Made by a program: the position numbers and the translations under genes. Shown in pieces: positions 1 to 64,000 of a DNA stretch of 64,000 bases (position 1 is its first letter; every line of letters begins with the position of its first letter). The stretch covers positions 736,001 through 800,000 of the forward strand of contig CAXXHB010000003.1 in the NCBI GenBank assembly GCA_963664815.2, read 5' to 3'. The stretch is from Spirochaetota bacterium (GTDB taxonomy: Bacteria > Spirochaetota > UBA4802 > UBA5550). The notes under the pieces are model-generated. The model made no database searches and was not told the origin of the DNA. It saw nothing but the letters and a program-made list of their open reading frames with translations.

Positions 1-2
1 TT

Positions 3-200
3 TCTTCGAATCCCGGCACAGGGAGAAATGATGCAGACCCTATATCAATAACAGAAGAGAGAGTAAAAGATAACAGGGAAGCAGTGAGAGAAGTCACTGC
101 TTCTGCTGAAAAGAATGATATTGACCATAGTGACGGAAAACAATATTTCCCCTCAATTCCCCAAACCAGGGGTGGATTTTGCAGTAACTTCAAGGATTAA
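3..200 (+). CDS. possible 3' end of a gene entering from the left edge
   Basis: Frame 3 is open from the window start to TAA at 198-200 (SSNPGTGRND...NFKD*); no recognisable motif. Confidence 0.3.
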   Translation, partial: SSNPGTGRNDADPISITEERVKDNREAVREVTASAEKNDIDHSDGKQYFPSIPQTRGGFCSNFKD

Positions 201-665
201 CTCCAGCTTAAGCCGAAAAGCCCTGCAATGATTTCAGAAACTTCGCTTGATGTTACAATAATCCATGGCAAGTAACACTACACAATTAAATGTTCCATAA
301 ACCTTTTCATCATGGCTCTCTGGGAAAACATATTAAATGGAAACCATAAAGATCTGATACAAATAAAAATATCAATGATGGCCTCAGATGTTTGATATAA
401 GAATATTTATTATATATATTCTATAACTGTTAAAATATGTTCAGTTATTTATTTTAAAGAAGAGAAGATTAAAGAAATACAGATTAAAAACCGCCCTGAC
501 TCAGGTTTTTTTAACCCTCTTCCGGAATTTACAGCAGTCAGACAGGGAATTCAGAAATTTTTTTAGTTTTTAAACAATTTCTGTGAAAAGCTGCAGGGTT
601 GGTATAAATTAAATTGGATCAAGTATTAACTGATGAATTTATTCTAAAAATAACAGGAGAAAACA

Positions 666-1916
666 ATGAAGAAACTGATTATTCTTTGTCTTGCAGTTGC
701 GGCACTGTCAACATCCGCAATCGCTCAGACACCAGACGCCACGGCGTTGACGTTCAACCCTTATCTTTCAGTAAGAATGTACGCAGGTGAGCATCATCAG
801 AACCTCGCGGAAGGATCGACTTATGCAGACAATGAAGCGGATCTCGCTTACAGGCTCCAGGGAAATACAAGATTCGGGGCAAAGATGGCAGCTGAAGGCA
901 TATCGGGTACAGTGGAGTTCGGGCTTGACGCTAATAACCTCAATACAAGCAACAGCGCTGATGCGTACCTGAGACTCGCTTTCGCCACCTGGTCATTGGG
1001 TGATTTCAAGGTGATGGCCGGGCAGAACTATACTCCATATACATGGGTTAATCCGTACGGTGATGTTGTAGATGACAATGGCATGGGTGGATTTGGCACA
1101 ACCTATGACGGGCGTCAGCCGGAAATAACTTTTTCCTACACGGGGCTCTATCTCTCCTTCATAAAACCGTCAACAACAACTACAGGAATCAAGGGGGGAA
1201 AAGCGACATATACGGCTTCAGGTACTGCGGCCAATACCGAAACTGATACAGTTAATGATACTACTGTATACATGCCCAAGACGGCGGCAGGATTTGATTT
1301 TAAAACAGAGGGTTTTACAGCAGGGCTTGGCGGAGCTGTAAACTGGTTTAAGATTAATGATCCTAAAGCAGGAAGCGACCTGAGCGGCTACCTTGATGGA
1401 AAGAAGATAATTTCATGGATAGGTTACTTTCATACGGAGGCATCAACAGGGATGTTTATAGTAAGGGCAAATGTCGCTTACGGACAGAATGCGGGAAACT
1501 TCGGAATAGTAACAATAACGACACCGAAAACAGGGAACGTTGACTCAATAGCCAACGATACAACACCCTCCGCCGGTTACAAAAGCACCAATTCAACAGC
1601 AAAGGCTGCATGCGCAGTCGACAACGGCAGTAAAATAGAAAACACAAAGCATTTTGAGGGGTATATTTCACCGGCAGTTAAAATCATCCCCGAACTTATG
1701 TTCGCGTGCGGTGTCGGGTATGAGCAGGAAAAAAATAAGACATACGTTAAGACCGACAAGCAGATAATGTATTTTGCCAATGCGAAGGTCTCACTCAATA
1801 AGTATTACTCGATTACACCAGAAGTTTCATACAGGGACTTCATGAAAGGGGCTGATGGCCTGGATCAGGGTACAGAGTGGTATGCAGGCGCTAAATTTCA
1901 GATGGATGTTCAGTAG
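666..1916 (+). CDS. outer-membrane beta-barrel / porin-like protein
   Basis: Signal peptide, CAGGAG RBS, alternating aromatic/Gly beta-strand pattern (LQGNTRFGAK, YLRLAFATW, GQNYTP), C-terminal WYAGAKFQMDV strand. Confidence 0.65.
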   Translation: MKKLIILCLAVAALSTSAIAQTPDATALTFNPYLSVRMYAGEHHQNLAEGSTYADNEADLAYRLQGNTRFGAKMAAEGISGTVEFGLDANNLNTSNSADAYLRLAFATWSLGDFKVMAGQNYTPYTWVNPYGDVVDDNGMGGFGTTYDGRQPEITFSYTGLYLSFIKPSTTTTGIKGGKATYTASGTAANTETDTVNDTTVYMPKTAAGFDFKTEGFTAGLGGAVNWFKINDPKAGSDLSGYLDGKKIISWIGYFHTEASTGMFIVRANVAYGQNAGNFGIVTITTPKTGNVDSIANDTTPSAGYKSTNSTAKAACAVDNGSKIENTKHFEGYISPAVKIIPELMFACGVGYEQEKNKTYVKTDKQIMYFANAKVSLNKYYSITPEVSYRDFMKGADGLDQGTEWYAGAKFQMDVQ

Positions 1917-1934
1917 ATGTAATTAATCCCGATT

Positions 1935-1976
1935 CAGAAAGATGGACGCGATAAAAAAGCGTCACCTTTCTGGTTT
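1935..1976 (+). terminator. putative terminator hairpin
   Basis: CAGAAAG..GACGC / GCGTC..CTTTCTG inverted repeat just after the stop. Confidence 0.45.
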
Positions 1977-2276
1977 AATGGTTTTAATCCGGAAAATAAA
2001 GATTGTGCATGAGTATAATGCTCATCGTGATCAAGGCTTTTTCCTGAAAACAGAAGTCATCTCGGTGATGATCAATGCGGCAGATTTAATAATCACGGGG
2101 GAGTTGTCGTAAATACAATTAAACAGGAAAGCTCCCTGACTTTCGTATTTTTTTACCATTTTTTAAAGATAAAATTTCTTCCCCTCTGAATATTATTACT
2201 ATTAATAATAACCCGGCTGCATTACGCTCCCTTAAACACTAATCATCCGGGTATAAATTCAGAGGGGAATACGTTT

Positions 2277-4211
2277 ATGATAAAGAAAGAATCAATTCTG
2301 AGTAATTCTGTTTTTACAGGCAGCCTCAAGAGAAAACTTTTCATGGCATCGGCATTGCTTGTGGCCGTGCCGTTGATATCTGTTATAATGCTGCTGAGCT
2401 ATACGCTGATGTATCAATCTGAAAAGGATTACGTTAACAGAATCACTGCCGAAATTACGCATGTCAGCGGAATGATAACAGTCTTTTTTGACGGGGTATA
2501 TGGTGATGTTAACTATGTGGGGAACCATCCCCTTATAAAGCGGGCTTTGAACGATAAAACAATCAATAACTATCTCAACAGTAATGCCGAAATTATGAAT
2601 TCCGAGGTAAAACGCAGCCCGCTTGAAAAAGAGATATTCGATCTTGAACTTATGATTACAAAATCGCTGCCGGAATACAACGGTGTGGTCTTCGCGAGTA
2701 AAACAGGGCAGTATGTAACCGACAATCTGAAGGTAAAATTAACAAAGGGATTTGATCCCAGGCCAAGACCAAACTATACTGCGGCCATGGAGGCAAAGGG
2801 TGAACCGACTGTGGCAAAACCCTTTCTTGCTGCCACGGGAGATTATATAGTCTTCGGAGCCAGGGCATTTAACGGAATTGACGGCACACTCTCATACATG
2901 GTATCGATTGCCCTTCAGCTTACCAGCCTTACAGAAAAGATCAGCAAAAGCCGCATTGGTGAATCTGGGTATATAGCCATTACCGACAGGGATGGCACAT
3001 TGATTACGCACCCCAGGAAGGAGTTTCTGGGGAAAAATATCTCTGAACTGAATGTCCCGGCGCTTACAGAGGGTGTAAAATCCGGCGATGCGGTAATCCG
3101 CTACACGCTGGACGGGATTGATAAAACTGCGAGGATTATGACAGTGCCGAAAATAGGGTGGAAAATAATAGGCGTGATAAATAAAAAAGAGATCACTTCA
3201 AGCGCGCGCGGAATTACATTGAAAATCATGATCATCGGGATAATATTTATCATAGCCGCAATCCTGCTCGCATGGTTCCTCTCAAAGAAAATCTCTGATC
3301 CTATAATAAGCGTTGTTGATGTACTCCGGGAGACCTCAGGAGGGGATTTTACAGTGAGCATTGACAGCAGATATGAGAAGAGCAATGACGAGATAGGATC
3401 GCTATCCCGGAGCTTTAATCAGTTTATTAAGACTATGAGCGAAACAATAGGGGAGATTATCTTCTCCACAGAAACCCTTGTGAAAACAATAGATGAAATC
3501 GCAAAGGGAAATGAAAATCTGTCACAGAGAACATCGGAGCAAGCATCATCAATAGAAGAGATAGCCGCCACTGTCGAGGAGGCAAACTCCGCCACCAGGC
3601 AGAGCGCCGACAGCGCTGCCGAAGCGAGCCGTTTTGTGAACACATCCGCGAAGATGGCAAATGAAGGGGGTGAGATAGTGGAACAGGCGGTTATTTCAAT
3701 TGAGGAGATAAACAGTTCCAGCCGGAAAATTTCGGAGATTATTACGATGATAAATGAGATCTCATTCCAGACAAACCTTCTTGCTCTCAACGCCGCTGTT
3801 GAAGCCGCCAGGGCGGGGGAGCAGGGACGCGGCTTTGCCGTAGTTGCCGGAGAGGTGCGCAACCTGGCTCAGAGATCGGCAGGAGCAGCAAAGGAGATTG
3901 AGAAGCTGATCCAGGACTCAACCGGAAAAATAAACGAAGGGACCGACCTCGTTAAAAAAAGCGGCGAATCACTCAGGGAGATAATCGGTTCCGTCAAGAA
4001 GGTGAGAGACATAGTCTCAGAAATAGCGGCTTCCAGCGAAGAGCAGAAAAACGGGATAGACCAGATTAATGCGGCCATTAATAACATGGACAGCATGACT
4101 CAGCAGAATGCGGCACTTGTAGAGGAGACAGCCTCTGCAAGCGAGCAGATGGCAGGCCAGGCATCTGATCTGCTCCGGAGAGTGAAGCAGTTTAAAATTA
4201 AAGATAATTAA
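2277..4211 (+). CDS. methyl-accepting chemotaxis protein (dCache-HAMP-MA)
   Basis: Two TM segments, Cache motif [17 protein letters not shown], signalling tip [36 protein letters not shown]. Confidence 0.95.
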
Positions 4212-4322
4212 TGCTCTTTCCTGTAAAATTAGTGAAAAGAAAAAATTTATTCAGGCTTGATATATCCTTCAGGAATTGTTATTTTTATCCATCTGAAAAT
4301 ACCATTGCAGAGGCGGTTTCTT

Positions 4323-5870
4323 GTGCCTGAAAAAAGATCAAAACTGATTCTTATCCGGACAATTGCAGGATTGTTTGTATTGTTCTCGGGAATTTCAATG
4401 ATTATGAATTATCATTATATAATGAAAAGCGTAGCTGACGGATTGAATAAAGACAGTATTTCGGCAAACCTCCTTGGAAAGCTTTTAAGGGAACATGAAA
4501 GGGCATCAATAAATATCCTGAACTCATATGCCTCCAGGCCTCTTTTTATAGAAGCGGTAATGAAAAGGGACCTTCCGGGCGTAAGGTATCACATGAATGA
4601 TTTAAACCATAACAACGGTGAAATGGATCTCTCTTTCCTGACAGATGATAAAGGAAGGCTATGGGCAAATTACCCCGATTTTCCCGAAGCACTGGGGAGA
4701 GATCTCTCCGACCGTGACTGGTATAAAGGTGTAAGCAGATCCTGGAAACCTTATATCTCCAAAGTTTTTCAGCTTATAGTGAAGGATAGACCGCTTGCAG
4801 TTGCGCTCACTGTGCCGGTAAAAGACTGGGGAGGAAAGGTTATAGGTATTCTTGGGAACTCGCAGAGGCTGAGTTTCCTGGCGAGCATGCTCTCGGCTAT
4901 AAAGTCAAACCCTGCTGCATCATTCAGCGTAATAGACAGCGACGGGAATATACTCTACAGTAACATGTATTTATATATGGAAAAAATTACAGAGTATCCA
5001 TTCTATCCGGCTGTCCTGAAGGCTGCTGAGGATAAGAGATCACAGGTCGTTGTTCATTCTGTAAAGAAACTGACAGACAACAGGTACCTGACCATACAGC
5101 CTGTTGAAAATATTAACTGGACTATTGTAATAGAAAGATTATTCTCTGACAGCCTCATTACAGAATTCTATAATCTGATTCAGATAAATGTCATTCTGTT
5201 CCTTATTTTTCTGGTTATAACTGTATTCGTTATATATCAGAATTATCTGTATGAGAAAAATAAAATTCTGTATGAAAAGGAGATTATTCTGAAAGAGGTT
5301 CATCACAGGGTAAAAAACAACATGAATACAATTCTTGCTTTGCTTACGCTCCAGGCTGAAGCTCAGGAGGACACGGCTGTGAGCGGAGTACTGAATAATG
5401 CGGCCGGCAGCGTGCAGTGTATGATGCTGCTGTATGACAAGCTGTATCGTTCAGAAAACAGCGGCGTGATATCGCTAATGGAGTTTCTCCCTCAGCTGAC
5501 AGGTGAGATAGTAAGATTGTTCCCGGGGGCTGAATCGGTAAAGATTACAACTCAGATTGATGATATAATCCTTGGTGCTGAACTGGTATCAACACTTGGG
5601 ATTGTTATTAATGAACTTGTGACTAATGCAATGAAATATGCATATCCCGGGCGTAATGACATGACCATAACATTGACTGCTTCAAAAAGCGGCGGGCGTG
5701 TCAGAATTGTTTTTCAGGATGATGGTCCGGGTCTTCCGGAAGAAATTACATTTGAAAACTCATCAGGTTTCGGGATGCAGCTTGTTCATATGCTTGTACA
5801 ACAGATTAATGGATCAATTGCTGTTGAAAGAAACAATGGCACAAGGTTCATTATAGAATTTGAAGCATAG
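4323..5870 (+). CDS. sensor histidine kinase (dCache + HisKA_2/HATPase)
   Basis: EVHHRVKNN H-box, NELVTNAMKYA N-box, DDGPG, GFG; DLSDRDWY Cache motif; GTG start at 4323 after AGAGGCGG chosen over 4257. Confidence 0.9.
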   Translation: MPEKRSKLILIRTIAGLFVLFSGISMIMNYHYIMKSVADGLNKDSISANLLGKLLREHERASINILNSYASRPLFIEAVMKRDLPGVRYHMNDLNHNNGEMDLSFLTDDKGRLWANYPDFPEALGRDLSDRDWYKGVSRSWKPYISKVFQLIVKDRPLAVALTVPVKDWGGKVIGILGNSQRLSFLASMLSAIKSNPAASFSVIDSDGNILYSNMYLYMEKITEYPFYPAVLKAAEDKRSQVVVHSVKKLTDNRYLTIQPVENINWTIVIERLFSDSLITEFYNLIQINVILFLIFLVITVFVIYQNYLYEKNKILYEKEIILKEVHHRVKNNMNTILALLTLQAEAQEDTAVSGVLNNAAGSVQCMMLLYDKLYRSENSGVISLMEFLPQLTGEIVRLFPGAESVKITTQIDDIILGAELVSTLGIVINELVTNAMKYAYPGRNDMTITLTASKSGGRVRIVFQDDGPGLPEEITFENSSGFGMQLVHMLVQQINGSIAVERNNGTRFIIEFEA

Positions 5871-5921
5871 ATTGTTGCCGGTAATGTATAAGAGAATTAT
5901 CGGCAACAATCTATGCTTCAA
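5860..5921. terminator. long perfect inverted repeat between convergent genes (bidirectional terminator candidate)
   Basis: TTGAAGCATAGATTGTTGCCG ... CGGCAACAATCTATGCTTCAA, 21-bp perfect arms. Confidence 0.7.
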
Positions 5922-5967
5922 TAATTAAAGAGCATATTGATAAACTGAATTTCCCGGATTAAAAAAG

Positions 5968-8007
5968 TCAGTCCTGTTCTTTATTGTTAAGTTTAAAAAT
6001 GTTGACTGTTTCCAGAAGACAGGAGGCGCTTTTCCTGTTATCATTTATCAATTCGGCCACTTTATTAACCTGATCCACAATTTTTACCAGATGTTCATTG
6101 ATGTATCCGGCTTCCATCGCACTGCTGCCGCTGGATTGGGCAATCTGATCAACTGACTGCACCACATGCGCGATCATTTTCTTTAGAGCTTCACTTCCCA
6201 GATTAAATTCATTCATAAGACTGGCGATGCTTTCCGCGTCGGCATTATACTGTTCTCCGGTCTCTACGAAATTCCTGTAATCCTGTGCTATATTCGTGTC
6301 AATAAAGTTTACCAGCTCACTTGAGCTTTCTACCAGATACTGAACTGATTCATATACCTGGCTGGTAATGGTCTGAATATCACTGGCGGTAACTGAAGAC
6401 TGCTCTGCCAGTTTTCTGACTTCTTCTGCAACGACGGCAAAACCAAGTCCAGCTTCACCGGCTCTTGCAGCTTCAATAGCTGCATTTAAGGCCAGCAGGT
6501 TGCTCTGTTCTGCAATACCGAGTATTTCACCTGTAAGCATATTTATTCTGTGGACAACCTGGGCCTCATCTACTGCTTTTGTCAGTTTATTACGGGTTTT
6601 TTCCAGCAGAGAGGCTGTATTGGCATTGGATTCAGTTGCTGTAGCCTTTAATTTAACCGCTCTTTGAAGCATCTCCCTGGCCTGAATAGCGCCGGATGCC
6701 GCATTATCACTGGATTTTTCCAGCATTCCGGAAATATCCCTGGAGGCTGCATTGAGCTCTTCGGTAGACGCGGCTGTCTCTTCCATGCCGGCTGATATCT
6801 GCTCTATCTTTAGCGATATCTCCTGCACGGAAACCTGAAGTTGTTCAAAACTGCTGCGTGCCTTGTCAGCGCTTTCCTCAACACTCTTACTTTCAGTCAA
6901 TACACCCTGTACAATACCCTGAAGGTTTGTTACCATGCCGGCTGAATTCCTGCTTAATTGACCTATCTCATCATTGGTGCTGAGGCTTTTTATATCAACC
7001 GCAAGATTACCTTTTGCTATTTCCATGGTAACCCGGCTTAAGTCTTTTAATGGCTCGGAAATCTTCTTCCCGAAAAATAAGGCCAGGGCCGGCACGATCA
7101 ATATAGCTGCAAGGATTGTAATGTAAACATACCATGATGTGGTTTTAACCGGTTTCATGTACAGATCAACTGTCGTGGCGCACCATATATACCAGCCCTG
7201 CCCTGAGTCTGCATTAAAGGTATATGGATTAAATGCCATCAGTTTGGGCACACCATTCAGGGTATAGAAAGCATGATCAGCCTTATTCAGCTTCATTCGT
7301 CCAAAAATTTTTTCCAGGCCATTGGTCTGTGTTTTATAGTCATAAGTAAGAATGTAACTCTTGTTGTCATGCGATATTACAAAACCGTCATTGGAAATAA
7401 TGCCGAAGATAAGTTCCTGGTGATACGGATCATGGCTGATGGTGGCACTTGTTAAAATTTCATAATCAATTGCGATAAGCACTCCTCCGATGATTCGTCC
7501 CTGATTATTATGTACAGGTGTGGAAAGAACAGTGACAGCTTTGCCGTTGGAAACTGTGCGGAATACCGGGCTGAGTATCTGCTTATCTGATCTGATCATC
7601 TGAGTAAAATAAGGTGTTTGAGTGAAATTTGAAAATGGAATAGTCTGTGCGCTGTCATAGACTACTGTACCATTCGCCCTGACCAGCAGAGAATCGGTCA
7701 ACAATCCTTTGCCATGATCAATAAGGTATTTAAGATTACTTTCCAGGATGGAATTTCTGCCCCCCCCCTCCAGGGATGAGATTATAACAGGCTGTCTGGA
7801 TGTAGTCTGCATCAACATTTGTAAAGTATTGATTTTCTCGCTCAATAAGATCGTGCGGTCATTGGCCAGACTGGCCATAGTATCAACCTGTTCGCTGTTT
7901 ATAGTATTAGAAAAACGATTAATGCTAAGAAAGCCGATAAATCCAACCGGCACCAGGGCCAACAGTATAGAAAATATTACAATTTTTATAAATAATTTGT
8001 TTAACAT
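5968..8007 (-). CDS. methyl-accepting chemotaxis protein (dCache-HAMP-MA)
   Basis: Two TMs, [44 protein letters not shown]. Confidence 0.95.
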
Positions 8008-8894
8008 TTATTCCTCTTTTTCTGTAATGCTGCTATGTTATTTACTGAATATTTTTTATTGGCTGATTGAGGTGTGAAAAAATATTCACGATACAAACCA
8101 ATCTGTTTAAATACCAGGCTATTGTTAGCCTCCGTCATATATTTTATTAAGGTGGATTAAGATTTTGCTGCTGATATTTCCTGCAGTTTTATAGATTTTA
8201 TGACATCCAAAAACAACAAAGAACTCTCATGATATTATAATGCAGAAATTGTACCATGCTGTATCCTTATTTTAAAAAATCATTTCTTCTGTGAATTTAC
8301 GTAAAACCGAACAAGAGAGGGATTTACCAATGTAGTTAAACTAATATACTAACAAAAAAATGTACAAAATTAAAGTTGTTCCCAAAAATATTCTTTCTGA
8401 AAAGTATAGATAATTTGTGATAAAAAAGAATTTAAATATATAAGTAATAACTGTCCAATTATCTGACACAATAAACAGGAAATACGTCAGATTTTTGACG
8501 TCTTAATTGTGACGGCTGTTCATTGGAGCGTGTTTATTAAACAAAGAGTTTAATGGTAATTTGATATACAGAAGAAGCATATATTTAAAAAGCAGATTTG
8601 TCTTTATCGGAAAATCACTTATTTATAATGAAGATAATGAGGTGGGTACAATCTGATGGACTTCGGATAAGCTTTTTGCTGATGAGTTCAGAAAATGCCA
8701 AAATTATGCAGCGATTACATGATTAAATGATTGGCGGGATTACCTGCGAATACTTTTCCAGTACACGGATATGCTCCGGGTTGAACATCAACTGAATCTG
8801 ATGCAATATCAGGACAGATTTATGACAAATATCACAATTTGTTTACAGAGTACTCAATTTCGCTTCAATTACGCCTCAAACACCTTACTGACAG

Positions 8895-9434
8895 TTATAA
8901 ACGCGCGTTTTTCTCTGTCTGTAACGATGTTGAAACGGTATTGAAACGGTTTTTAACAGGGTCTTCATACTGCTTAAATACCGTTTCAACAGATGTACTT
9001 TTATTTTCTACCGTATAAATATTACTCTGTCTATTTGCTGATCTGCTGTTTTCAGAAGAACCGCAGGTATAATCTGCAATATCACCGGAAGCGGATACAG
9101 CCGCTATATCCACTGTTACGCCGCTGCCCGATGATGTCACGGGTGAACCGGGTACAATACCACGAAGGTATTCAGACATAAACAGGTTATACCCTGACTT
9201 TTTCTTCCTCTTCGCTCTCAACCGGTACATATTTTTCTCCTCTTCGGGGAGTACCTGCCATGCCTTTACGCTGCCGCTGAAATTACCCCTGCATTTTACC
9301 TGCGGCTCTGTGCGCGGATTCGCTGGTATTGTACGTCTTTTGATGTAGGTTTTTCCGTAGCGCCTGTAAAGCACAAGGCCTTCCAGACCTCCATGTGCTG
9401 TTCTGAGAAAGGGATGAAGCTTTGTTCCTGCCAT
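8895..9434 (-). CDS. basic hypothetical protein, probable nucleic-acid binding
   Basis: AGGAG RBS; K/R-rich N-half with NPRTxxQ, WxxLxEEEKxxY and SGYNLFM motifs; low-complexity Ser-rich tail. Confidence 0.65.
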   Translation of the reverse strand: MAGTKLHPFLRTAHGGLEGLVLYRRYGKTYIKRRTIPANPRTEPQVKCRGNFSGSVKAWQVLPEEEKNMYRLRAKRKKKSGYNLFMSEYLRGIVPGSPVTSSGSGVTVDIAAVSASGDIADYTCGSSENSRSANRQSNIYTVENKSTSVETVFKQYEDPVKNRFNTVSTSLQTEKNARL

Positions 9435-9623
9435 ACATTTATCTCCTTATTTATCAATTTTTAATCGCTATATTGAGACTTATGCCCTTTATTAACAGTC
9501 CGGAAAAACAAATGACATGGGGCAAGCAAATTTTTAAAAAATTAAAGATTAATACTTTTCTGAATATCAGTGTAATAATATCCCAACGCAGCTGCACTTG
9601 TACGATTATGCGGACAAATGTCT

Positions 9624-9659
9624 GAACACGATTACAGGATTAAGGGATGACCGGGATTA
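9624..9659 (+). repeat. dispersed 36-bp GATTA-rich repeat, copy 1
   Basis: GAACACGATTACAGGATTAAGGGATGACCGGGATTA; 32/36 identical to 32005-32040. Confidence 0.75.
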
Positions 9660-9853
9660 AAAAACAAAGAGAAGAAACCGCTGATAACTTTTTTTTTCCC
9701 GATGTTTTGACTGTCTATATTTGCGCAGGATTTCATATATAAAAACGCCCTGTATAATGTATCAGAAACACTGGTGAACATGGAAAATCGGATTGACATT
9801 TAATTAATACATACTGATATATTATCAAAAAATTTATTAATCGCGACATTATT

Positions 9854-10306
9854 ATGAAAAAAAATGAAGAAGTCAGCGCCGAGCAGTTTTTAAGAATTAT
9901 CAATAAGCTGATTTTTAACAGTAAAAACAATGTTCTTGTTAGTGGTGATAATCTCAAACTTTTTCCTTCAGAAATCCATCTGATTCTTGTTATCACTGAT
10001 GGTAAATCAGAAAATTACAGCAAAATTGTTCAACAGCTGGGAGTAACAAAAGGTGCGGTGTCACAGACCATTTCGCGTCTTGTTAAAAAAGGAATTTTAG
10101 AGAAGAGAAAAAAACCTGATAGTAATGATCTGACAATCCTGTTGACTGATAACGGCAAAAAGGTATTTAAGCAATGTAAAAAATTCCAGGAAGGTATTTA
10201 TAAACAATTATCATCCTACATGACTTCCCTTACTGAAAAGGATCGTGGTGTTATCGGAGAATTTTTAAATTATATAGAGGCTGAATTAAACTCCGTTAAA
10301 CCCTGA
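9854..10306 (+). CDS. MarR-family transcriptional regulator
   Basis: LFPSEIHLI ... LGVTKGAVSQTISRLVKKGILEK ... LTDNGK winged HTH. Confidence 0.9.
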   Translation: MKKNEEVSAEQFLRIINKLIFNSKNNVLVSGDNLKLFPSEIHLILVITDGKSENYSKIVQQLGVTKGAVSQTISRLVKKGILEKRKKPDSNDLTILLTDNGKKVFKQCKKFQEGIYKQLSSYMTSLTEKDRGVIGEFLNYIEAELNSVKP

Positions 10307-10444
10307 TTCAAAATACTGTATACTTTCTTTCCATAAAACTTCGCTGCTGTATTGATTCATCAAAGACTATCCGGGCAGATACCTTAAAAGGTCATTTTAG
10401 ATCTGTATTTATTCCCTGACATTCAGATTTTGAAAAAAGCTCTG

Positions 10445-10475
10445 ATACCCCCGCCGCCGAAGGCGGCGGGGGTAT
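10445..10475. repeat. GC-rich perfect hairpin (REP-like/terminator)
   Basis: ATACCCCCGCCGCC-GAA-GGCGGCGGGGGTAT, 14-bp perfect stem. Confidence 0.7.
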
Positions 10476-10530
10476 ATAATATTCCTTTTGACGATAGAAT
10501 ATATGTTCAGGAATTATTACTGATTTTAGA

Positions 10531-10590
10531 TTGACATTTTATTGTTTAGATGCTAAATGGATTTTATTGTTTAGTATCTAAACAATAAAA
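10531..10590 (+). promoter_or_regulatory. sigma70-type promoter with tandem palindromic operator
   Basis: TTGACA 10531-36; perfect TTTTATTGTTTAG-tat-CTAAACAATAAAA at 10562-90; partial copy at 10537-57; GAGGAG RBS at 10599. Confidence 0.8.
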
Positions 10591-10609
10591 TATAAAACGA
10601 GGAGATATT

Positions 10610-11374
10610 ATGAAACGTTTGCTGTTTGGCTATAAGCGGCATATTTTGCCGGTACCCTGGGGTCTTTTCAGGAAAATGGCATCTGCCAAAGCCGGAAAAA
10701 ACAGACGGGCTTTCGGCAGACTCGATGATGAACATCGCATGGTGCATCACTTTGTGGTTCGCGAGCTGCCGGGATTTGCAAGGCCGATGGGGCCTGAATA
10801 TGTTGCCGGTATGCTGGGTATGGATCTGGGCCGGGTGGAAACAATAATGGACAACCTGGAACGCCGCAAGGTGTTTTTATACCGCCCCGGCGGGAGGGAT
10901 GTCGAATGGGCATACCCGGTGACCGTGGTGCCAACCCCGCATCGTGTTGAGTTTTCCACCGGTGAGACCATCTGGGCAGCCTGAGGGACAGATGCAGTTG
11001 CAACGCCCTTCGTGCAAGGACGCTTACGTAGTGAACCACTGACTTTCAATATCAGGACAGAGTGTGCATGCTGCGGACGGGAAATCCGGTTCTGTATGAA
11101 CAGCGATTTAACCTTTACCCTGGAAGACGAAACTTCTGACCCGGTATTCTTTGTGCCGATGATCGATCTGACCAAACTCAAGGCGCCGAGTATTATTAAT
11201 GATTTTTGAATGAAGTCTGTATTCTTCTGGTCAGAAGAACATGCAGGAAATCACCGGAAAAAGTATGGAGGGAAAAGCGGTTTATATCTTACCCTCGAGC
11301 AAAACGCATTCCTGGCTCCACTGGCGCAGGAAGTGCCCTTTGAGTTTAACCGCTGTCCCATGGGTGATAAATGA
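10610..11374 (+). CDS. MerB-like (organomercurial lyase family) probable selenoprotein, 254 aa, UGA read through at codons 125 and 200
   Basis: Track ORFs 10610-10984 and 11012-11209 and the unlisted 11210-11374 share one frame; AYPVT..PTPHRV, WAA-U-GTD, TECACCG and NDF-U-MKSVFFWSEEHA match MerB C96xxD99, C117 and C159 contexts. Confidence 0.85.
11217..11246 (+). promoter_or_regulatory. bacterial SECIS-like hairpin after the second UGA
   Basis: CTGTA-TTCTTCT-GGTC-AGAAGAA-ca-TGCAG; G-led apical loop begins 20 nt after UGA 11207-09. Confidence 0.7.
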
Positions 11375-11389
11375 ACACTTAAATTTCAG

Positions 11390-11426
11390 AGCTGCCCTCC
11401 GGTTTTTGCATTACAGGAGGGCAGCT
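11390..11426. terminator. hairpin after the merB-like gene
   Basis: AGCTGCCCTCC / GGAGGGCAGCT 11-bp stem, 15 nt after the stop at 11374. Confidence 0.65.
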
Positions 11427-11429
11427 GGA

Positions 11430-11618
11430 TCAAATATGAAATTTATTGGTCGCTGTTCCGTGAAGGAGAATCAGTGGTCTGCTGCTTCTGTTTCCGATGA
11501 AGGTTTCACCCAGGACTGTATCAACGCTGATGAAACGCCGTTGAACAGGCCACTTTTCAAGGATTACGGTATAGTAAGCAAGTATATCCTCTTTCCCTTT
11601 TTTACTTCTGTATATCAT
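11430..11618 (-). pseudogene. truncated alpha/beta hydrolase (N-terminal 62 aa only)
   Basis: MIYRSKKGK..YY..L.KWPV....VDT.LGETF...PLILLHG is a typical carboxylesterase-type N-terminus; ends before any GxSxG; overlaps the upstream HTH gene. Confidence 0.7.
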
Positions 11619-12042
11619 GTTCTTCCAGCCCGTTAAAAAGCTGCAGCATAGCGGCTACAGATGAAACATCGCCCCTGAATATGAAGCGCCCATGTCTCTC
11701 CTTCTCGTAGTAGGCAAATTCGAACCTGACGCCGGTTCCCTGGCCCAAGCTGTTAAGCGCTGCTATAATTGAATTCGAGATAGAAGATGCCCTGCTGAAG
11801 TCAGCCTTAAGGTCAATATGGGCATATGCGGCTGTGCCGCTGCTCCCGGCGCCTATGGTTTCATCCGGATCGAAGAGATCCTTCTCCCCCTCCATGAATC
11901 GGCTCAGAGCGTCACCTGTGACCCTCCACTCCCTGCCGACCTTCACTGCGCCAAGCCTTCCCTCGCGGATAAACCTCTGGACTGTTTTGATGTGCAGTCC
12001 GCATAATTCTGAAATCTCCTGTGCTGAATAATATTTTTCCAT
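11602..12042 (-). CDS. excisionase-like (HTH_17/BldC-type) DNA-binding regulator with C-terminal domain
   Basis: YYSAQEISELCGLHIKTVQRFIREGRLGAVKVGREWRV; ATG 12042 preferred over 12144. Confidence 0.85.
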   Translation of the reverse strand: MEKYYSAQEISELCGLHIKTVQRFIREGRLGAVKVGREWRVTGDALSRFMEGEKDLFDPDETIGAGSSGTAAYAHIDLKADFSRASSISNSIIAALNSLGQGTGVRFEFAYYEKERHGRFIFRGDVSSVAAMLQLFNGLEEHDIQK

Positions 12043-12050
12043 TTGCTGAC

Positions 12051-12107
12051 CTTTGTAATATATAGTATTAATAAGTAACAATAGGTAATAAGGGGTAATT
12101 TTGTCAA
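12051..12107 (-). promoter_or_regulatory. promoter with five 10-bp-periodic direct repeats
   Basis: TTGACA (minus strand, 12107-02) followed by GTAA/GTAT cores on + at 12055, 12065, 12075, 12085 and 12095. Confidence 0.65.
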
Positions 12108-12191
12108 GAAAAAATTTACTTAAATGTGGAGTATTGTCCACCATGGGGTATCATAGATTTAATCTCCTGAATCAGAGTGGATTCGGAATTG

Positions 12192-13370
12192 CTAATCTAT
12201 GATAGACAGATTGTTTTTAGAAATTTGAGTATCTCTGTAAGTCGTGGGTGTCATACCTATGATTTTCCTGAAAGCGGAATTAAATGTAGTCTTGGAATTA
12301 AATCCTGATCTGAATGCTATAGAAAGAATATTTGCATCTTTATTGGCGGGGTCACTTAATATATTTATCGCTTCCTGAACTCTGTATTCGTTGATGAAAG
12401 TATAAAAATTTTTATTCAGGAGATTGTTGATCACCATTGAGAGATGATGTATAGGAATATCAGTCTCTAAAGATAGATCCCTTATTGTGAGATCTTCATT
12501 CAGATAAGGTTTATTATTAATCATAAACAGTTTTAATTTATCGAGATATTCATTATGTTTATTAATATCAATGTTTTGTTTGCTGTATTTATTTGTTTCG
12601 GATACTATTTGTGGATTGTCAATTTCCACATTCATAACAAGATTTTGCTTAAATATTTCAGGCTGATTTATAATATAATAGATAGTTATAAAAAATATTA
12701 TTATAAATAACAGTATATTTATAATAAAAGCAAGCGGTTCAATTATGTTGATTATTTTAAATGCAGACAGCCAGAATCCGATACACCAGTAAATAAGTGA
12801 AACTAAAAGCAGAGTGGTTAATAAAAACAACCAGTTAAAGCTAATTTGTTCAATATCAGAATAGTAATTTTCAATCTTCCTGTTATATTTTTTTATTATA
12901 ATTAAAAGTGTGTAAAAAATATAACAGCTGGAATTAATTAAACCCACTCCAAGAAGAAAAACGAAATATGTCTGCAATTTGCCGGATGCTGCTATTTTAA
13001 AATTGTAGTGGAGTGTTGAAATCAGAAAAATAATCAGGATTATAAAAAATACTATAAAATGCAGTAAGTGAACAGGTTTAAATCTGTCAGTGAGCCCTGT
13101 TATAAATATTGCATAAAAATATATAAACACACCCGCAACCGAAATACCTGGTACGGAAAAAAATGTAAGATAAAATGCAATTGTTTTATAATCCATTATA
13201 TGGAGATAGTGGGTAAAATGAGTTGATGCAATGATAAGAATAAATAATGCGAGATTAATATTTGCTTTTTTATTTTTTTTCATGAAGAGAAGGATAAATA
13301 TTAAAACTATTGATATAGAGAATACAAAAATGAAAAGGAAATTATACACCGGCCAGATATAGCTCTCCAT
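12192..13370 (-). CDS. membrane-anchored AraC-family regulator
   Basis: Multiple N-terminal TMs; KPYLNEDLTI, NFYTFINEYRV, IAFRSGFNSKTTFNSAFRKIIGMTPTTYR. Confidence 0.92.
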   Translation of the reverse strand: MESYIWPVYNFLFIFVFSISIVLIFILLFMKKNKKANINLALFILIIASTHFTHYLHIMDYKTIAFYLTFFSVPGISVAGVFIYFYAIFITGLTDRFKPVHLLHFIVFFIILIIFLISTLHYNFKIAASGKLQTYFVFLLGVGLINSSCYIFYTLLIIIKKYNRKIENYYSDIEQISFNWLFLLTTLLLVSLIYWCIGFWLSAFKIINIIEPLAFIINILLFIIIFFITIYYIINQPEIFKQNLVMNVEIDNPQIVSETNKYSKQNIDINKHNEYLDKLKLFMINNKPYLNEDLTIRDLSLETDIPIHHLSMVINNLLNKNFYTFINEYRVQEAINILSDPANKDANILSIAFRSGFNSKTTFNSAFRKIIGMTPTTYRDTQISKNNLSIID

Positions 13371-13578
13371 TATATACCTCTTGATCAATAATAACAAAAT
13401 AAAATAATTTTAAACAAATTATTCTTTTAATTCATTAACCCGGTTAAGTACAGCAATTAATTTTTTATTTCAAACGCTTATGAGTGCGTCCTTTTAAGTT
13501 CGTTCGACAAAGGATACAATTTCAATTATAATCTGTATGTTTTAAAGATACATTATTTATAAACATACAGGTTAAAAA

Positions 13579-16500
13579 ATGAACATAGCAAAACTCGCAA
13601 TCAATAGGCCGATATTGATTTCATCAATAGTGGCTTTAATACTGATACTGGGATTGATCTCATATCATAAAATAGGAATGGAACTTTTACCGGATATGAC
13701 ATTCCCGACTTTAGGTGTAACAACTATTTATAAAGGTGCTTCACCTGAAGAGATTGAGCAGCTTATAACAAAACCTCTGGAAGATCAGCTGGGTACACTG
13801 TCAGGATTAAAACATTTAAGTTCGCAAAACATCGAGGGTCTCTCAATAATTACTCTTGAGTTTAACATGGAGGTCAACATTGATGTTGCTTCACAGGATG
13901 TCAGGGATAAGATTAATGTTGCCAAAAATAATCTGCCTGATGATCTTGAAGATGATCCGCTTGTTGAAAAATTTGATCCGGATTCAAATCCTGTAATGAG
14001 AATTGCTCTTATCTCTGATCAATCTCCTTCGGAAATATATGATATTGCAAAAGAGATAATAAAACCACAAATTGAACGGATTCAGGATGTAGGGAGTGTT
14101 AAGATCATCGGAGGAACCCGCAGGGAAATACAGGTTGAAATTGACCAGAACAGACTTAATGAATACCAGATCCCTATGATTCAGGTTGTAAACCAGATAA
14201 AAAGTTCCGGGAAAAACATTCCTGTAGGGAAAAAAGAAAATGGCCTGAACCAGACTTTGTTCAGGTCAATGGGTGAGTTCAACAGCCTTAAGCTGATAGA
14301 AGATACAATGATTTCATTTTCGGGAGATATCGGTAATTCAGTTTCTGTCAGGACATTTGGAGCAGTAAAAGATGGAGTTGAGGATGCTGCAAGTAAAGGA
14401 TATATTTATTATCCGTCACATACCCGTGATTCATCCATTAAAGATAAAAAGGTTTCGAGTTTATACCTCGATATAATCAGGCAGACTGGTACAAATACGG
14501 TTAAAGTTACAGCGCGGGTTAAAGACAACCTGGCGGGTATAAATGAAAATCTGAAAAAACGGTATACCAATTCAAAAGTTGAAATTATTACAGATCAGTC
14601 AAGGTGGGTAAAAATAAACGTAGACGAAGCTGTTTTCTCCATAGAACTCGGCATCTTACTTGCTGTTTTAGTTGTTTACCTGTTTTTAGGCAACATCAGA
14701 TCTACCATAATAACTGCAATAGCAATACCGAACAGTCTTCTTGGCGCAGTTATACTGATGAATACAATGGGATATACCTTTAACGTAATGACTCTGATGG
14801 CACTCTCCCTTGTCGTCGGTCTTCTCGTTGATGATGCGATTGTTGTAAGGGAAAATATTTTCCGTAAACTGGAGAACGGCGATGATTCCTTTACAGCGGC
14901 TGAACATGGAACTACCGAGGTAATGCTTGCTGTTATTGCAACGACCCTGGCAATACTGTCTGTATTTTTTCCAATTGGAATGCTCAGCGGTGTAATAGGC
15001 AAGCTGTTTAAACAGTTCGGATTCACTGTTATTTTTGCACTGGTAGTCAGTCTTTTTGATGCTCTTACAGTAGCTCCTTTCCTGAGTGCTTATTTCGCAG
15101 GTGATGGTAAAAAAGCGGATAATATATTCATAAGAGGTTTTGAAAAATTTCAGGATAAAATGGATAAGATTTATATAAAAATTATGGGGGTGTGTTTAAA
15201 TCATCCTTTAATGATTATCCTGATTACTCTGTTTATTTTTATAACCAGCCTGGGTCTTCTCCCTTTTGTAAAAAAAACATTCATGCCATCTACTGATATG
15301 GGGGAGTTCGGTATAAATATTGATATGCCTGCAGGGTCAAGCATTGATGGGACTGAAGATACTCTTAACAGTATTATTGAAAAAATTAAAAACATCCCGG
15401 ATATTGCTTATCTGGGCGTTACCGCAGGTACGGCAAATGGTGAGATTACTAAGGGCGATATTTTTTGCGCTTTAAAAAAAGATCGTAAAAGCAGTACCGA
15501 TGAAAATAAAGAAAAAATTCGGATTATTCTGAAAGAGTTTGCCTATGCAAGGCCAACTGTAAACAATACTGTCGGAGGGCCTCCCGGCGCGCCCTATTCT
15601 CTGGTTCTTTCCGGGAATGATCTTAAAGTGGTAGAAGAATATGCGGCGAAAATAATGGAGAAGGTGAAGAGCATACCTGATCTGATTGATGTGGATTCCA
15701 CTCTGAAGAAAGGTAGTCCTGAGCTTAGAATAGTTTACAATCCAGAAAAGATGATGTCGGTGGGGGCGTCAAATATTGCATCTGGCACTGAACTGAGATA
15801 TAATATTGAAGGTGAGGTTGTCGGGCAATACCGGGAAAAAAATATTGATTACGATATCCGGGCAAGGCTTAAACCGTCGCAAAGGGATCTGAAAAAGACT
15901 TTTAATGAGACAAGAATCCCTAATAAGAATAACCGCCTGATCCCTCTTAACCTGGTCGCTGAAAACAAACTGACCACAGGTTACACAAAAATATTCAGAG
16001 AGGACAGAGAGTATATAGTGAAAATAACAGCTAACCTGAACAAAAATGGCGCTGTAGGAAATGCTATGGAGCAGACAAGAATGATTATTAAAGAAGTATC
16101 ATTGCCCTCAAGTCTCAGATACAGGTTCAGCGGTCAGTCCGAAACGTTTTCTGAAACGGCATCAAGCGTTATTTTTGCCCTGATAATGGCTATTGTATTC
16201 ATCTATCTCATACTTTCAAGTCTTTATGAATCCTTTGTTACACCTGTAACAATTCTACTTGCCATACCTCCGGCACTTACAGGAGCTTTCTTTGCCCTTT
16301 TTTTGTCCGGATTCATGCTTGATATGTATAGCATGATTGGACTTGTTATGTTAATGGGACTTGTAACAAAAAATTCCATATTGCTGGTTGATAATATAAT
16401 GCATGGTGTTAATTCCGGACTCGGTAGAAAAGAAGCTATTCTCCAGGCAGGGGAAAGAAGGCTGAGGCCAATTCTGATGACAACATTTGCCATGATTGCG

Positions 16501-16686
16501 GGGATGTTTCCGCTTGCAATCGGTTTTGGTGAAGCAGCGCAAATGAGGCAGTCGATGGGAATATCTATTCTGGGGGGGGTAATAATTTCAACTCTTATCA
16601 CTCTTATCGTTGTGCCGGCAGTGTTTGAATATGTTGATAGATTCAGGGTTGCAACTGAAAGCCGGATACTCGTAAGAAGAAAATAA
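13579..16686 (+). CDS. RND efflux transporter permease (AcrB/AcrD/AcrF family)
   Basis: 1035 aa; GLLVDDAIVV, KNSILLV and RLRPILMT proton-relay motifs. Confidence 0.95.
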   Translation: MNIAKLAINRPILISSIVALILILGLISYHKIGMELLPDMTFPTLGVTTIYKGASPEEIEQLITKPLEDQLGTLSGLKHLSSQNIEGLSIITLEFNMEVNIDVASQDVRDKINVAKNNLPDDLEDDPLVEKFDPDSNPVMRIALISDQSPSEIYDIAKEIIKPQIERIQDVGSVKIIGGTRREIQVEIDQNRLNEYQIPMIQVVNQIKSSGKNIPVGKKENGLNQTLFRSMGEFNSLKLIEDTMISFSGDIGNSVSVRTFGAVKDGVEDAASKGYIYYPSHTRDSSIKDKKVSSLYLDIIRQTGTNTVKVTARVKDNLAGINENLKKRYTNSKVEIITDQSRWVKINVDEAVFSIELGILLAVLVVYLFLGNIRSTIITAIAIPNSLLGAVILMNTMGYTFNVMTLMALSLVVGLLVDDAIVVRENIFRKLENGDDSFTAAEHGTTEVMLAVIATTLAILSVFFPIGMLSGVIGKLFKQFGFTVIFALVVSLFDALTVAPFLSAYFAGDGKKADNIFIRGFEKFQDKMDKIYIKIMGVCLNHPLMIILITLFIFITSLGLLPFVKKTFMPSTDMGEFGINIDMPAGSSIDGTEDTLNSIIEKIKNIPDIAYLGVTAGTANGEITKGDIFCALKKDRKSSTDENKEKIRIILKEFAYARPTVNNTVGGPPGAPYSLVLSGNDLKVVEEYAAKIMEKVKSIPDLIDVDSTLKKGSPELRIVYNPEKMMSVGASNIASGTELRYNIEGEVVGQYREKNIDYDIRARLKPSQRDLKKTFNETRIPNKNNRLIPLNLVAENKLTTGYTKIFREDREYIVKITANLNKNGAVGNAMEQTRMIIKEVSLPSSLRYRFSGQSETFSETASSVIFALIMAIVFIYLILSSLYESFVTPVTILLAIPPALTGAFFALFLSGFMLDMYSMIGLVMLMGLVTKNSILLVDNIMHGVNSGLGRKEAILQAGERRLRPILMTTFAMIAGMFPLAIGFGEAAQMRQSMGISILGGVIISTLITLIVVPAVFEYVDRFRVATESRILVRRK

Positions 16687-16713
16687 AAATAAATACCGGC
16701 AACAGGAATTAAT

Positions 16714-17373
16714 ATGGTAACCAGAGAAAAAATAATAAAAGCTGCTGTCCATGTTTTTGCCGGGGAAGGTTTTCACGGCGCAAGAATGGAGAATATTGCC
16801 AGATACGGGCATATGAATAAAGCTATGATATATTATTTTTATCAAGGCAAAGAGGAATTATACATTGAAACAGTAAAGTTCATATATAAAAATATTCTGG
16901 AAAATATTTTTATATATGAGTTATCTCCGGCAAATAACAAGGTTGAGTATTTTAGTATTCTTAATTCTGGAATTTGTAAGCTTATAACATTTTTTAAAAG
17001 TAATACTGATTATTTAAATATAATTATTGATGCAACAGTCAGCAGAAACAGTAAAGTTTACGAAGCAGTAAAATATGTCAATGAAACAGATAATGAGAAA
17101 AAAATTGAAAGACTGATAAATTTTCTTGAGAGTGGAAAGTCTTCCGGATTTTTAAATAATATCAGTATAGCAATATTAATTGTCAATATTTTTGGAATTA
17201 TTATCCTAAACTTATTTCCGGATTATATTAATAAGAATTTTAAGATCAGTGAGCAAAACAATGACATGCTGATAATATCGGAATATGAGCATATCATAGA
17301 CATTTTACTGAATCAAATACAGGAAGGCTTTTTTAATGCAGAACAAAATCCGGCAGCCATTGAATATGGCTGA
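16714..17373 (+). CDS. TetR/AcrR-family regulator
   Basis: REKIIKAAVHVFAGEGFHGARMENIA...NKAMIYYFYQGKEELY. Confidence 0.9.
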   Translation: MVTREKIIKAAVHVFAGEGFHGARMENIARYGHMNKAMIYYFYQGKEELYIETVKFIYKNILENIFIYELSPANNKVEYFSILNSGICKLITFFKSNTDYLNIIIDATVSRNSKVYEAVKYVNETDNEKKIERLINFLESGKSSGFLNNISIAILIVNIFGIIILNLFPDYINKNFKISEQNNDMLIISEYEHIIDILLNQIQEGFFNAEQNPAAIEYG

Positions 17374-17462
17374 TTAGAAGCAGTTTTTTAACTTCAGATC
17401 CGTAAATTCATGGCTATAAAGTGTAGTTGACAATGTATGTGCATGTTCCTGTTAATTACAGC

Positions 17463-18419
17463 TTATCTTGGTTTGCCGAAATAACAGGGGAATACTTCGT
17501 TTCCTGCAGATTTTGTTATATTGAAAAAGCCCGTACCATCAATGCCGATCCTGTAGATATCACATATGCCGGTTCCGCTATAATTACAATGAAATATTAT
17601 CTCATCTCCACCCGGTGAAACAGAAGGCCTGAAATTGCCTGCCGCGACAGACAATTCACCTGTCAGCAGACCCTGGTAACTGCCATCAAGCATAACAACA
17701 TATACATCCTGTCTGGTGGCAGATTGAACACAAAAAATCTTTTTCCCGTCAGGGGTCCATGTGGGCCACCAGTATCTGTATGATGCGTTTGTGTTGTTTG
17801 TAATGTTAGCAGGGATTGTACTGCTGCCATCGGAATTAATAATATAAATATTCCTGTAACTATTATACATCGAACTGAATGCAATCATGCTTCCGTCAGG
17901 AGACCATGATGGGTCCATTTCAGACGTGTCTACACCCAGGCTTGTAAGCTGCGTTACGTTTCCTCCATCGCTATCCATAAGGTAAAGCTCATAAAAACCT
18001 GTACGGTTTGAATAAAAAACTATCCGTTTACCGTCCGGTGACCAGGTGGGGCCATCGTCAATAGTGCTGTTGTCTGTCAGTTGTACAAGGTTGCTCCCGT
18101 CAGGATTAATTGCATAGATGTCTCTGTTGCCGCTCCGGTCCGATGAAAAAAGAATTCTGCTGCCGTCGGATGACCATGAATGAGAATAGTCAATCCAGTT
18201 CCCGGATGTTATCTGCTTTTCGTTGCTTCCATCATCATCAATAACAAACAGGTTGTAATAAGACCCGTTAACCTGCCTGGCAAAAACCAGCAGGTTATTA
18301 TTGTATTCTCTGGAGCATGACAATATGAAAAAAAGCGAAGTTATTATTATAACCGGCACTATTATTTTTTTCTGAATAATGCCCCCGGCGGCAGCTGTTT
18401 TTAATTCATAGGTTTCCAT
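17463..18419 (-). CDS. TolB-like PD40 beta-propeller lipoprotein
   Basis: Lipobox LSC; repeated P-W-SPDG-x-I-F-S ... IY..N.DGS. Confidence 0.88.
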   Translation of the reverse strand: METYELKTAAAGGIIQKKIIVPVIIITSLFFILSCSREYNNNLLVFARQVNGSYYNLFVIDDDGSNEKQITSGNWIDYSHSWSSDGSRILFSSDRSGNRDIYAINPDGSNLVQLTDNSTIDDGPTWSPDGKRIVFYSNRTGFYELYLMDSDGGNVTQLTSLGVDTSEMDPSWSPDGSMIAFSSMYNSYRNIYIINSDGSSTIPANITNNTNASYRYWWPTWTPDGKKIFCVQSATRQDVYVVMLDGSYQGLLTGELSVAAGNFRPSVSPGGDEIIFHCNYSGTGICDIYRIGIDGTGFFNITKSAGNEVFPCYFGKPR

Positions 18420-18632
18420 TAAATCTTATTTTCCATTTATACGCTATTATATAATATACCCTGCCGGATTAATCCGGTAGAACGATTCTGCTTAACAGCC
18501 TGAATCGGATGACAGCACTTTATTCTTATCAATTATAGCGGATATATTATTTGCTGTCCGGCAAAATTCTGATATATCAGAATTTTGCCGGTCGGTATGG
18601 TATGTTTGTACGGCTGTGTTACTGGTGTGTTT

Positions 18633-19658
18633 TTATTTTTTCTTTTTTTTCAAATCTGCAAACATTGCAATATTTGCAGCTTCATACTTATATCTGCCGT
18701 TTTCAATTCCTTTGACTATCTCAACGACTTTATCATTGTATGGAGTCGGAACTTTATATTTTCTTCCATATTCACAAACAACGCCGTTTATAGCGTCAAT
18801 TTCGCATTTTTTACCTTTTTCCAGATCCTGAAGCATGCTTGCTTTTAATTTTGCATGGGCTTTGATTGCAATTGGTATAATGAAGGATGAAAACTTTTTC
18901 TTCAGAAAATTATTGTAATCGAGAAGTCTGACAATATCTTTCCCCTGTACCGGTTCAATTTTTATTCCGGCAGCGCGTGATACATCAATGCACTCCTTCA
19001 TAATCGCCTGCGCGCATTCCCTTGATGCCTTTTCCTTTGCAACCACTCCAAATGTTTCGCCGAGAACCGTTGACATTCCGCTGCAGGCGGCATTAATCAA
19101 TAACTTGGACCAGCGGACACCCATAAAATTCTTTTCAACCTCCACCGGGCACATAAGCTCCAGAATTCTTTTTACCTCAGTCAATTTATCATCTATAATT
19201 CCATTCATCCTCCCAAGACTGAAAGTCAGGCTCTCCGGCTGTGAGGTAAGCTCAGATATTCCCGGGCCAGTAAGCGTGGCCCCCCATGCAACGGCGCAAC
19301 CCATAACCCTCTCTTCGCCTACAACATCGGCTACTGAAAGCTCCGGGAGTCCGTTCTGAAGCGTGCATATAATTCCATCACTCTGCAGGTAGGGTTTCAG
19401 ACTCTCAACAACCCCCCTGTTGTCAAGCTGCTTGGTCAGAAGAAAGATCAGGTCGTACTTTCCTCTCATCTCATCCGGCGTAAGTGCATTCACAGGAACA
19501 GTGAAACTGACAGTTCCTGTTATCTGCGCCCCGTTTTTTTTCAAAGCGCTGATATGCTCCGCATATTGATCGATAAGATCAACCTGTCCTCCGGATCTGG
19601 AGATATATGCTCCCAGAACTGTACCCATTGAACCTGATCCGAAAATAGCTGTTCTCAT
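18633..19658 (-). CDS. ketopantoate reductase (PanE/ApbA) family oxidoreductase
   Basis: GSGSMG Rossmann motif, LQNG, WSKLLIN, SMLQDL...EIDAINGVV. Confidence 0.9.
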   Translation of the reverse strand: MRTAIFGSGSMGTVLGAYISRSGGQVDLIDQYAEHISALKKNGAQITGTVSFTVPVNALTPDEMRGKYDLIFLLTKQLDNRGVVESLKPYLQSDGIICTLQNGLPELSVADVVGEERVMGCAVAWGATLTGPGISELTSQPESLTFSLGRMNGIIDDKLTEVKRILELMCPVEVEKNFMGVRWSKLLINAACSGMSTVLGETFGVVAKEKASRECAQAIMKECIDVSRAAGIKIEPVQGKDIVRLLDYNNFLKKKFSSFIIPIAIKAHAKLKASMLQDLEKGKKCEIDAINGVVCEYGRKYKVPTPYNDKVVEIVKGIENGRYKYEAANIAMFADLKKKKK

Positions 19659-19697
19659 TTTAATTTCTCCTTATTATGCTGATAGTCAGCACTGATT

Positions 19698-19722
19698 GTC
19701 ATTCCCGCGAAGGCGGGAATCC
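19698..19722. repeat. REP-like palindrome GTCATTCCCGCGAAGGCGGGAATCC
   Basis: ATTCCCGC-GAAG-GCGGGAAT stem-loop lying between two co-oriented genes. Confidence 0.7.
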
Positions 19723-19740
19723 TTTTTTTACGATATAAAG

Positions 19741-21699
19741 TCACTGTAGCTGCGGCAGAACAGACTCGAAAAAGTCTAGTATCTCCGGATTAGCCAGCGC
19801 GTCACGGTTGGTCACTTTACGGCCGTTGAGGATATTGGCGATTGCGCTCTCGACTTTTTTTCCGTTCATTGTACGGGGGATATCGGGAGCAGATAATATG
19901 ACCTCCGGCACATGACGCGGAGAGGCATTCTCCCTCAGGGTTTTTCTGATTGCCTTATCAATATCGGGAGTCAGTTCATTCCCCCCCTTCATTTTTACGA
20001 AAAGCACAATGCGCTGGTTGCCGTGGTATTCCTGCCCTATGGCCAGGCTGTCTTCGATGGAGTCTATTTTCTGAACCTGGTTGTAGATCTCAGATGTGCC
20101 TATACGCACACCCGAAGGTTTGAGCACGGCATCGGAACGTCCGTAATATGTTATCCCCCCGGTATCGGAGTGAATCACAATATAGTCGCCGTGATGCCAG
20201 ATGCCGGGATAAACGCGGAAATAGGCGTCCAGGTAGCGGCTGCCGTCGGGGTCATCCCAGAATCCGACAGGCATGGATGGGGAGGGTGCCTCACAGACAA
20301 GCTCACCCTGCTCATCTTTTAAAGGTCTTCCATTTTCGTCATAACAGTTTATTTTCATCCCGAGACCTGCACTCTGCAGCTCACCTGAATATACCGGGCT
20401 GATGGGGCTGGCTGTACAGAAACAACCGTTGATGTCTGTTCCCCCCGCTATGGAGTTGAAAAACAGGTCATTCTTGATTTCCCTGTATACAAAATCAAAG
20501 CCGGCATCGGAAAGGGCCGATCCGGTCTGTGAAATCTCACGCAGTGCGCTGAGATCTGCTGAATTCTTCGGAGAGAAGCCTTCGGACATCAGCGCATGAA
20601 TATAGCTGGCGCTCAGGCCGAAAACCGTAACCTTTTCCTCTTCCAGCACCCTCCATATGGAGGAGGTTTCAGGCCAGGATGGATTTCCGTCATAGAGGAC
20701 AACCGTACAGCCGGTGCCTATTGCAGCCAGCTGCCAGTTCCACATCATCCAGCTGCAGGTGGTGATATAAAGCAGCCGGTCCGATGGTTTCAGATCTGTA
20801 TGGAGCAGCAGCTCCTTCAATTGATTGATCAGCAGCCCGCCCGCCGACTGTACCATGCATTTAGGCTTGCCTGTGGTGCCGGATGAAAACATAACCACGA
20901 GAGGATGTCCGGAAGGGAGCTGTTCAAAAACAAAATCCGCAGGGGCCTTAACGGCCAGATAATCCTCCCATCGTACACCACCGGGGATATTGCCGGTTTT
21001 ACTGCTGTCACCGGCGTAATGAGCTACTATAACCTTTTCTACTGAGTTGATCCCTGCAGCAACAAGTCCTGCGTTTTCCAGAACATCAAAGCTTTTTCCC
21101 TTGTAATAATAACCATCGGCGGTGAGCAGAATCCTCGGTTTTACCTGGCCAAGACGATCGATGGCTGCTGTATAGCCGATGTCGGTTGCGCATGAGCACC
21201 AGACAGCACCTGTTGCGGCTGCTGCGAGCATTCCGATAACTGTTTCAGGCATATTCGGCATATATGCGGCTATTGTATCACCGGCTTTAATACCATCGGC
21301 ACGAAAAGCGGTTGCAAGGCGTACTACATTGTTATACAGCTCCCTGTGCGAAAGTTCCAACCTTGTCTCGTTTTCACCGCGGAATATAAGGGCCGGGCCA
21401 TCAAGCTCTGAGTAACGGAGTAAATTCTCGGCATAATTGAGCATCGCACCGGGGAACCAGTCTGCACCCGGCAGCTTTTCCGGATCTTTAACAGGAGTAA
21501 GATATGGCCGGGAGACAATGATTTCAAAAAACTGCCAGAGTGTATCCCAGAATTCAGGTATATTTTTGACAGACCAGTCGTAAAGAGCCGGGTAATCATG
21601 CAGTTCAAGAGAATGTTTTTTATTCACATAGCAGATAAATTCAAACATTTTAGTACTCCTGATGTATTCATCGGAGGGTTTCCATAACATATTCCTCAT
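19741..21699 (-). CDS. acetoacetate--CoA ligase
   Basis: LWKPS, WFPGAMLNYAENLL, FSSGTTGKPKC, TTCSWMMWNW, WHHGD, GRSDAVLKPSGVRIG, GKKVE. Confidence 0.93.
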   Translation of the reverse strand: MRNMLWKPSDEYIRSTKMFEFICYVNKKHSLELHDYPALYDWSVKNIPEFWDTLWQFFEIIVSRPYLTPVKDPEKLPGADWFPGAMLNYAENLLRYSELDGPALIFRGENETRLELSHRELYNNVVRLATAFRADGIKAGDTIAAYMPNMPETVIGMLAAAATGAVWCSCATDIGYTAAIDRLGQVKPRILLTADGYYYKGKSFDVLENAGLVAAGINSVEKVIVAHYAGDSSKTGNIPGGVRWEDYLAVKAPADFVFEQLPSGHPLVVMFSSGTTGKPKCMVQSAGGLLINQLKELLLHTDLKPSDRLLYITTCSWMMWNWQLAAIGTGCTVVLYDGNPSWPETSSIWRVLEEEKVTVFGLSASYIHALMSEGFSPKNSADLSALREISQTGSALSDAGFDFVYREIKNDLFFNSIAGGTDINGCFCTASPISPVYSGELQSAGLGMKINCYDENGRPLKDEQGELVCEAPSPSMPVGFWDDPDGSRYLDAYFRVYPGIWHHGDYIVIHSDTGGITYYGRSDAVLKPSGVRIGTSEIYNQVQKIDSIEDSLAIGQEYHGNQRIVLFVKMKGGNELTPDIDKAIRKTLRENASPRHVPEVILSAPDIPRTMNGKKVESAIANILNGRKVTNRDALANPEILDFFESVLPQLQ

Positions 21700-21768
21700 A
21701 ATACTGATCCTCACTTCATGTGATAAAAATATTTTTCTGATTTATATCCAATTACAACCGGAATCATT

Positions 21769-22635
21769 TTATCTTTTTAATCCGATAATTTCCCTTGCTT
21801 CTTTGGGATTTGCGACTTCTCTCCCTATTGATTGTACTGCATTAACCGCCCATTCCACCAGTTCATAGTTCCCTTTTGCAAGTTCTCCATTGGGCATTCG
21901 TGTATTGTCTTCAAGACCCACTCGGATATTTCCGCCGGCAATAAGGGACTGCAGGCATGCAGGGAACTCATCTGTACCTACACCGCAGGTTGAGAAATTT
22001 GAATCAGGCGGAAGCGCGTTCACCATAGTCATAAAGGAATCGGGCCTGAATCTCTGGCCGCCGGCAACACCCCATACAAAATTGATGTTATAGGGTTTGC
22101 TGAAAAAGCCCTGTTTGCTTATAACAAGGAAATTATCAAGTCCACCTATATCATATACTTCCAGTTCCGGTTTGACATTATTACTTTCCATTGCCTTGCC
22201 GAAATTCTGCAGCATTGTAAAGGTATTTGTAAATATGGCGTCATAGATTATATTGCCAGTTTTACGGTCGAGAAAGCTGAAGTTCATAGTATTGGTGTTC
22301 AGTGATGCCATTTCAGGTTTTATTTCAATAATCTGGGCTATCCTTTCATCGGCCGTTGCGTTCGGCCCGACGGCCGAGCTTAATTGTACAATTGCCTCGG
22401 GAACCCTGTCTTTTATTGCATTGTATGTATCCCTGATCCGCTGAATTTCATGAGTAGGCATGCCGTCATCTCTCTTTGCGTGGACATGAATTACGGAGGC
22501 ACCTGCCTTAAAGGCTTTTTCTGAAGCATCGGCAGCCTCTTCGGGAGTATATGGAACCGCAGGATTATTCTGCTTGAATGTGCCGACACCTGATATTGCC
22601 ACTGTAATGATTACTTTGCTGTTTTCTTTATCCAT
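21769..22635 (-). CDS. beta-keto acid cleavage enzyme (Kce/BKACE, DUF849)
   Basis: VIITVA, NPAVPYTPEE, AGASVIHVHA, KPELEVYD, RVGLEDN. Confidence 0.93.
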   Translation of the reverse strand: MDKENSKVIITVAISGVGTFKQNNPAVPYTPEEAADASEKAFKAGASVIHVHAKRDDGMPTHEIQRIRDTYNAIKDRVPEAIVQLSSAVGPNATADERIAQIIEIKPEMASLNTNTMNFSFLDRKTGNIIYDAIFTNTFTMLQNFGKAMESNNVKPELEVYDIGGLDNFLVISKQGFFSKPYNINFVWGVAGGQRFRPDSFMTMVNALPPDSNFSTCGVGTDEFPACLQSLIAGGNIRVGLEDNTRMPNGELAKGNYELVEWAVNAVQSIGREVANPKEAREIIGLKR

Positions 22636-22700
22636 ACTGTTATCTCCTTGAAATTTTTATGGTTGTTTATATTATTATATATATCATAATAAAATTCATA

Positions 22701-22754
22701 TTGAGCGTGCTCAAAGAAAAGAAGAATGTCAATAAAAAAACTGAGCGCGCTCAA
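22701..22754. promoter_or_regulatory. two palindromic operators in the divergent kce/TetR promoter
   Basis: TTGAGCGTGCTCAA (22701-14) and TGAGCGCGCTCA (22742-53) flank a minus-strand TTGACA (22732-27). Confidence 0.75.
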
Positions 22755-22860
22755 ATTAATTATATACTAATTGCTTAAAGATTTTTTTGTTGCTTTACAC
22801 TTACTGTTTTTTAGGATATTCATGTGGTAAAAATCATTACAAAATATAAAAGGATTTACT

Positions 22861-23490
22861 GTGGAAAACGTTAAGGAGAAAATCCTCAATACATCAAAGG
22901 ATTTATTCATTATTCATGGCTATAAAAACACAACAACCAGGCAGATTATAGCCCAGGCAGGGATTCTGAACGGCACCCTTTATCATTTTTTCAAAAATAA
23001 GGAGGAAATATTTAAATACATAGTTCTGGGAGTGCTTGATGAACTGGCTGAAACCGTTGAAAGGCTGACAATAAAGGATAAAAGCCCTGCATTAAAATAC
23101 GCGTGTATAATCGCCATAGATTTTTATACCGTTAAAAAGCATAAACATATTGCGGAATTATATTATGAAGCATACAGTCTATGGACTATATTCAATGCCC
23201 TTGTAAAGAGGGCATCCATAAGAAATAAGTCACTCTTTCAGATATATAATCCAGATTCAACTGATGAGGATTTTTATCTGAAAACCACAATCGTTGAAGG
23301 AGCAATGTATGGATTTATAACTGATAATTATCATAAAGGTGACATATCTTATAATAAAAGTATCATAGCTATATTGAGACTATCTTTAACTATTTTCAAT
23401 GTACCTGAAAAAGAGATTGAAAATGCCATTACCAAATCCCTTGAACTTATAAAAAGGAAAAAATTTGAAATTATGGGATTCACCATCTGA
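22861..23490 (+). CDS. TetR-family regulator
   Basis: KEKILNTSKDLF..HGYKNTTTRQI...AGI..GTLYHFFKNKEEIF. Confidence 0.9.
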   Translation: MENVKEKILNTSKDLFIIHGYKNTTTRQIIAQAGILNGTLYHFFKNKEEIFKYIVLGVLDELAETVERLTIKDKSPALKYACIIAIDFYTVKKHKHIAELYYEAYSLWTIFNALVKRASIRNKSLFQIYNPDSTDEDFYLKTTIVEGAMYGFITDNYHKGDISYNKSIIAILRLSLTIFNVPEKEIENAITKSLELIKRKKFEIMGFTI

Positions 23491-23635
23491 AAACTGCCTG
23501 AGGTTTTTTATGGAATCAGTGCAGGTAATTCGCCATGGCTGAGAGCATACAGAACAGTTAAGTACAAAAATCAGGAAATTATTATGAAGCTAAAAAGTGT
23601 CTGTTTTAAAAACAGACTGTACAGTACTCCCGGAA

Positions 23636-25369
23636 TTATCTTGCAATAAGAACTTTCTGGTTATCAAGCAAAATTGTACTGCCGCTGCTGTAGCCTTTGG
23701 CATAAAAATGGATATAGTAGATTCCATTTCCCAGTATATTCCCCGATTTATTATTCCCTTTCCATCCGTTCTCCTTAATGTTTTCACCGCTGCGCCTGAA
23801 TGCATTATCAAGAAGAACTGACACCGTATTACCACCTTCATCAATGACAGAGAGTGTGACATAGGCATCCTCTGTAAGATAGTAGCATGGATATGCCCTC
23901 GTGTTATCATCTGTAATGACATTGTTGAGGATATATGTCGGTTTTTGCGCTATAATTGAAGGTGTACCGACAAGATATGTCCATTCTGCCAGATTCGGGT
24001 CGGTATCAGAGTCCCTGTCAACAAAGGTAGATACGCCATTATTTCTCAGTTCAACAATAAAGCGTACAGCTGCACCATTTTTAATAATCTGATTTTTACC
24101 TGTTGAAGGGACTGTCGGCAGATACGCTGTCCATTTGTTTGTACCGGTATTAACTGCAGCAACTGAATCCAGATTTGCCCCCAGACCGGAAGTGTTCGGG
24201 ACAAGCAGCGCTGTCAACATATTAAGCGGCTCAGTGGATACCGGGGCAAACCAGACATAGCAGGCATCCGGCTGCTGGGTTGAAGCAACTGTGTATATGG
24301 AAACAACTGTGTTCGTTTCTCTTAATGGTCTGAGGGCATTATTAGTCAGGTTGGTAAAATCGCTGTAACTTGTTATACCGTCAGATATTGTCACAGAAAG
24401 AGAATAGGGAAGTGTTGTTACGTTTCTCAGTGAGCCTGCCGGAGGCCATGCATTTGTATAACTGACTTCGTTGCCGAATACATCAACGGCAGTAATATAA
24501 AAACTATAGGCTGTTAAAATTTCAAGGTTTGGAATTGAAGTATATTTCCAGCTGTTTGAATCGAAGTGTTTTGAAGCATCACTCACCGGATAAGGGGGAC
24601 CGGGATTATTGGTCAATCCGCGGAGTGTCGAGTCGTTGGTACCGTTCCATAGTTTATAAGAAGAATCCGTATTCGCTTTGTAATAGATCCTGTATTCGTA
24701 AAAATCCTGTGCAACTACTGTTGATGTATCTACAGGATCCCAGTACAGGGTCAGTGATGTCTGAGTTACTGATTTACCTTCAAGGCTTATAACCGCGTTA
24801 CCCGTTGTCGGCGGGTTATCACGATTCCAGTAAACTGAATTTGAAGCACTTGAAGCCAGGCTTGAGACATAATCTCCGCCGGCAGCAGTCACATTGTACG
24901 TCCATTGTACTGTTGAAGGTGAAGCTATCCAGCCTGTAAGAAAACCTGATGAATTGTCATATGGAACGGCTCCTGTCGCAGTATAGGAGCCTGATGGGAT
25001 TGTCACTGTGAATGTTCCGGTATTTGTACTATCCGTATATGTAACGGTAAACTGAACATCCCCATACATCGGCGAACCATATGTTGTCCCGCCATCTAAG
25101 CTCATTTCTGCAGTTAATTCAATCTCTGTTCCTGAAAAACCGTAACCTCTGTAGTAGGTGGAAAATGTGTATGGTGAGCTGCTTGTCGGGCCAAGTCCTA
25201 TCCCGCCAACAAAGCGTATACCGGTTACCTTCACAAGGTATGGAGGTGTTCCTGCTGACAATGTCTGTTTGGTGTTATAGCCGGATACCAGGGATATAAG
25301 AATCAATATTAAGACTAATATTAATGTTCTCTTATAATTCCTGATGTATTTAAAATTTGTTATATGCAT
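23636..25369 (-). CDS. secreted Ser/Thr-rich protein with fibronectin-III-like domain and C-terminal FlgD-Ig-like domain
   Basis: Signal peptide; TSLTLYW..YRIYY..YSFYITAVDVFGN; C-terminal VTLSVIDEGGNTV..L..WKG.N.SG..LGNGIYYI. Confidence 0.7.
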   Translation of the reverse strand: MHITNFKYIRNYKRTLILVLILILISLVSGYNTKQTLSAGTPPYLVKVTGIRFVGGIGLGPTSSSPYTFSTYYRGYGFSGTEIELTAEMSLDGGTTYGSPMYGDVQFTVTYTDSTNTGTFTVTIPSGSYTATGAVPYDNSSGFLTGWIASPSTVQWTYNVTAAGGDYVSSLASSASNSVYWNRDNPPTTGNAVISLEGKSVTQTSLTLYWDPVDTSTVVAQDFYEYRIYYKANTDSSYKLWNGTNDSTLRGLTNNPGPPYPVSDASKHFDSNSWKYTSIPNLEILTAYSFYITAVDVFGNEVSYTNAWPPAGSLRNVTTLPYSLSVTISDGITSYSDFTNLTNNALRPLRETNTVVSIYTVASTQQPDACYVWFAPVSTEPLNMLTALLVPNTSGLGANLDSVAAVNTGTNKWTAYLPTVPSTGKNQIIKNGAAVRFIVELRNNGVSTFVDRDSDTDPNLAEWTYLVGTPSIIAQKPTYILNNVITDDNTRAYPCYYLTEDAYVTLSVIDEGGNTVSVLLDNAFRRSGENIKENGWKGNNKSGNILGNGIYYIHFYAKGYSSGSTILLDNQKVLIAR

Positions 25370-25741
25370 TTGAACTTATCTATAAAATAATTTATACCGA
25401 TACATTTGTAAAAATCTCAATTGTTCTTCTATAATAAGCTAAAGAATAAATACTATAATTAATTGGAAAATGGCAATAAAAAAAGATACTTTTAATTTTC
25501 ATTTTCGAAAATTAAAAAAATTTAAATCAACATGGAATTATTTGTGTAAAAATTATCTGTTTATTTATTGAAACATTATGCTTTGACTTTATTACGGATG
25601 TAATATATGTTTTAATTTTATACAGAGACTGTCAGGAAGCTTATTTTTTAATATTATACTATATATTTGTTTTGTGAAAAGAGATTTTTGGTAATTTTAT
25701 ATAAATCTTAAATATAAGAAATATATTCTGGAGATCCGGCA

Positions 25742-27058
25742 ATGATAAGGTTAAAACCGTTTATTATGATCATAACAGTTTTATTTCTCCTTCCCGGTTG
25801 CACAGTGGGGAGTAAATCTTCCGGCGATGCATCTGCCCAGGACACTACTTACGGCAACAGCGGTATAGTCCGCTATGCCGGGAAGGGATATTATGACCAG
25901 AGTTTATCTTTAATATCGAATTCTTCAGGGCAGATTTTTGCAACAGGCTACACAACAGATTCCGGAAATACTCAGCTAATGGCTTTATGGAAATATACCT
26001 CGGACGGGGTGCTGGACACAACATTCGGCAACAGCGGAGTCGCCACTTACTCCGGCGGAAGTTATGATGTAGGCAACAGGGCAATAATTGACAGTTCAGG
26101 CAGGATTTTAGTTGTCGGCTACAGTGGTTTGAATATGGCAATCTGGAGATACACATCAGGAGGTGTGCTGGATTCGACTTTCGGCAACAGTGGAATTGTT
26201 ACATATTCCGGTGATGGTAATCTCGCCCGGGGAAACGGTATAATCGTTAATAGTTCCGGTTATATTATTGCTTCAGGATTCAGCCTGAATTCTGACAAAC
26301 ATATTGTAATGACCATCTGGAAATACACATCTGCCGGTACAGCTGCCTCGTCATTCGGCACAGGGAGTGTTGTTTCATATTCCGGCACAGGGAATAATGA
26401 TTGCAGCAACGCAATTACCCTGGACAGTTCAAATAATATCTACGTGGCCGGTTACAGCGTTAATGCTAAAAAGCAGAATATGATGGCTGTGTGGAAATAC
26501 ACATCTGCCGGTGGAGCTGACTCGTCATTCGGCACAGGTGGTGTTGTCTTATATTCAGGTACCGGGAATAATGATTGCAGTACTGCGATTACCCTGGACA
26601 GTTCGAATAATGTTTACGTTGCCGGTTACAGCTACAGTTCAGATAGTCAGATGATGGTTATCAGAAAATACACTTCCGGAGGTATACCTGATTCATCTTT
26701 CGGTACAGGCGGGACTGTTAATTACACCGGAAGTGGAGTCATCAATTACGGTTCAGGAATCAGTATTGACGGGTCGGGTAATATATTTGTAACAGGGTCC
26801 GCCGATTCTGATAGTCTGCAGCAGATGACAATATGGAAGTACAACTCTAATGGAAGTACTGATACATCATTTGGATCGGGCGGATTGGTTACATACTATG
26901 TTTCAGATTATTACGATCATAGTAATGATATTGTTCTTGATAACTCCGGCCGTATACTTGTCACCGGTTACAGGTTAAATTCAGAGAAAAAAACCATGAT
27001 GGTTTTATGGCGTTATAACTCAAACGGAACACTGGACAGTACTTTCAATCCTTTATAA
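25742..27058 (+). CDS. beta-propeller repeat lipoprotein (delta-60-like repeats)
   Basis: Lipobox LPGC; about 7 repeats of I..DSSG.I.V.GY....M.IWKY.S.G..D..FG..G. Confidence 0.8.
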   Translation: MIRLKPFIMIITVLFLLPGCTVGSKSSGDASAQDTTYGNSGIVRYAGKGYYDQSLSLISNSSGQIFATGYTTDSGNTQLMALWKYTSDGVLDTTFGNSGVATYSGGSYDVGNRAIIDSSGRILVVGYSGLNMAIWRYTSGGVLDSTFGNSGIVTYSGDGNLARGNGIIVNSSGYIIASGFSLNSDKHIVMTIWKYTSAGTAASSFGTGSVVSYSGTGNNDCSNAITLDSSNNIYVAGYSVNAKKQNMMAVWKYTSAGGADSSFGTGGVVLYSGTGNNDCSTAITLDSSNNVYVAGYSYSSDSQMMVIRKYTSGGIPDSSFGTGGTVNYTGSGVINYGSGISIDGSGNIFVTGSADSDSLQQMTIWKYNSNGSTDTSFGSGGLVTYYVSDYYDHSNDIVLDNSGRILVTGYRLNSEKKTMMVLWRYNSNGTLDSTFNPL

Positions 27059-27446
27059 AGAAATGCCATTTACTCAAAATAATATGTGATTTGCAGAACC
27101 ATCCTTTAGACTGGAAGCCGGGATATAAAAAATTTTTAGTTTCCGGTGGTTTGACTTTGCTCGTAACAGGTAAGATTACATTCGTAGTACAACTGATGCA
27201 TTTAATGAAAATATCTGCGTTTAACCTGTAAATTGCATCCCGCTTTAAATCCATTCGCTTTTAATGATTATCCTGCTGAAAAATGATGTTTATTCTTCTT
27301 TAATAAAGTTTGAAACGGCAACAGAAACTGATTATAATAATTAATAATGACACCCTAAATGATAAATACAGATGCATGAGCCGGCAGGTTTTTCATAAGT
27401 CGCGGCATGAGGGTTTTACTGTTTATATATTTGAATGAGGTAAACT

Positions 27447-29363
27447 ATGGGAAAAAAAACAAGCCTTTCGACAAAGATAATAATCAGACTTTCAATGATT
27501 ATCTCTGTGTTTATTGCTGTTGCTGTTGTCCTGTCAATTATAGGCCTCAGGTACTACTATCTTAATAATTTTTACTATGACAAGGCTGAAGACTTTGCCG
27601 GTGCTGCCCGCAGTCAGGTAATTTCAATTTTTAATGCTGAAATAGATTCGGGAAGACATACTCTTGATGAGTTGATGAGTGATCAGTACAGGGAATTATC
27701 TGTTGAAGAGTGTCTTGATTTTTGGAGTGACCCGGCTGACAGGGGAAAATTCACTGAAGAATACCTGAACAGAATTTTCAAAAATATAGACAGCAGCAAT
27801 CCGGCAAAAGTTGAGGATTATAGAAGATTTATGACAACCTACAGCCAGGACCTGACGCTGGTAAAAGCAGTGAGAAACATAATGGATGGTTTTCTGACGA
27901 TAAAACCTAAAGGGCTTCTCTTTGTCGGGGTCATAGACAGAAATGGATTTGCCGCTTTCCATCACTCAGAAAACAGTATGAAAATAACCGGTGACTTTAA
28001 AAAAGATGTAATACTGTCCCGGACAAACCGTAAATGGGATTATCTTGGAAGGAGTATTGATCAAAAGGGAATGAAAAAAACTGTTTACAGAAGAGACACC
28101 GGCACTGAGGCGATTATGATATCCGAGCCGATCTATATAAGCGGAAGATACTGGGGTGGGGTACTTGTAGCATATGATATTAAAGATATTAATAGAAAGA
28201 TATACACTGCAACATCAATTGTGACGGGGATAATCCTTTTCGGCGCGTTTGTAATGTTTTTCTCCCTTTTCCTGATGATAAGAAGCAAATTAAAACCTGT
28301 AGTGAAAATCTCCGGAATATTAAAAAAAGTGGCAGAGGGTGATTTCACAATGACTATTGATTACATGTCAAATGATGAAATAGGGGAGATAGCAGAGAGC
28401 TCAAACATGATGATCAGACAGTCGGCTAAAACAATTGATTACCTGAAAACAGCCGCCGCATCCCTTGCGGCGTCAAGCGAGGAGCTGACCGCCACATCGG
28501 TCAATCTCGGCAGCAGCAGCAGCAACCAGGTGCATTCGGTGCGTGACATCTCAACCGAGCTTAACCTGGTACTTGATTCGATCGGAGAGACAACGGAATA
28601 CATCGGAGAGCAGGTTAACGATATTTCAAAAGCGGTTGATTCTATCAGCAGCCTTGAGGATATGTCCAACAGAATTGTATCTAATATGAACAGCGTAAAG
28701 AGGCAGAGTGATGATTCAAATAAAATTGCAGGTTCCGGAGAACAGATGAGTGCATCAGCCATGGAGGCGATTGAAAAGATTGTTGAATCAACAAAAAAAA
28801 TCGCAGATATGGTAAATATCATCAACGACATTTCTGACCAGATAAATCTGCTTTCGCTTAATGCGAGCATAGAAGCAGCGCGCGCGGGTGAGGCCGGGAG
28901 GGGATTTGCTGTGGTTGCAGAGGAGATAGGTAAACTGGCAGACAACACATCAAACCAGGTTAAACAGATACATGCCCTCTCTGCGGAGATAACCAATAAC
29001 GTCCATGCGGGGAACGAAATGGTGGTTAACATAAGAAAATCTATCGTCATGATAATGGGAAAAATATCGGAAAACTCCAGAGCCATAGAGGAAATTACGG
29101 AACTAAGTGAACAGCAGGCGCATAACCATACAGTAATAAAAGAGACAATGATCAGTCTGGAGGAAAAATCGCACAATATCATAGAAGTGGCTAATTTTCA
29201 GAAATCCAACAGCGAATCGATGAAAGAGGCTATAACGAGGGTAATGAACTTCGCTTCAGAGGCCGCATCGGGAGCAGAGGAGATAGCTGCGTCATCAGAA
29301 GAGCTGTCATCAAGAGCTGAGGATCTGAGCAATATGGTCGAGGGATTTAAAACCCGGCAGTAA
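27447..29363 (+). CDS. methyl-accepting chemotaxis protein
   Basis: Two TMs, [45 protein letters not shown]. Confidence 0.95.
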
Positions 29364-29477
29364 GATGTTACTCCGGTTATAAAAAAATGCGGCCAGGCAG
29401 CCGGCACAGTATGCTGTAAAGAGCTGCGCTTCCGGGTAAAAGTTACCGTTGGTGTAATTGACCTGTGAGATCCCCGG

Positions 29478-29795
29478 TCAGAATATCACCATATAAACTG
29501 CAGCAGACAGCATGACGCACAGCGGAATAAAAATAATGATCAGAAAACCGAAGACCCTTCCTGATACAAATCTCTTTGTGCCGTCTTTTTCTTTATGCAC
29601 ATAGACCCGGCCGCGCCTGTAATAGCCTGAGCCTGATATATAATCTTCCTCTCCACAGGAGAGTGAGCCCTTGCTGTATATGTGTAAAAGTTCAAGAATT
29701 GCTATGCTAATGCCTGGCAAAGAGGGCATAATAATTGTCGGGATCATAATACCGGCAAAGATACCTGTGCCGAGAAAAATAAATATCATAGGCAT
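29478..29795 (-). CDS. small membrane protein
   Basis: Two hydrophobic segments; ATG 29795 after AAGGGG. Confidence 0.5.
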   Translation of the reverse strand: MPMIFIFLGTGIFAGIMIPTIIMPSLPGISIAILELLHIYSKGSLSCGEEDYISGSGYYRRGRVYVHKEKDGTKRFVSGRVFGFLIIIFIPLCVMLSAAVYMVIF

Positions 29796-30037
29796 GTCCC
29801 CTTTTTTACCGGTGCTTATGTAAAACATTAAGCTATAACGGCATATAGTAAATGTCGAGTAAATTTCCAAAAATTAGTTACCGGTAGTTTCACTGCTGCC
29901 AAAAGGTTTTTTATATGCATCACCCAGTTTAATTCCGGCCCATGAACCTGTTGTTGCATCTTTAAATCTTACATGGGCTTTTGTATCAGTCTCAATCAGT
30001 GTATTATTGTAAGTTTGCAGCTATTATTGAAAAATAT

Positions 30038-30074
30038 TTGACAATTTGAAATAACTATAAGAATATGCTTATAA
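30038..30074 (+). promoter_or_regulatory. promoter/operator, copy 1
   Basis: TTGACA-N12-TATAAG-N6-CTTATA; same layout at 32138-32174. Confidence 0.6.
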
Positions 30075-30115
30075 TTATTTAACAAATAATGACTGGAAAA
30101 TTATAAATATCTGCA

Positions 30116-30865
30116 ATGAACAATTCAATACTACGGCTGAAAAAACAGACATTTCAATATCCGGGCACTCTATTGCTAATTATAGTTATTGCTGTTATTG
30201 CGTGTTCTTCCGGTAAGTCCATGAATATCAGGAATAACTCAAAATATCTTATGCTTGAAAAAGCTTATGAAATGAAATCATTTCAGATGTATGAAAGCTT
30301 TTTCGAACAATGGCACAGAGAAAGTAATCCAATAACTGATGACGAACTGTCAAAGGAGCCGGAGTATTTAAAAGATATATATTCTGTTATGAACCTTTTC
30401 TATAATTCAAAAGATAAATTGCAGTCATTCACTACAAAAGAGATTGATCGTCATATCAGTGAAAATCAATACGTAATATTACAGAACAGGCTCAATTATT
30501 TCATTACATTAAGAAAAGGGGAGAGAATAACCGGTAAAATTGATAATTTCAGGCCGGATGTAAAATACAGGAATAAAAAATATCTTTATCTGAATAATGA
30601 GTATGAAGCTATTCTAAAAAACTATTATAAAATAAGGGGAACAGATGCATCCCGGGCAGATAGAGAATCAGTTTTTAATTATTTCATAAAGTCAGATCGG
30701 CCCTTCATTTATCCTAACATATGTGATATAAATGTATACTATAATACAAATCCGGAAAAAGGGTTGGCAATAGTATCATATACTTTCGGTTTTGTGTCAA
30801 ACTGGACTTCCATGTTTAAAAAGAGAGATGGAAAATGGATATTGATTGAGACACAACCTATGTAA
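30116..30865 (+). CDS. hypothetical lipoprotein
   Basis: Basic N-terminus, hydrophobic stretch, VIAC lipobox. Confidence 0.7.
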   Translation: MNNSILRLKKQTFQYPGTLLLIIVIAVIACSSGKSMNIRNNSKYLMLEKAYEMKSFQMYESFFEQWHRESNPITDDELSKEPEYLKDIYSVMNLFYNSKDKLQSFTTKEIDRHISENQYVILQNRLNYFITLRKGERITGKIDNFRPDVKYRNKKYLYLNNEYEAILKNYYKIRGTDASRADRESVFNYFIKSDRPFIYPNICDINVYYNTNPEKGLAIVSYTFGFVSNWTSMFKKRDGKWILIETQPM

Positions 30866-30980
30866 CTGCATGAACTAATAATAAAAAAAACACAGGGCAT
30901 TAAAACAACTGAACTTTGCTCACTATACTTAGATAAACTTACCAGTTAAAACTGTATCATTTGCATTTATGCGTAATAAC

Positions 30981-31889
30981 TTAAAATGTTTTAATTATGT
31001 TAAAGAACAATATTACTAATGAGCAGAGACCTGTTAAAACATTAAGAATTTTTCTTGGCGGACTGAGCAGCAATATTATTCTGGTCGGCAGAATCCCGGA
31101 TATTATCAATGATTCTAAAACGGCAAGTGCTGATTCATTTCTGTTCTTCATAATAAAGACGTTATCAATCAACTCATGCGCAAATGACAGCATGAATGCC
31201 ATGATGAAAGGAAAAACATAGTTTCGTGCCAATGAACTTTTAAAAAAGTCATTTAATCTGTCATTTCCTGATTTGATAAAATTCTGAGAAAAAATCAGTA
31301 TAACAATTCCAAATGCCAATGATATATACCAGCTTTTTGAATATTCATATAACAAAGCTGTTGAAAATATCGGCAATATGACAATTAGGGGAGATAAATA
31401 AGTAAATATACCGATTGATAGTTTTTTTGAATCAATTTTATCATTTTCATAGTTGCTTCCGATATGCCACCCTATAATCAATGCAATAATTCCGGAAAAT
31501 AAATTAATAAAAAAGAATGAGGTGAAAAAAAACGAGTTAAAATATTCAACCAGATAATACGGCATGGCATAAACAATAAACAATGATGTAGATAATGTGA
31601 CAATGAATGATACCGGAATTAAAATTTTATTTAATAAATCATGTTTATAAACAGAAAATCTGCTATTAATTGCAGAAAGATACATCGGTGAAAAGAAAAC
31701 AGTTAAAAATAATAAAAAGAATAAAACAGGTTTATTTATTGATTCTATAAAGATTGAATTATCAGTTTTAAAATAATTAATTAAGAAAAAAAACAAAAAG
31801 ATAGTACAGTCAAAAATCAGTTCATCAACATTAATAAATTTTTTATAATTACCCTTTTTCATCAGATAATTTCTATCAATAATTTTCAT
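30981..31889 (-). CDS. polytopic membrane protein of unknown function
   Basis: About 8 hydrophobic segments, SGILPTRI motif, very AT-rich. Confidence 0.7.
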   Translation of the reverse strand: MKIIDRNYLMKKGNYKKFINVDELIFDCTIFLFFFLINYFKTDNSIFIESINKPVLFFLLFLTVFFSPMYLSAINSRFSVYKHDLLNKILIPVSFIVTLSTSLFIVYAMPYYLVEYFNSFFFTSFFFINLFSGIIALIIGWHIGSNYENDKIDSKKLSIGIFTYLSPLIVILPIFSTALLYEYSKSWYISLAFGIVILIFSQNFIKSGNDRLNDFFKSSLARNYVFPFIMAFMLSFAHELIDNVFIMKNRNESALAVLESLIISGILPTRIILLLSPPRKILNVLTGLCSLVILFFNIIKTF

Positions 31890-32004
31890 AATATTTCACT
31901 GGACTCCTGCATATCCATAAAATCTGATAAACAGTACCTGCAAATACCTGTTTGTCAACCGGGAATAACTTTTTTACTCTCCTTTAACTGTTATATATAA
32001 TTCG

Positions 32005-32040
32005 GAACAAGATTACAGGATTAAGTGATTAACGGGATTA
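32005..32040 (+). repeat. dispersed 36-bp GATTA-rich repeat, copy 2
   Basis: GAACAAGATTACAGGATTAAGTGATTAACGGGATTA. Confidence 0.75.
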
Positions 32041-32137
32041 TTAAACTATTAAATGTAGCCGTTGTACCGAAGGGGAGTATGTAATAAATAAAGCCTAGTT
32101 CACCATCTGAAAATGTAAGTATTTATTAAGAAACTGA

Positions 32138-32174
32138 TTGACAATATAAAAGAATTATAAGTATATGCTTATAA
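32138..32174 (+). promoter_or_regulatory. promoter/operator, copy 2
   Basis: TTGACA-N12-TATAAGtatatgCTTATA. Confidence 0.6.
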
Positions 32175-32256
32175 AGCTTTTATATAATAATAACGTGAAA
32201 ATTTTAAATTTGTATAATAACCAATTCAAAATATTTTAATAGTAGAGAGGATAATT

Positions 32257-33030
32257 ATGATCGAACGCAATATGAATGGTATCAACTTTATCTCGGGCAG
32301 CTGGCCTCTTGATAAGGGAAGGCCCACTGTTATATTTATCCATGGTTCAGGCGGTTCATGTATGTTCTGGAAAGCTCAGGTTGAAGCGCTGGCGGTGGAA
32401 GTGAATACTGTTGCGCTTGATCTGCCGGGTCACGGGAAAAGCGCCGGCAGCAGCATGGACAGCATAACTTCTTATGCCGGGATTGCAGCGGATTTTATCG
32501 ATTCAATAAATGCGCCATTTCCGGTTCCCTGTGGCCTCAGCATGGGGGGAGCAATCACTTTGCAGATACTCCTCGATAATAAAAAATATAAGGCGGGGAT
32601 AGTGATTAATTCAGGGGCGAAACTGAAGGTTATGCCCCTTATCTTTGATCTTGTTAAAAATAATTACCAGGGTTATGTCGATTCACTCCCGTCTGTGGGT
32701 ATATCAGGTAAAACGGATCCATCCATTCTCAATGATGTTGTTGCCGAAACCCGGAGGTGCAACCCTGAAAGCGTTTACAGTGATTTTATGGCCTGCAATG
32801 CTTTCGATGCTATGAGCCGGCTTGATGAAATAACAGTTCCGCTGCTGATACTGACAGCAGATGAGGATAAACTCTCTCCTGCCCGGTATGGTCAATACCT
32901 TGCGGAACATATCAAAAGTGCAAGCATGGCAAGCATTAAGGAAGCCGGGCATATGTCCCCGGTTGAAAAACCGGATCAGGTAAACCGCGCTATACTCGGG
33001 TTTCTGAATCAGAACGTCATCATTAAATGA
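32257..33030 (+). CDS. alpha/beta fold hydrolase
   Basis: FIHGSGG, DLPGHGKS, GLSMGG nucleophile elbow, ADEDKL, AGHMSPVEKP. Confidence 0.92.
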   Translation: MIERNMNGINFISGSWPLDKGRPTVIFIHGSGGSCMFWKAQVEALAVEVNTVALDLPGHGKSAGSSMDSITSYAGIAADFIDSINAPFPVPCGLSMGGAITLQILLDNKKYKAGIVINSGAKLKVMPLIFDLVKNNYQGYVDSLPSVGISGKTDPSILNDVVAETRRCNPESVYSDFMACNAFDAMSRLDEITVPLLILTADEDKLSPARYGQYLAEHIKSASMASIKEAGHMSPVEKPDQVNRAILGFLNQNVIIK

Positions 33031-33076
33031 TCAGCTGATGCAGCTGCGGGTAAATTCAGCAGTTCCCTGAAAATTG

Positions 33077-33223
33077 ATGAAAAAGCTGCCATTTCAATAC
33101 CTGGCTACTCTGTTGTTAATTATAGTTATTGCTGCTGTTGCGTGTTATTCCGGTAAGTCCATGAATATCAGAAATAATTCAAAATTTCTTGTGCTTGAAA
33201 AAGCTTATTACCATAGGTTTTGA
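33077..33223 (+). pseudogene. 5' fragment copy of the lipoprotein gene at 30116
   Basis: MKKLPFQYLATLLLIIVIAAVACYSGKSMNIRNNSKFLVLEKAY matches LKKQTFQYPGTLLLIIVIAVIACSSGKSMNIRNNSKYLMLEKAY; stops after 48 codons. Confidence 0.8.
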
Positions 33224-33341
33224 AAGCTGTTGGATATGTTAAGATAAAGATGAATTCCCGGATAGATAAAAATTCCCTGCAGAAATTTCAGAAAGCTGAA
33301 AAACAATATTTTAAAATTTAATCATAAAAATTTAACTACTG

Positions 33342-33968
33342 GTGAATTTAAAAGTGAGAGATTCTGTTATGTCCAGCATTGCGCCGGAAGAAATGCTTAA
33401 AATACTTTTTTTAAATTCAATTGAGGTACACTGGATATGGAATCTGCATACAATGCAGTTTGAAGAGGTATATATTAACAGCAGAAACGCCGGGCTTATG
33501 CCGGAAGATGTTTTTACCAGTATGCTTGCAGAGCGGGTGTTGAAAGAGGACCGGAAAAGAGTATTAAAGATTATTGCTGAGCATATCAGTATTGCCAAAA
33601 CCGGAAAGAGACATATCAAAATTCCGCCGCTCTATACTCGTCTTTTCAATGGATATGGCAATTATGTACCAGCTGTAATTAATCTGACTGTTTATTATGA
33701 TCAGAATATCAATGATGCCACGCTTCTTGTCGGAGACACCAGAATAGATTACAAGCAGCAATATATAGGGATACTGAACCGCATACTCAGCAAACGCGAA
33801 AAAGAATGTCTGGCACATGTGCTGAATGGAAAGAGTCATAAAGAGATACTCCGTTTAATGATGATTGAAAATTCAACATTGAGTACATACAAGAAAAATA
33901 TAGTTAATAAAAGCGGCTGCTCTCTCAGCCAGATAAAATACATTCTTAAAAACACAGTTATTCCGTAA
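33342..33968 (+). CDS. LuxR-type HTH regulator with PAS-like N-terminus, copy 1
   Basis: LSKREKECLAHVLNGKSHKEI...STLSTYKKNIVNK. Confidence 0.8.
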   Translation: MNLKVRDSVMSSIAPEEMLKILFLNSIEVHWIWNLHTMQFEEVYINSRNAGLMPEDVFTSMLAERVLKEDRKRVLKIIAEHISIAKTGKRHIKIPPLYTRLFNGYGNYVPAVINLTVYYDQNINDATLLVGDTRIDYKQQYIGILNRILSKREKECLAHVLNGKSHKEILRLMMIENSTLSTYKKNIVNKSGCSLSQIKYILKNTVIP

Positions 33969-34465
33969 TTGCCTGTAAATGGCAGACAGTAACCGCTTGC
34001 ACCGTTTTATGGCGCTGATGAGACATTTTTTCTGCCAGCAAATGAGCAGTCTCACTGTGTCAGTGAGTGTTCAGGGTGTGGGAAATGTTTTTTGCCGGCA
34101 AAATACAGAATAGACAAATATAAATTGCTGCAGAAGTGAAAGGAATGGTCCCGGTATTTTTTATAGTCTGGTGAAAAACGGCTTGACTCTATTCGTTAAG
34201 CCGATCATCCGTTAAAACAGATTATGGAGTAATTGAGAATACGAAATGCGTTATTCACAGCCGGAATTGAATTTCCTCAAAGAAACGGGCTTAAACGGTC
34301 TTTGATTTCAGCAGTTTAATTGAATAAGGTATTCCGGTTTTTCCGGGAACCCATCCGGATTGTCCTGCTTATATTTACAGGAATGGGCTGTCTGTAACGG
34401 ATATACACTGGGTCAGGTTGTCAGATGAGAATATTAAAAATCGCAGAGAGAGGAGATGTATAGAT

Positions 34466-34882
34466 ATGAATATGGATGATAAAATTGACGGTCTGATCAA
34501 AATGTTTGAAAGCGTACCCTATCACAGGTTTTTAGGCTTAAAGTATTCAGTCATCAGGGATGGCTATGGGGAGCTTATCCTTCCGGTACGCAGGGAGTTA
34601 TTGAATATTAATGGTGTGCTGCATGGCGGAATCTATTATACCATCTGTGACCTGGGAGCTGCAACAGCTCTTGAGGCGACCCTTCGCGAAGGCTACTTTT
34701 ATGTTACACATGATATTAATGTAGCCATTTTATCATCAGTCAGTGAGGGTACCGTTACGGTAAAATCAGAGGTACTGAAATCGGGTAAAAGACTGGCTTT
34801 TGTTGAGTCCAGAGTGTTTGACGAAAACAATAAACTGCTCGCCATCGGGCGCTTAACCAAAACACTGCTGGCCAGGAAATAA
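34466..34882 (+). CDS. PaaI-family (hotdog) thioesterase
   Basis: LLNINGVLHGGIYYTICD; ATG 34466 after GAGAGGAG. Confidence 0.9.
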   Translation: MNMDDKIDGLIKMFESVPYHRFLGLKYSVIRDGYGELILPVRRELLNINGVLHGGIYYTICDLGAATALEATLREGYFYVTHDINVAILSSVSEGTVTVKSEVLKSGKRLAFVESRVFDENNKLLAIGRLTKTLLARK

Positions 34883-34971
34883 TAAAAACGGGCTGGATTT
34901 TCTGAAAGCATCCGGATTGTAATTTGCCTGTCCCGTGCCGTTTATTCACCCTGCAGCTGTATTCTGTATAT

Positions 34972-35487
34972 TCAGTTTATCATAAGAGGCACGCAGTAGA
35001 GTAAAACAAGCGCAGCCCCGGATAATAAGACAGCTATAATAATACTGGTACGGAGGTTGTCAATGGGGGGGGTCATGCCTTTCACGAAATCATATATTGC
35101 ACTGATCAATGAAATTAAAGCTGCAATGCCGATCAGGATGACTGATATGTAACTCAGCGTTATAGCAAGTCCGGCAGTTACAGCAATAAGTATTACGGTT
35201 GAAATATATTTTCCGGTACCTTTTATCTCTTTGCTTCTGTCTCCTCTATAATAGAAGAAACCGGCAACCATAGCGATTAAACATAGAACAGAAGCCGCAA
35301 TGGCGTTCAGGTAAATAAGATTCTGGAGAGCGGCATCCGCCTCCGAAAGGTCAAGGACAGGGATGAATCCCTTCACTATGGAACTGAATATAATCTCCGC
35401 TGCTGAACCGAATATATAAAACATCAGGTTATTAAAAAAACCCAGAAGAGCCCCTGCAATAGTGAGAATAAACACTACTTTGTTCAT
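34972..35487 (-). CDS. membrane protein, paralog of 50646-51206
   Basis: About 5 TMs; shared LTI.G..LG...NL.F.IFGS and IP.LDLS.ADA.LQN.I..NA. Confidence 0.75.
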   Translation of the reverse strand: MNKVVFILTIAGALLGFFNNLMFYIFGSAAEIIFSSIVKGFIPVLDLSEADAALQNLIYLNAIAASVLCLIAMVAGFFYYRGDRSKEIKGTGKYISTVILIAVTAGLAITLSYISVILIGIAALISLISAIYDFVKGMTPPIDNLRTSIIIAVLLSGAALVLLYCVPLMIN

Positions 35488-35986
35488 AATAAATGACCTC
35501 TCTGATTTTTATCATTTAAGCTTCTCCGGCTGTCTCTTTATACCGGATATATTATGTTCAGTAAAAAATTTAAGCTAATTACAGCAGTTAAAGAAATAAT
35601 CAGGCCTTATCATTTCGAACGTATGTGAGTGCTTTGACGCCGCTCAGCAGCCATTAATAACGGTCAGTGAGCCTGCCGAACTGCTCAGCCGCTATTGCTT
35701 TTTCGGAATGACAGAATATATTTTATTTCAATAGTGAAATGCTATAATACAGAGAAAAACAAATTTGTCAACAGAGAATTATTGTTTTATTCAGACACGT
35801 TGCTCCTGACAGATGTTTCTGCAGGTTCTGCAGGTAAGGTAAGATTAAGTACCGTGGATCAGATGTTTTTCATGGTATGGGAGTTATGTTAAGACGAAGT
35901 TCTGCTCATCAATAAATTTACCGGTTGATTTTTTTAACTTGAAATAATCATCAACTGACTCCACCTGTCTTTGTAGAGGATAAATC

Positions 35987-36871
35987 ATGCTGAAAGGTGA
36001 ACTGGCGGCCCTTGCTGTTGCATTCTGCTGGACGGTATCAGCTGTATCATTTGAAAACGCGTCAAAAAGAATAGGCTCGCTACCTGTAAATATACTGCGT
36101 CTGCTGATTGCTTACCTCCTCCTTACTGTTTATAACGTGGTTGTGTACGGAAACATACTGCCGGCAGTTGATCCCGTGCGAGGTAAATGGCTTCTCCTTT
36201 CAGGCTTTGTCGGATTTTTCATGGGGGATCTTCTACTCTTCCGCTCTTTTGTCCTCATCGGTTCAAGGGTGGCGATGCTTATAATGTGCTCCTCTCCTGT
36301 AATGGCCACAACAATGGGATTTCTGATATTCGGGGAGAGGCCCTCGCTGTCTGACGCGGCTGCGATTATCATAACACTCTGCGGCATATCCCTTGTGGTT
36401 CTCACCCGCAGTAATGAAGGGAAAATAAAACTGGCGCATTCCTTCCGCGGGATTCTCTTCGCCTTCGGCGGCGCCGCAGGGCAGGCCGGCGGGCTGGCCC
36501 TTTCAAAACTGGGTGTAGCGGGATTCGATCCCTTTATAGCGACGCAGGTAAGGATTATCGCCGGGATGGCCGGTTTCATCCTGACCATAGTTGTTTTACG
36601 CCGTGGAAAAAGTGTGGTATCGGCACTTAAAGATATAAAGGGCGTATCATTCACTGCGCTGGGTGCTGTATTCGGCCCCTTCATCGGCGTATCGCTTTCG
36701 CTCTACTCAGTCAAGTACTCCAACATAGGTGTGGCATCGACAATAATGTCTATTGTCCCTGTACTGCTGATTCCGGTTTCATTTCTACTTTACAGGGAGA
36801 GCGTGAGGAAAATGGAGATTGCCGGTATAATCATAGCAATCTCCGGGGTATCAATACTTCTGCTGAAATAA
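35987..36871 (+). CDS. DMT/EamA family transporter
   Basis: 10 TMs; GELAAL, LSGFVGFFMGD, FGPFIGVSLSL. Confidence 0.9.
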   Translation: MLKGELAALAVAFCWTVSAVSFENASKRIGSLPVNILRLLIAYLLLTVYNVVVYGNILPAVDPVRGKWLLLSGFVGFFMGDLLLFRSFVLIGSRVAMLIMCSSPVMATTMGFLIFGERPSLSDAAAIIITLCGISLVVLTRSNEGKIKLAHSFRGILFAFGGAAGQAGGLALSKLGVAGFDPFIATQVRIIAGMAGFILTIVVLRRGKSVVSALKDIKGVSFTALGAVFGPFIGVSLSLYSVKYSNIGVASTIMSIVPVLLIPVSFLLYRESVRKMEIAGIIIAISGVSILLLK

Positions 36872-37018
36872 TAACTGAATCGCCATGCAGCCGGCCCGAT
36901 TATTATTTACATGGATGCGCCGGTAGACTTGGGCTGTTTTACTGCCTGGAGTACACAACATCCCGGGATATGCTGTTTTTCCCGGAGATGTTATGTTAAG
37001 CAGAAATAACTGATCAGG

Positions 37019-38266
37019 TTATTCCGGAAGTGACGCCAGAAGCACTGCGTATGACCTGAAGAGCGGTCTCTGGTCAAGAGTGCAGAGGATGCCGATTACC
37101 CCTATGTGATCGGTATTCCCGAGTTTTCCGAGATAGTTCCATTTTCCGATCTGCGGAGTTCCGCTGTATGTAACTATGGAATCGGCAGATCCAAGATGCG
37201 GTCCGCTGGCAGTAGCCACGGATACCAGCCCGTCGTTTTCCCACCAGCTTTTAGTAATAACAACAGGTGTACTCTGAGTATACATGCCTATGTATGTTGC
37301 TGTTGCCCACATGAGCGGGTTCATTGTTACATTCGGAAGGTAGCGGCCGGTCAGCAGTTCCCTGTATGTTGCGGAAGTGGCCTGGGAGAAATAGTATATA
37401 TCGGACTGCGCCTTTGCCCAGCTGTTCAGCTCCTTCGCCCCTTCGGGTTTAAGGTCCCAGTTTCCCAGATCGCGCGATGTTGTCCATGCTCCACTGCTTT
37501 CGACCCGTTTAATGTAATCGGCAATGCCTTCCCCGCTTTTCCTGTTAAGTCCCCACTGGTCAAGGTGAAAATCGTACGTGTCGATTTCAGTTGAACCGGT
37601 AACAGCCGCAAGAAAAACACTTGCCATCTGCAGCAAAGATATATCCCCCTTGCCCGATAACTGGTAGGCAGCTGTACTGCCGTCGTGCGGTGTTGCCACT
37701 GTCAGGATGCTCCTGACCCACTGTTTCTTCTGTCCGTCAAAGAGTGGGGAGAGTTCTTCGGGATCAGTAGCGGCTATCTCGCCGGAGTCGCCGTTTTCAA
37801 GGAGCTGTGCAAGCACGCGTATTGTTTCACCACCCATGCTGTGGCCGATAAGGTGAATTTTGTTCAGTTTCCCTGTGTCCGGATCGGTTTCACCCCATTC
37901 GGGAAAGAGCCCGTTATAGGTCCTTCCGTATCTTGCGTGTCCGTATTTTTCGGAATGAGCCTTGCCGTAATCGACTGTCCCACCCTTAAGCTCTGCGTAA
38001 ACCTCGCAGGCCCTGTCCCAGTTGCTGCTGAATGGTCCAACATCAACTACGAAGTTCTCATAACCCAGCCCGTCGAGGTATTTGGGGATATTATAGGTGC
38101 CGCCCCAGTAGGGGATTCCGTGAAGTTCGGCAAAACCTGCCATACCGTGAACAAATACAATGGGGTAGTAGTTGCTGCGGGAAGAGGTTTCACCGGGTGC
38201 CGAAATGTAAACTATGATTGAAACCATGTAAAAAATAAAAAACAGCTTAATAGTGAACTTTTTCAT
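37019..38266 (-). CDS. secreted triacylglycerol lipase (Staphylococcus/Geobacillus-type family I)
   Basis: YPIVFVHG, SNWDRACE, VDYG.AH..KYGH.RYGRTY, HLIGHSMGG, TPHDGS, ENDGLV, DHIGVIG; ATG 38266 after CAGGAG. Confidence 0.92.
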   Translation of the reverse strand: MKKFTIKLFFIFYMVSIIVYISAPGETSSRSNYYPIVFVHGMAGFAELHGIPYWGGTYNIPKYLDGLGYENFVVDVGPFSSNWDRACEVYAELKGGTVDYGKAHSEKYGHARYGRTYNGLFPEWGETDPDTGKLNKIHLIGHSMGGETIRVLAQLLENGDSGEIAATDPEELSPLFDGQKKQWVRSILTVATPHDGSTAAYQLSGKGDISLLQMASVFLAAVTGSTEIDTYDFHLDQWGLNRKSGEGIADYIKRVESSGAWTTSRDLGNWDLKPEGAKELNSWAKAQSDIYYFSQATSATYRELLTGRYLPNVTMNPLMWATATYIGMYTQSTPVVITKSWWENDGLVSVATASGPHLGSADSIVTYSGTPQIGKWNYLGKLGNTDHIGVIGILCTLDQRPLFRSYAVLLASLPE

Positions 38267-38680
38267 ACATTGAACTCCTGATATTTTATAATTATATCTA
38301 TCATGCAGCATAAAAACAAACTGCAATATAGCCGGGGCAATGGTTAAGGCTGATATGACTAATATAAAACAGAATGAAAAATATAAAGTCTGTTTTTAAA
38401 CCAACAGGTTGCAGAAGAATTCTGTAAATGTAAAAATTTATATAAATAACAAACAGTGATAGTTTTATGAAAACAGGCAGTTAAGGCTGAAATCATTAAC
38501 GGTACAGCAAATTACCTGTAATATAAAACACCTGTTATAAGCATATAACAGGACGCCGGAAAATTCAATTTTTTTTACAATTAATAAAATAAAAGGAAGT
38601 TCTCTGATGCTGGATAATGGCTGATACTTAATTGCCGGATAGCCGTGCTGAAATCAAAATCAGTTCATATGAAATGTATT

Positions 38681-38719
38681 TAAAGCGCCGGAATGAATTC
38701 GAATAAAACCGGCGCTTTA
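38681..38719 (-). terminator. terminator hairpin after the multicopper oxidase gene
   Basis: TAAAGCGCCGG / CCGGCGCTTTA inverted repeat. Confidence 0.65.
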
Positions 38720-38725
38720 TCTGTT

Positions 38726-40192
38726 CTAGTTTACCTTGAATTGTCCCATCATCCCGTTATCTTCATGTTCAAGGATATGGCAGTGATACATGAAAGTACC
38801 TTTATATAAAAATTTTACAAGAATATTCACATCCTCACCCTGTTCGACAAGGACAGTATCTTTCCATCCCCGCTCTGATGGTGACGGTTGTTTACCACCC
38901 CTGTCAATCACCTGGAACTGAACTCCGTGAGCATGAAAATTATGTAATACATTACCCCCCATCATACCTCCACCCATCATCCCCATGCCATGCCCTGACT
39001 GGTTTCTGATATGCCATGTTTCAACGGAGTTATGTTTTACAGATTCATCTATCCGGAGATGATCAAACTGGTTTCCGTTGATATTAACGCCGGGGCCCAT
39101 TCCCTGAAGGGAAAAATTTCTGTCACCCTGTGATTTCTCAACAGGTATAAAACTGATTTTTGTAAGCTCTCGGGGTATTACGGTGTTGTCGGTTCCGCTG
39201 CCTGCAACTGCTATTTTCATTATATCGAACTCGTCACTCTTTAAATAGAGTTTTTCCCCATCCTTTAACCGGGAAAAATCTGCTATAATTTCGGCCCTCT
39301 CTCCGGGAGACAATCTTATGCTGTCAGTGTTGTAAGGTTTTTCAAGAAACCCGCCATCGGTTGCTATCTGATAAAATCTCATACCGTTGCTGAATCTGAA
39401 ATCGTAGACTCTTGCGCTTGAACCATTAAGGAGTCTGAACCGGTATCTGATTCTGTTTGCTTTAAATACTGAGTTTATGACACCATTTACAAGAATAGTG
39501 TTTCCTTTCATACCCTCCATCATATCACGCATGTTAGTCATATATATAGGGACACCCTCTCCGGTAAAGCGTCTGTCCTGAATTATTAATGGTATATCAT
39601 TTACACCGTAATCTCTAGGTATATTAAGGCTGTCAGAAACATCATCATCAATTATTATCATACCCGCAAGTCCCCTGTAAACCTGGACTGCTGTTGTTCC
39701 GTGGCCATGAGGATGGTACCATGCAGTTGCGGCCTGCTGGTTAACAGTAAAAACCGGATGCCAAAGACTCCCGGGTTTGATCACCTGGTGCGGTCCGCCA
39801 TCCATATCCCCCGGAACCAGCATGCCGTGCCAGTGGACAGTTGTAACCTCGTGGAGAGTGTTTTTAACACTTATATCTGCATTCTGCCCCTTCCTGAAAC
39901 GGAGGGTAGGGCCCAGTAAAGATCCGTTATAGCCAAGAGTTGTAACCGCCGTACCTTTGAAAAATTCAGTCGACCCTTTCTGTACAGTAAGTGAATAACT
40001 TGCCCTCCGGGGATCGCTGCTGTTGTTTTTCAGAACCGGCGGGATGGGGAGAGGATTTTCAAATTCTGAGTATTCGTAACCGGCAATCTTTATTTCTTGT
40101 TCAGAATCTTTACCTGTAACGCTCCTTTCCCGGCAGAACAGGGCTGCTATTATGCTTAATATTACTACCGGGATTACGATCTTTCTATTCAT
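38726..40192 (-). CDS. three-domain multicopper oxidase (CueO-like)
   Basis: HWHG, WYHPH, HNFHAHG, HCHILEHEDNGMM; Met/Gly-rich loop. Confidence 0.95.
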   Translation of the reverse strand: MNRKIVIPVVILSIIAALFCRERSVTGKDSEQEIKIAGYEYSEFENPLPIPPVLKNNSSDPRRASYSLTVQKGSTEFFKGTAVTTLGYNGSLLGPTLRFRKGQNADISVKNTLHEVTTVHWHGMLVPGDMDGGPHQVIKPGSLWHPVFTVNQQAATAWYHPHGHGTTAVQVYRGLAGMIIIDDDVSDSLNIPRDYGVNDIPLIIQDRRFTGEGVPIYMTNMRDMMEGMKGNTILVNGVINSVFKANRIRYRFRLLNGSSARVYDFRFSNGMRFYQIATDGGFLEKPYNTDSIRLSPGERAEIIADFSRLKDGEKLYLKSDEFDIMKIAVAGSGTDNTVIPRELTKISFIPVEKSQGDRNFSLQGMGPGVNINGNQFDHLRIDESVKHNSVETWHIRNQSGHGMGMMGGGMMGGNVLHNFHAHGVQFQVIDRGGKQPSPSERGWKDTVLVEQGEDVNILVKFLYKGTFMYHCHILEHEDNGMMGQFKVN

Positions 40193-40533
40193 TTTAATCT
40201 CCTTCGGCTTAATGAGTAATGGACTTCAATATATTCATTTTTTATATAAATGTCAACAGGCAAATCGTTAGTAAATAAAGAGTAATGGACATTTATTCTC
40301 TGCATCCGATTCCGGATGTAGTGCAACACCGAAATGGCAAAGTCATCTACATTGAATCACTACTGGTGCCGGCTGAAGTTGCCGGTTAAAGATGTAATTT
40401 TAAGATAATATTTATTCTGCAATTGTCCGCCAATAAAAAACAATAAACTACTCCGTGCTGTTGTGCGGAATATAACAGATGTATCCGCCAGCCGGCAGCA
40501 GTTACATCTTTCAATTAAAAAGATTAAATATAA

Positions 40534-40651
40534 AAGATTTAGTACTATGAATACATAGAAAATATCAATAATACATAGAACGGAATTTTCACTCCTCTCA
40601 GAATATTCTATTGCTAATTTACATATCGGGAATTAAAGACTGCCGATAACC
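40534..40651 (+). promoter_or_regulatory. conserved 118-bp upstream element, copy 1
   Basis: Ungapped similarity to 45756-45873; ATACATAGAA direct repeats 20 bp apart. Confidence 0.7.
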
Positions 40652-40800
40652 TGTATTCAATCTGTCAGAAAAACATTCTGACGTGAAGGAATTCGCTGTT
40701 ATATGTTTAAAATATTCATAAGAGAACCCGCGGTCCGGGGTAAACATGCAGACGGTTGCCGGAAAACGGGGATATGTAAAAAATAAGGTGAGGGAGGTTT

Positions 40801-42453
40801 ATGAAAATTAAATTTATATCAGCCGGTTTATTGGCTCTGTTACTGTCAATATCCTTTAATGCAGGCTGCAGTAAAGGTTCAGGTGATGAGCCTGCGGCAA
40901 ATACTGTCACAAATTCTATTAATGGTACAGCAGCCAAAGGTGCGCCGCTTGTAAATGCGGATGTTACTGTAAAAGACAAAAACGGGAGAGTTAAAGCTGC
41001 CACGACAGACGGTATGGGTAAATTTAGCGTTGATGCTTCAGATTTGACTTTTCCTGTAATTATCATGGTAAATAAATCAACCGATACTGTTGTCACTTAC
41101 TGTACGGAGAGAGGTGCAGCAAACGCCACGCCGTTTACAACATCTATTATCGGCCTTACTTTGCGAAGCAATCCTGCGCTTATAGATATGACTTCGGGAA
41201 GCCCGCTGAACCAGGACTTCTCTTCAATCCAGGGTGTAACGGACAGGTTTATGAGCGTTCTGAAAAAGATCTGCCAGGCCGACACGAATATGTCTAATCT
41301 TCTCGGCAGCTTTAATCTTTTTACATCACCTTTTGTCGCATCCGGCAGCGGATTTGACCTTATTCTTGATGTTGCAAAGATAAATGTGCCCGATTTTTCA
41401 CAGTTTAAAGTTAAAGTAACTGTCGGCGGAACAGCAATTGATGTAGATCTGCAGAATATTGATTCAACAGAATTTAGCGCAATACAAAGTGCTTATACAA
41501 CAGCCGCTGAAGATGCAAGACTTAAAAACGAGAAGATAGTAATTTTTTCAAATAGTTATTATGATGATCAGCTTCAAAAATATATAACGAAAACTTATAA
41601 AATGAAATACGATGGCACCGGGCTTGAGGAGCTGACCATGCCGGATGGATTTACAACTGAAACTTTTCATCCAATTGCTGTATGCCTGTCAGGTAAAGGA
41701 TATTTTTTATATGAATATTCTTCAAATGCTGGAAATTCAAATCAGGATACCAGAATTGTCCAGTACAATTGGGATGGAACAAACAGAACTGTTCTTGTTG
41801 AAGAGGATGGTATAAGCAGAGTAGCTTTTTTTTCAGATGGAACAAGAATGGTTTATAAAAATTCAACAGGCACTGAAGCTTCTATCGAATATAAAGTTTA
41901 TTCAAAATCTTTAACTAACAGTGCAGAATCTGCTAAAGAATTATACACCGCTCCTCAGGGTTTTAATATTCTTTATACGCCTGAACCTGTATACGATGGT
42001 AATTTTATCTATTCATACGGTGGTGTAACGGGTTCTTTAAAACCTTTCAGACTTAAGTTTATTTCCGAAAATGAGCCATGGATCAAACAGGATATAAAAA
42101 ATACAGATTTCAACGACGACGGAAAGATTGTTCATGCTTCAAGGGATGGTAAAACAGCGGTTTATATTAAAGAAACTGATGATGAAAACTATATCTATTC
42201 GGGAAAAATAACAGAAAGCGGTGATAAGACTACTTTTTCCATAGAGAGTGAAAGACAGATTACAACAAAAGAATCTTGTAGTCCAAGATGGACACCGGAC
42301 GGAAGGATTATTTTTATAGAAACTGTAAGAGACGAAGGTAACGATTATTGTCAGCATGTTTGTATTATCAATAATGATGGAAGTAATAAAACAGATCTTA
42401 CTCCTGATATTATTAAAGGGTATATTGCCGGAGAATTAATCATTCAGCAGTAA
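40801..42453 (+). CDS. lipoprotein with carboxypeptidase-regulatory-like N-domain and TolB-like C-terminal propeller
   Basis: NAGC lipobox; GTAAKGAPL.NA.VTVKD.NG....TTD..G.F; SPRWTPDG, NNDGSN. Confidence 0.75.
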   Translation: MKIKFISAGLLALLLSISFNAGCSKGSGDEPAANTVTNSINGTAAKGAPLVNADVTVKDKNGRVKAATTDGMGKFSVDASDLTFPVIIMVNKSTDTVVTYCTERGAANATPFTTSIIGLTLRSNPALIDMTSGSPLNQDFSSIQGVTDRFMSVLKKICQADTNMSNLLGSFNLFTSPFVASGSGFDLILDVAKINVPDFSQFKVKVTVGGTAIDVDLQNIDSTEFSAIQSAYTTAAEDARLKNEKIVIFSNSYYDDQLQKYITKTYKMKYDGTGLEELTMPDGFTTETFHPIAVCLSGKGYFLYEYSSNAGNSNQDTRIVQYNWDGTNRTVLVEEDGISRVAFFSDGTRMVYKNSTGTEASIEYKVYSKSLTNSAESAKELYTAPQGFNILYTPEPVYDGNFIYSYGGVTGSLKPFRLKFISENEPWIKQDIKNTDFNDDGKIVHASRDGKTAVYIKETDDENYIYSGKITESGDKTTFSIESERQITTKESCSPRWTPDGRIIFIETVRDEGNDYCQHVCIINNDGSNKTDLTPDIIKGYIAGELIIQQ

Positions 42454-42595
42454 GGACTGAATGGTTTTCTTCGGGCTGAGAGATGTCATTAACTGACGGA
42501 TAGAGATAAGTAACTGATTTATCAGTACAGTTTTTTAAAAACTGATGATAGAGTTTATTGGTAAAAAATTATTCATGAAAAACAGGAGGTTTTAG

Positions 42596-42859
42596 ATGAA
42601 ACGTATTTTGCCGGTTTTAATCTGTTTCGCTGTATCGTGTTCTTCAATGGTCAAATCAAATAACAATGATTCGGAATTATCTGTCAGGAAACGGGCGAGT
42701 TTTGAAATCAACTGCAGTCAGGATAAGCTGAAAATAATACCGATAGAGTATTACCCGAGCGGACTTCTTAAATACATCGGTGTTGAAGGGTGCGGGAAGA
42801 GACTGGTGTATGTTGAAAAAACACCGGGCGATTGGGTGTTAAACAGCAGTTCAAAATAA
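42596..42859 (+). CDS. small Cys-containing lipoprotein, paralog of 44474
   Basis: CAGGAGG RBS, VSC lipobox, RASFEINC..DKLK, IGVEGCGKR, WVLNS. Confidence 0.8.
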   Translation: MKRILPVLICFAVSCSSMVKSNNNDSELSVRKRASFEINCSQDKLKIIPIEYYPSGLLKYIGVEGCGKRLVYVEKTPGDWVLNSSSK

Positions 42860-43195
42860 TTAAACATGAAAATAAATACTTAAAACTTTATATGAAGAGC
42901 GTATTAATATAAAAGTTAAAAATAACTATGCGGATGTTTGTGGATAAAAGGGAAGCCTTTAAATAAAAAAGTATCAAAGGTAATCGCCTTCGCAGGAGTA
43001 ATTTTTGTCGGGAAATTTATGAAAACTACGAAGGCGATTACTGCTTACCGGGATAAAAATATTGTCTGAATATTATAAAAGTCTGAAGCGGGTGATGTGA
43101 TCCCGGAAACTCTGTCCGGAGCAGTATCAATTGTAACAGCATACGGTTACATCTGGTATAGTTTCAGACAGAAATAAAAAGTCCAGGATTATTAA

Positions 43196-44377
43196 ATGAC
43201 TGAAATGAAGAGATTATCAGTTGAAGAACTGAAGCCGGGAATGGTTTTCAGCAAGAGTGTCTATATAAGCAGCGATGATATTCTGCTCGCGCCAAGTGTT
43301 CCCCTTAAGAGTGAAGATATAAAAAAACTCATGAAATGGGGGGTAACAATTGTAGAAACGGCTGGCGATCTGATTCAGTCCGGCACGGCAACCAGAGCAA
43401 ATGCATCTCTTAAAAGCGGACAGGTTCTTGAGAGTTACGAGCAGCTCCTGACTATGAGAAAAAGGTTTATTGAAATTCACGGTAACGCCTGTTTCCTTAT
43501 TGAACAGGTTTATATTGCCGTAAGGAAGGATCGCTCCATTGAGCTCCCGGCAGTACAGAAAACTGTAAATGATATCATTGGTCTGCTTAAAGAAAACAGC
43601 AATGTTTTTCTTTTTCTTAACGGTTTTGACGATGTTGAAAGAAACTATCTTGTAACACATTCCGTCAATGTTACCTTTTACAGCCTTATCCTTGGCCAGG
43701 CGATGAACTATAACGAGAAACAGATGCTTGAACTTGGAACAGGTACAATCCTTATTGATGCCGGAATGACAAAGGTTCCGGTTTATATAGTCCATAAGCA
43801 GTCAAGACTGACTGACAGTGAATATCAGATGATAAAGGCTCATCCTGTTCACGGGTATAAATCGCTTCGAAGCTACCCGCAGATTAATGAAAAAATAACC
43901 AATATATCCCTTCAGCATCATGAGCAGTTTGATGGAAAAGGTTATCCCAGAGGTTTAAAAGGAAAAGAGATTGATGAATACGCCCGAATTGCGTCTATAG
44001 CAGACAGTTATGAATCCCAGATATCAAACAGAAGCTACAGGGAAAAAGTCGGAGCCTATCATGCGATGAAGAATCTCCTTGCAGGTGGTGTTAATAAATT
44101 TGATCCTGAGATCCTGAAAATATTTTTATCACGAATGTCCGTATATCCCATAGGCTCACTGGTTGAATTAAATGATCAGACCATCGGGCTTGTAATAGGC
44201 TCCATAGCCGAGAAGCCTCTGCGACCTGTTATCAAGCTGGTATTCGACTCCAGGCATGAGAAGATTGCAGATACGCAGATTATAAATCTGCTTGAAGATA
44301 CAACAAAGTACATAACTAAGGTACTTAATGAAAAAGAAGCTGGGATAAATCTCTTCGATGTTCTCTGGGGTTATTAA
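43196..44377 (+). CDS. HD-GYP domain protein with degenerate HD (ID)
   Basis: THSVNV, ILIDAGM, HPVHGY, HHEQFDGKGYPRGL, IADSY, YPIGSLVELN. Confidence 0.9.
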   Translation: MTEMKRLSVEELKPGMVFSKSVYISSDDILLAPSVPLKSEDIKKLMKWGVTIVETAGDLIQSGTATRANASLKSGQVLESYEQLLTMRKRFIEIHGNACFLIEQVYIAVRKDRSIELPAVQKTVNDIIGLLKENSNVFLFLNGFDDVERNYLVTHSVNVTFYSLILGQAMNYNEKQMLELGTGTILIDAGMTKVPVYIVHKQSRLTDSEYQMIKAHPVHGYKSLRSYPQINEKITNISLQHHEQFDGKGYPRGLKGKEIDEYARIASIADSYESQISNRSYREKVGAYHAMKNLLAGGVNKFDPEILKIFLSRMSVYPIGSLVELNDQTIGLVIGSIAEKPLRPVIKLVFDSRHEKIADTQIINLLEDTTKYITKVLNEKEAGINLFDVLWGY

Positions 44378-44473
44378 TCCGTGCTAACAATAGAAAAATG
44401 TACGAGTTCAGTAACCCGGGCGACAGTTTACAAATTATGATATATAAAAATAAAAAGTTAATTTGAGGTCTAT

Positions 44474-44770
44474 ATGAAAAAGATTCTGTTACTAATGATT
44501 TGTATGTGTTTCTCTATTTATTCTGTTTCCTGTATCTCAATGGCTGAAGCTGCTAAATTTGATAATGAAAATGCGGAAAAAACTTTAAGAAACCGGGCCG
44601 GTTTTGAAATGAGTTGTCCGGAAGACAAATTAAAACTGACAGTTATCGAAAAAAATGATGATGGATTTTATACAAGGATAGGAATTGCAGGATGTGGAAA
44701 AAGAGGAATGTACATGAGAGTTGTAAATGGTGGTAAATACGAGTGGATATTGAATAGTACAGGCAATTAG
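44474..44770 (+). CDS. small Cys-containing lipoprotein, paralog of 42596
   Basis: GAGG RBS, VSC, RAGFEMSC..DKLK, IGIAGCGKR, WILNS. Confidence 0.8.
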   Translation: MKKILLLMICMCFSIYSVSCISMAEAAKFDNENAEKTLRNRAGFEMSCPEDKLKLTVIEKNDDGFYTRIGIAGCGKRGMYMRVVNGGKYEWILNSTGN

Positions 44771-45014
44771 CAGATAAACATATATTACATAAGCCCGAAA
44801 ATCAGCAGAGCATCCTTTATGAATGATAAGGGAAAGCATGGTCTTATTTTAATAAATATATAATTAACAGTATTCAGATATTACCATAAGTTTTGAAAGC
44901 CGCGGAATGTGTTAAAAGAGTTATGAATTCCCTGACAGATAAAAACTCCCTGCGGTAATTTCAGAAAGCTGAAAAACAATATTTTAAAATTTAATCTGAA
45001 AAATTTAACTATTG

Positions 45015-45641
45015 GTGAATTTAAAAGTGAGAGATTTTGCTATGTACAGCATCGCACCGGAAGAAATGCTCAAAATACTTTTTTCAAATTCAATTGAGGC
45101 ACACTGGATATGGAATCTGCATACAATGCAGTTTGAAGAGGTATATATTAACAGCAGAAACGCCGGACTTATACCGGAGGATGTTTTTACCAGCATGCTT
45201 GTGGAGCGGGTGTTGAAAGAGGACCGTAAAAGAGTATTAAACATAATTGTTGAGCATATCAGTATTGCCAAAGCCGGGGAGAAGCATATTAAAATTCCTC
45301 CAATCTATACTCATCTTATCAATGGATACGGCAATTATGTGCCAGCTGTAATTAATCTGACTGTCTATTACGATCAGAACATCAATGATGCCACACTTCT
45401 TGTCGGAGATATCAGGATAGATTACAAGCAGCAATATATAGGGATACTGAACCGCATACTCAGCAAACGCGAAAAAGAATGCCTGTCACATGTGCTGAAT
45501 GGTAAAAGTCATAAGGAGATACTCCGCTTAATGATGATTGAAAATTCAACATTGAGTACATACAAGAAAAATATAGTGAATAAAAGCGGCTACTCTCTCA
45601 GTCAGATAAAATACATACTTAAAAACACGATTATTCAGTAA
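45015..45641 (+). CDS. LuxR-type HTH regulator, copy 2
   Basis: Near-identical to 33342-33968; GTG start chosen by analogy with copy 1. Confidence 0.8.
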   Translation: MNLKVRDFAMYSIAPEEMLKILFSNSIEAHWIWNLHTMQFEEVYINSRNAGLIPEDVFTSMLVERVLKEDRKRVLNIIVEHISIAKAGEKHIKIPPIYTHLINGYGNYVPAVINLTVYYDQNINDATLLVGDIRIDYKQQYIGILNRILSKREKECLSHVLNGKSHKEILRLMMIENSTLSTYKKNIVNKSGYSLSQIKYILKNTIIQ

Positions 45642-45755
45642 TTACCTGTGTGTGGAAGACAGTAATCGTTTACTCCCTGTTATGGTTCGGGTGAGACATG
45701 TTTATCCGCCGGCCCATGAGCAGTTCCACTGTTGTTTTGCAGTTATTAAACATTT

Positions 45756-45873
45756 AAGATTTAGTACTACGAATTCATAGAAGATACGCTTAATACATAG
45801 AACGGAATTTTAACTCCTGGCGGAATATTCTATTGAAAATTTAGACACTGGGAATAAAAGACTGCAGATAACC
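45756..45873 (+). promoter_or_regulatory. conserved 118-bp upstream element, copy 2
   Basis: Matches 40534-40651. Confidence 0.7.
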
Positions 45874-46068
45874 GGTGCTCTGTCGGGAAATAAAACTGCT
45901 GCTATGATGATGAACATGGCGTATCATTTTGCGGTAATAACTCATAACCGAAAGTTTATGAAGGCAACAGAGAGAGGCCGCCCGAAACCAGGGATACATG
46001 TATGCTATGCAGAATTTTTCACAATGAAGATTAAAAGGATTTAAAAAAAATTTAATAAAGGAGTTTTT

Positions 46069-46521
46069 ATGAAAAGATTCATGCCGGCCATTATTACTGT
46101 TTTATTTTTACTGCAAGGTTGTAGTTCAGGTGGAAAAATTGATGATCAGATGTATGTTAAATACTTAACTAAATCTTACAATTATTCAATGGATAAATGC
46201 TTTAGTGCAACCCTCGCTGCTTTAAAAGAAAGTAAAATCGGAATTGAAAAACAGGATCGGGCAAAGGGAATAATAATAACGGACCGTGTTGTTTTTAAAG
46301 AATCGGCTCAAGGGGGACAGGGTTATGCGACTCTTGTGTCTTATTCTCATAAATATTATTTTCAGATTTCAGGTAAAGGTAACAACTCTATTATTAAGGT
46401 TTATAAATATAGAACATGGAGAAATAGTGAAGAAGTATTTGAAATAGATTATGATTTGCGCACTGGAACTCTTTGGAATCCTTTATTCAATGAAATAAAG
46501 ATAAAACTGGAAGAGATGTAA
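46069..46521 (+). CDS. lipoprotein, tandem paralog A
   Basis: AAGGAG RBS, LQGC lipobox, shared motifs with 46566. Confidence 0.8.
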   Translation: MKRFMPAIITVLFLLQGCSSGGKIDDQMYVKYLTKSYNYSMDKCFSATLAALKESKIGIEKQDRAKGIIITDRVVFKESAQGGQGYATLVSYSHKYYFQISGKGNNSIIKVYKYRTWRNSEEVFEIDYDLRTGTLWNPLFNEIKIKLEEM

Positions 46522-46565
46522 TGTTTATAGGTAATTATAAAAAAATTTTAATAAAAGAGGATTTT

Positions 46566-47009
46566 ATGAAAAGATTTATACCGGCAATTATTGTACTTTT
46601 GATTTTACTCACAGGTTGCTTTAAAACATACAAAATGGACGATCCTGAATTATATGATAAACATTTGACAAGATCATTCAATTATTCCAGAGAAAAATCA
46701 TTTAATGCAACACTTGCTGCTTTGAAAGAAATGAAAACCGGAATAGAAAAGGTGGATATTGAAAAGGGAATTATAATCACAGATAAAGCAGTATATGAGG
46801 AAAGATTTGACCGCGGTAAACTTCATACTTTTAAAAATAAATATTATTTCCAGATTACAGGAAATGGTAATAACTCCACTGTCAAAGTTTATAAATACAG
46901 GGAATGGGATAATAATGTTGAATTAGAGGGTGTATATCCCCCTTATCAGGGAGAAAAACTTTGGAATCCTTTATTCAAAGAGATTCAGAATCAGCTTGAT
47001 GTGAGGTAA
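46566..47009 (+). CDS. lipoprotein, tandem paralog B
   Basis: AGAGG RBS, LTGC lipobox; ATLAALKE, KGIIITD, KYYFQI, KVYKYR, LWNPLF. Confidence 0.8.
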   Translation: MKRFIPAIIVLLILLTGCFKTYKMDDPELYDKHLTRSFNYSREKSFNATLAALKEMKTGIEKVDIEKGIIITDKAVYEERFDRGKLHTFKNKYYFQITGNGNNSTVKVYKYREWDNNVELEGVYPPYQGEKLWNPLFKEIQNQLDVR

Positions 47010-47100
47010 AAATAACACGCTTCGCAGTTGCCCATGGGAGCCGCAATTGTTGTTGACGGATGTAAGCCGGCCTGATATATCCTTGTCTGAGGGTATATTG

Positions 47101-47715
47101 ATGAAAAGAGTATTTATTTGTATAGTTACAGCTGCATTGTTAACCGGTTCAACTTATTATGCTCCTGTTACTTATCCCTTCGGGCATGCAGTTGTTATGG
47201 GGCTTAATGCGTCAAAAGTATTTTATTTTCTTAAAAACCGTGGATATGATGCATATATATCAAAATCCTGGAACAACCAGACTGCGGTTTTTGAAAGGAA
47301 AATGACAGACAGGGATCAGGGAGCAGTTCTCAGTAACCTGTTATCAAAAGAGCTAAGCTGTACTGTTATATATTTTTACAGCAAGCGTGAAAATCAGCTC
47401 AGCATATATGCATATAACAAGGGTGCTCAACTTATGAGATATGAGGGCTGTATAGATTATGATCATGATACATGCCTCCCTATGATTGCGGGTCTTGATA
47501 AATTACTCGAAGTTTTAGGGAAGCAGAATCAGATTAAAGAGATTAAAGAAAGCTTATGTTATAAAGAGACTGTCGATTCAGTCCGTATCCATAAAGACTT
47601 TGTTAAGGTTATGGGACTCACGTCGTACAGCACGCCCTTCGGTTATGATTTTTTTAAAACAAATTATGAGCAGCTGAAAGACAAACAAATGTCGGAAATT
47701 ATCAGAGTTAAATAG
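47101..47715 (+). CDS. hypothetical exported protein
   Basis: GAGG RBS, signal peptide MKRVFICIVTAALL. Confidence 0.65.
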   Translation: MKRVFICIVTAALLTGSTYYAPVTYPFGHAVVMGLNASKVFYFLKNRGYDAYISKSWNNQTAVFERKMTDRDQGAVLSNLLSKELSCTVIYFYSKRENQLSIYAYNKGAQLMRYEGCIDYDHDTCLPMIAGLDKLLEVLGKQNQIKEIKESLCYKETVDSVRIHKDFVKVMGLTSYSTPFGYDFFKTNYEQLKDKQMSEIIRVK

Positions 47716-47922
47716 TTAAAATATAACTTTAATCCTGCCGATCTCTCCGCTCATGAGGCGGACTTTAATACCGTGCGGATGTGACGGTGAATTTGTAAGT
47801 ATGTCCTTTACTATTCCCTCGGTAAGTTTTTCATTTTGCTGATCTTTCTTTAAAACTACAGCGACTTTCATGCCGGTTTTGATCGATGAGCGTTTTGTGC
47901 CATCCATATTATATACCTTCAT
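47716..47922 (-). CDS. YwbE family (DUF2196) protein
   Basis: VVLKKDQ...LTEGIVKDILTNSPSHPHGIKVRL..GEIGR. Confidence 0.9.
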   Translation of the reverse strand: MKVYNMDGTKRSSIKTGMKVAVVLKKDQQNEKLTEGIVKDILTNSPSHPHGIKVRLMSGEIGRIKVIF

Positions 47923-48376
47923 CCGTATTTTTCTTATGCCTTGTCAGAAAACGGTCAAGCTGACCGGCAAAGGCCTGACGGTCACGGTTTGAGAAGGAGT
48001 TTTGTCTTCCGGCATTAATGCCGCTGTTTCTCAGGTCATCCATAAGGTCTCTCATGGCAAGCCTCTCCTTTATGTTTTCTTTGGTATAAAATTCACCTCT
48101 CGGGTTAAGAGCAAAACCTCCGCGGGTAACTGCACGGTCTGCTAACGGGATGTCCGCAGTAATAACGAGGTCTCCCGGATTAACCATCTCCGCAATACGG
48201 TCATCAGCTTCATCCGGACCTGCAGGAACAACAATTGATGAAATAAATGATGATTCAGGAAATTTTAAAGGCTGATTTGCGACAAGTACCAGCTGAATTC
48301 TGTTACGCTCAACTGCGCGGAAGAGAATATCCTTAACCGCAACAGGTGTGGAATCAGCATCTATAAGTATCCTCAT
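47909..48376 (-). CDS. YaiI/YqxD family (DUF188) protein
   Basis: ILIDADS.PV, VAN, DEADD.I, DLVITADIPLA, LNPRGE. Confidence 0.92.
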   Translation of the reverse strand: MRILIDADSTPVAVKDILFRAVERNRIQLVLVANQPLKFPESSFISSIVVPAGPDEADDRIAEMVNPGDLVITADIPLADRAVTRGGFALNPRGEFYTKENIKERLAMRDLMDDLRNSGINAGRQNSFSNRDRQAFAGQLDRFLTRHKKNTDEGI

Positions 48377-48581
48377 AAGAAAATATTATCCATGTAAATA
48401 TATTTAAAAAACATTTTCATGATACTTTTATCGCTGCATTTTTTGTCAAGGAAGTAAATAATAAGTAATTCCGGTAAACGCATTTGTGGATGAAGCTATA
48501 AAAAAATTTCTTGAAACATGCCTGTAAATAAATTAAATTTTGTATCGGAACCATTTTACATATACAATTGTGGAGAATTTT

Positions 48582-49457
48582 ATGAAAAAAGAGATGATTC
48601 TGTTTTTTGCAGTAATAACTCTTTTAATATCCTGTTCAAGGGAGTATGATAAAAAAAACAGGATTGTATTTAACAGAAATACCGGTACATATGATCAGAT
48701 ATTTATTATAGACAATGACACAGGCAATCAGGTGCAGATCACCAGTGGAAGCTATAATTCCAATTACTGCTCCTGGTCTCCTGATGGGAAAAGAATTGTT
48801 TTCAGATCAGATCGTGGCGGCAGTAGTTTCGATATTTTCACCATGAATTCCGATGGTACCAATGTTAAGCAGCTTACCAATAACACTGCCGGGGATGATA
48901 CGCCAACCTGGACCACTGATGGGAGCAGAATTCTTTTCAGTTCAAATATATCAGGCAATTACGATATATATATAATAAATACTGACGGCAGCAACCTTAT
49001 ACAGCTTACTACTGATACATATCATGAATTTGATCCATCAATGTCGCCCGATGGTACAAAAATTGCATTTTCCCGCTTCAATGGTTCAGATTATGAAATA
49101 TTTGTTATGAAAGCTGATGGTACAAATTCTGTAAATATTACAAATAATGCAGGATATGACGATGCTTTCCCTACCTGGTCCTATGATGGATCAAAAATCC
49201 TGTATCAGGTAAATACCGGCACTTATTATGATATTGCAATAATGAATTCAGATGGCTCCGGAAAAGTAATGCTGACAAACACGTCATCTATAGATGATAC
49301 GGATGCTGTCTGGTCACCTGACGGCAATGAAATAATCTTTGCAAGGGGAACTACATCTTATAATATCTATAAAATGAAAGCTGACGGTTCGGGAATGGCG
49401 CAGCTAACCACTGTCAACAGCAATCGTTATCCCTGTTTTGAATATAGACCGAAGTAA
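48582..49457 (+). CDS. TolB-like PD40 beta-propeller lipoprotein, paralog of 17463
   Basis: ISC lipobox, SCSREY, repeated WSPDG motifs; ATG 48582 after GGAG. Confidence 0.88.
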   Translation: MKKEMILFFAVITLLISCSREYDKKNRIVFNRNTGTYDQIFIIDNDTGNQVQITSGSYNSNYCSWSPDGKRIVFRSDRGGSSFDIFTMNSDGTNVKQLTNNTAGDDTPTWTTDGSRILFSSNISGNYDIYIINTDGSNLIQLTTDTYHEFDPSMSPDGTKIAFSRFNGSDYEIFVMKADGTNSVNITNNAGYDDAFPTWSYDGSKILYQVNTGTYYDIAIMNSDGSGKVMLTNTSSIDDTDAVWSPDGNEIIFARGTTSYNIYKMKADGSGMAQLTTVNSNRYPCFEYRPK

Positions 49458-49561
49458 GGCTGTTTCCCCAATGCTTCATGGGGAGTTCATGACTAAGTGT
49501 TTTTTAATACATATATTTTCATGTATAAAAAACACCTGGCAGTTTTAAAGGGAGGAATACA

Positions 49562-49930
49562 ATGAAAGACTTTAATGTCAAAAAAACCTTTACCATATTT
49601 TCTTTGAATCATTTTCCGGAAAACACTTTGAGAAATAAAAATATAATAATCTCTGCCGTATTAATATTTTATATCTCTTTTTTTATTCTTGCGGGATGTG
49701 CTGAGCATCCTGCTGCAGAGAGACTGGAACCGGTAAAGACAGAACAGGAAAAAACTCTAAGCAGACCACGATTGAGAGAATGTCCGGATGTAATGATAAT
49801 AAACAGGATGCCGGAATCAAAGGGGCCTTCGGTCTATTATTTAGTGAAGGGGCAGAGACGGGAGATAAGCGATATGGACACAGAATGGTTATGGGAAAAC
49901 TGCAAAATCAGGGAACAGATTGTATATTGA
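49562..49930 (+). CDS. small lipoprotein
   Basis: GGAGG RBS, LAGC lipobox, CPD...NRMP...W..ENC. Confidence 0.65.
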   Translation: MKDFNVKKTFTIFSLNHFPENTLRNKNIIISAVLIFYISFFILAGCAEHPAAERLEPVKTEQEKTLSRPRLRECPDVMIINRMPESKGPSVYYLVKGQRREISDMDTEWLWENCKIREQIVY

Positions 49931-49951
49931 AAACCCTGATATGAGTCTGTA

Positions 49952-50166
49952 TTATTTTTTAAGAGGATTTAAAATAAACCCATACATGGATTTTTCATCA
50001 GAAACACTGGCCATTCCATCGTGGAAGCTGTCATAGCTTCGAAAATTTTTCCTTTTACTGAAATTATAATATTTCCTTTGCTGTTTATATATCCACTGGT
50101 ACTTGAAGAATCATATGGAGATCTGGATATTACTTTACTCCCTTCGACATATGCAAGACCTTCATG
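49952..50166 (-). pseudogene. remnant of a WG-repeat protein (C-terminal fragment, frameshifted)
   Basis: HEGLAYV...SGYINSKGNIII, then after a frameshift SFHDGMASVSDEKSMYGFILNPLKK*; no start codon. Confidence 0.7.
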
Positions 50167-50193
50167 GATCCTGCTGCCTGTTTAACGCGTTTT

Positions 50194-50631
50194 TCATGTA
50201 TTGAGAATCATATAATCACAACTGGCGGAAGCTACAAGCTTTTTGTCTTTATTGTATGCCTCACCCTCCATGTGAATTATCCTTTTACCCTTAGACTTGA
50301 CCCTGGCTGTGACAGTCAGTTCGTCTCCAGGAAAAACAGGACGGTGATAACTGGCGTTTATATCCACCATGGCCGAGGATGGCGTGCCGGATGACACGGC
50401 GCATAGAGGACCGAAAACATTGTCAAAGGCGGCTGTAATGATGCCCCCCTGCATTGAACCGCCGGGATTGAGATAGGAATCAAATACGGGGAATGTCACT
50501 GTCAGTGATGTTCCCGGTTTATATTCCGTAAGTCTTCCTTTCATATTGGTGAAACAGGGTGGGGGAGTGGGGAGATCGATACTTATCCCTCCGTAAGGTT
50601 CGTATATCTCTTTATGACCATTATCTTTCAT
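50194..50631 (-). CDS. PaaI-family thioesterase
   Basis: YLNPGGSMQGGIITAAFDNVFGPL, YHRPV. Confidence 0.9.
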   Translation of the reverse strand: MKDNGHKEIYEPYGGISIDLPTPPPCFTNMKGRLTEYKPGTSLTVTFPVFDSYLNPGGSMQGGIITAAFDNVFGPLCAVSSGTPSSAMVDINASYHRPVFPGDELTVTARVKSKGKRIIHMEGEAYNKDKKLVASASCDYMILNT

Positions 50632-50645
50632 TTCATCTACCTCTG

Positions 50646-51206
50646 TTATATGTAACTCTTATTAACAAAAAAGATTATAATCAATACAACTGCTGATATC
50701 AAAACTGTAACTCTGATATTTCTTTTAAAACTATCAGATTCCGGAATAAGCTTATTTCTGAAATCATCTCTTACAGAGATCAATGCAACAATTGAAGCTA
50801 TCCCGATCAGTATAAGTGAAAAAAAACTGAATGTTACTGCAAGTCCAATTGATGTTGCAATAAGGACTGCTGCTGATATATATTTTTCCTGATTTTTTTC
50901 TTCTTCATGTTTATCTCCTTTGTTATAAAAGAAACCGGCTGTTACTGAAACAATACATAAAAGAGAAGATGTAACTGCATTTATAAAAATAATATTCTGC
51001 AATTCTGCATCAGCCATCGAAAGATCAAGTCCTGGTATAATGCTTTGGAATATGCCATGTAGAAGCATTGAGGTTATTGAGCCGAATATAAAAAATAACA
51101 GATTCCCGATAATTCCCAGGACTCCGCCTGTTATAGTAAGATAAAGAACTTTTTTTTTCACAGCAATATACCTTCCCGGATTCTTGTTTTTGTTCCCATC
51201 AGCCAC
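50646..51206 (-). CDS. membrane protein, paralog of 34972-35487
   Basis: Shared motifs, about 5 TMs. Confidence 0.75.
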   Translation of the reverse strand: MADGNKNKNPGRYIAVKKKVLYLTITGGVLGIIGNLLFFIFGSITSMLLHGIFQSIIPGLDLSMADAELQNIIFINAVTSSLLCIVSVTAGFFYNKGDKHEEEKNQEKYISAAVLIATSIGLAVTFSFFSLILIGIASIVALISVRDDFRNKLIPESDSFKRNIRVTVLISAVVLIIIFFVNKSYI

Positions 51207-51391
51207 TGTTTGAAGGAGCAGAATAAAACACAGTAATCTCTATACAGAAATCCTCTTATTATATTTACGTTAAACAGCCCATGTGAGTTTGATTTTTCAA
51301 GGCTGGCAGTGAGTGGTGATATAAAAAGAGCAAGAGATACATAAATAATTCGTTTCATGGATGTATTATATGTAATCAGGTGATAAATGCA

Positions 51392-51424
51392 AGAAAAAAA
51401 AGAAACCCCCGGATTGCGGGGGTT
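51392..51424 (-). terminator. intrinsic terminator with no adjacent upstream protein gene
   Basis: Minus strand AACCCCCG-CAATC-CGGGGGTT-TCTTTTTTTT. Confidence 0.75.
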
Positions 51425-51865
51425 GAGAGCAAATCATGAATATGATGCAACTTAAATGGTGATAAACATATATCTTCTTTTTTCATATCAGTCAATCGGG
51501 GGAAGTCTTATTTTTTTGTAAGGAAAACACTTATGTATATTATTAGTGCAGATAAATTTATACTGTTTCTCTGAGAGCGATCCTGTCAATGAATTACCTG
51601 TTAAACCTGTATTAATTTTTTTCTCTGTCATTATCTGTTATTATAAAATATTTTTATTATATTATATAGATTACGGCTAAAAAGATGGGAGAGCTGTATT
51701 AATAAATTTTCTTATTCATTTATGCCGGGCGATTAAGATGATTTAACTGTTATAAAAGCAGTTGATCAAGACTGCTGCTTCCTGAACAGCAGTCTGATAT
51801 TAATGGGTGAATGTTTTGGTTTTCAGCAAAATAAAATTATCAGCAGGATTAACCGGGGTGTTTCT

Positions 51866-52660
51866 ATGTCATCGAGGTTTGGTTACAATGGTAAACAGAC
51901 GATAAAATATCTGCTCTTTGTGTTTCTCTTCTTAACAGTTCACAGCGATCTGTCCGGCGAAGAAGCATTTATTGTCTGCTATGTTGACAGATACCCTTAT
52001 CATTATATGGAAAATGGAATTATCAGGGGAGTTGCAGGTGAAGCTGCAGACTACGCGTTCAGGAAATCAGGTTTTTCCTACAGGTGGCAGGAGACCCCTG
52101 CAAAACGTATGATGGCGATGCTAAAAGATAATGCTGAAAAGGTTGTAATGGTGGGATGGTTCAAAAATTCGGAGAGAGAAAAGATCGGCAGATTTTCAAT
52201 ACCTGTGTACCGTGACAAACATCATATGATAATTTCAAAAACATCAAACGAAATAATAAACAGCAAAAAGTCATTCTCTTCACTGCTTGCTGACAATAGA
52301 TTAACCTTGATTATAAAGGATGGATATTCCTACGGGAAACATCTGGATGAGTTAATAAAAAAAGACCGGACAAATACGCAGAAGGTAACGGTTGATATGG
52401 TGAAAATGGTGCAGATGATTAATTCAGGGAGAGGTGATTACATGTTTTCAACGCAGGAGGAGGGTGAGTATCTTATAAAATCATCAGGAGTGCACAGAAA
52501 AAATGTTGTGCTGAAAACATTTCCAGATTCTCCCCCAGGGGAATTCAGGTATCTTTTCTTCAGTAAAAAAGTAACCGACAGCGAAATTAGAATAATAAAC
52601 AGGTATATCAGGGAATTCAATAACAAGGGGAAACAACAACTCAACTCTGCTCCTCATTAA
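51866..52660 (+). CDS. periplasmic substrate-binding protein (family 3-like)
   Basis: DRYPYHY, P.KR, WFKNSERE...FS.P.Y, GYSYG, GRGDY. Confidence 0.8.
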   Translation: MSSRFGYNGKQTIKYLLFVFLFLTVHSDLSGEEAFIVCYVDRYPYHYMENGIIRGVAGEAADYAFRKSGFSYRWQETPAKRMMAMLKDNAEKVVMVGWFKNSEREKIGRFSIPVYRDKHHMIISKTSNEIINSKKSFSSLLADNRLTLIIKDGYSYGKHLDELIKKDRTNTQKVTVDMVKMVQMINSGRGDYMFSTQEEGEYLIKSSGVHRKNVVLKTFPDSPPGEFRYLFFSKKVTDSEIRIINRYIREFNNKGKQQLNSAPH

Positions 52661-54860
52661 GTATTGAACTTAGCTTCTTTGAAAGCTGAAAAATTGAAAA
52701 TGGTTTAACGATAAAATCTTTAACGCCGGCTTTTTTTACATTTTCAATAAGTTCATTTGAATAAAGTCCGGAAGTCATCAGGATTTTTATTTCCGGGTTT
52801 TGCTTCATCAGATCAATTAGCGCTTCGTATCCCGATTTGACCGGCATTACCATATCCAGTATTACTGCCCGGATGATACCGGCGTTCTCACGGTATAGTT
52901 TAACAGCGTCTTCTCCGTTTGATCCGGTTATGAAAGAGTAACCGCATTCGGCAAGAATTGAACATGTAATATTACGCATAGATTCCTCGTCATCGACAAC
53001 AAGTATTGTCCCTTCACCGGTAAATATTGACTTACCGGCTGTTTTTTCAGCTTCTGATACATTTTCACTGCAGGCCGGAAGGTAAATAGAAAACACCGTG
53101 CCAATACCGATTTCCGAATACACATCAATAAATCCATGATGAGCCTTGATAATGGAGTATACTATTGAAAGCCCCAGGCCGGTACCTTTAACTGTTGTCT
53201 GGATTTTTGTAGTGAAAAATGGATCAAATATTTTAAGAAGTGTATTTTTATCCATCCCTGTTCCTGTATCTTTCACACTTACACGCCAGTAATCCCCTGG
53301 TATGGCTTCAGGGTGTGATTCAATAAAGAAACGGTCAGAAATTGTTTTTATAATTTCAATATCCAGGTGACCGCCCTGGTGTTCTTCAGGTTTTCTCATA
53401 ATTGTCATTGAATGAGCAGCGTTAATACAGAGATTAAGGAGTACCTGGTGTATCTGTGAATTGCTCATCATCGCATACGCTTCTTTTGCATGTTTCTTTA
53501 TGGAAATGGTGATGGATTTATCGAAGGATTTTATACAGATTTCCCCGATCTGATCAATAACTTCATTGATATCGTGAGGTTTGAGTTCAAAATCAGAATC
53601 TTTTTTTGATAAATTCATAAGCTGCGACGCTATTGCTGCTCCGTTCTCACAGCTTTTCTCTACAAGATCAAGGTCTCTGCTTAAGTCCTCAGGTTTTTTA
53701 ATTTTACCCTGTATAATTTTAAATTTCAGCAGGGAAGCTGTAGCTAGTATGCCTCCGAGAATATTGTTGAAGTCATGCGCCACTCCACCTGCCAGAAGGC
53801 CTATACTTTCCATTTTCTGGATGTGCCGGATCTGTTCATCCTTTTTCTGCAGTTCAGTTATATCATCAATCCTGAGCACCAGACTCTCAGAATGTTCATG
53901 TCGCAGCATGAAAATGAAGATATTAAACAGCATATCATCATAACCGGGCAGAGATATACGATAGAGAGAATAAGGTTTATCAAAGGAAATAAATTCTTTT
54001 ATATTCAGTAAAAAGACTGCAATTTCCGGTTTTATATCTTTTAAAAATCTCCCCGGGGCTTTTTCTGTTGTAATACCCATAAACTGGCCAGCTAGCCTGT
54101 TGCATTCAATTATTTTCCATTCATGGTCAAACTGAATAATTATTGAAGGCATGAATTCAATAATGGATTTTATTGAAGATATGCTCTCCTTGACCTTATA
54201 CATCATGTTGTTAAAATTTTCTGCAAGCTTACCGATTTCATCGTTGCTATCAACGGAAATACTATTAGACATATCGCCGCAGGATATTTTATCAACTACA
54301 GCCAGCATTTCATCCAGAGGTTTTATAACTCTCTTTGTTATTATCCATATGCTCTGGAGCACTATCAGAAAGGTTACAACAAACAGGCCGATAAGTTTGA
54401 AAATAATTGACAGTAAGATTCGGTTGTATACATCTTTTGTTACTACAAGTTCAAGTTCCCCGAATTTCTGATTGTTTTTCATAATATCTTTTTTTATTGT
54501 AATGCCCTCTGATTTGACAGGTTTGCTATCCAGATTCAGGATAATATCTCCCTTGTCATCAGTAATCCTGATTTTTGCGATCTCGGGATTAGTGTAAAAT
54601 GCCATGCAGGTATCGTTTAAACCCTGCGTGTTGAAATTCCAGATATGGTCAACGCTGCTTAATGCAATAAGTCTGGCATATCTCTCGGAGTTCTCCTGGA
54701 GAGCTCTTTTATTTTGAAGGTTCTGATCAACAAGCAGATATATGGTAAAAACTGCAAAGCATATGAATATAACCATTCCGGCGGGGATTGAAAATTTTTG
54801 CCGGAGGCTGAGACTGTTCATATAAGTCTTTATTTTTTTATTGAATATATTTAAGTCCAT
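52641..54860 (-). CDS. hybrid sensor histidine kinase (HAMP-PAS-HisKA-HATPase-REC)
   Basis: QKMESIGLLAGGVAHDFNNIL, NLCINA, DTGTGM, FDPFFTTK, GTGLGL; REC ILVVDDE, LDMVMP, KPF. Confidence 0.95.
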   Translation of the reverse strand: MDLNIFNKKIKTYMNSLSLRQKFSIPAGMVIFICFAVFTIYLLVDQNLQNKRALQENSERYARLIALSSVDHIWNFNTQGLNDTCMAFYTNPEIAKIRITDDKGDIILNLDSKPVKSEGITIKKDIMKNNQKFGELELVVTKDVYNRILLSIIFKLIGLFVVTFLIVLQSIWIITKRVIKPLDEMLAVVDKISCGDMSNSISVDSNDEIGKLAENFNNMMYKVKESISSIKSIIEFMPSIIIQFDHEWKIIECNRLAGQFMGITTEKAPGRFLKDIKPEIAVFLLNIKEFISFDKPYSLYRISLPGYDDMLFNIFIFMLRHEHSESLVLRIDDITELQKKDEQIRHIQKMESIGLLAGGVAHDFNNILGGILATASLLKFKIIQGKIKKPEDLSRDLDLVEKSCENGAAIASQLMNLSKKDSDFELKPHDINEVIDQIGEICIKSFDKSITISIKKHAKEAYAMMSNSQIHQVLLNLCINAAHSMTIMRKPEEHQGGHLDIEIIKTISDRFFIESHPEAIPGDYWRVSVKDTGTGMDKNTLLKIFDPFFTTKIQTTVKGTGLGLSIVYSIIKAHHGFIDVYSEIGIGTVFSIYLPACSENVSEAEKTAGKSIFTGEGTILVVDDEESMRNITCSILAECGYSFITGSNGEDAVKLYRENAGIIRAVILDMVMPVKSGYEALIDLMKQNPEIKILMTSGLYSNELIENVKKAGVKDFIVKPFSIFQLSKKLSSILNEEQS

Positions 54861-55503
54861 AAATGTTTCCGGTTAATTTAACGGCAGACCGCCAGTCTAT
54901 CTCCTTTTTTTACTTTAATACTTCATCGATTGTATTATAATATACTGTTTAATCAGGTATTAAAAAAATATTTTTAAACTCGTAAGCGTTTTATAAAATA
55001 ACAATCACGGATATATGCCTTATTTATATTATAAGCAAAGAAGTAGCACATTTCGACATCGTGAGGCGTATGTTACTGCTGCAGAGCTAAGTGCTGACAG
55101 TACAGATGACGGACTTCCCGACCTGTGAATCAGGAGAGGAGATTGTTTTATAAGAATTGTAAAATGTTTTTTTACTCAAAATTTACATTAAGAAAATTCA
55201 TATTTAATTGACTTACAAGCGGTCGGCGGTTCATGTTGTTTCGGGAAGAAATTATATAAAAAAGTATGTTTAATTAAATTTAGTACTTTATTTTACTGCA
55301 TAGACTGCATTTTTCATAAATACAGGTTTTTTATATAGAACATTTATGAATATACATAGCATAAGATTTATTTACATGTTTAAACAGGTATACTCATCAC
55401 AGATTCTGCTGCCGTAGATTTTATTTACAGTTTAAAAGGTCCGGCAGGTAAATCTGTTTTTATAATTACTCCCATCTGGTAATTTATTGATGGATGGTTT
55501 ACT

Positions 55504-57570
55504 ATGGCAGTGATTAAAAGTTTATTCCTAAAAAAGAATCGCGAAGATGTAAATGATTCTATGTTGGCAACTGAAAATGAATTTTCAAATGAGGCTGAAA
55601 AGGCGCCGTCAATCAGTGTCCTCAGCCTGAATTCCTCGCAAATCAATCCTGGTACTCTGAAGGAGTTGTATTCAGAGGATGAAGCTCCTCAGCTTGTTAT
55701 CGGGTTTGTATCCCCGCATCTTGATTTCCGGATGATAAGTTCAAAAATCGGCAGTGCACTACCAGATGTAAAAAATATTCTGCTCTGTACTACAGCGGGC
55801 GAGCTTTCCTGTGACGGCTCCGGCACTACAACAGCATATCATGATACAGGAGACAGGTGGGACAGTGTAGTGCTTCAGGGGTTCAACGGAGAGATATTTG
55901 ATAAAGTGGTTTTAAAAGCTATACCGCTTTTTTCAGAGGATATAAGGTCGGGAAGAGTAACGCGTACTATTCAGGAGAGAATTGATCTTATATCGGGTGA
56001 GCTGAAGAAAATTGATCTCCCCTTCAGGATTCACTATGAAGATACAATTGCCTTTACGCTTATTGACGGTCTTTCAAACAGCGAAAGTTTTTTCATGGAG
56101 GCTGTCTATAATTCAGGAATTCTCCCATGTCTCTTTGTAGGAGGTTCAGCCGGAGGGAAGCTGGATTTTAAAAATACATATATATACTGCAACGGTAAGG
56201 TTTATGAAAACCATGCGGTAATATCATTCATGAAATTAAAACAGGGAATAAAATTCGGAATTCTTAAATCCCAGAATTTTGAGAAGACCGGTACTAAATT
56301 CATGATTCTTGAATCGGATACAGCGAAGAGGTTCGTAAAAACGGTTTATAACCCTTCTGAAAAGACTGTGACAAATTTTGTTGATGAACTATGCTCGTGC
56401 TTTAAATGCAGGCCTGAAAATCTGGACGGAAAACTGAATGACTATACATTTGGTATAGAAATTGACGGTGAATTATATGTACGATCTGTATCCGGCATAG
56501 ATATAAAAGAAAAACAGGTGAATTTTTACTGTGACGTTTCAAAGGGTGATGAACTTTTTCTCATTAAAAAAACAGACTTTGTTGATACAACACGGAGAGA
56601 CTTCGAAAAATTTGTCAGCGAAAAAGAAGGTTATGCCGAGCCGATCGGCGCACTGCTTAATGACTGTATTCTACGAAGGCTGAATAATATGAATCTGCTG
56701 GGCAGGGTTACTCATTTCAGCAAAATACCGGCAGCGGGATTTTCAACATTCGGTGAGCTTCTTGGCGTTAACATAAATCAGACCCTCACTGCCATATTCT
56801 TTTTCAGGGAACTGGCCGCCGGTAAATTCCGTGATTACTACGTTGATACTTTTGTTCATCAGTATTCATGTTTTAAGGATTATTTTAACAGCCGGAGAAT
56901 CAATCAGCTGGAGCAGATTAATGCTATAAGGAAAAACATGTTTGATACTGTCGATTCAAGAATATCAATGGTTAAACAGAGTGTAGACAATTTCGGGAAG
57001 ATCCGGAATTTCTCTGACAGCGTTCATGGCGATCTCACTGCTGTAAATAACCAGTTCAGGGACTTTCTGAAGGGTGTAACAAGCACATCCGGTTCGTATA
57101 CCACTCTTGCTGAGGGGGCCAGAGGTATGGAGACATCTGCGGGGCAGGTTAAATCAATACTCGATGTTATAGCGGAGCTTTCTGACCAGACTAACATGCT
57201 TGCATTGAATGCAGCGATAGAGGCAGCCAGGGCAGGAGATCAGGGACGCGGTTTTGCTGTTGTTGCTGATGAAGTAAAAAAACTTGCCGACAGTACACAG
57301 GCTCAGCTTAAAGAGAGTAACACGGTCATAAATGGAATAACTGATCAGATTAAAAAGATAAGCCTTGCCATTGCCTCGCTGAACAGTCAGATGGATCAGG
57401 TAGTTAAGAACAGCTCGTCAATAGATCAGGAAATTACAAGTCTAATGGAGAATTCAGTTTCCATACAGAAAGACTCGGCAGTAATCCTGGAACTTTTAAA
57501 CAGTCTTCTTTTTCTAATAGGTGAGATGGACAATATGAAAAATCTTGAGAGTAAACTGATGGTTGTATAG
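55504..57570 (+). CDS. cytoplasmic chemoreceptor with FIST sensor domains
   Basis: No TM; CTTAGE, LIDGLS, FVGGSAG, DCILRR, GFSTFGE; [17 protein letters not shown]. Confidence 0.9.
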
Positions 57571-57711
57571 TAATTTCAGGGGGTTGTCCTGTTCAGCAGG
57601 TGATACCTCCTGGTTATTTTATCAGAAAGCAGATACCGGAGACATCAGGTTTTAGTTGATTTTTCTCAGATGTTTATTGAACTTTATTTATGGCAAAAAG
57701 ATCATCCATAA

Positions 57712-58821
57712 TTAATTCCAGTTAAATCCCTCTTCGCGAAAAAGGCTGATGCATGCATCAACAACACAGGGTTCATACTTAATCCCCCTGTTTGTTTTTA
57801 TTTCATCAAGAGCCAGTTCCACTCCCGGTGATATTCTGAATGGCCTGTTTGTCCCCATTGCCTCAACTACATCAGCAACACTTAATATTTTTGCCTCGAT
57901 CATTATATCATTCTTTTCGAGACCGAAAGGATATCCGCTTCCGTCAATTCTTTCATGATGCTGCAGAACAATTGAAGCGATCGGCCAGGGAAATTCTATA
58001 TCCTTGAGAATTTCAAATCCGATACGTGGATGCATTTTTATAACATTTAATGCCTCTTCGGAAAGTTGTCCCGGTTTTGTTAAAAATTCACTGGGTACAG
58101 ATATTTTCCCTATATCATGGAGATCCCCTGCTATCATAATGCTTTCAATAGTGGTGTCATCGAGACCGATTTTTTTTGCTATTGAAACTGCAAGTTTCGA
58201 AACGCGCTGCTGATGCCCCACTGTATAAGGGTCACGCATTTCAAGTGCTGATGTAAGGGAATTTACAGTCTGAAGAAACAGTCTGTTAGAAAGCTCAGAT
58301 TTTTCCTTATATTGGCTCGTCCTGATCTGAACAGTTTCCTCCAGCTCCAGGTTAAGAAATTTCATTTCGTCTCTGCTCTTGGTCAGTTCTTTATTCGCTA
58401 AAAAAAGATCCCTGTTTTTTTCGATAAGTTCCTGCTGAAGAAGGGTTATTTCGTTTGCACTTTGCTGAAGAGCCTGCCTGAAAAGATTCTCATTTGTCAC
58501 ATCTTTGATAACTGCAATTGCTTCGTTTTTGTTTTCATAATGAATAAAATAAAGATTAAAAATGATTTCTGTTTCTTCTACCCTGTTAATCCCGATAATA
58601 CGAAACTCATTTTTTTCCCCTGAAATAACCCTGTATATATCATCTTCATATCCGATTACTTCCTGAAAAATTTCTGTTAAATCAAATTTTGTTCTGTTTC
58701 TATCCAGATCCAGATAAGAATAAATTTTATCATGATCAAAATGAATTTCCATATCTCTGTTAACAAACCCGTAATATAAACCGAACCTGTTAAATAGAAA
58801 CATCAGAAATTCATTATTCAT
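57712..58821 (-). CDS. PAS-like/coiled-coil HD-GYP cyclic di-nucleotide phosphodiesterase
   Basis: RDPYTVGHQQRV, LHDIGKI, HHERIDGSGYP, VADVVEAM. Confidence 0.93.
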   Translation of the reverse strand: MNNEFLMFLFNRFGLYYGFVNRDMEIHFDHDKIYSYLDLDRNRTKFDLTEIFQEVIGYEDDIYRVISGEKNEFRIIGINRVEETEIIFNLYFIHYENKNEAIAVIKDVTNENLFRQALQQSANEITLLQQELIEKNRDLFLANKELTKSRDEMKFLNLELEETVQIRTSQYKEKSELSNRLFLQTVNSLTSALEMRDPYTVGHQQRVSKLAVSIAKKIGLDDTTIESIMIAGDLHDIGKISVPSEFLTKPGQLSEEALNVIKMHPRIGFEILKDIEFPWPIASIVLQHHERIDGSGYPFGLEKNDIMIEAKILSVADVVEAMGTNRPFRISPGVELALDEIKTNRGIKYEPCVVDACISLFREEGFNWN

Positions 58822-59342
58822 TTTATTTTACCTTTGTATATGGCAAGACTCAGTTCATTAAATAAATTATCGATATTAAGCCCGTCTTTGGCGCTTGTTG
58901 CTATAATGGAATTTATATTTTTTTCTTTCAGGTTTTTTTTTGCAAGAGCCAGTTGTTCCCCTGAATTTTCCACAAGATCAGACTTGTTCAATGCAACAAA
59001 AAGATTTATACCCGGATCAACACTCTGCAGGAGATCCGCATGCTCGGATATATTTTCAATTGTGTTTTTTCTGGTAAGATCAGCGACAATTATTCCTGCC
59101 GAAGATCCTTTTATATATTCAGACGATATTTTAGTAAATTTATCACCACCGGCAATATCCCATAATAAAAGATCCGCCTTTACAGATTCATTTATTATAA
59201 CTTCTTTTTTTGTTACTTTTACTCCGATTGTTGTCAGATATGTATCACTGAATTCATCGTAGACGAAACGGCGGACAAGGCTTGTTTTTCCTACGGCAAA
59301 ATCTCCAACCATTACAATCTTCCATTTATAGTTCAAACCCAT
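58818..59342 (-). CDS. Rab-like small GTPase (Ras superfamily)
   Basis: G1 GDFAVGKTS, G2 TTIG, G3 WDIAG, G4 NKSD, G5 TSAK; 174 aa. Confidence 0.93.
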   Translation of the reverse strand: MGLNYKWKIVMVGDFAVGKTSLVRRFVYDEFSDTYLTTIGVKVTKKEVIINESVKADLLLWDIAGGDKFTKISSEYIKGSSAGIIVADLTRKNTIENISEHADLLQSVDPGINLFVALNKSDLVENSGEQLALAKKNLKEKNINSIIATSAKDGLNIDNLFNELSLAIYKGKIK

Positions 59343-59448
59343 TTATTTCACCATATTCCGGGAACCAGATAACCTGATCATATTGTTCTTTAATCTTCAA
59401 CTTTTTTTCAATCAGTAAATATTGTTTACTGAATATAATTAACAAAAA

Positions 59449-59919
59449 TTAATACCGGAAATAGTTAATAATGCTTATCCAGAGGAGTAATACAATTTCG
59501 GAAAGAGTTTTGCGCCGGATAAGTTCACTATTTTTCAGGATAATTTCATTTTTTCTCTGCTGAAGCTTTCTGAGGGAGAGACACCCTTCAGTTACATCTT
59601 CAATAATAATAAAGGCGGAATTCTCCTTCCCGGGATTGCTTAAAAAATGCAGGTTGAAGAAAATTTCATTCTTTAATGTTCTGTTAATTGTATTTAAACT
59701 GAATCTTTCTGTCTTCTTAAAGATTACATTTAAAATTTCATCTTCCAGACCGTAAATTTCCGGGAAAAAATCTGTTATTATTTCATTTTTCACCGATTCT
59801 GTAATTTCCAGATAAACCTGTATTTTTTTATCAGTAAAAGAAAGGATTAAAGATGAATTAATAGTTGCATAATAAATTCCTGATTTACTGTTTAATATTT
59901 CTAAAGCGTAATTCAGCAT
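59449..59919 (-). CDS. stand-alone PAS-like protein
   Basis: Colinear similarity to the N-terminus of 57712-58821 (FPEIYGLEDEI, INR, FNL.F, EDVT, LQQ..NEI.L); AGAGG RBS. Confidence 0.75.
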   Translation of the reverse strand: MLNYALEILNSKSGIYYATINSSLILSFTDKKIQVYLEITESVKNEIITDFFPEIYGLEDEILNVIFKKTERFSLNTINRTLKNEIFFNLHFLSNPGKENSAFIIIEDVTEGCLSLRKLQQRKNEIILKNSELIRRKTLSEIVLLLWISIINYFRY

Positions 59920-59977
59920 TCAGTAACCTCTGTTGTTTAATTCACTCGTGATCTGATATTTAAAACCGGTTAAACAG

Positions 59978-61726
59978 CTACTTATTCAGCTTTGCAAACA
60001 GCATAATACCGCGTGTATCCCTGAATTCAGAAAATCTCGGGTCTGAAGTAATCACATCAGGATTAAACTCAGTTATATTTATTCTATTGCCGTTCATTCC
60101 CAGCGAAATCAGATAGTTCTTAATTGACGACATCCTGCCTTCCGCCAGTTTTTTATTGATATCAAAACCCCCCGTCGGATCGTTGAACGCAATTATATCC
60201 ACGTTGATATCGGGATATTTTTTCAGTATTTCATAAATTTTATTTGTCTGAAGTATCTGGTTACTGCCTACTGATGTCACACCAGCAGGAAACTGTATTA
60301 TTATTTTCTGAATTTCCTGGCGTATAAAAAGAATCTGCAGATCATTGAATCTGTTTTCAAAAGATTCTATCTTATTATTAAATTTTTCTACAGTTCTGAA
60401 ATCTGCAGATACTGTTTTATTTTTTATAATCTTTATTTCTGGAAAAGAGGCAACGGTTTTATTAATCTCTTCACCGGTTTGCGGAGACGCCACTACTCCC
60501 TTTATAATAATGGTATCTCCATTAACATCACATTCTATGTCATTTGTAAACGGAGGAAGAGCTTCAGCCAGTTTTGATATTATTGTATTTTCAAGAATGG
60601 AATCTCTTATCTCTCCGGTTATAAAAAGAACGCAGAAAATTAATGCTGTTATTCCTGTTATTCCAGCTGTTATTTTGAGTTTTTTATAAGATTTTTCACC
60701 CGGACCTCCGGGATAATTTACCATATTTGATCTGCTGATAAACTCATTAAGCATCCCGGAGATTCCTCCGAAATTATCCATAGACCCTTTAAAACTTTTA
60801 AGCAGATCCCTGTATTTCCGGTGAATATCATTCAATAAAAAATCTATATTATTGTTAATTTCAAGAGTTGTAGAACCGTGAATTACTACCGCAGCATAAA
60901 AATATATGTTTTCAAAAATTTTTATTTTTGATTCACCAAAACTGATTTCATTCAATTCACTGTCTTCTTTATTAAAAGAAGTTCGGGTAAAATCAGTTAT
61001 TGCAGAGAGCATAGCTGCTACGAGATCCCGATCTGCTTCACTGTTCTCAAACCTGGATCCCTGAGCAATAAGAACTGATGATTTTTTTTCAATAATCAGA
61101 ATTTCATCTATTACACATGGAAGTGATTCCCTCAGGATTATTTCTGCAAGTGGGAGTCCGGATTTAAGTGCAAGAAATTTGTATTTCCACATCTTAAGAC
61201 TCATAGATGACTCAAGTCTGTCATTTATATAGCTTACAAGATCCCTGAATGCGTCAGCAATTTTTTTTGTAATGACTTTACCGATTACCGGAGTTATTAT
61301 ATCAAAAAGATCTGAGGCAGGGATATATTTCATGCTTTTCATGTAGTCTACTTCATGTTCCAGATGTTTTATTTTTCTTGCATTTATATATGCAAGTGTA
61401 ATTTCTTCAATTTTCTCATCTATTTCATGAAATGATATATGAACAAATTTTCCTACTGGTTTGAATTCTATAATTCTGCATCGATGGAGAGAGTTAATGC
61501 TCTGATAAACCTCCATGGCTGTAAGTTCGGCAGATTCCGCGATAACATTGTAGTGTGTCCGGACTTCCACTTTTCCCTGGCTGGACAGATCAAGTAAAAC
61601 TCCCAGCACAATTGCATCAGTATCATCAAGCTTATATTTTTTTAGATAGTGCCTTAGTACAGGGTTATCGAGAAGAGAGGTTTTGTTTATCAAAGCGAGT
61701 TGCTTTTTAATTTCTTCTTTTTTCAT
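59978..61726 (-). CDS. membrane protein: wHTH-like + longin/roadblock-like + TM + BON + OmpA-like
   Basis: HYNVIAESAELT..EVYQSINSL; DLVAAMLSAITDF; one TM; TIIIKGVV..IKNK; IQF...NDPTG...NKKLAEGRM. Confidence 0.75.
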   Translation of the reverse strand: MKKEEIKKQLALINKTSLLDNPVLRHYLKKYKLDDTDAIVLGVLLDLSSQGKVEVRTHYNVIAESAELTAMEVYQSINSLHRCRIIEFKPVGKFVHISFHEIDEKIEEITLAYINARKIKHLEHEVDYMKSMKYIPASDLFDIITPVIGKVITKKIADAFRDLVSYINDRLESSMSLKMWKYKFLALKSGLPLAEIILRESLPCVIDEILIIEKKSSVLIAQGSRFENSEADRDLVAAMLSAITDFTRTSFNKEDSELNEISFGESKIKIFENIYFYAAVVIHGSTTLEINNNIDFLLNDIHRKYRDLLKSFKGSMDNFGGISGMLNEFISRSNMVNYPGGPGEKSYKKLKITAGITGITALIFCVLFITGEIRDSILENTIISKLAEALPPFTNDIECDVNGDTIIIKGVVASPQTGEEINKTVASFPEIKIIKNKTVSADFRTVEKFNNKIESFENRFNDLQILFIRQEIQKIIIQFPAGVTSVGSNQILQTNKIYEILKKYPDINVDIIAFNDPTGGFDINKKLAEGRMSSIKNYLISLGMNGNRINITEFNPDVITSDPRFSEFRDTRGIMLFAKLNK

Positions 61727-62178
61727 AATTGATCTTCCCGATTTATTGGCCTAAAAAAATGTCTTTCATCTGAAATCTTTAATTAAGATACTGAAAGAAA
61801 CATCCGGAATCTCTGAAAATTATATTTAATCTTCAAAAAAATGTGAGATCAGCATATTCTCTCTGTAGTTTATTTTAGACCATTTATCAGATCAGGCATT
61901 ACGCGTAAATTATAAAATACATAAAAAATCTGATTAACTGATGCTTAAAATAACGGATTTGTCAATAGCGATTTTCTTTGTACTTCAAATGGTTCAGCTT
62001 AGACTGGTATAAGTGTTGCGACCCTGGTTAGTGGGTATAACTTTTTGTTTTCTGGTAAATAATCTGATGTAATTAATAATTGCTCAAGAAATTACATGTA
62101 AATATTATTGACTTTTAATGTTTACCGGATTATATTCATTTGTATCACTCCTTCCAATAAAATAAAGAGGTCTATTCT

Positions 62179-62856
62179 ATGTCATTAAAAAAAATTTCTC
62201 TGTTTTCTATGTTTGTGCTGTTACTGATAGGTTTAGCTTATGCAAAGGAATACGATAAGCAGTATGCCAAAGCTTACGGCACCGGCATAATCATAGCTTC
62301 TGATAAAGGTCTTCCGCTAAGAGACAAGTTTGATAAATCGCAGGTTGAATTTAAAGATGGTACTTCGTATGTTAAAGGTGGCGCCGGGGCAACTTTCAGT
62401 TTCAGGGCATTTTTAAAAGATGGTAAAGATTATAATTATTATATGAGTAAATTTAAAAAAGGGTATGATACCAAGAAAATTGTTGAAGGTTCTGAAAGAA
62501 TTGTTATTACATTCTGGACATCACACTCTTTCAGAGGTGATAAAGAGCTGGAAAAATGGCCGGCAAAGCTCAGTGATGGAGATCATCTTGAGGGTGGAGG
62601 ACTTGGCCATATGGATTTTGGGATGAGTGAAGTAATGGACTACAAGGATACCGGAGCAGACTATGAAAATATTAAAACCAACTTTGACGGCGCATTTGAA
62701 AACTGGCTTGTTAATGCAAAGCCCGGTTATAAAATGTACATGCTGCTGAGAATCGGTTTCGTATTAAACACAACCTGGGATCCTATTAATCAGCAATGGA
62801 ATACAATGTGGTGCCAAAGTGAGCCTCTGGCTGCAGGTACAGCAGAATTCAGATAA
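62179..62856 (+). CDS. hypothetical secreted protein
   Basis: AGAGG RBS, signal peptide ending AYA. Confidence 0.7.
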   Translation: MSLKKISLFSMFVLLLIGLAYAKEYDKQYAKAYGTGIIIASDKGLPLRDKFDKSQVEFKDGTSYVKGGAGATFSFRAFLKDGKDYNYYMSKFKKGYDTKKIVEGSERIVITFWTSHSFRGDKELEKWPAKLSDGDHLEGGGLGHMDFGMSEVMDYKDTGADYENIKTNFDGAFENWLVNAKPGYKMYMLLRIGFVLNTTWDPINQQWNTMWCQSEPLAAGTAEFR

Positions 62857-62860
62857 TTTT

Positions 62861-62898
62861 AAAAGGCTGTATCAAAGATCTCCGATACAGCCTTTTTT
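62861..62898 (+). terminator. intrinsic terminator
   Basis: AAAAGGCTGTATC / GATACAGCCTTTTTT. Confidence 0.8.
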
Positions 62899-63140
62899 AG
62901 AATCATTTTTAAGCCTCGGATGTTGTTAATTCATACTACGGAGTTATGGTTTACACCCCTTGTGATTAACTTATTATCTGCTATAATTAGCCGGTAATAA
63001 TAAAAACGGATTTATCAATGCAGATTAAATATTTGATGCTGATAAACCGGTTTAATTAACTGCACGTGTTGCATTTCGGTTTGTTGAGTAGAGTTGAACA
63101 ATATTTAAAATTTCAGCAGGGATATAATGTAATTTTAGGA

Positions 63141-63175
63141 ATTTTCTGCCCGCAGGTTGGGTACGGGCAGAAAAT
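63141..63175 (-). terminator. hairpin downstream of hbd
   Basis: ATTTTCTGCCCG / CGGGCAGAAAAT. Confidence 0.6.
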
Positions 63176-63221
63176 CTGGAAAAAATATATTTTTACGCCG
63201 TCATGTATATCTGGTTAAGTA

Positions 63222-64000
63222 TTAACTTTTGCTGTAGTCAAAAAATCCTTTACCTGTTTTCATGCCAAGAAGCCCGCCGCGTACCATCTTCTTAAGAAGA
63301 GGTGACGGTCTGTATTTTGTATCTCCGAATTCTGAATAGAGAACATTCATTACTGAGAGGATTATATCGTTTCCGATTAAATCAGAAAGGGCAAGAGGCC
63401 CCATTGGGTGATTTGCGCCGAGTTTCATCGCTTCATCGATATCAGCTGCAGAGGCAATTCCGTCAGCGAGAATACAGATTGCTTCATTTATCATCGGGAC
63501 AAGTATTCTGTTTACTACAAATCCCGGCGCTTCTTCTACTTCCACCGGAGTTTTGGAGATATCTGTTGTCAGTTTAATAATGGCTGATGTTACGTTGTCG
63601 GATGTTGCAATTCCTCTGATTATTTCAACAAGTTTCATCATCGGTACTGGATTGAAAAAGTGCATTCCTATAACTTTGTCAGGTCTTTTTGTTGCTGAAG
63701 CAATTTCAGTTATAGAGAGAGATGATGTATTTGTCGCAAAGATTGCTGAAGGCTTGCATATTTCATCGAGTTCTTTGAATATTTTTTTCTTGATTTCCAT
63801 GTTCTCAACAGCTGCTTCAATTACAAGGTCAGAGTCGGAAGCATCAGAGATCTTTGTTGTAGTTTTTATTCTGCTTAAAGCCTGGGTTTTTGCTTCAACG
63901 GTAATTTTTTCCTTTGCGGCAAGTTTATCAAGATTTTTTGTAATCAGTGATAAACCTTTTGCAACGAATGATTCCTCAAGGTCACGCATTACAACATCAT
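63222..64000 (-). CDS. hbd: 3-hydroxybutyryl-CoA dehydrogenase (5' end outside window)
   Basis: [47 protein letters not shown]; the Rossmann GxGxxG is missing and the frame stays open to the edge. Confidence 0.92.

Follow-up and report, generated by a model that had tools for sequence, protein, structure and literature searches.

The four genes at positions 57712 to 61726 of the window (the whole 64-kb stretch of DNA analysed) are considered to belong together as a single Group 1 Rup-type signalling cassette, working by a proposed relay from a longin domain through a small GTPase and a PAS-fold domain to an HD-GYP enzyme; the probability of this reading is put at about 0.55. If the proposal is true, the cassette ties a cell-wall-anchored membrane protein to a probable c-di-GMP-degrading enzyme. 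The four-gene arrangement is already known, being a member of the Group 1 Rup gene neighbourhood described computationally in the main-text passages of Wuichet and Søgaard-Andersen (2014, Genome Biol Evol 7:57, PMC4316618). No bench test of the Group 1 Rup module was found by literature search.

Organization of the Locus

All four ORFs are located on the minus strand, co-oriented as given in the preliminary description (Table 1). The sequence ATGA at 58818–58821 contains the stop of the GTPase gene overlapping the start of the HD-GYP gene, also in agreement with that description, and the remaining gaps are 58 nt and 106 nt long. A promoter and terminator scan of the four-gene locus gave a result no better than shuffled sequence. 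The GTPase gene is present in the genome as a single copy. In a profile search of the genome, GGDEF gave 30 matches above the cut-off and HD_5 gave 17; accordingly, a c-di-GMP network is present.

Table 1. Features of the four-gene locus (positions are those of the window)
Feature	Position	Strand	Basis
582-aa single-pass membrane protein, upstream partner of GTPase	59978..61726	-	ORF list
Winged-helix-like N-terminal domain, residues 22–99	61430..61663	-	AF2 secondary structure H-H-H-E-H-H-E-E
Long helices, predicted cytoplasmic, residues 106–201, with D142..P146-x-x-G149	61124..61411	-	AF2
Longin-fold domain, residues 205–337, conserved core	60716..61114	-	AF2 and VIA-align
Transmembrane helix, residues 352–371, KSYKKLK just before	60614..60673	-	Sequence; AF2 helix 348–389
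BON-like domain, predicted periplasmic, residues 395–440	60407..60544	-	AF2 E-E-H-E
OmpA-like domain, residues 457–580, with D516 and R531, putatively peptidoglycan-binding	59987..60358	-	VIA, Foldseek
156-aa stand-alone PAS-like protein	59449..59919	-	ORF list
174-aa Rup-type (Rab-like) small GTPase	58818..59342	-	ORF list
HD-GYP protein, 369 aa	57712..58821	-	ORF list
Rup-associated PAS-fold N-domain, HD-GYP protein residues 1–108, motif F52-x-E54..G57-x-E59	58498..58821	-	AF2 model
Long helix, HD-GYP protein residues 109–196, with T109, Q120, N123, E124	58234..58497	-	AF2
HD-GYP catalytic domain, residues 189–351, putative cyclic-dinucleotide phosphodiesterase	57769..58257	-	Pfam HD_5, VIA

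Membrane Protein

The AF2 model of the 582-aa membrane protein has a mean pLDDT of 79.7, and the positive-inside rule suggests an N-in, C-out topology. The region around residues 200–335, initially singled out for complex prediction with the GTPase, appeared in the model and in structure searches as a discrete longin fold at residues 205–337. This domain, which has no Pfam match, is the sole part of the protein conserved across phyla. The best VIA-align match was TRAPP Trs23 (2j3t_D, Z 13.9, rmsd 2.9, 128 aligned); further matches were Fuzzy (9rs8_A, Z 13.3), VAMP7 (4afi_A, Z 13.2), Sec22b (1ifq_A, Z 13.2), a Lokiarchaeal longin (8yqg_A, Z 12.1) and Mon1–Ccz1 (5ldd_E, Z 11.8). Upstream of the longin domain, helices were modelled at residues 106–131, 137–175 and 177–189 with pLDDT of 54–70; the D142..P146-x-x-G149 segment in these helices is conserved, and neither P146 nor G149 varies in 46 sequences.

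At the C-terminus, the BON and OmpA domains mentioned initially were confirmed among homologues, 22 of 25 of which contain BON and/or OmpA at E ≤ 1e-3, although the OmpA domain of the window copy is below the Pfam cut-off (20.6 vs. 27.2 bits). Pfam BON is over the cut-off in homologues such as those of loci L019 (35.7 bits) and L031 (48 bits), and the window protein has a weak NCBIfam ArfA/OmpATb_N match at residues 383–435. The OmpA-like domain superposes on 9uu2 (VIA Z 13.6) and 5wtp_A (Z 13.0), with a Foldseek match to 5wtl_D (E 8e-07); D516 was found in 37 and R531 in 43 of the 46 sequences.

Residues 22–99 gave an atlas feature score of 0.93 to HTH_36/MarR/IclR clusters, to be taken as a lead only. 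The query for this winged-helix-like N-terminus, ENV_N1_190, matched only spirochaete loci and L089, one Anaerolineae copy.

GTPase

The 174-aa GTPase matches Pfam Ras (103.2 bits, E 1.4e-29), and among solved structures it is closest to Rab6, Rab11 and Ypt7 (E 5e-26 to 1e-20). The presence of all G1–G5 motifs and the absence of a prenylation tail, both reported initially, were verified. The motifs, namely, G1 GDFAVGKT (13–20), G2 T38, G3 DIAG (62–65), G4 NKSD (119–122) and G5 SAK (150–152), leave nucleotide binding apparently intact; a prenylation tail is absent because the C-terminus, ending in YKGKIK, contains no Cys. Across 76 sequences of the family, conservation of G1–G5 is strict and extends to the switch I Thr and DxxG.

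In Ras, the catalytic Gln stands directly after DxxG. The window GTPase has Gly at this position and thus lacks the catalytic Gln; among the 76 sequences, the position is occupied by H (48), S (17), N (5), D (3), G (2) or Q (1). Phe15, located at the position of Ras Gly12, is invariant in these sequences, and Y35, G40 and V41 are likewise family-invariant. Owing to the absence of the catalytic Gln and the bulky Phe at the Gly12 position, the GTPase on its own should hydrolyze GTP slowly.

HD-GYP and 156-aa Proteins

The HD-GYP gene is intact, as initially described: Pfam HD_5 matches its product with 115.9 bits (E 2.1e-33) over profile positions 3–168 of 170, and the motifs HD (235–236) and HHERIDGSGYP (288–298) are present. 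The catalytic domain superposes on V-cGAP3 (5z7c, VIA Z 13.6) and c-di-GMP-bound DvhD (9rbz_A, Z 12.7) in an AF2 model of low confidence over residues 240–301. The enzyme probably degrades c-di-GMP, with c-di-GMP and cGAMP as substrates not separated by the structure matches because the V-cGAP3 and DvhD scores are tied.

The N-domain superposes on PYP, FixL and other PAS domains (VIA Z 9–10, rmsd about 3 over about 100 residues), and its residues E54 and G57, together with T109, are invariant in 76 sequences. The following helix is modelled with pLDDT of 88–95 over residues 110–170; its residues Q120, N123 and E124 are present in 74, 68 and 67 of the 76 sequences, respectively.

The 156-aa protein has no Pfam or NCBIfam match. 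The PAS-like character ascribed to it initially is borne out by 37% identity (E 2e-20) to residues 1–135 of the HD-GYP protein, the model of which is a PAS fold in this region. Its orthologues in genomes of the same genus, 521 and 634 aa long, bear PAS and SpoIIE and are 56–63% identical to it over their residues 1–137. The similarity ends at window position 59509, and no SpoIIE remnant for this gene was found within the 64-kb window. Judging from the alignments, the gene arose by truncation of an N-domain/PAS/SpoIIE phosphatase gene, and its product retains every docking motif.

Conservation of the Gene Neighbourhood

Linkage was analysed in 91 loci with a GTPase homologue (L013–L103), upstream room being defined as at least 1500 nt. 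The co-conservation on which the preliminary description made its proposal depend was strong. Of the 80 loci with room upstream, 67 have the longin-domain gene immediately upstream of the GTPase gene and 9 have it at another place in the locus; none was found in the other 4. Of the 85 loci with room downstream, 71 have the N-domain gene immediately downstream of the GTPase gene and 4 have it at another place; none was found in the other 10, two of which (L085 and L099) were rescued by profile search. The N-domain gene is absent within about 8 kb in eight loci having the longin gene and the GTPase gene, and the longin gene was not found in two to three loci with the GTPase and N-domain genes; therefore, neither partner is obligatory in cis. 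Among 16 spirochaete loci, 14 contain an N-domain/HD-GYP gene, one is cut by the contig end and one (L013) has none.

Scanning of 43 downstream proteins revealed 17 histidine kinases, 13 adenylate/guanylate cyclases, 7 SpoIIE proteins, 3 GGDEF proteins and 3 proteins with PAS/GAF only; most output proteins contain extra sensory PAS and GAF domains. The N-domain similarity is colinear with the output N-termini (160 of 192 matches begin at or before residue 40, and one beyond residue 120), and one GTPase is often accompanied by two (36 loci) or three (2 loci) N-domain proteins. The sequence comparisons support the PAS-fold N-domain as a dedicated module common to all output enzymes of the system. 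It was also found behind receiver domains in some other proteins and may therefore be a general transmitter module, not a GTPase-specific dock.

Predicted Complex of GTPase and N-Domain

Complex prediction for the GTPase and the PAS-like domain of the HD-GYP protein, suggested as a check in the preliminary description, gave a median ipSAE of 0.79 (runs 0.78, 0.79 and 0.80), compared with 0.02 for the best of three controls. In calibration, 58 of 80 solved complexes reached the ipSAE mark, as did 2 of 110 mismatched pairs; these counts are a rough guide here, since own alignments were supplied and GTP and Mg were included. At least 91% of contacts were common to the runs, with partner pLDDT of at least 87.

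The GTPase is predicted to dock on the PAS-fold N-domain via switch I and the P-loop. The interface comprises residues 6, 8, 15–16, 35–43, 45, 59, 64, 67, 75, 78–79 and 91 of the GTPase and residues 53–54, 56–58, 75–79, 81, 87 and 112–130 of the N-domain side; Q120 and N123 are set against the P-loop (15–16) and switch I (35–37), and the lowest-error pairs are T37–Q120, F15–N123, A16–N123 and Y35–Q120. The interface contains the family-invariant residues F15, Y35, G40 and V41 of the GTPase and E54 and G57 of the N-domain, which is non-independent evidence because the predictor uses the alignments that define these residues. The initial suggestion that the PAS domain of the phosphodiesterase is the GTPase effector agrees with the predicted docking, but the modelled interface is more in keeping with an effector contributing a catalytic Gln as well, in a GAP-like role, than with a passive effector. 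Overall, the initial reading of a relay from a peptidoglycan-anchored regulator through the GTPase to the phosphodiesterase is supported in part.

Proposed Mechanism and Alternatives

The 582-aa protein would cross the inner membrane once, with the longin domain just inside the membrane and the BON and OmpA-like domains in the periplasm, where they probably grip peptidoglycan or otherwise report the envelope state. Longin platforms load and unload eukaryotic Rabs; from its fold and gene linkage, the longin domain of the window is most likely such a platform for the Rab-like GTPase. In the GTP form, the GTPase is predicted to use switch I, strand beta2 and the P-loop for docking on the PAS-fold domain of the outputs, joined by the first turns of the helix leaving this domain, which bears Gln120 and Asn123. 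Since these two residues are modelled next to the P-loop and switch I, the output may double as effector and provider of the absent catalytic residue, and so terminate its own signal. Docking at the PAS/helix junction would act on the HD-GYP domain through the long helix, altering the breakdown of c-di-GMP or another cyclic dinucleotide. The 156-aa protein would represent the remnant of a second output, which in related genomes is a PP2C/SpoIIE phosphatase; because it keeps the docking motifs, its present role may, speculatively, be that of a competitor or of a fragment with GAP function only.

A possible, though doubtful, division of labour makes the longin domain a GAP, like MglB for MglA, or a GEF, and the N-domain a pure effector, with Gln120 and Asn123 serving only the PAS-to-helix junction and not catalysis. 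A D-x-T motif and a conserved helix after the PAS core are ordinary in PAS signalling junctions, which favours such a division, as does the absence of a compensating pattern between the post-DxxG residue and Q120 across 76 pairs. The matching longin fold points the same way, with longin/roadblock platforms regulating small GTPases in MglA/MglB, TRAPP, Mon1–Ccz1 and Fuzzy–Inturned (background in PMC3747258). However, Q120 and N123 are modelled among the lowest-error contacts of P-loop residues 15–16 and switch I residues 35–37, 74 of 76 N-domains keep the Gln that is missing from the GTPases themselves, and the same link was drawn in the main-text passages of the Group 1 Rup paper, where an invariant Gln of the output N-terminal region was proposed to be supplied in trans (PMC4316618).

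Flow in the reverse direction is unlikely: PAS-containing cytoplasmic proteins would sense a signal and control which nucleotide the GTPase carries, and the membrane protein would be the output, through its winged-helix domain, wall anchoring or local envelope remodelling. The sensory PAS and GAF domains on most output proteins, the winged-helix-like N-terminus of the spirochaete protein and the eight loci retaining only the longin protein and GTPase agree with it, but the winged helix is lineage-specific, the catalytic domains, which vary among HD-GYP, GGDEF, cyclase, kinase and phosphatase, are typical outputs, and two or three N-domain proteins per GTPase fit one switch fanning out. It is very improbable that the GTPase, permanently GTP-bound or nucleotide-independent, merely tethers outputs to the wall-anchored protein, localizing c-di-GMP turnover at the envelope without switching. 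The lack of the catalytic Gln, the invariant Phe at the Ras Gly12 position and the membrane-anchored partner with a wall-binding-type domain are compatible with such a scaffold; the strict conservation of G1–G5, including the switch I Thr and DxxG, argues for nucleotide-dependent switching, and in the predicted complex a conserved Gln faces the active site.

Comparison with Known Systems

In common with the Group 1 Rup systems of the main-text passages (PMC4316618), the window locus encodes a Rab/Ras-like GTPase with eukaryote-like G1–G5 and no G3 Gln, a neighbouring protein with an unnamed conserved domain, membrane helix and OmpA, and an output N-terminal region with an invariant Gln. In contrast to those passages, it belongs to Spirochaetota, outside the taxa named there, lacks a separate coiled-coil protein gene, has an extra winged-helix-like N-terminus on the membrane protein, and has a lone HD-GYP output and a SpoIIE phosphatase relic instead of GGDEF/EAL or kinase. 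Both conserved domains, left there without a fold, are modelled here as longin and PAS.

Like MglA/MglB of Myxococcus xanthus and the actinobacterial conservon (CvnA-D/Mfp), the locus encodes a bacterial small Ras-like GTPase with a roadblock/longin-superfold protein, tied to other signalling proteins. Unlike those systems, its GTPase is Rab-like (Rup), not MglA-like, the partner is an integral membrane protein with wall-binding-type domains that matches longin better than roadblock structures, and the outputs are second-messenger enzymes sharing a docking domain.

Eukaryotic Rabs and their longin exchange factors (TRAPP Bet5/Trs23, Mon1–Ccz1, Fuzzy–Inturned) resemble the system in that the GTPase is nearest Rab6, Rab11 and Ypt7 and the longin domain superposes on the Trs23, Fuzzy and Mon1/Ccz1 longins with Z of 11.8–13.9. 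However, identity to those longin domains is only 8–12%, and the window GTPase has no prenyl tail. The likeness may reflect a shared ancient fold or common descent.

In YfiBNR (TpbB) of Pseudomonas, an OmpA-like wall-binding protein relays the envelope state to c-di-GMP metabolism, as is proposed here. There, the OmpA/Pal-like lipoprotein YfiB acts in the periplasm via YfiR on a diguanylate cyclase, whereas the relay proposed here would cross the membrane within one protein and continue through a cytoplasmic GTPase to a phosphodiesterase. YfiB structures (5eb1_B, Z 12.4) were among the fold matches of the C-terminal domain of the membrane protein.

Organization and affiliation of the locus

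The four co-oriented genes of the locus encode a 582-aa membrane protein, a 156-aa PAS-like protein, a 174-aa GTPase and a 369-aa HD-GYP protein. ORF calling returned exactly the coordinates of the preliminary description, and the intact HD-GYP gene said there to overlap the GTPase stop was recovered as well: the two genes overlap in the shared sequence ATGA, and the product of the second contains a complete HD_5 domain (115.9 bits at a cut-off of 27.2, E = 2.1e-33). The architecture proposed there is largely correct; the mechanism, an envelope-anchored regulator switching a GTPase whose effector is the PAS domain of the phosphodiesterase, is putative.

Genes of the cassette and domains of the encoded proteins (gene positions in the window, domain positions in residues)
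Feature	Position	Strand	Evidence
582-aa membrane protein gene	59978-61726	-	ORF call
156-aa PAS-like protein gene	59449-59919	-	ORF call
174-aa GTPase gene	58818-59342	-	ORF call; Pfam Ras
369-aa HD-GYP protein gene	57712-58821	-	ORF call; Pfam HD_5
582-aa protein, winged-helix-like domain	22-99		AlphaFold2 model
582-aa protein, long helices with invariant P146 and G149	106-201		AlphaFold2 model and alignment
582-aa protein, compact alpha/beta (longin) domain	205-337		AlphaFold2 model
582-aa protein, membrane helix	348-389, hydrophobic core 352-371		AlphaFold2 model
582-aa protein, BON-like unit	395-440		AlphaFold2 model
582-aa protein, OmpA-like domain	457-580		AlphaFold2 model
HD-GYP protein, PAS fold	1-108		Z 9.2-10.2 to PYP, FixL and LOV; rmsd about 3
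HD-GYP protein, single long helix	109-196		structure model

The locus represents the Group 1 Rup cassette, an already known kind of system, in a spirochaete. Group 1 of the prokaryotic Ras/Rab-like (Rup) GTPases, characterized by the absence of the G3 glutamine, was defined by Wuichet and Søgaard-Andersen in 2014 (PMC4316618). According to that paper, Group 1 Rup genes are accompanied by three conserved genes, for a coiled-coil protein, for a protein that combines an unnamed domain with a membrane helix and OmpA, and for a signalling output with GGDEF/EAL or histidine kinase modules; an invariant glutamine is present in the N-terminal region of the output, and its supply in trans was suggested by the authors, who stated that no Rup member had been characterized experimentally (PMC4316618). 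Among the papers listed in the literature searches (subscription journals lie outside their coverage), neither a bench test of this system nor a longin assignment was found, and the 2014 paper was the only relevant one on Rup GTPases.

Of the four defining components, the locus has three: a GTPase with motifs G1-G5 and without the G3 glutamine, which is found in only one of 76 family members; a neighbour combining a conserved domain, a transmembrane segment and an OmpA-like fold; and an output with an N-terminal glutamine, Q120 in the HD-GYP protein, the same motif being present in the 156-aa protein. The separate coiled-coil gene of the published cassette is absent. In 47 loci, mainly cyanobacterial, a conserved coiled-coil ORF of 172-388 aa lies ahead of the block (the one inspected has about 200 aa); none was found in the window or in the 16 spirochaete loci, and a search of the genome with one coiled-coil protein, a weak test with a single query, gave no match. 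The copy in the window further differs from the published cassette in its HD-GYP output, a decayed phosphatase output and an extra winged-helix-like domain. Added here are fold assignments, a wider list of outputs and a confident model of the GTPase with its docking domain that is ready for mutagenesis.

Scans for promoters (21 promoter-like sites against 19.4 ± 3.9 in shuffled sequences) and terminators (4 sites against 2.9 ± 2.1) were uninformative. The operon is present in five DNA-type runs from two studies, with no RNA run among those listed.

Rup GTPase

The 174-aa protein belongs to the Ras superfamily by profile matches (Pfam Ras, E = 1.4e-29; NCBIfam small_GTP, E = 1.8e-19). Its G1-G5 motifs are canonical, and no prenylated Cys motif was found at the C-terminus, which ends in ...AIYKGKIK; both features had been noted from the sequence, to which it is added that Gly follows DxxG, where Ras and Rab proteins have the catalytic Gln. 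In 76 family members this position is occupied by H (48), S (17), N (5), D (3), G (2) and Q (1), Phe15 at the position of Ras Gly12 is invariant, and the motifs NKxD and SAK are intact. Gly12 and Gln61 of Ras matter for GTP hydrolysis; from this knowledge of Ras, Phe15 at the Gly12 position and the absence of the catalytic Gln together predict slow intrinsic hydrolysis. The closest solved structures are eukaryotic Rabs, namely Rab6 (E = 5e-26), followed by Rab11, Ypt7 and Rab1, and the database label ‘Rab family GTPase’ reflects best similarity only.

The GTPase gene is single-copy in the 5.2-Mb genome and patchily distributed in the phylum: at E<=1e-5, 12 of 41 near relatives have a match, and at E<=1e-30, 16 of 301 evenly drawn genomes. 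In our GTPase tree, the 15 spirochaete rows fall together with Chloroflexota rows (18 rows, support 100/99) and are separated from the cyanobacterial rows. A GTPase 55% identical to that of the window is encoded on a 1.6-kb contig from the bin ‘uncultured Gudongella sp.’ (locus L028); its assignment to Firmicutes may be a binning error, since the contig is so short.

Conservation of the gene neighbourhood

A scan with the GTPase against one genome per species gave 532 relatives, the best 80 of which, mostly from Cyanobacteriota, together with Spirochaetota, Chloroflexota and one member of Campylobacterales, were combined with 11 enlarged loci from relatives. In the resulting 91 loci ORFs were called and searched with the proteins of the window; upstream genes were counted in the 80 loci that extend 1500 nt or more in that direction and downstream genes in 85 loci with room. 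A lack of co-conservation, which the preliminary description had named as evidence against its proposal, was not observed. In 67 of 80 loci, the gene immediately upstream, on the same strand, encodes the domain at residues 190-345 of the 582-aa protein; such a gene is located elsewhere in nine and was not found in four, one of them cut by a contig end. Directly downstream of the GTPase, 71 of 85 loci have a gene with an N-terminus similar to the 156-aa protein; this gene lies elsewhere in four and was not found in ten, two of which are recovered by profile search. This Rup-associated PAS-fold N-terminal domain of the outputs (hereafter N-domain), of which the 156-aa protein is a stand-alone copy, occurs in no protein in 12 of the 91 loci, in one in 41, in two in 36 and in three in 2; eight loci consist of the longin gene and the GTPase without an N-domain gene.

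In spirochaetes, an N-domain/HD-GYP gene is present in 14 of 16 loci, in three of them on the opposite strand; of the remaining two, one is cut by a contig end and the other, L013, is without such a gene. In loci L021-L023 from genomes of the same order, an N-domain/SpoIIE gene (421-436 aa) comes next after the GTPase, with a convergent N-domain/HD-GYP gene on the opposite strand. The cyanobacterial loci L063, L095 and L087 contain the GTPase and N-domain outputs and no gene of the longin protein. A small related ORF precedes the GTPase in L087 (175 aa) and L095 (232 aa), and an unclustered 205-aa ORF is present in L063. Coleofasciculus sp. E2-BRE-01 possesses both a complete locus (L060) and the reduced locus L095 in one genome.

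Fusions were considered as possible ‘Rosetta stones’, and six longer proteins were found at E<=1e-20. Among these, P0276 combines the GTPase with part of an N-domain and a kinase, and P0275 joins a longin domain and a transmembrane segment to the GTPase via an Arg/Pro-rich stretch. Both are single metagenomic sequences resembling frameshift read-throughs of adjacent genes, and fusions were therefore left out as evidence.

Membrane protein with a longin-fold domain

The 582-aa protein was modelled by AlphaFold2 on a 46-sequence alignment (mean pLDDT 79.7, pTM 0.33). The longin or roadblock domain anticipated at about residues 200-335, with BON and OmpA domains beyond the membrane, was upheld at the fold level by this model and by structural alignment. 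The region 205-337 is composed of the elements E205-213, E219-224, H233-250, E260-263, E266-272, E276-283, H288-310 and H317-334, and the model agrees with the beta-beta-alpha-beta-beta-beta-alpha(-alpha) order of the longin fold. It superposes on the TRAPP subunit Trs23 (2j3t_D) with Z 13.9 and rmsd 2.9 over 128 residues, and also matches Fuzzy (Z 13.3), VAMP7 (13.2), Sec22b (1ifq_A, 13.2), a Lokiarchaeal longin (12.1), 3bw6 (12.0) and Mon1-Ccz1 (11.8). No Pfam or NCBIfam match to the region was found at E<=0.01. An Atlas look-up gave a best value of 0.85 and 0.78 for a Roadblock/Fuz_longin cluster, all below the 0.9 line and serving as leads only.

Beyond the membrane helix, the region 457-580 is modelled with an OmpA-C-like fold (Z 13.6 to 9uu2 and 13.0 to 5wtp_A, with YfiB among the matches); the Pfam OmpA match in the protein is sub-threshold (20.6 bits at a cut-off of 27.2). 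D516 is conserved in 37 and R531 in 43 of 46 sequences. In OmpA-like domains this Asp/Arg pair contacts the peptide stem; the domain is putatively peptidoglycan-binding. BON and/or OmpA are listed in 22 of 25 homologues scanned, the three versions from Chloroflexota being without them.

N-domain and output proteins

The model of the HD-GYP protein has a mean pLDDT of 77.9, with residues 240-301 poorly modelled. The catalytic motifs are HD at 235-236 and HHERIDGSGYP at 288-298. Structural matches of the HD-GYP domain to V-cGAP3 (Z 13.6) and to DvhD (Z 12.7-13.5, the c-di-GMP-bound form at 12.7) are tied and fit cGAMP as well as c-di-GMP as the substrate. The genome contains 30 GGDEF and 17 HD_5 matches over the cut-off, so the cassette would be one among many inputs to a large c-di-GMP network. 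A second HD_5 (HD-GYP) protein (104 bits) is encoded in the window itself, at about 43649-44113 on the plus strand (G000:C3:779649-780113).

Pfam PAS models gave no match to the N-domain in the window proteins. Its similarity is colinear with the N-termini of downstream proteins in other phyla, 160 of 192 matches starting by residue 40, and most downstream proteins have an ordinary Pfam PAS domain behind it, at about 145-255. The 43 downstream proteins scanned contain SpoIIE (7), histidine-kinase modules (17), adenylate/guanylate cyclase (13), GGDEF (3) or PAS/GAF only (3); one docking domain is thus common to at least five classes of output enzymes. An N-domain profile matches 1717 cluster representatives at E<=1e-3, 838 at 1e-10 and 183 at 1e-30, and placement is N-terminal in almost all of the 150 best matches. 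Residues E54, G57 and T109 are invariant, and position 120 is Gln in 74 of 76 N-domain sequences; no covariation of the residue after DxxG with Q120 was seen in the 76 sequences.

An internal N-domain is present in the database proteins P0217, P0228, P0262, P0268, P0214, P0230, P0231 and P0254, in the layouts REC, N-domain, PAS, kinase; REC, PAS, GAF, N-domain, PAS, SpoIIE; or behind an OmpR-type winged-helix domain. Mid-protein N-domains were rejected as GTPase fusions, being located behind receiver or winged-helix domains; an N-domain behind a receiver can take receiver input in cis. The third N-domain match in the genome (L106, E = 1.3e-6) was also set aside, as an ordinary PAS domain of a REC-PAS-PAS-kinase.

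No family match was obtained for the 156-aa protein, which shares 37% identity (E = 2e-20) with residues 1-135 of the HD-GYP protein. At the same position, genomes of the same genus encode proteins of 521-634 aa composed of the N-domain, one or two PAS domains and SpoIIE. The identity of 56-63% to these orthologues ends at residue 137 (window position 59509), and DNA similarity to the same-genus loci returns just before the GTPase gene; no SpoIIE remnant was found in the window. By these comparisons the gene is a relic of an N-domain/PAS/SpoIIE phosphatase gene, in which all N-domain motifs are retained. In the same-genus genome G001, locus L013 (5222-7733) contains a 634-aa N-domain/PAS/PAS/SpoIIE gene before the GTPase and no HD-GYP gene after it; the window shows the reverse, with the phosphatase part lost and the HD-GYP gene kept.

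Predicted complex of the GTPase with the N-domain

Binding of the GTPase to the N-terminal part (residues 1-150) of the HD-GYP protein was modelled from row-paired 76-sequence alignments with GTP and Mg included. The GTPase had been proposed to bind the PAS-like domain of the HD-GYP protein, and the prediction supports this pairing, with a median score of 0.79 (runs 0.78, 0.79 and 0.80) against 0.02 for the best control. In calibration, 58 of 80 solved complexes attained the score mark, as did 2 of 110 mismatched pairs; these counts are only approximate here because custom alignments and a ligand were used. At least 91% of contacts are common to the runs, and partner pLDDT is at least 87. The interface is formed by residues 15-16 (P-loop), 35-43 (switch I, beta2), 64 and 67 (switch II) and a few others of the GTPase, and by residues 53-58, 75-81, 87 and the helix 112-130 of the N-domain; the pairs with the lowest error are T37-Q120, F15-N123, A16-N123 and Y35-Q120. 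The conserved Gln120 is modelled where the in-trans hypothesis of 2014 needs it. Since the predictor sees the alignments, conserved residues at the interface are no independent evidence. To our knowledge, no structure has been solved in which a PAS domain binds a Ras-like GTPase, so the predictor probably did not reproduce a known complex.

Possible mechanism and significance

In the proposed sequence of events, the wall-anchored membrane protein would expose its longin platform on the cytoplasmic side of the membrane, and this platform would set the nucleotide state of the Rup GTPase, as fold and gene linkage suggest. The GTP form is predicted to dock on the PAS-fold domain of the outputs; docking at the junction of PAS domain and helix could then be relayed along the helix to the HD-GYP domain. 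According to the predicted geometry, Gln120 and Asn123 of the docking domain may complete the active site, ending the signal. The joint reading, in which the PAS-fold domain of the output is both effector and GAP and the longin domain is a bacterial counterpart of eukaryotic Rab exchange-factor platforms (TRAPP, Mon1-Ccz1), reporting the state of the cell wall to second-messenger enzymes, is tentative, with a probability of about 0.3.

In its effector-GAP part, the PAS-fold domain may bind the GTP form via switch I, and Gln120, with Asn123, beside the P-loop may replace the missing catalytic residue. One rival of the proposed sequence of events is the conventional division of roles, which makes the PAS domain a pure effector and the longin domain the GAP or the GEF; it differs in the role given to Gln120 and keeps an action of the longin domain on the GTPase. 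Two further rivals concern the direction and the nature of the signal: it could flow in reverse, towards the envelope, or the GTPase could be a non-switching scaffold.

The kind of system is unchanged by the copy in the window, and the hypothesis of 2014 is now directly testable: folds are named for two ‘unknown’ domains, longin and PAS, and residues can be mutated at the predicted interface, namely F15, T37 and Y35 of the GTPase and E54, G57, Q120 and N123 of the N-domain. If the effector-GAP reading is true, each output times its own activation. Ideas on how eukaryotic membrane traffic arose give a central place to the pairing of Rab and longin proteins. If the longin domain regulates the GTPase, bacteria offer a simple model of this pairing, and a second route from the cell wall to c-di-GMP exists besides YfiBNR; if the joint reading is true, the pairing of Rab-like GTPase and longin platform, which has until now been discussed for eukaryotes and Asgard archaea, functions in Bacteria as well.

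Neighbouring genes

Convergent with the Rup operon, a gene at 55504-57570 (plus strand) encodes a 688-aa protein in which an MCP signalling domain is joined to the sensor domains FIST_N and FIST_C. The sensor part resembles NosP (NCBIfam, E = 7.6e-37), with a score well short of the cut-off of that family. This gene was considered as a fifth member of the cassette and rejected: MCP-like ORFs are found near only 3 of 16 spirochaete Rup loci, so it probably lies outside the cassette. A gene at 52641-54860 (minus strand) codes for a hybrid histidine kinase of 739 aa that contains HAMP, HisKA, HATPase and receiver domains.
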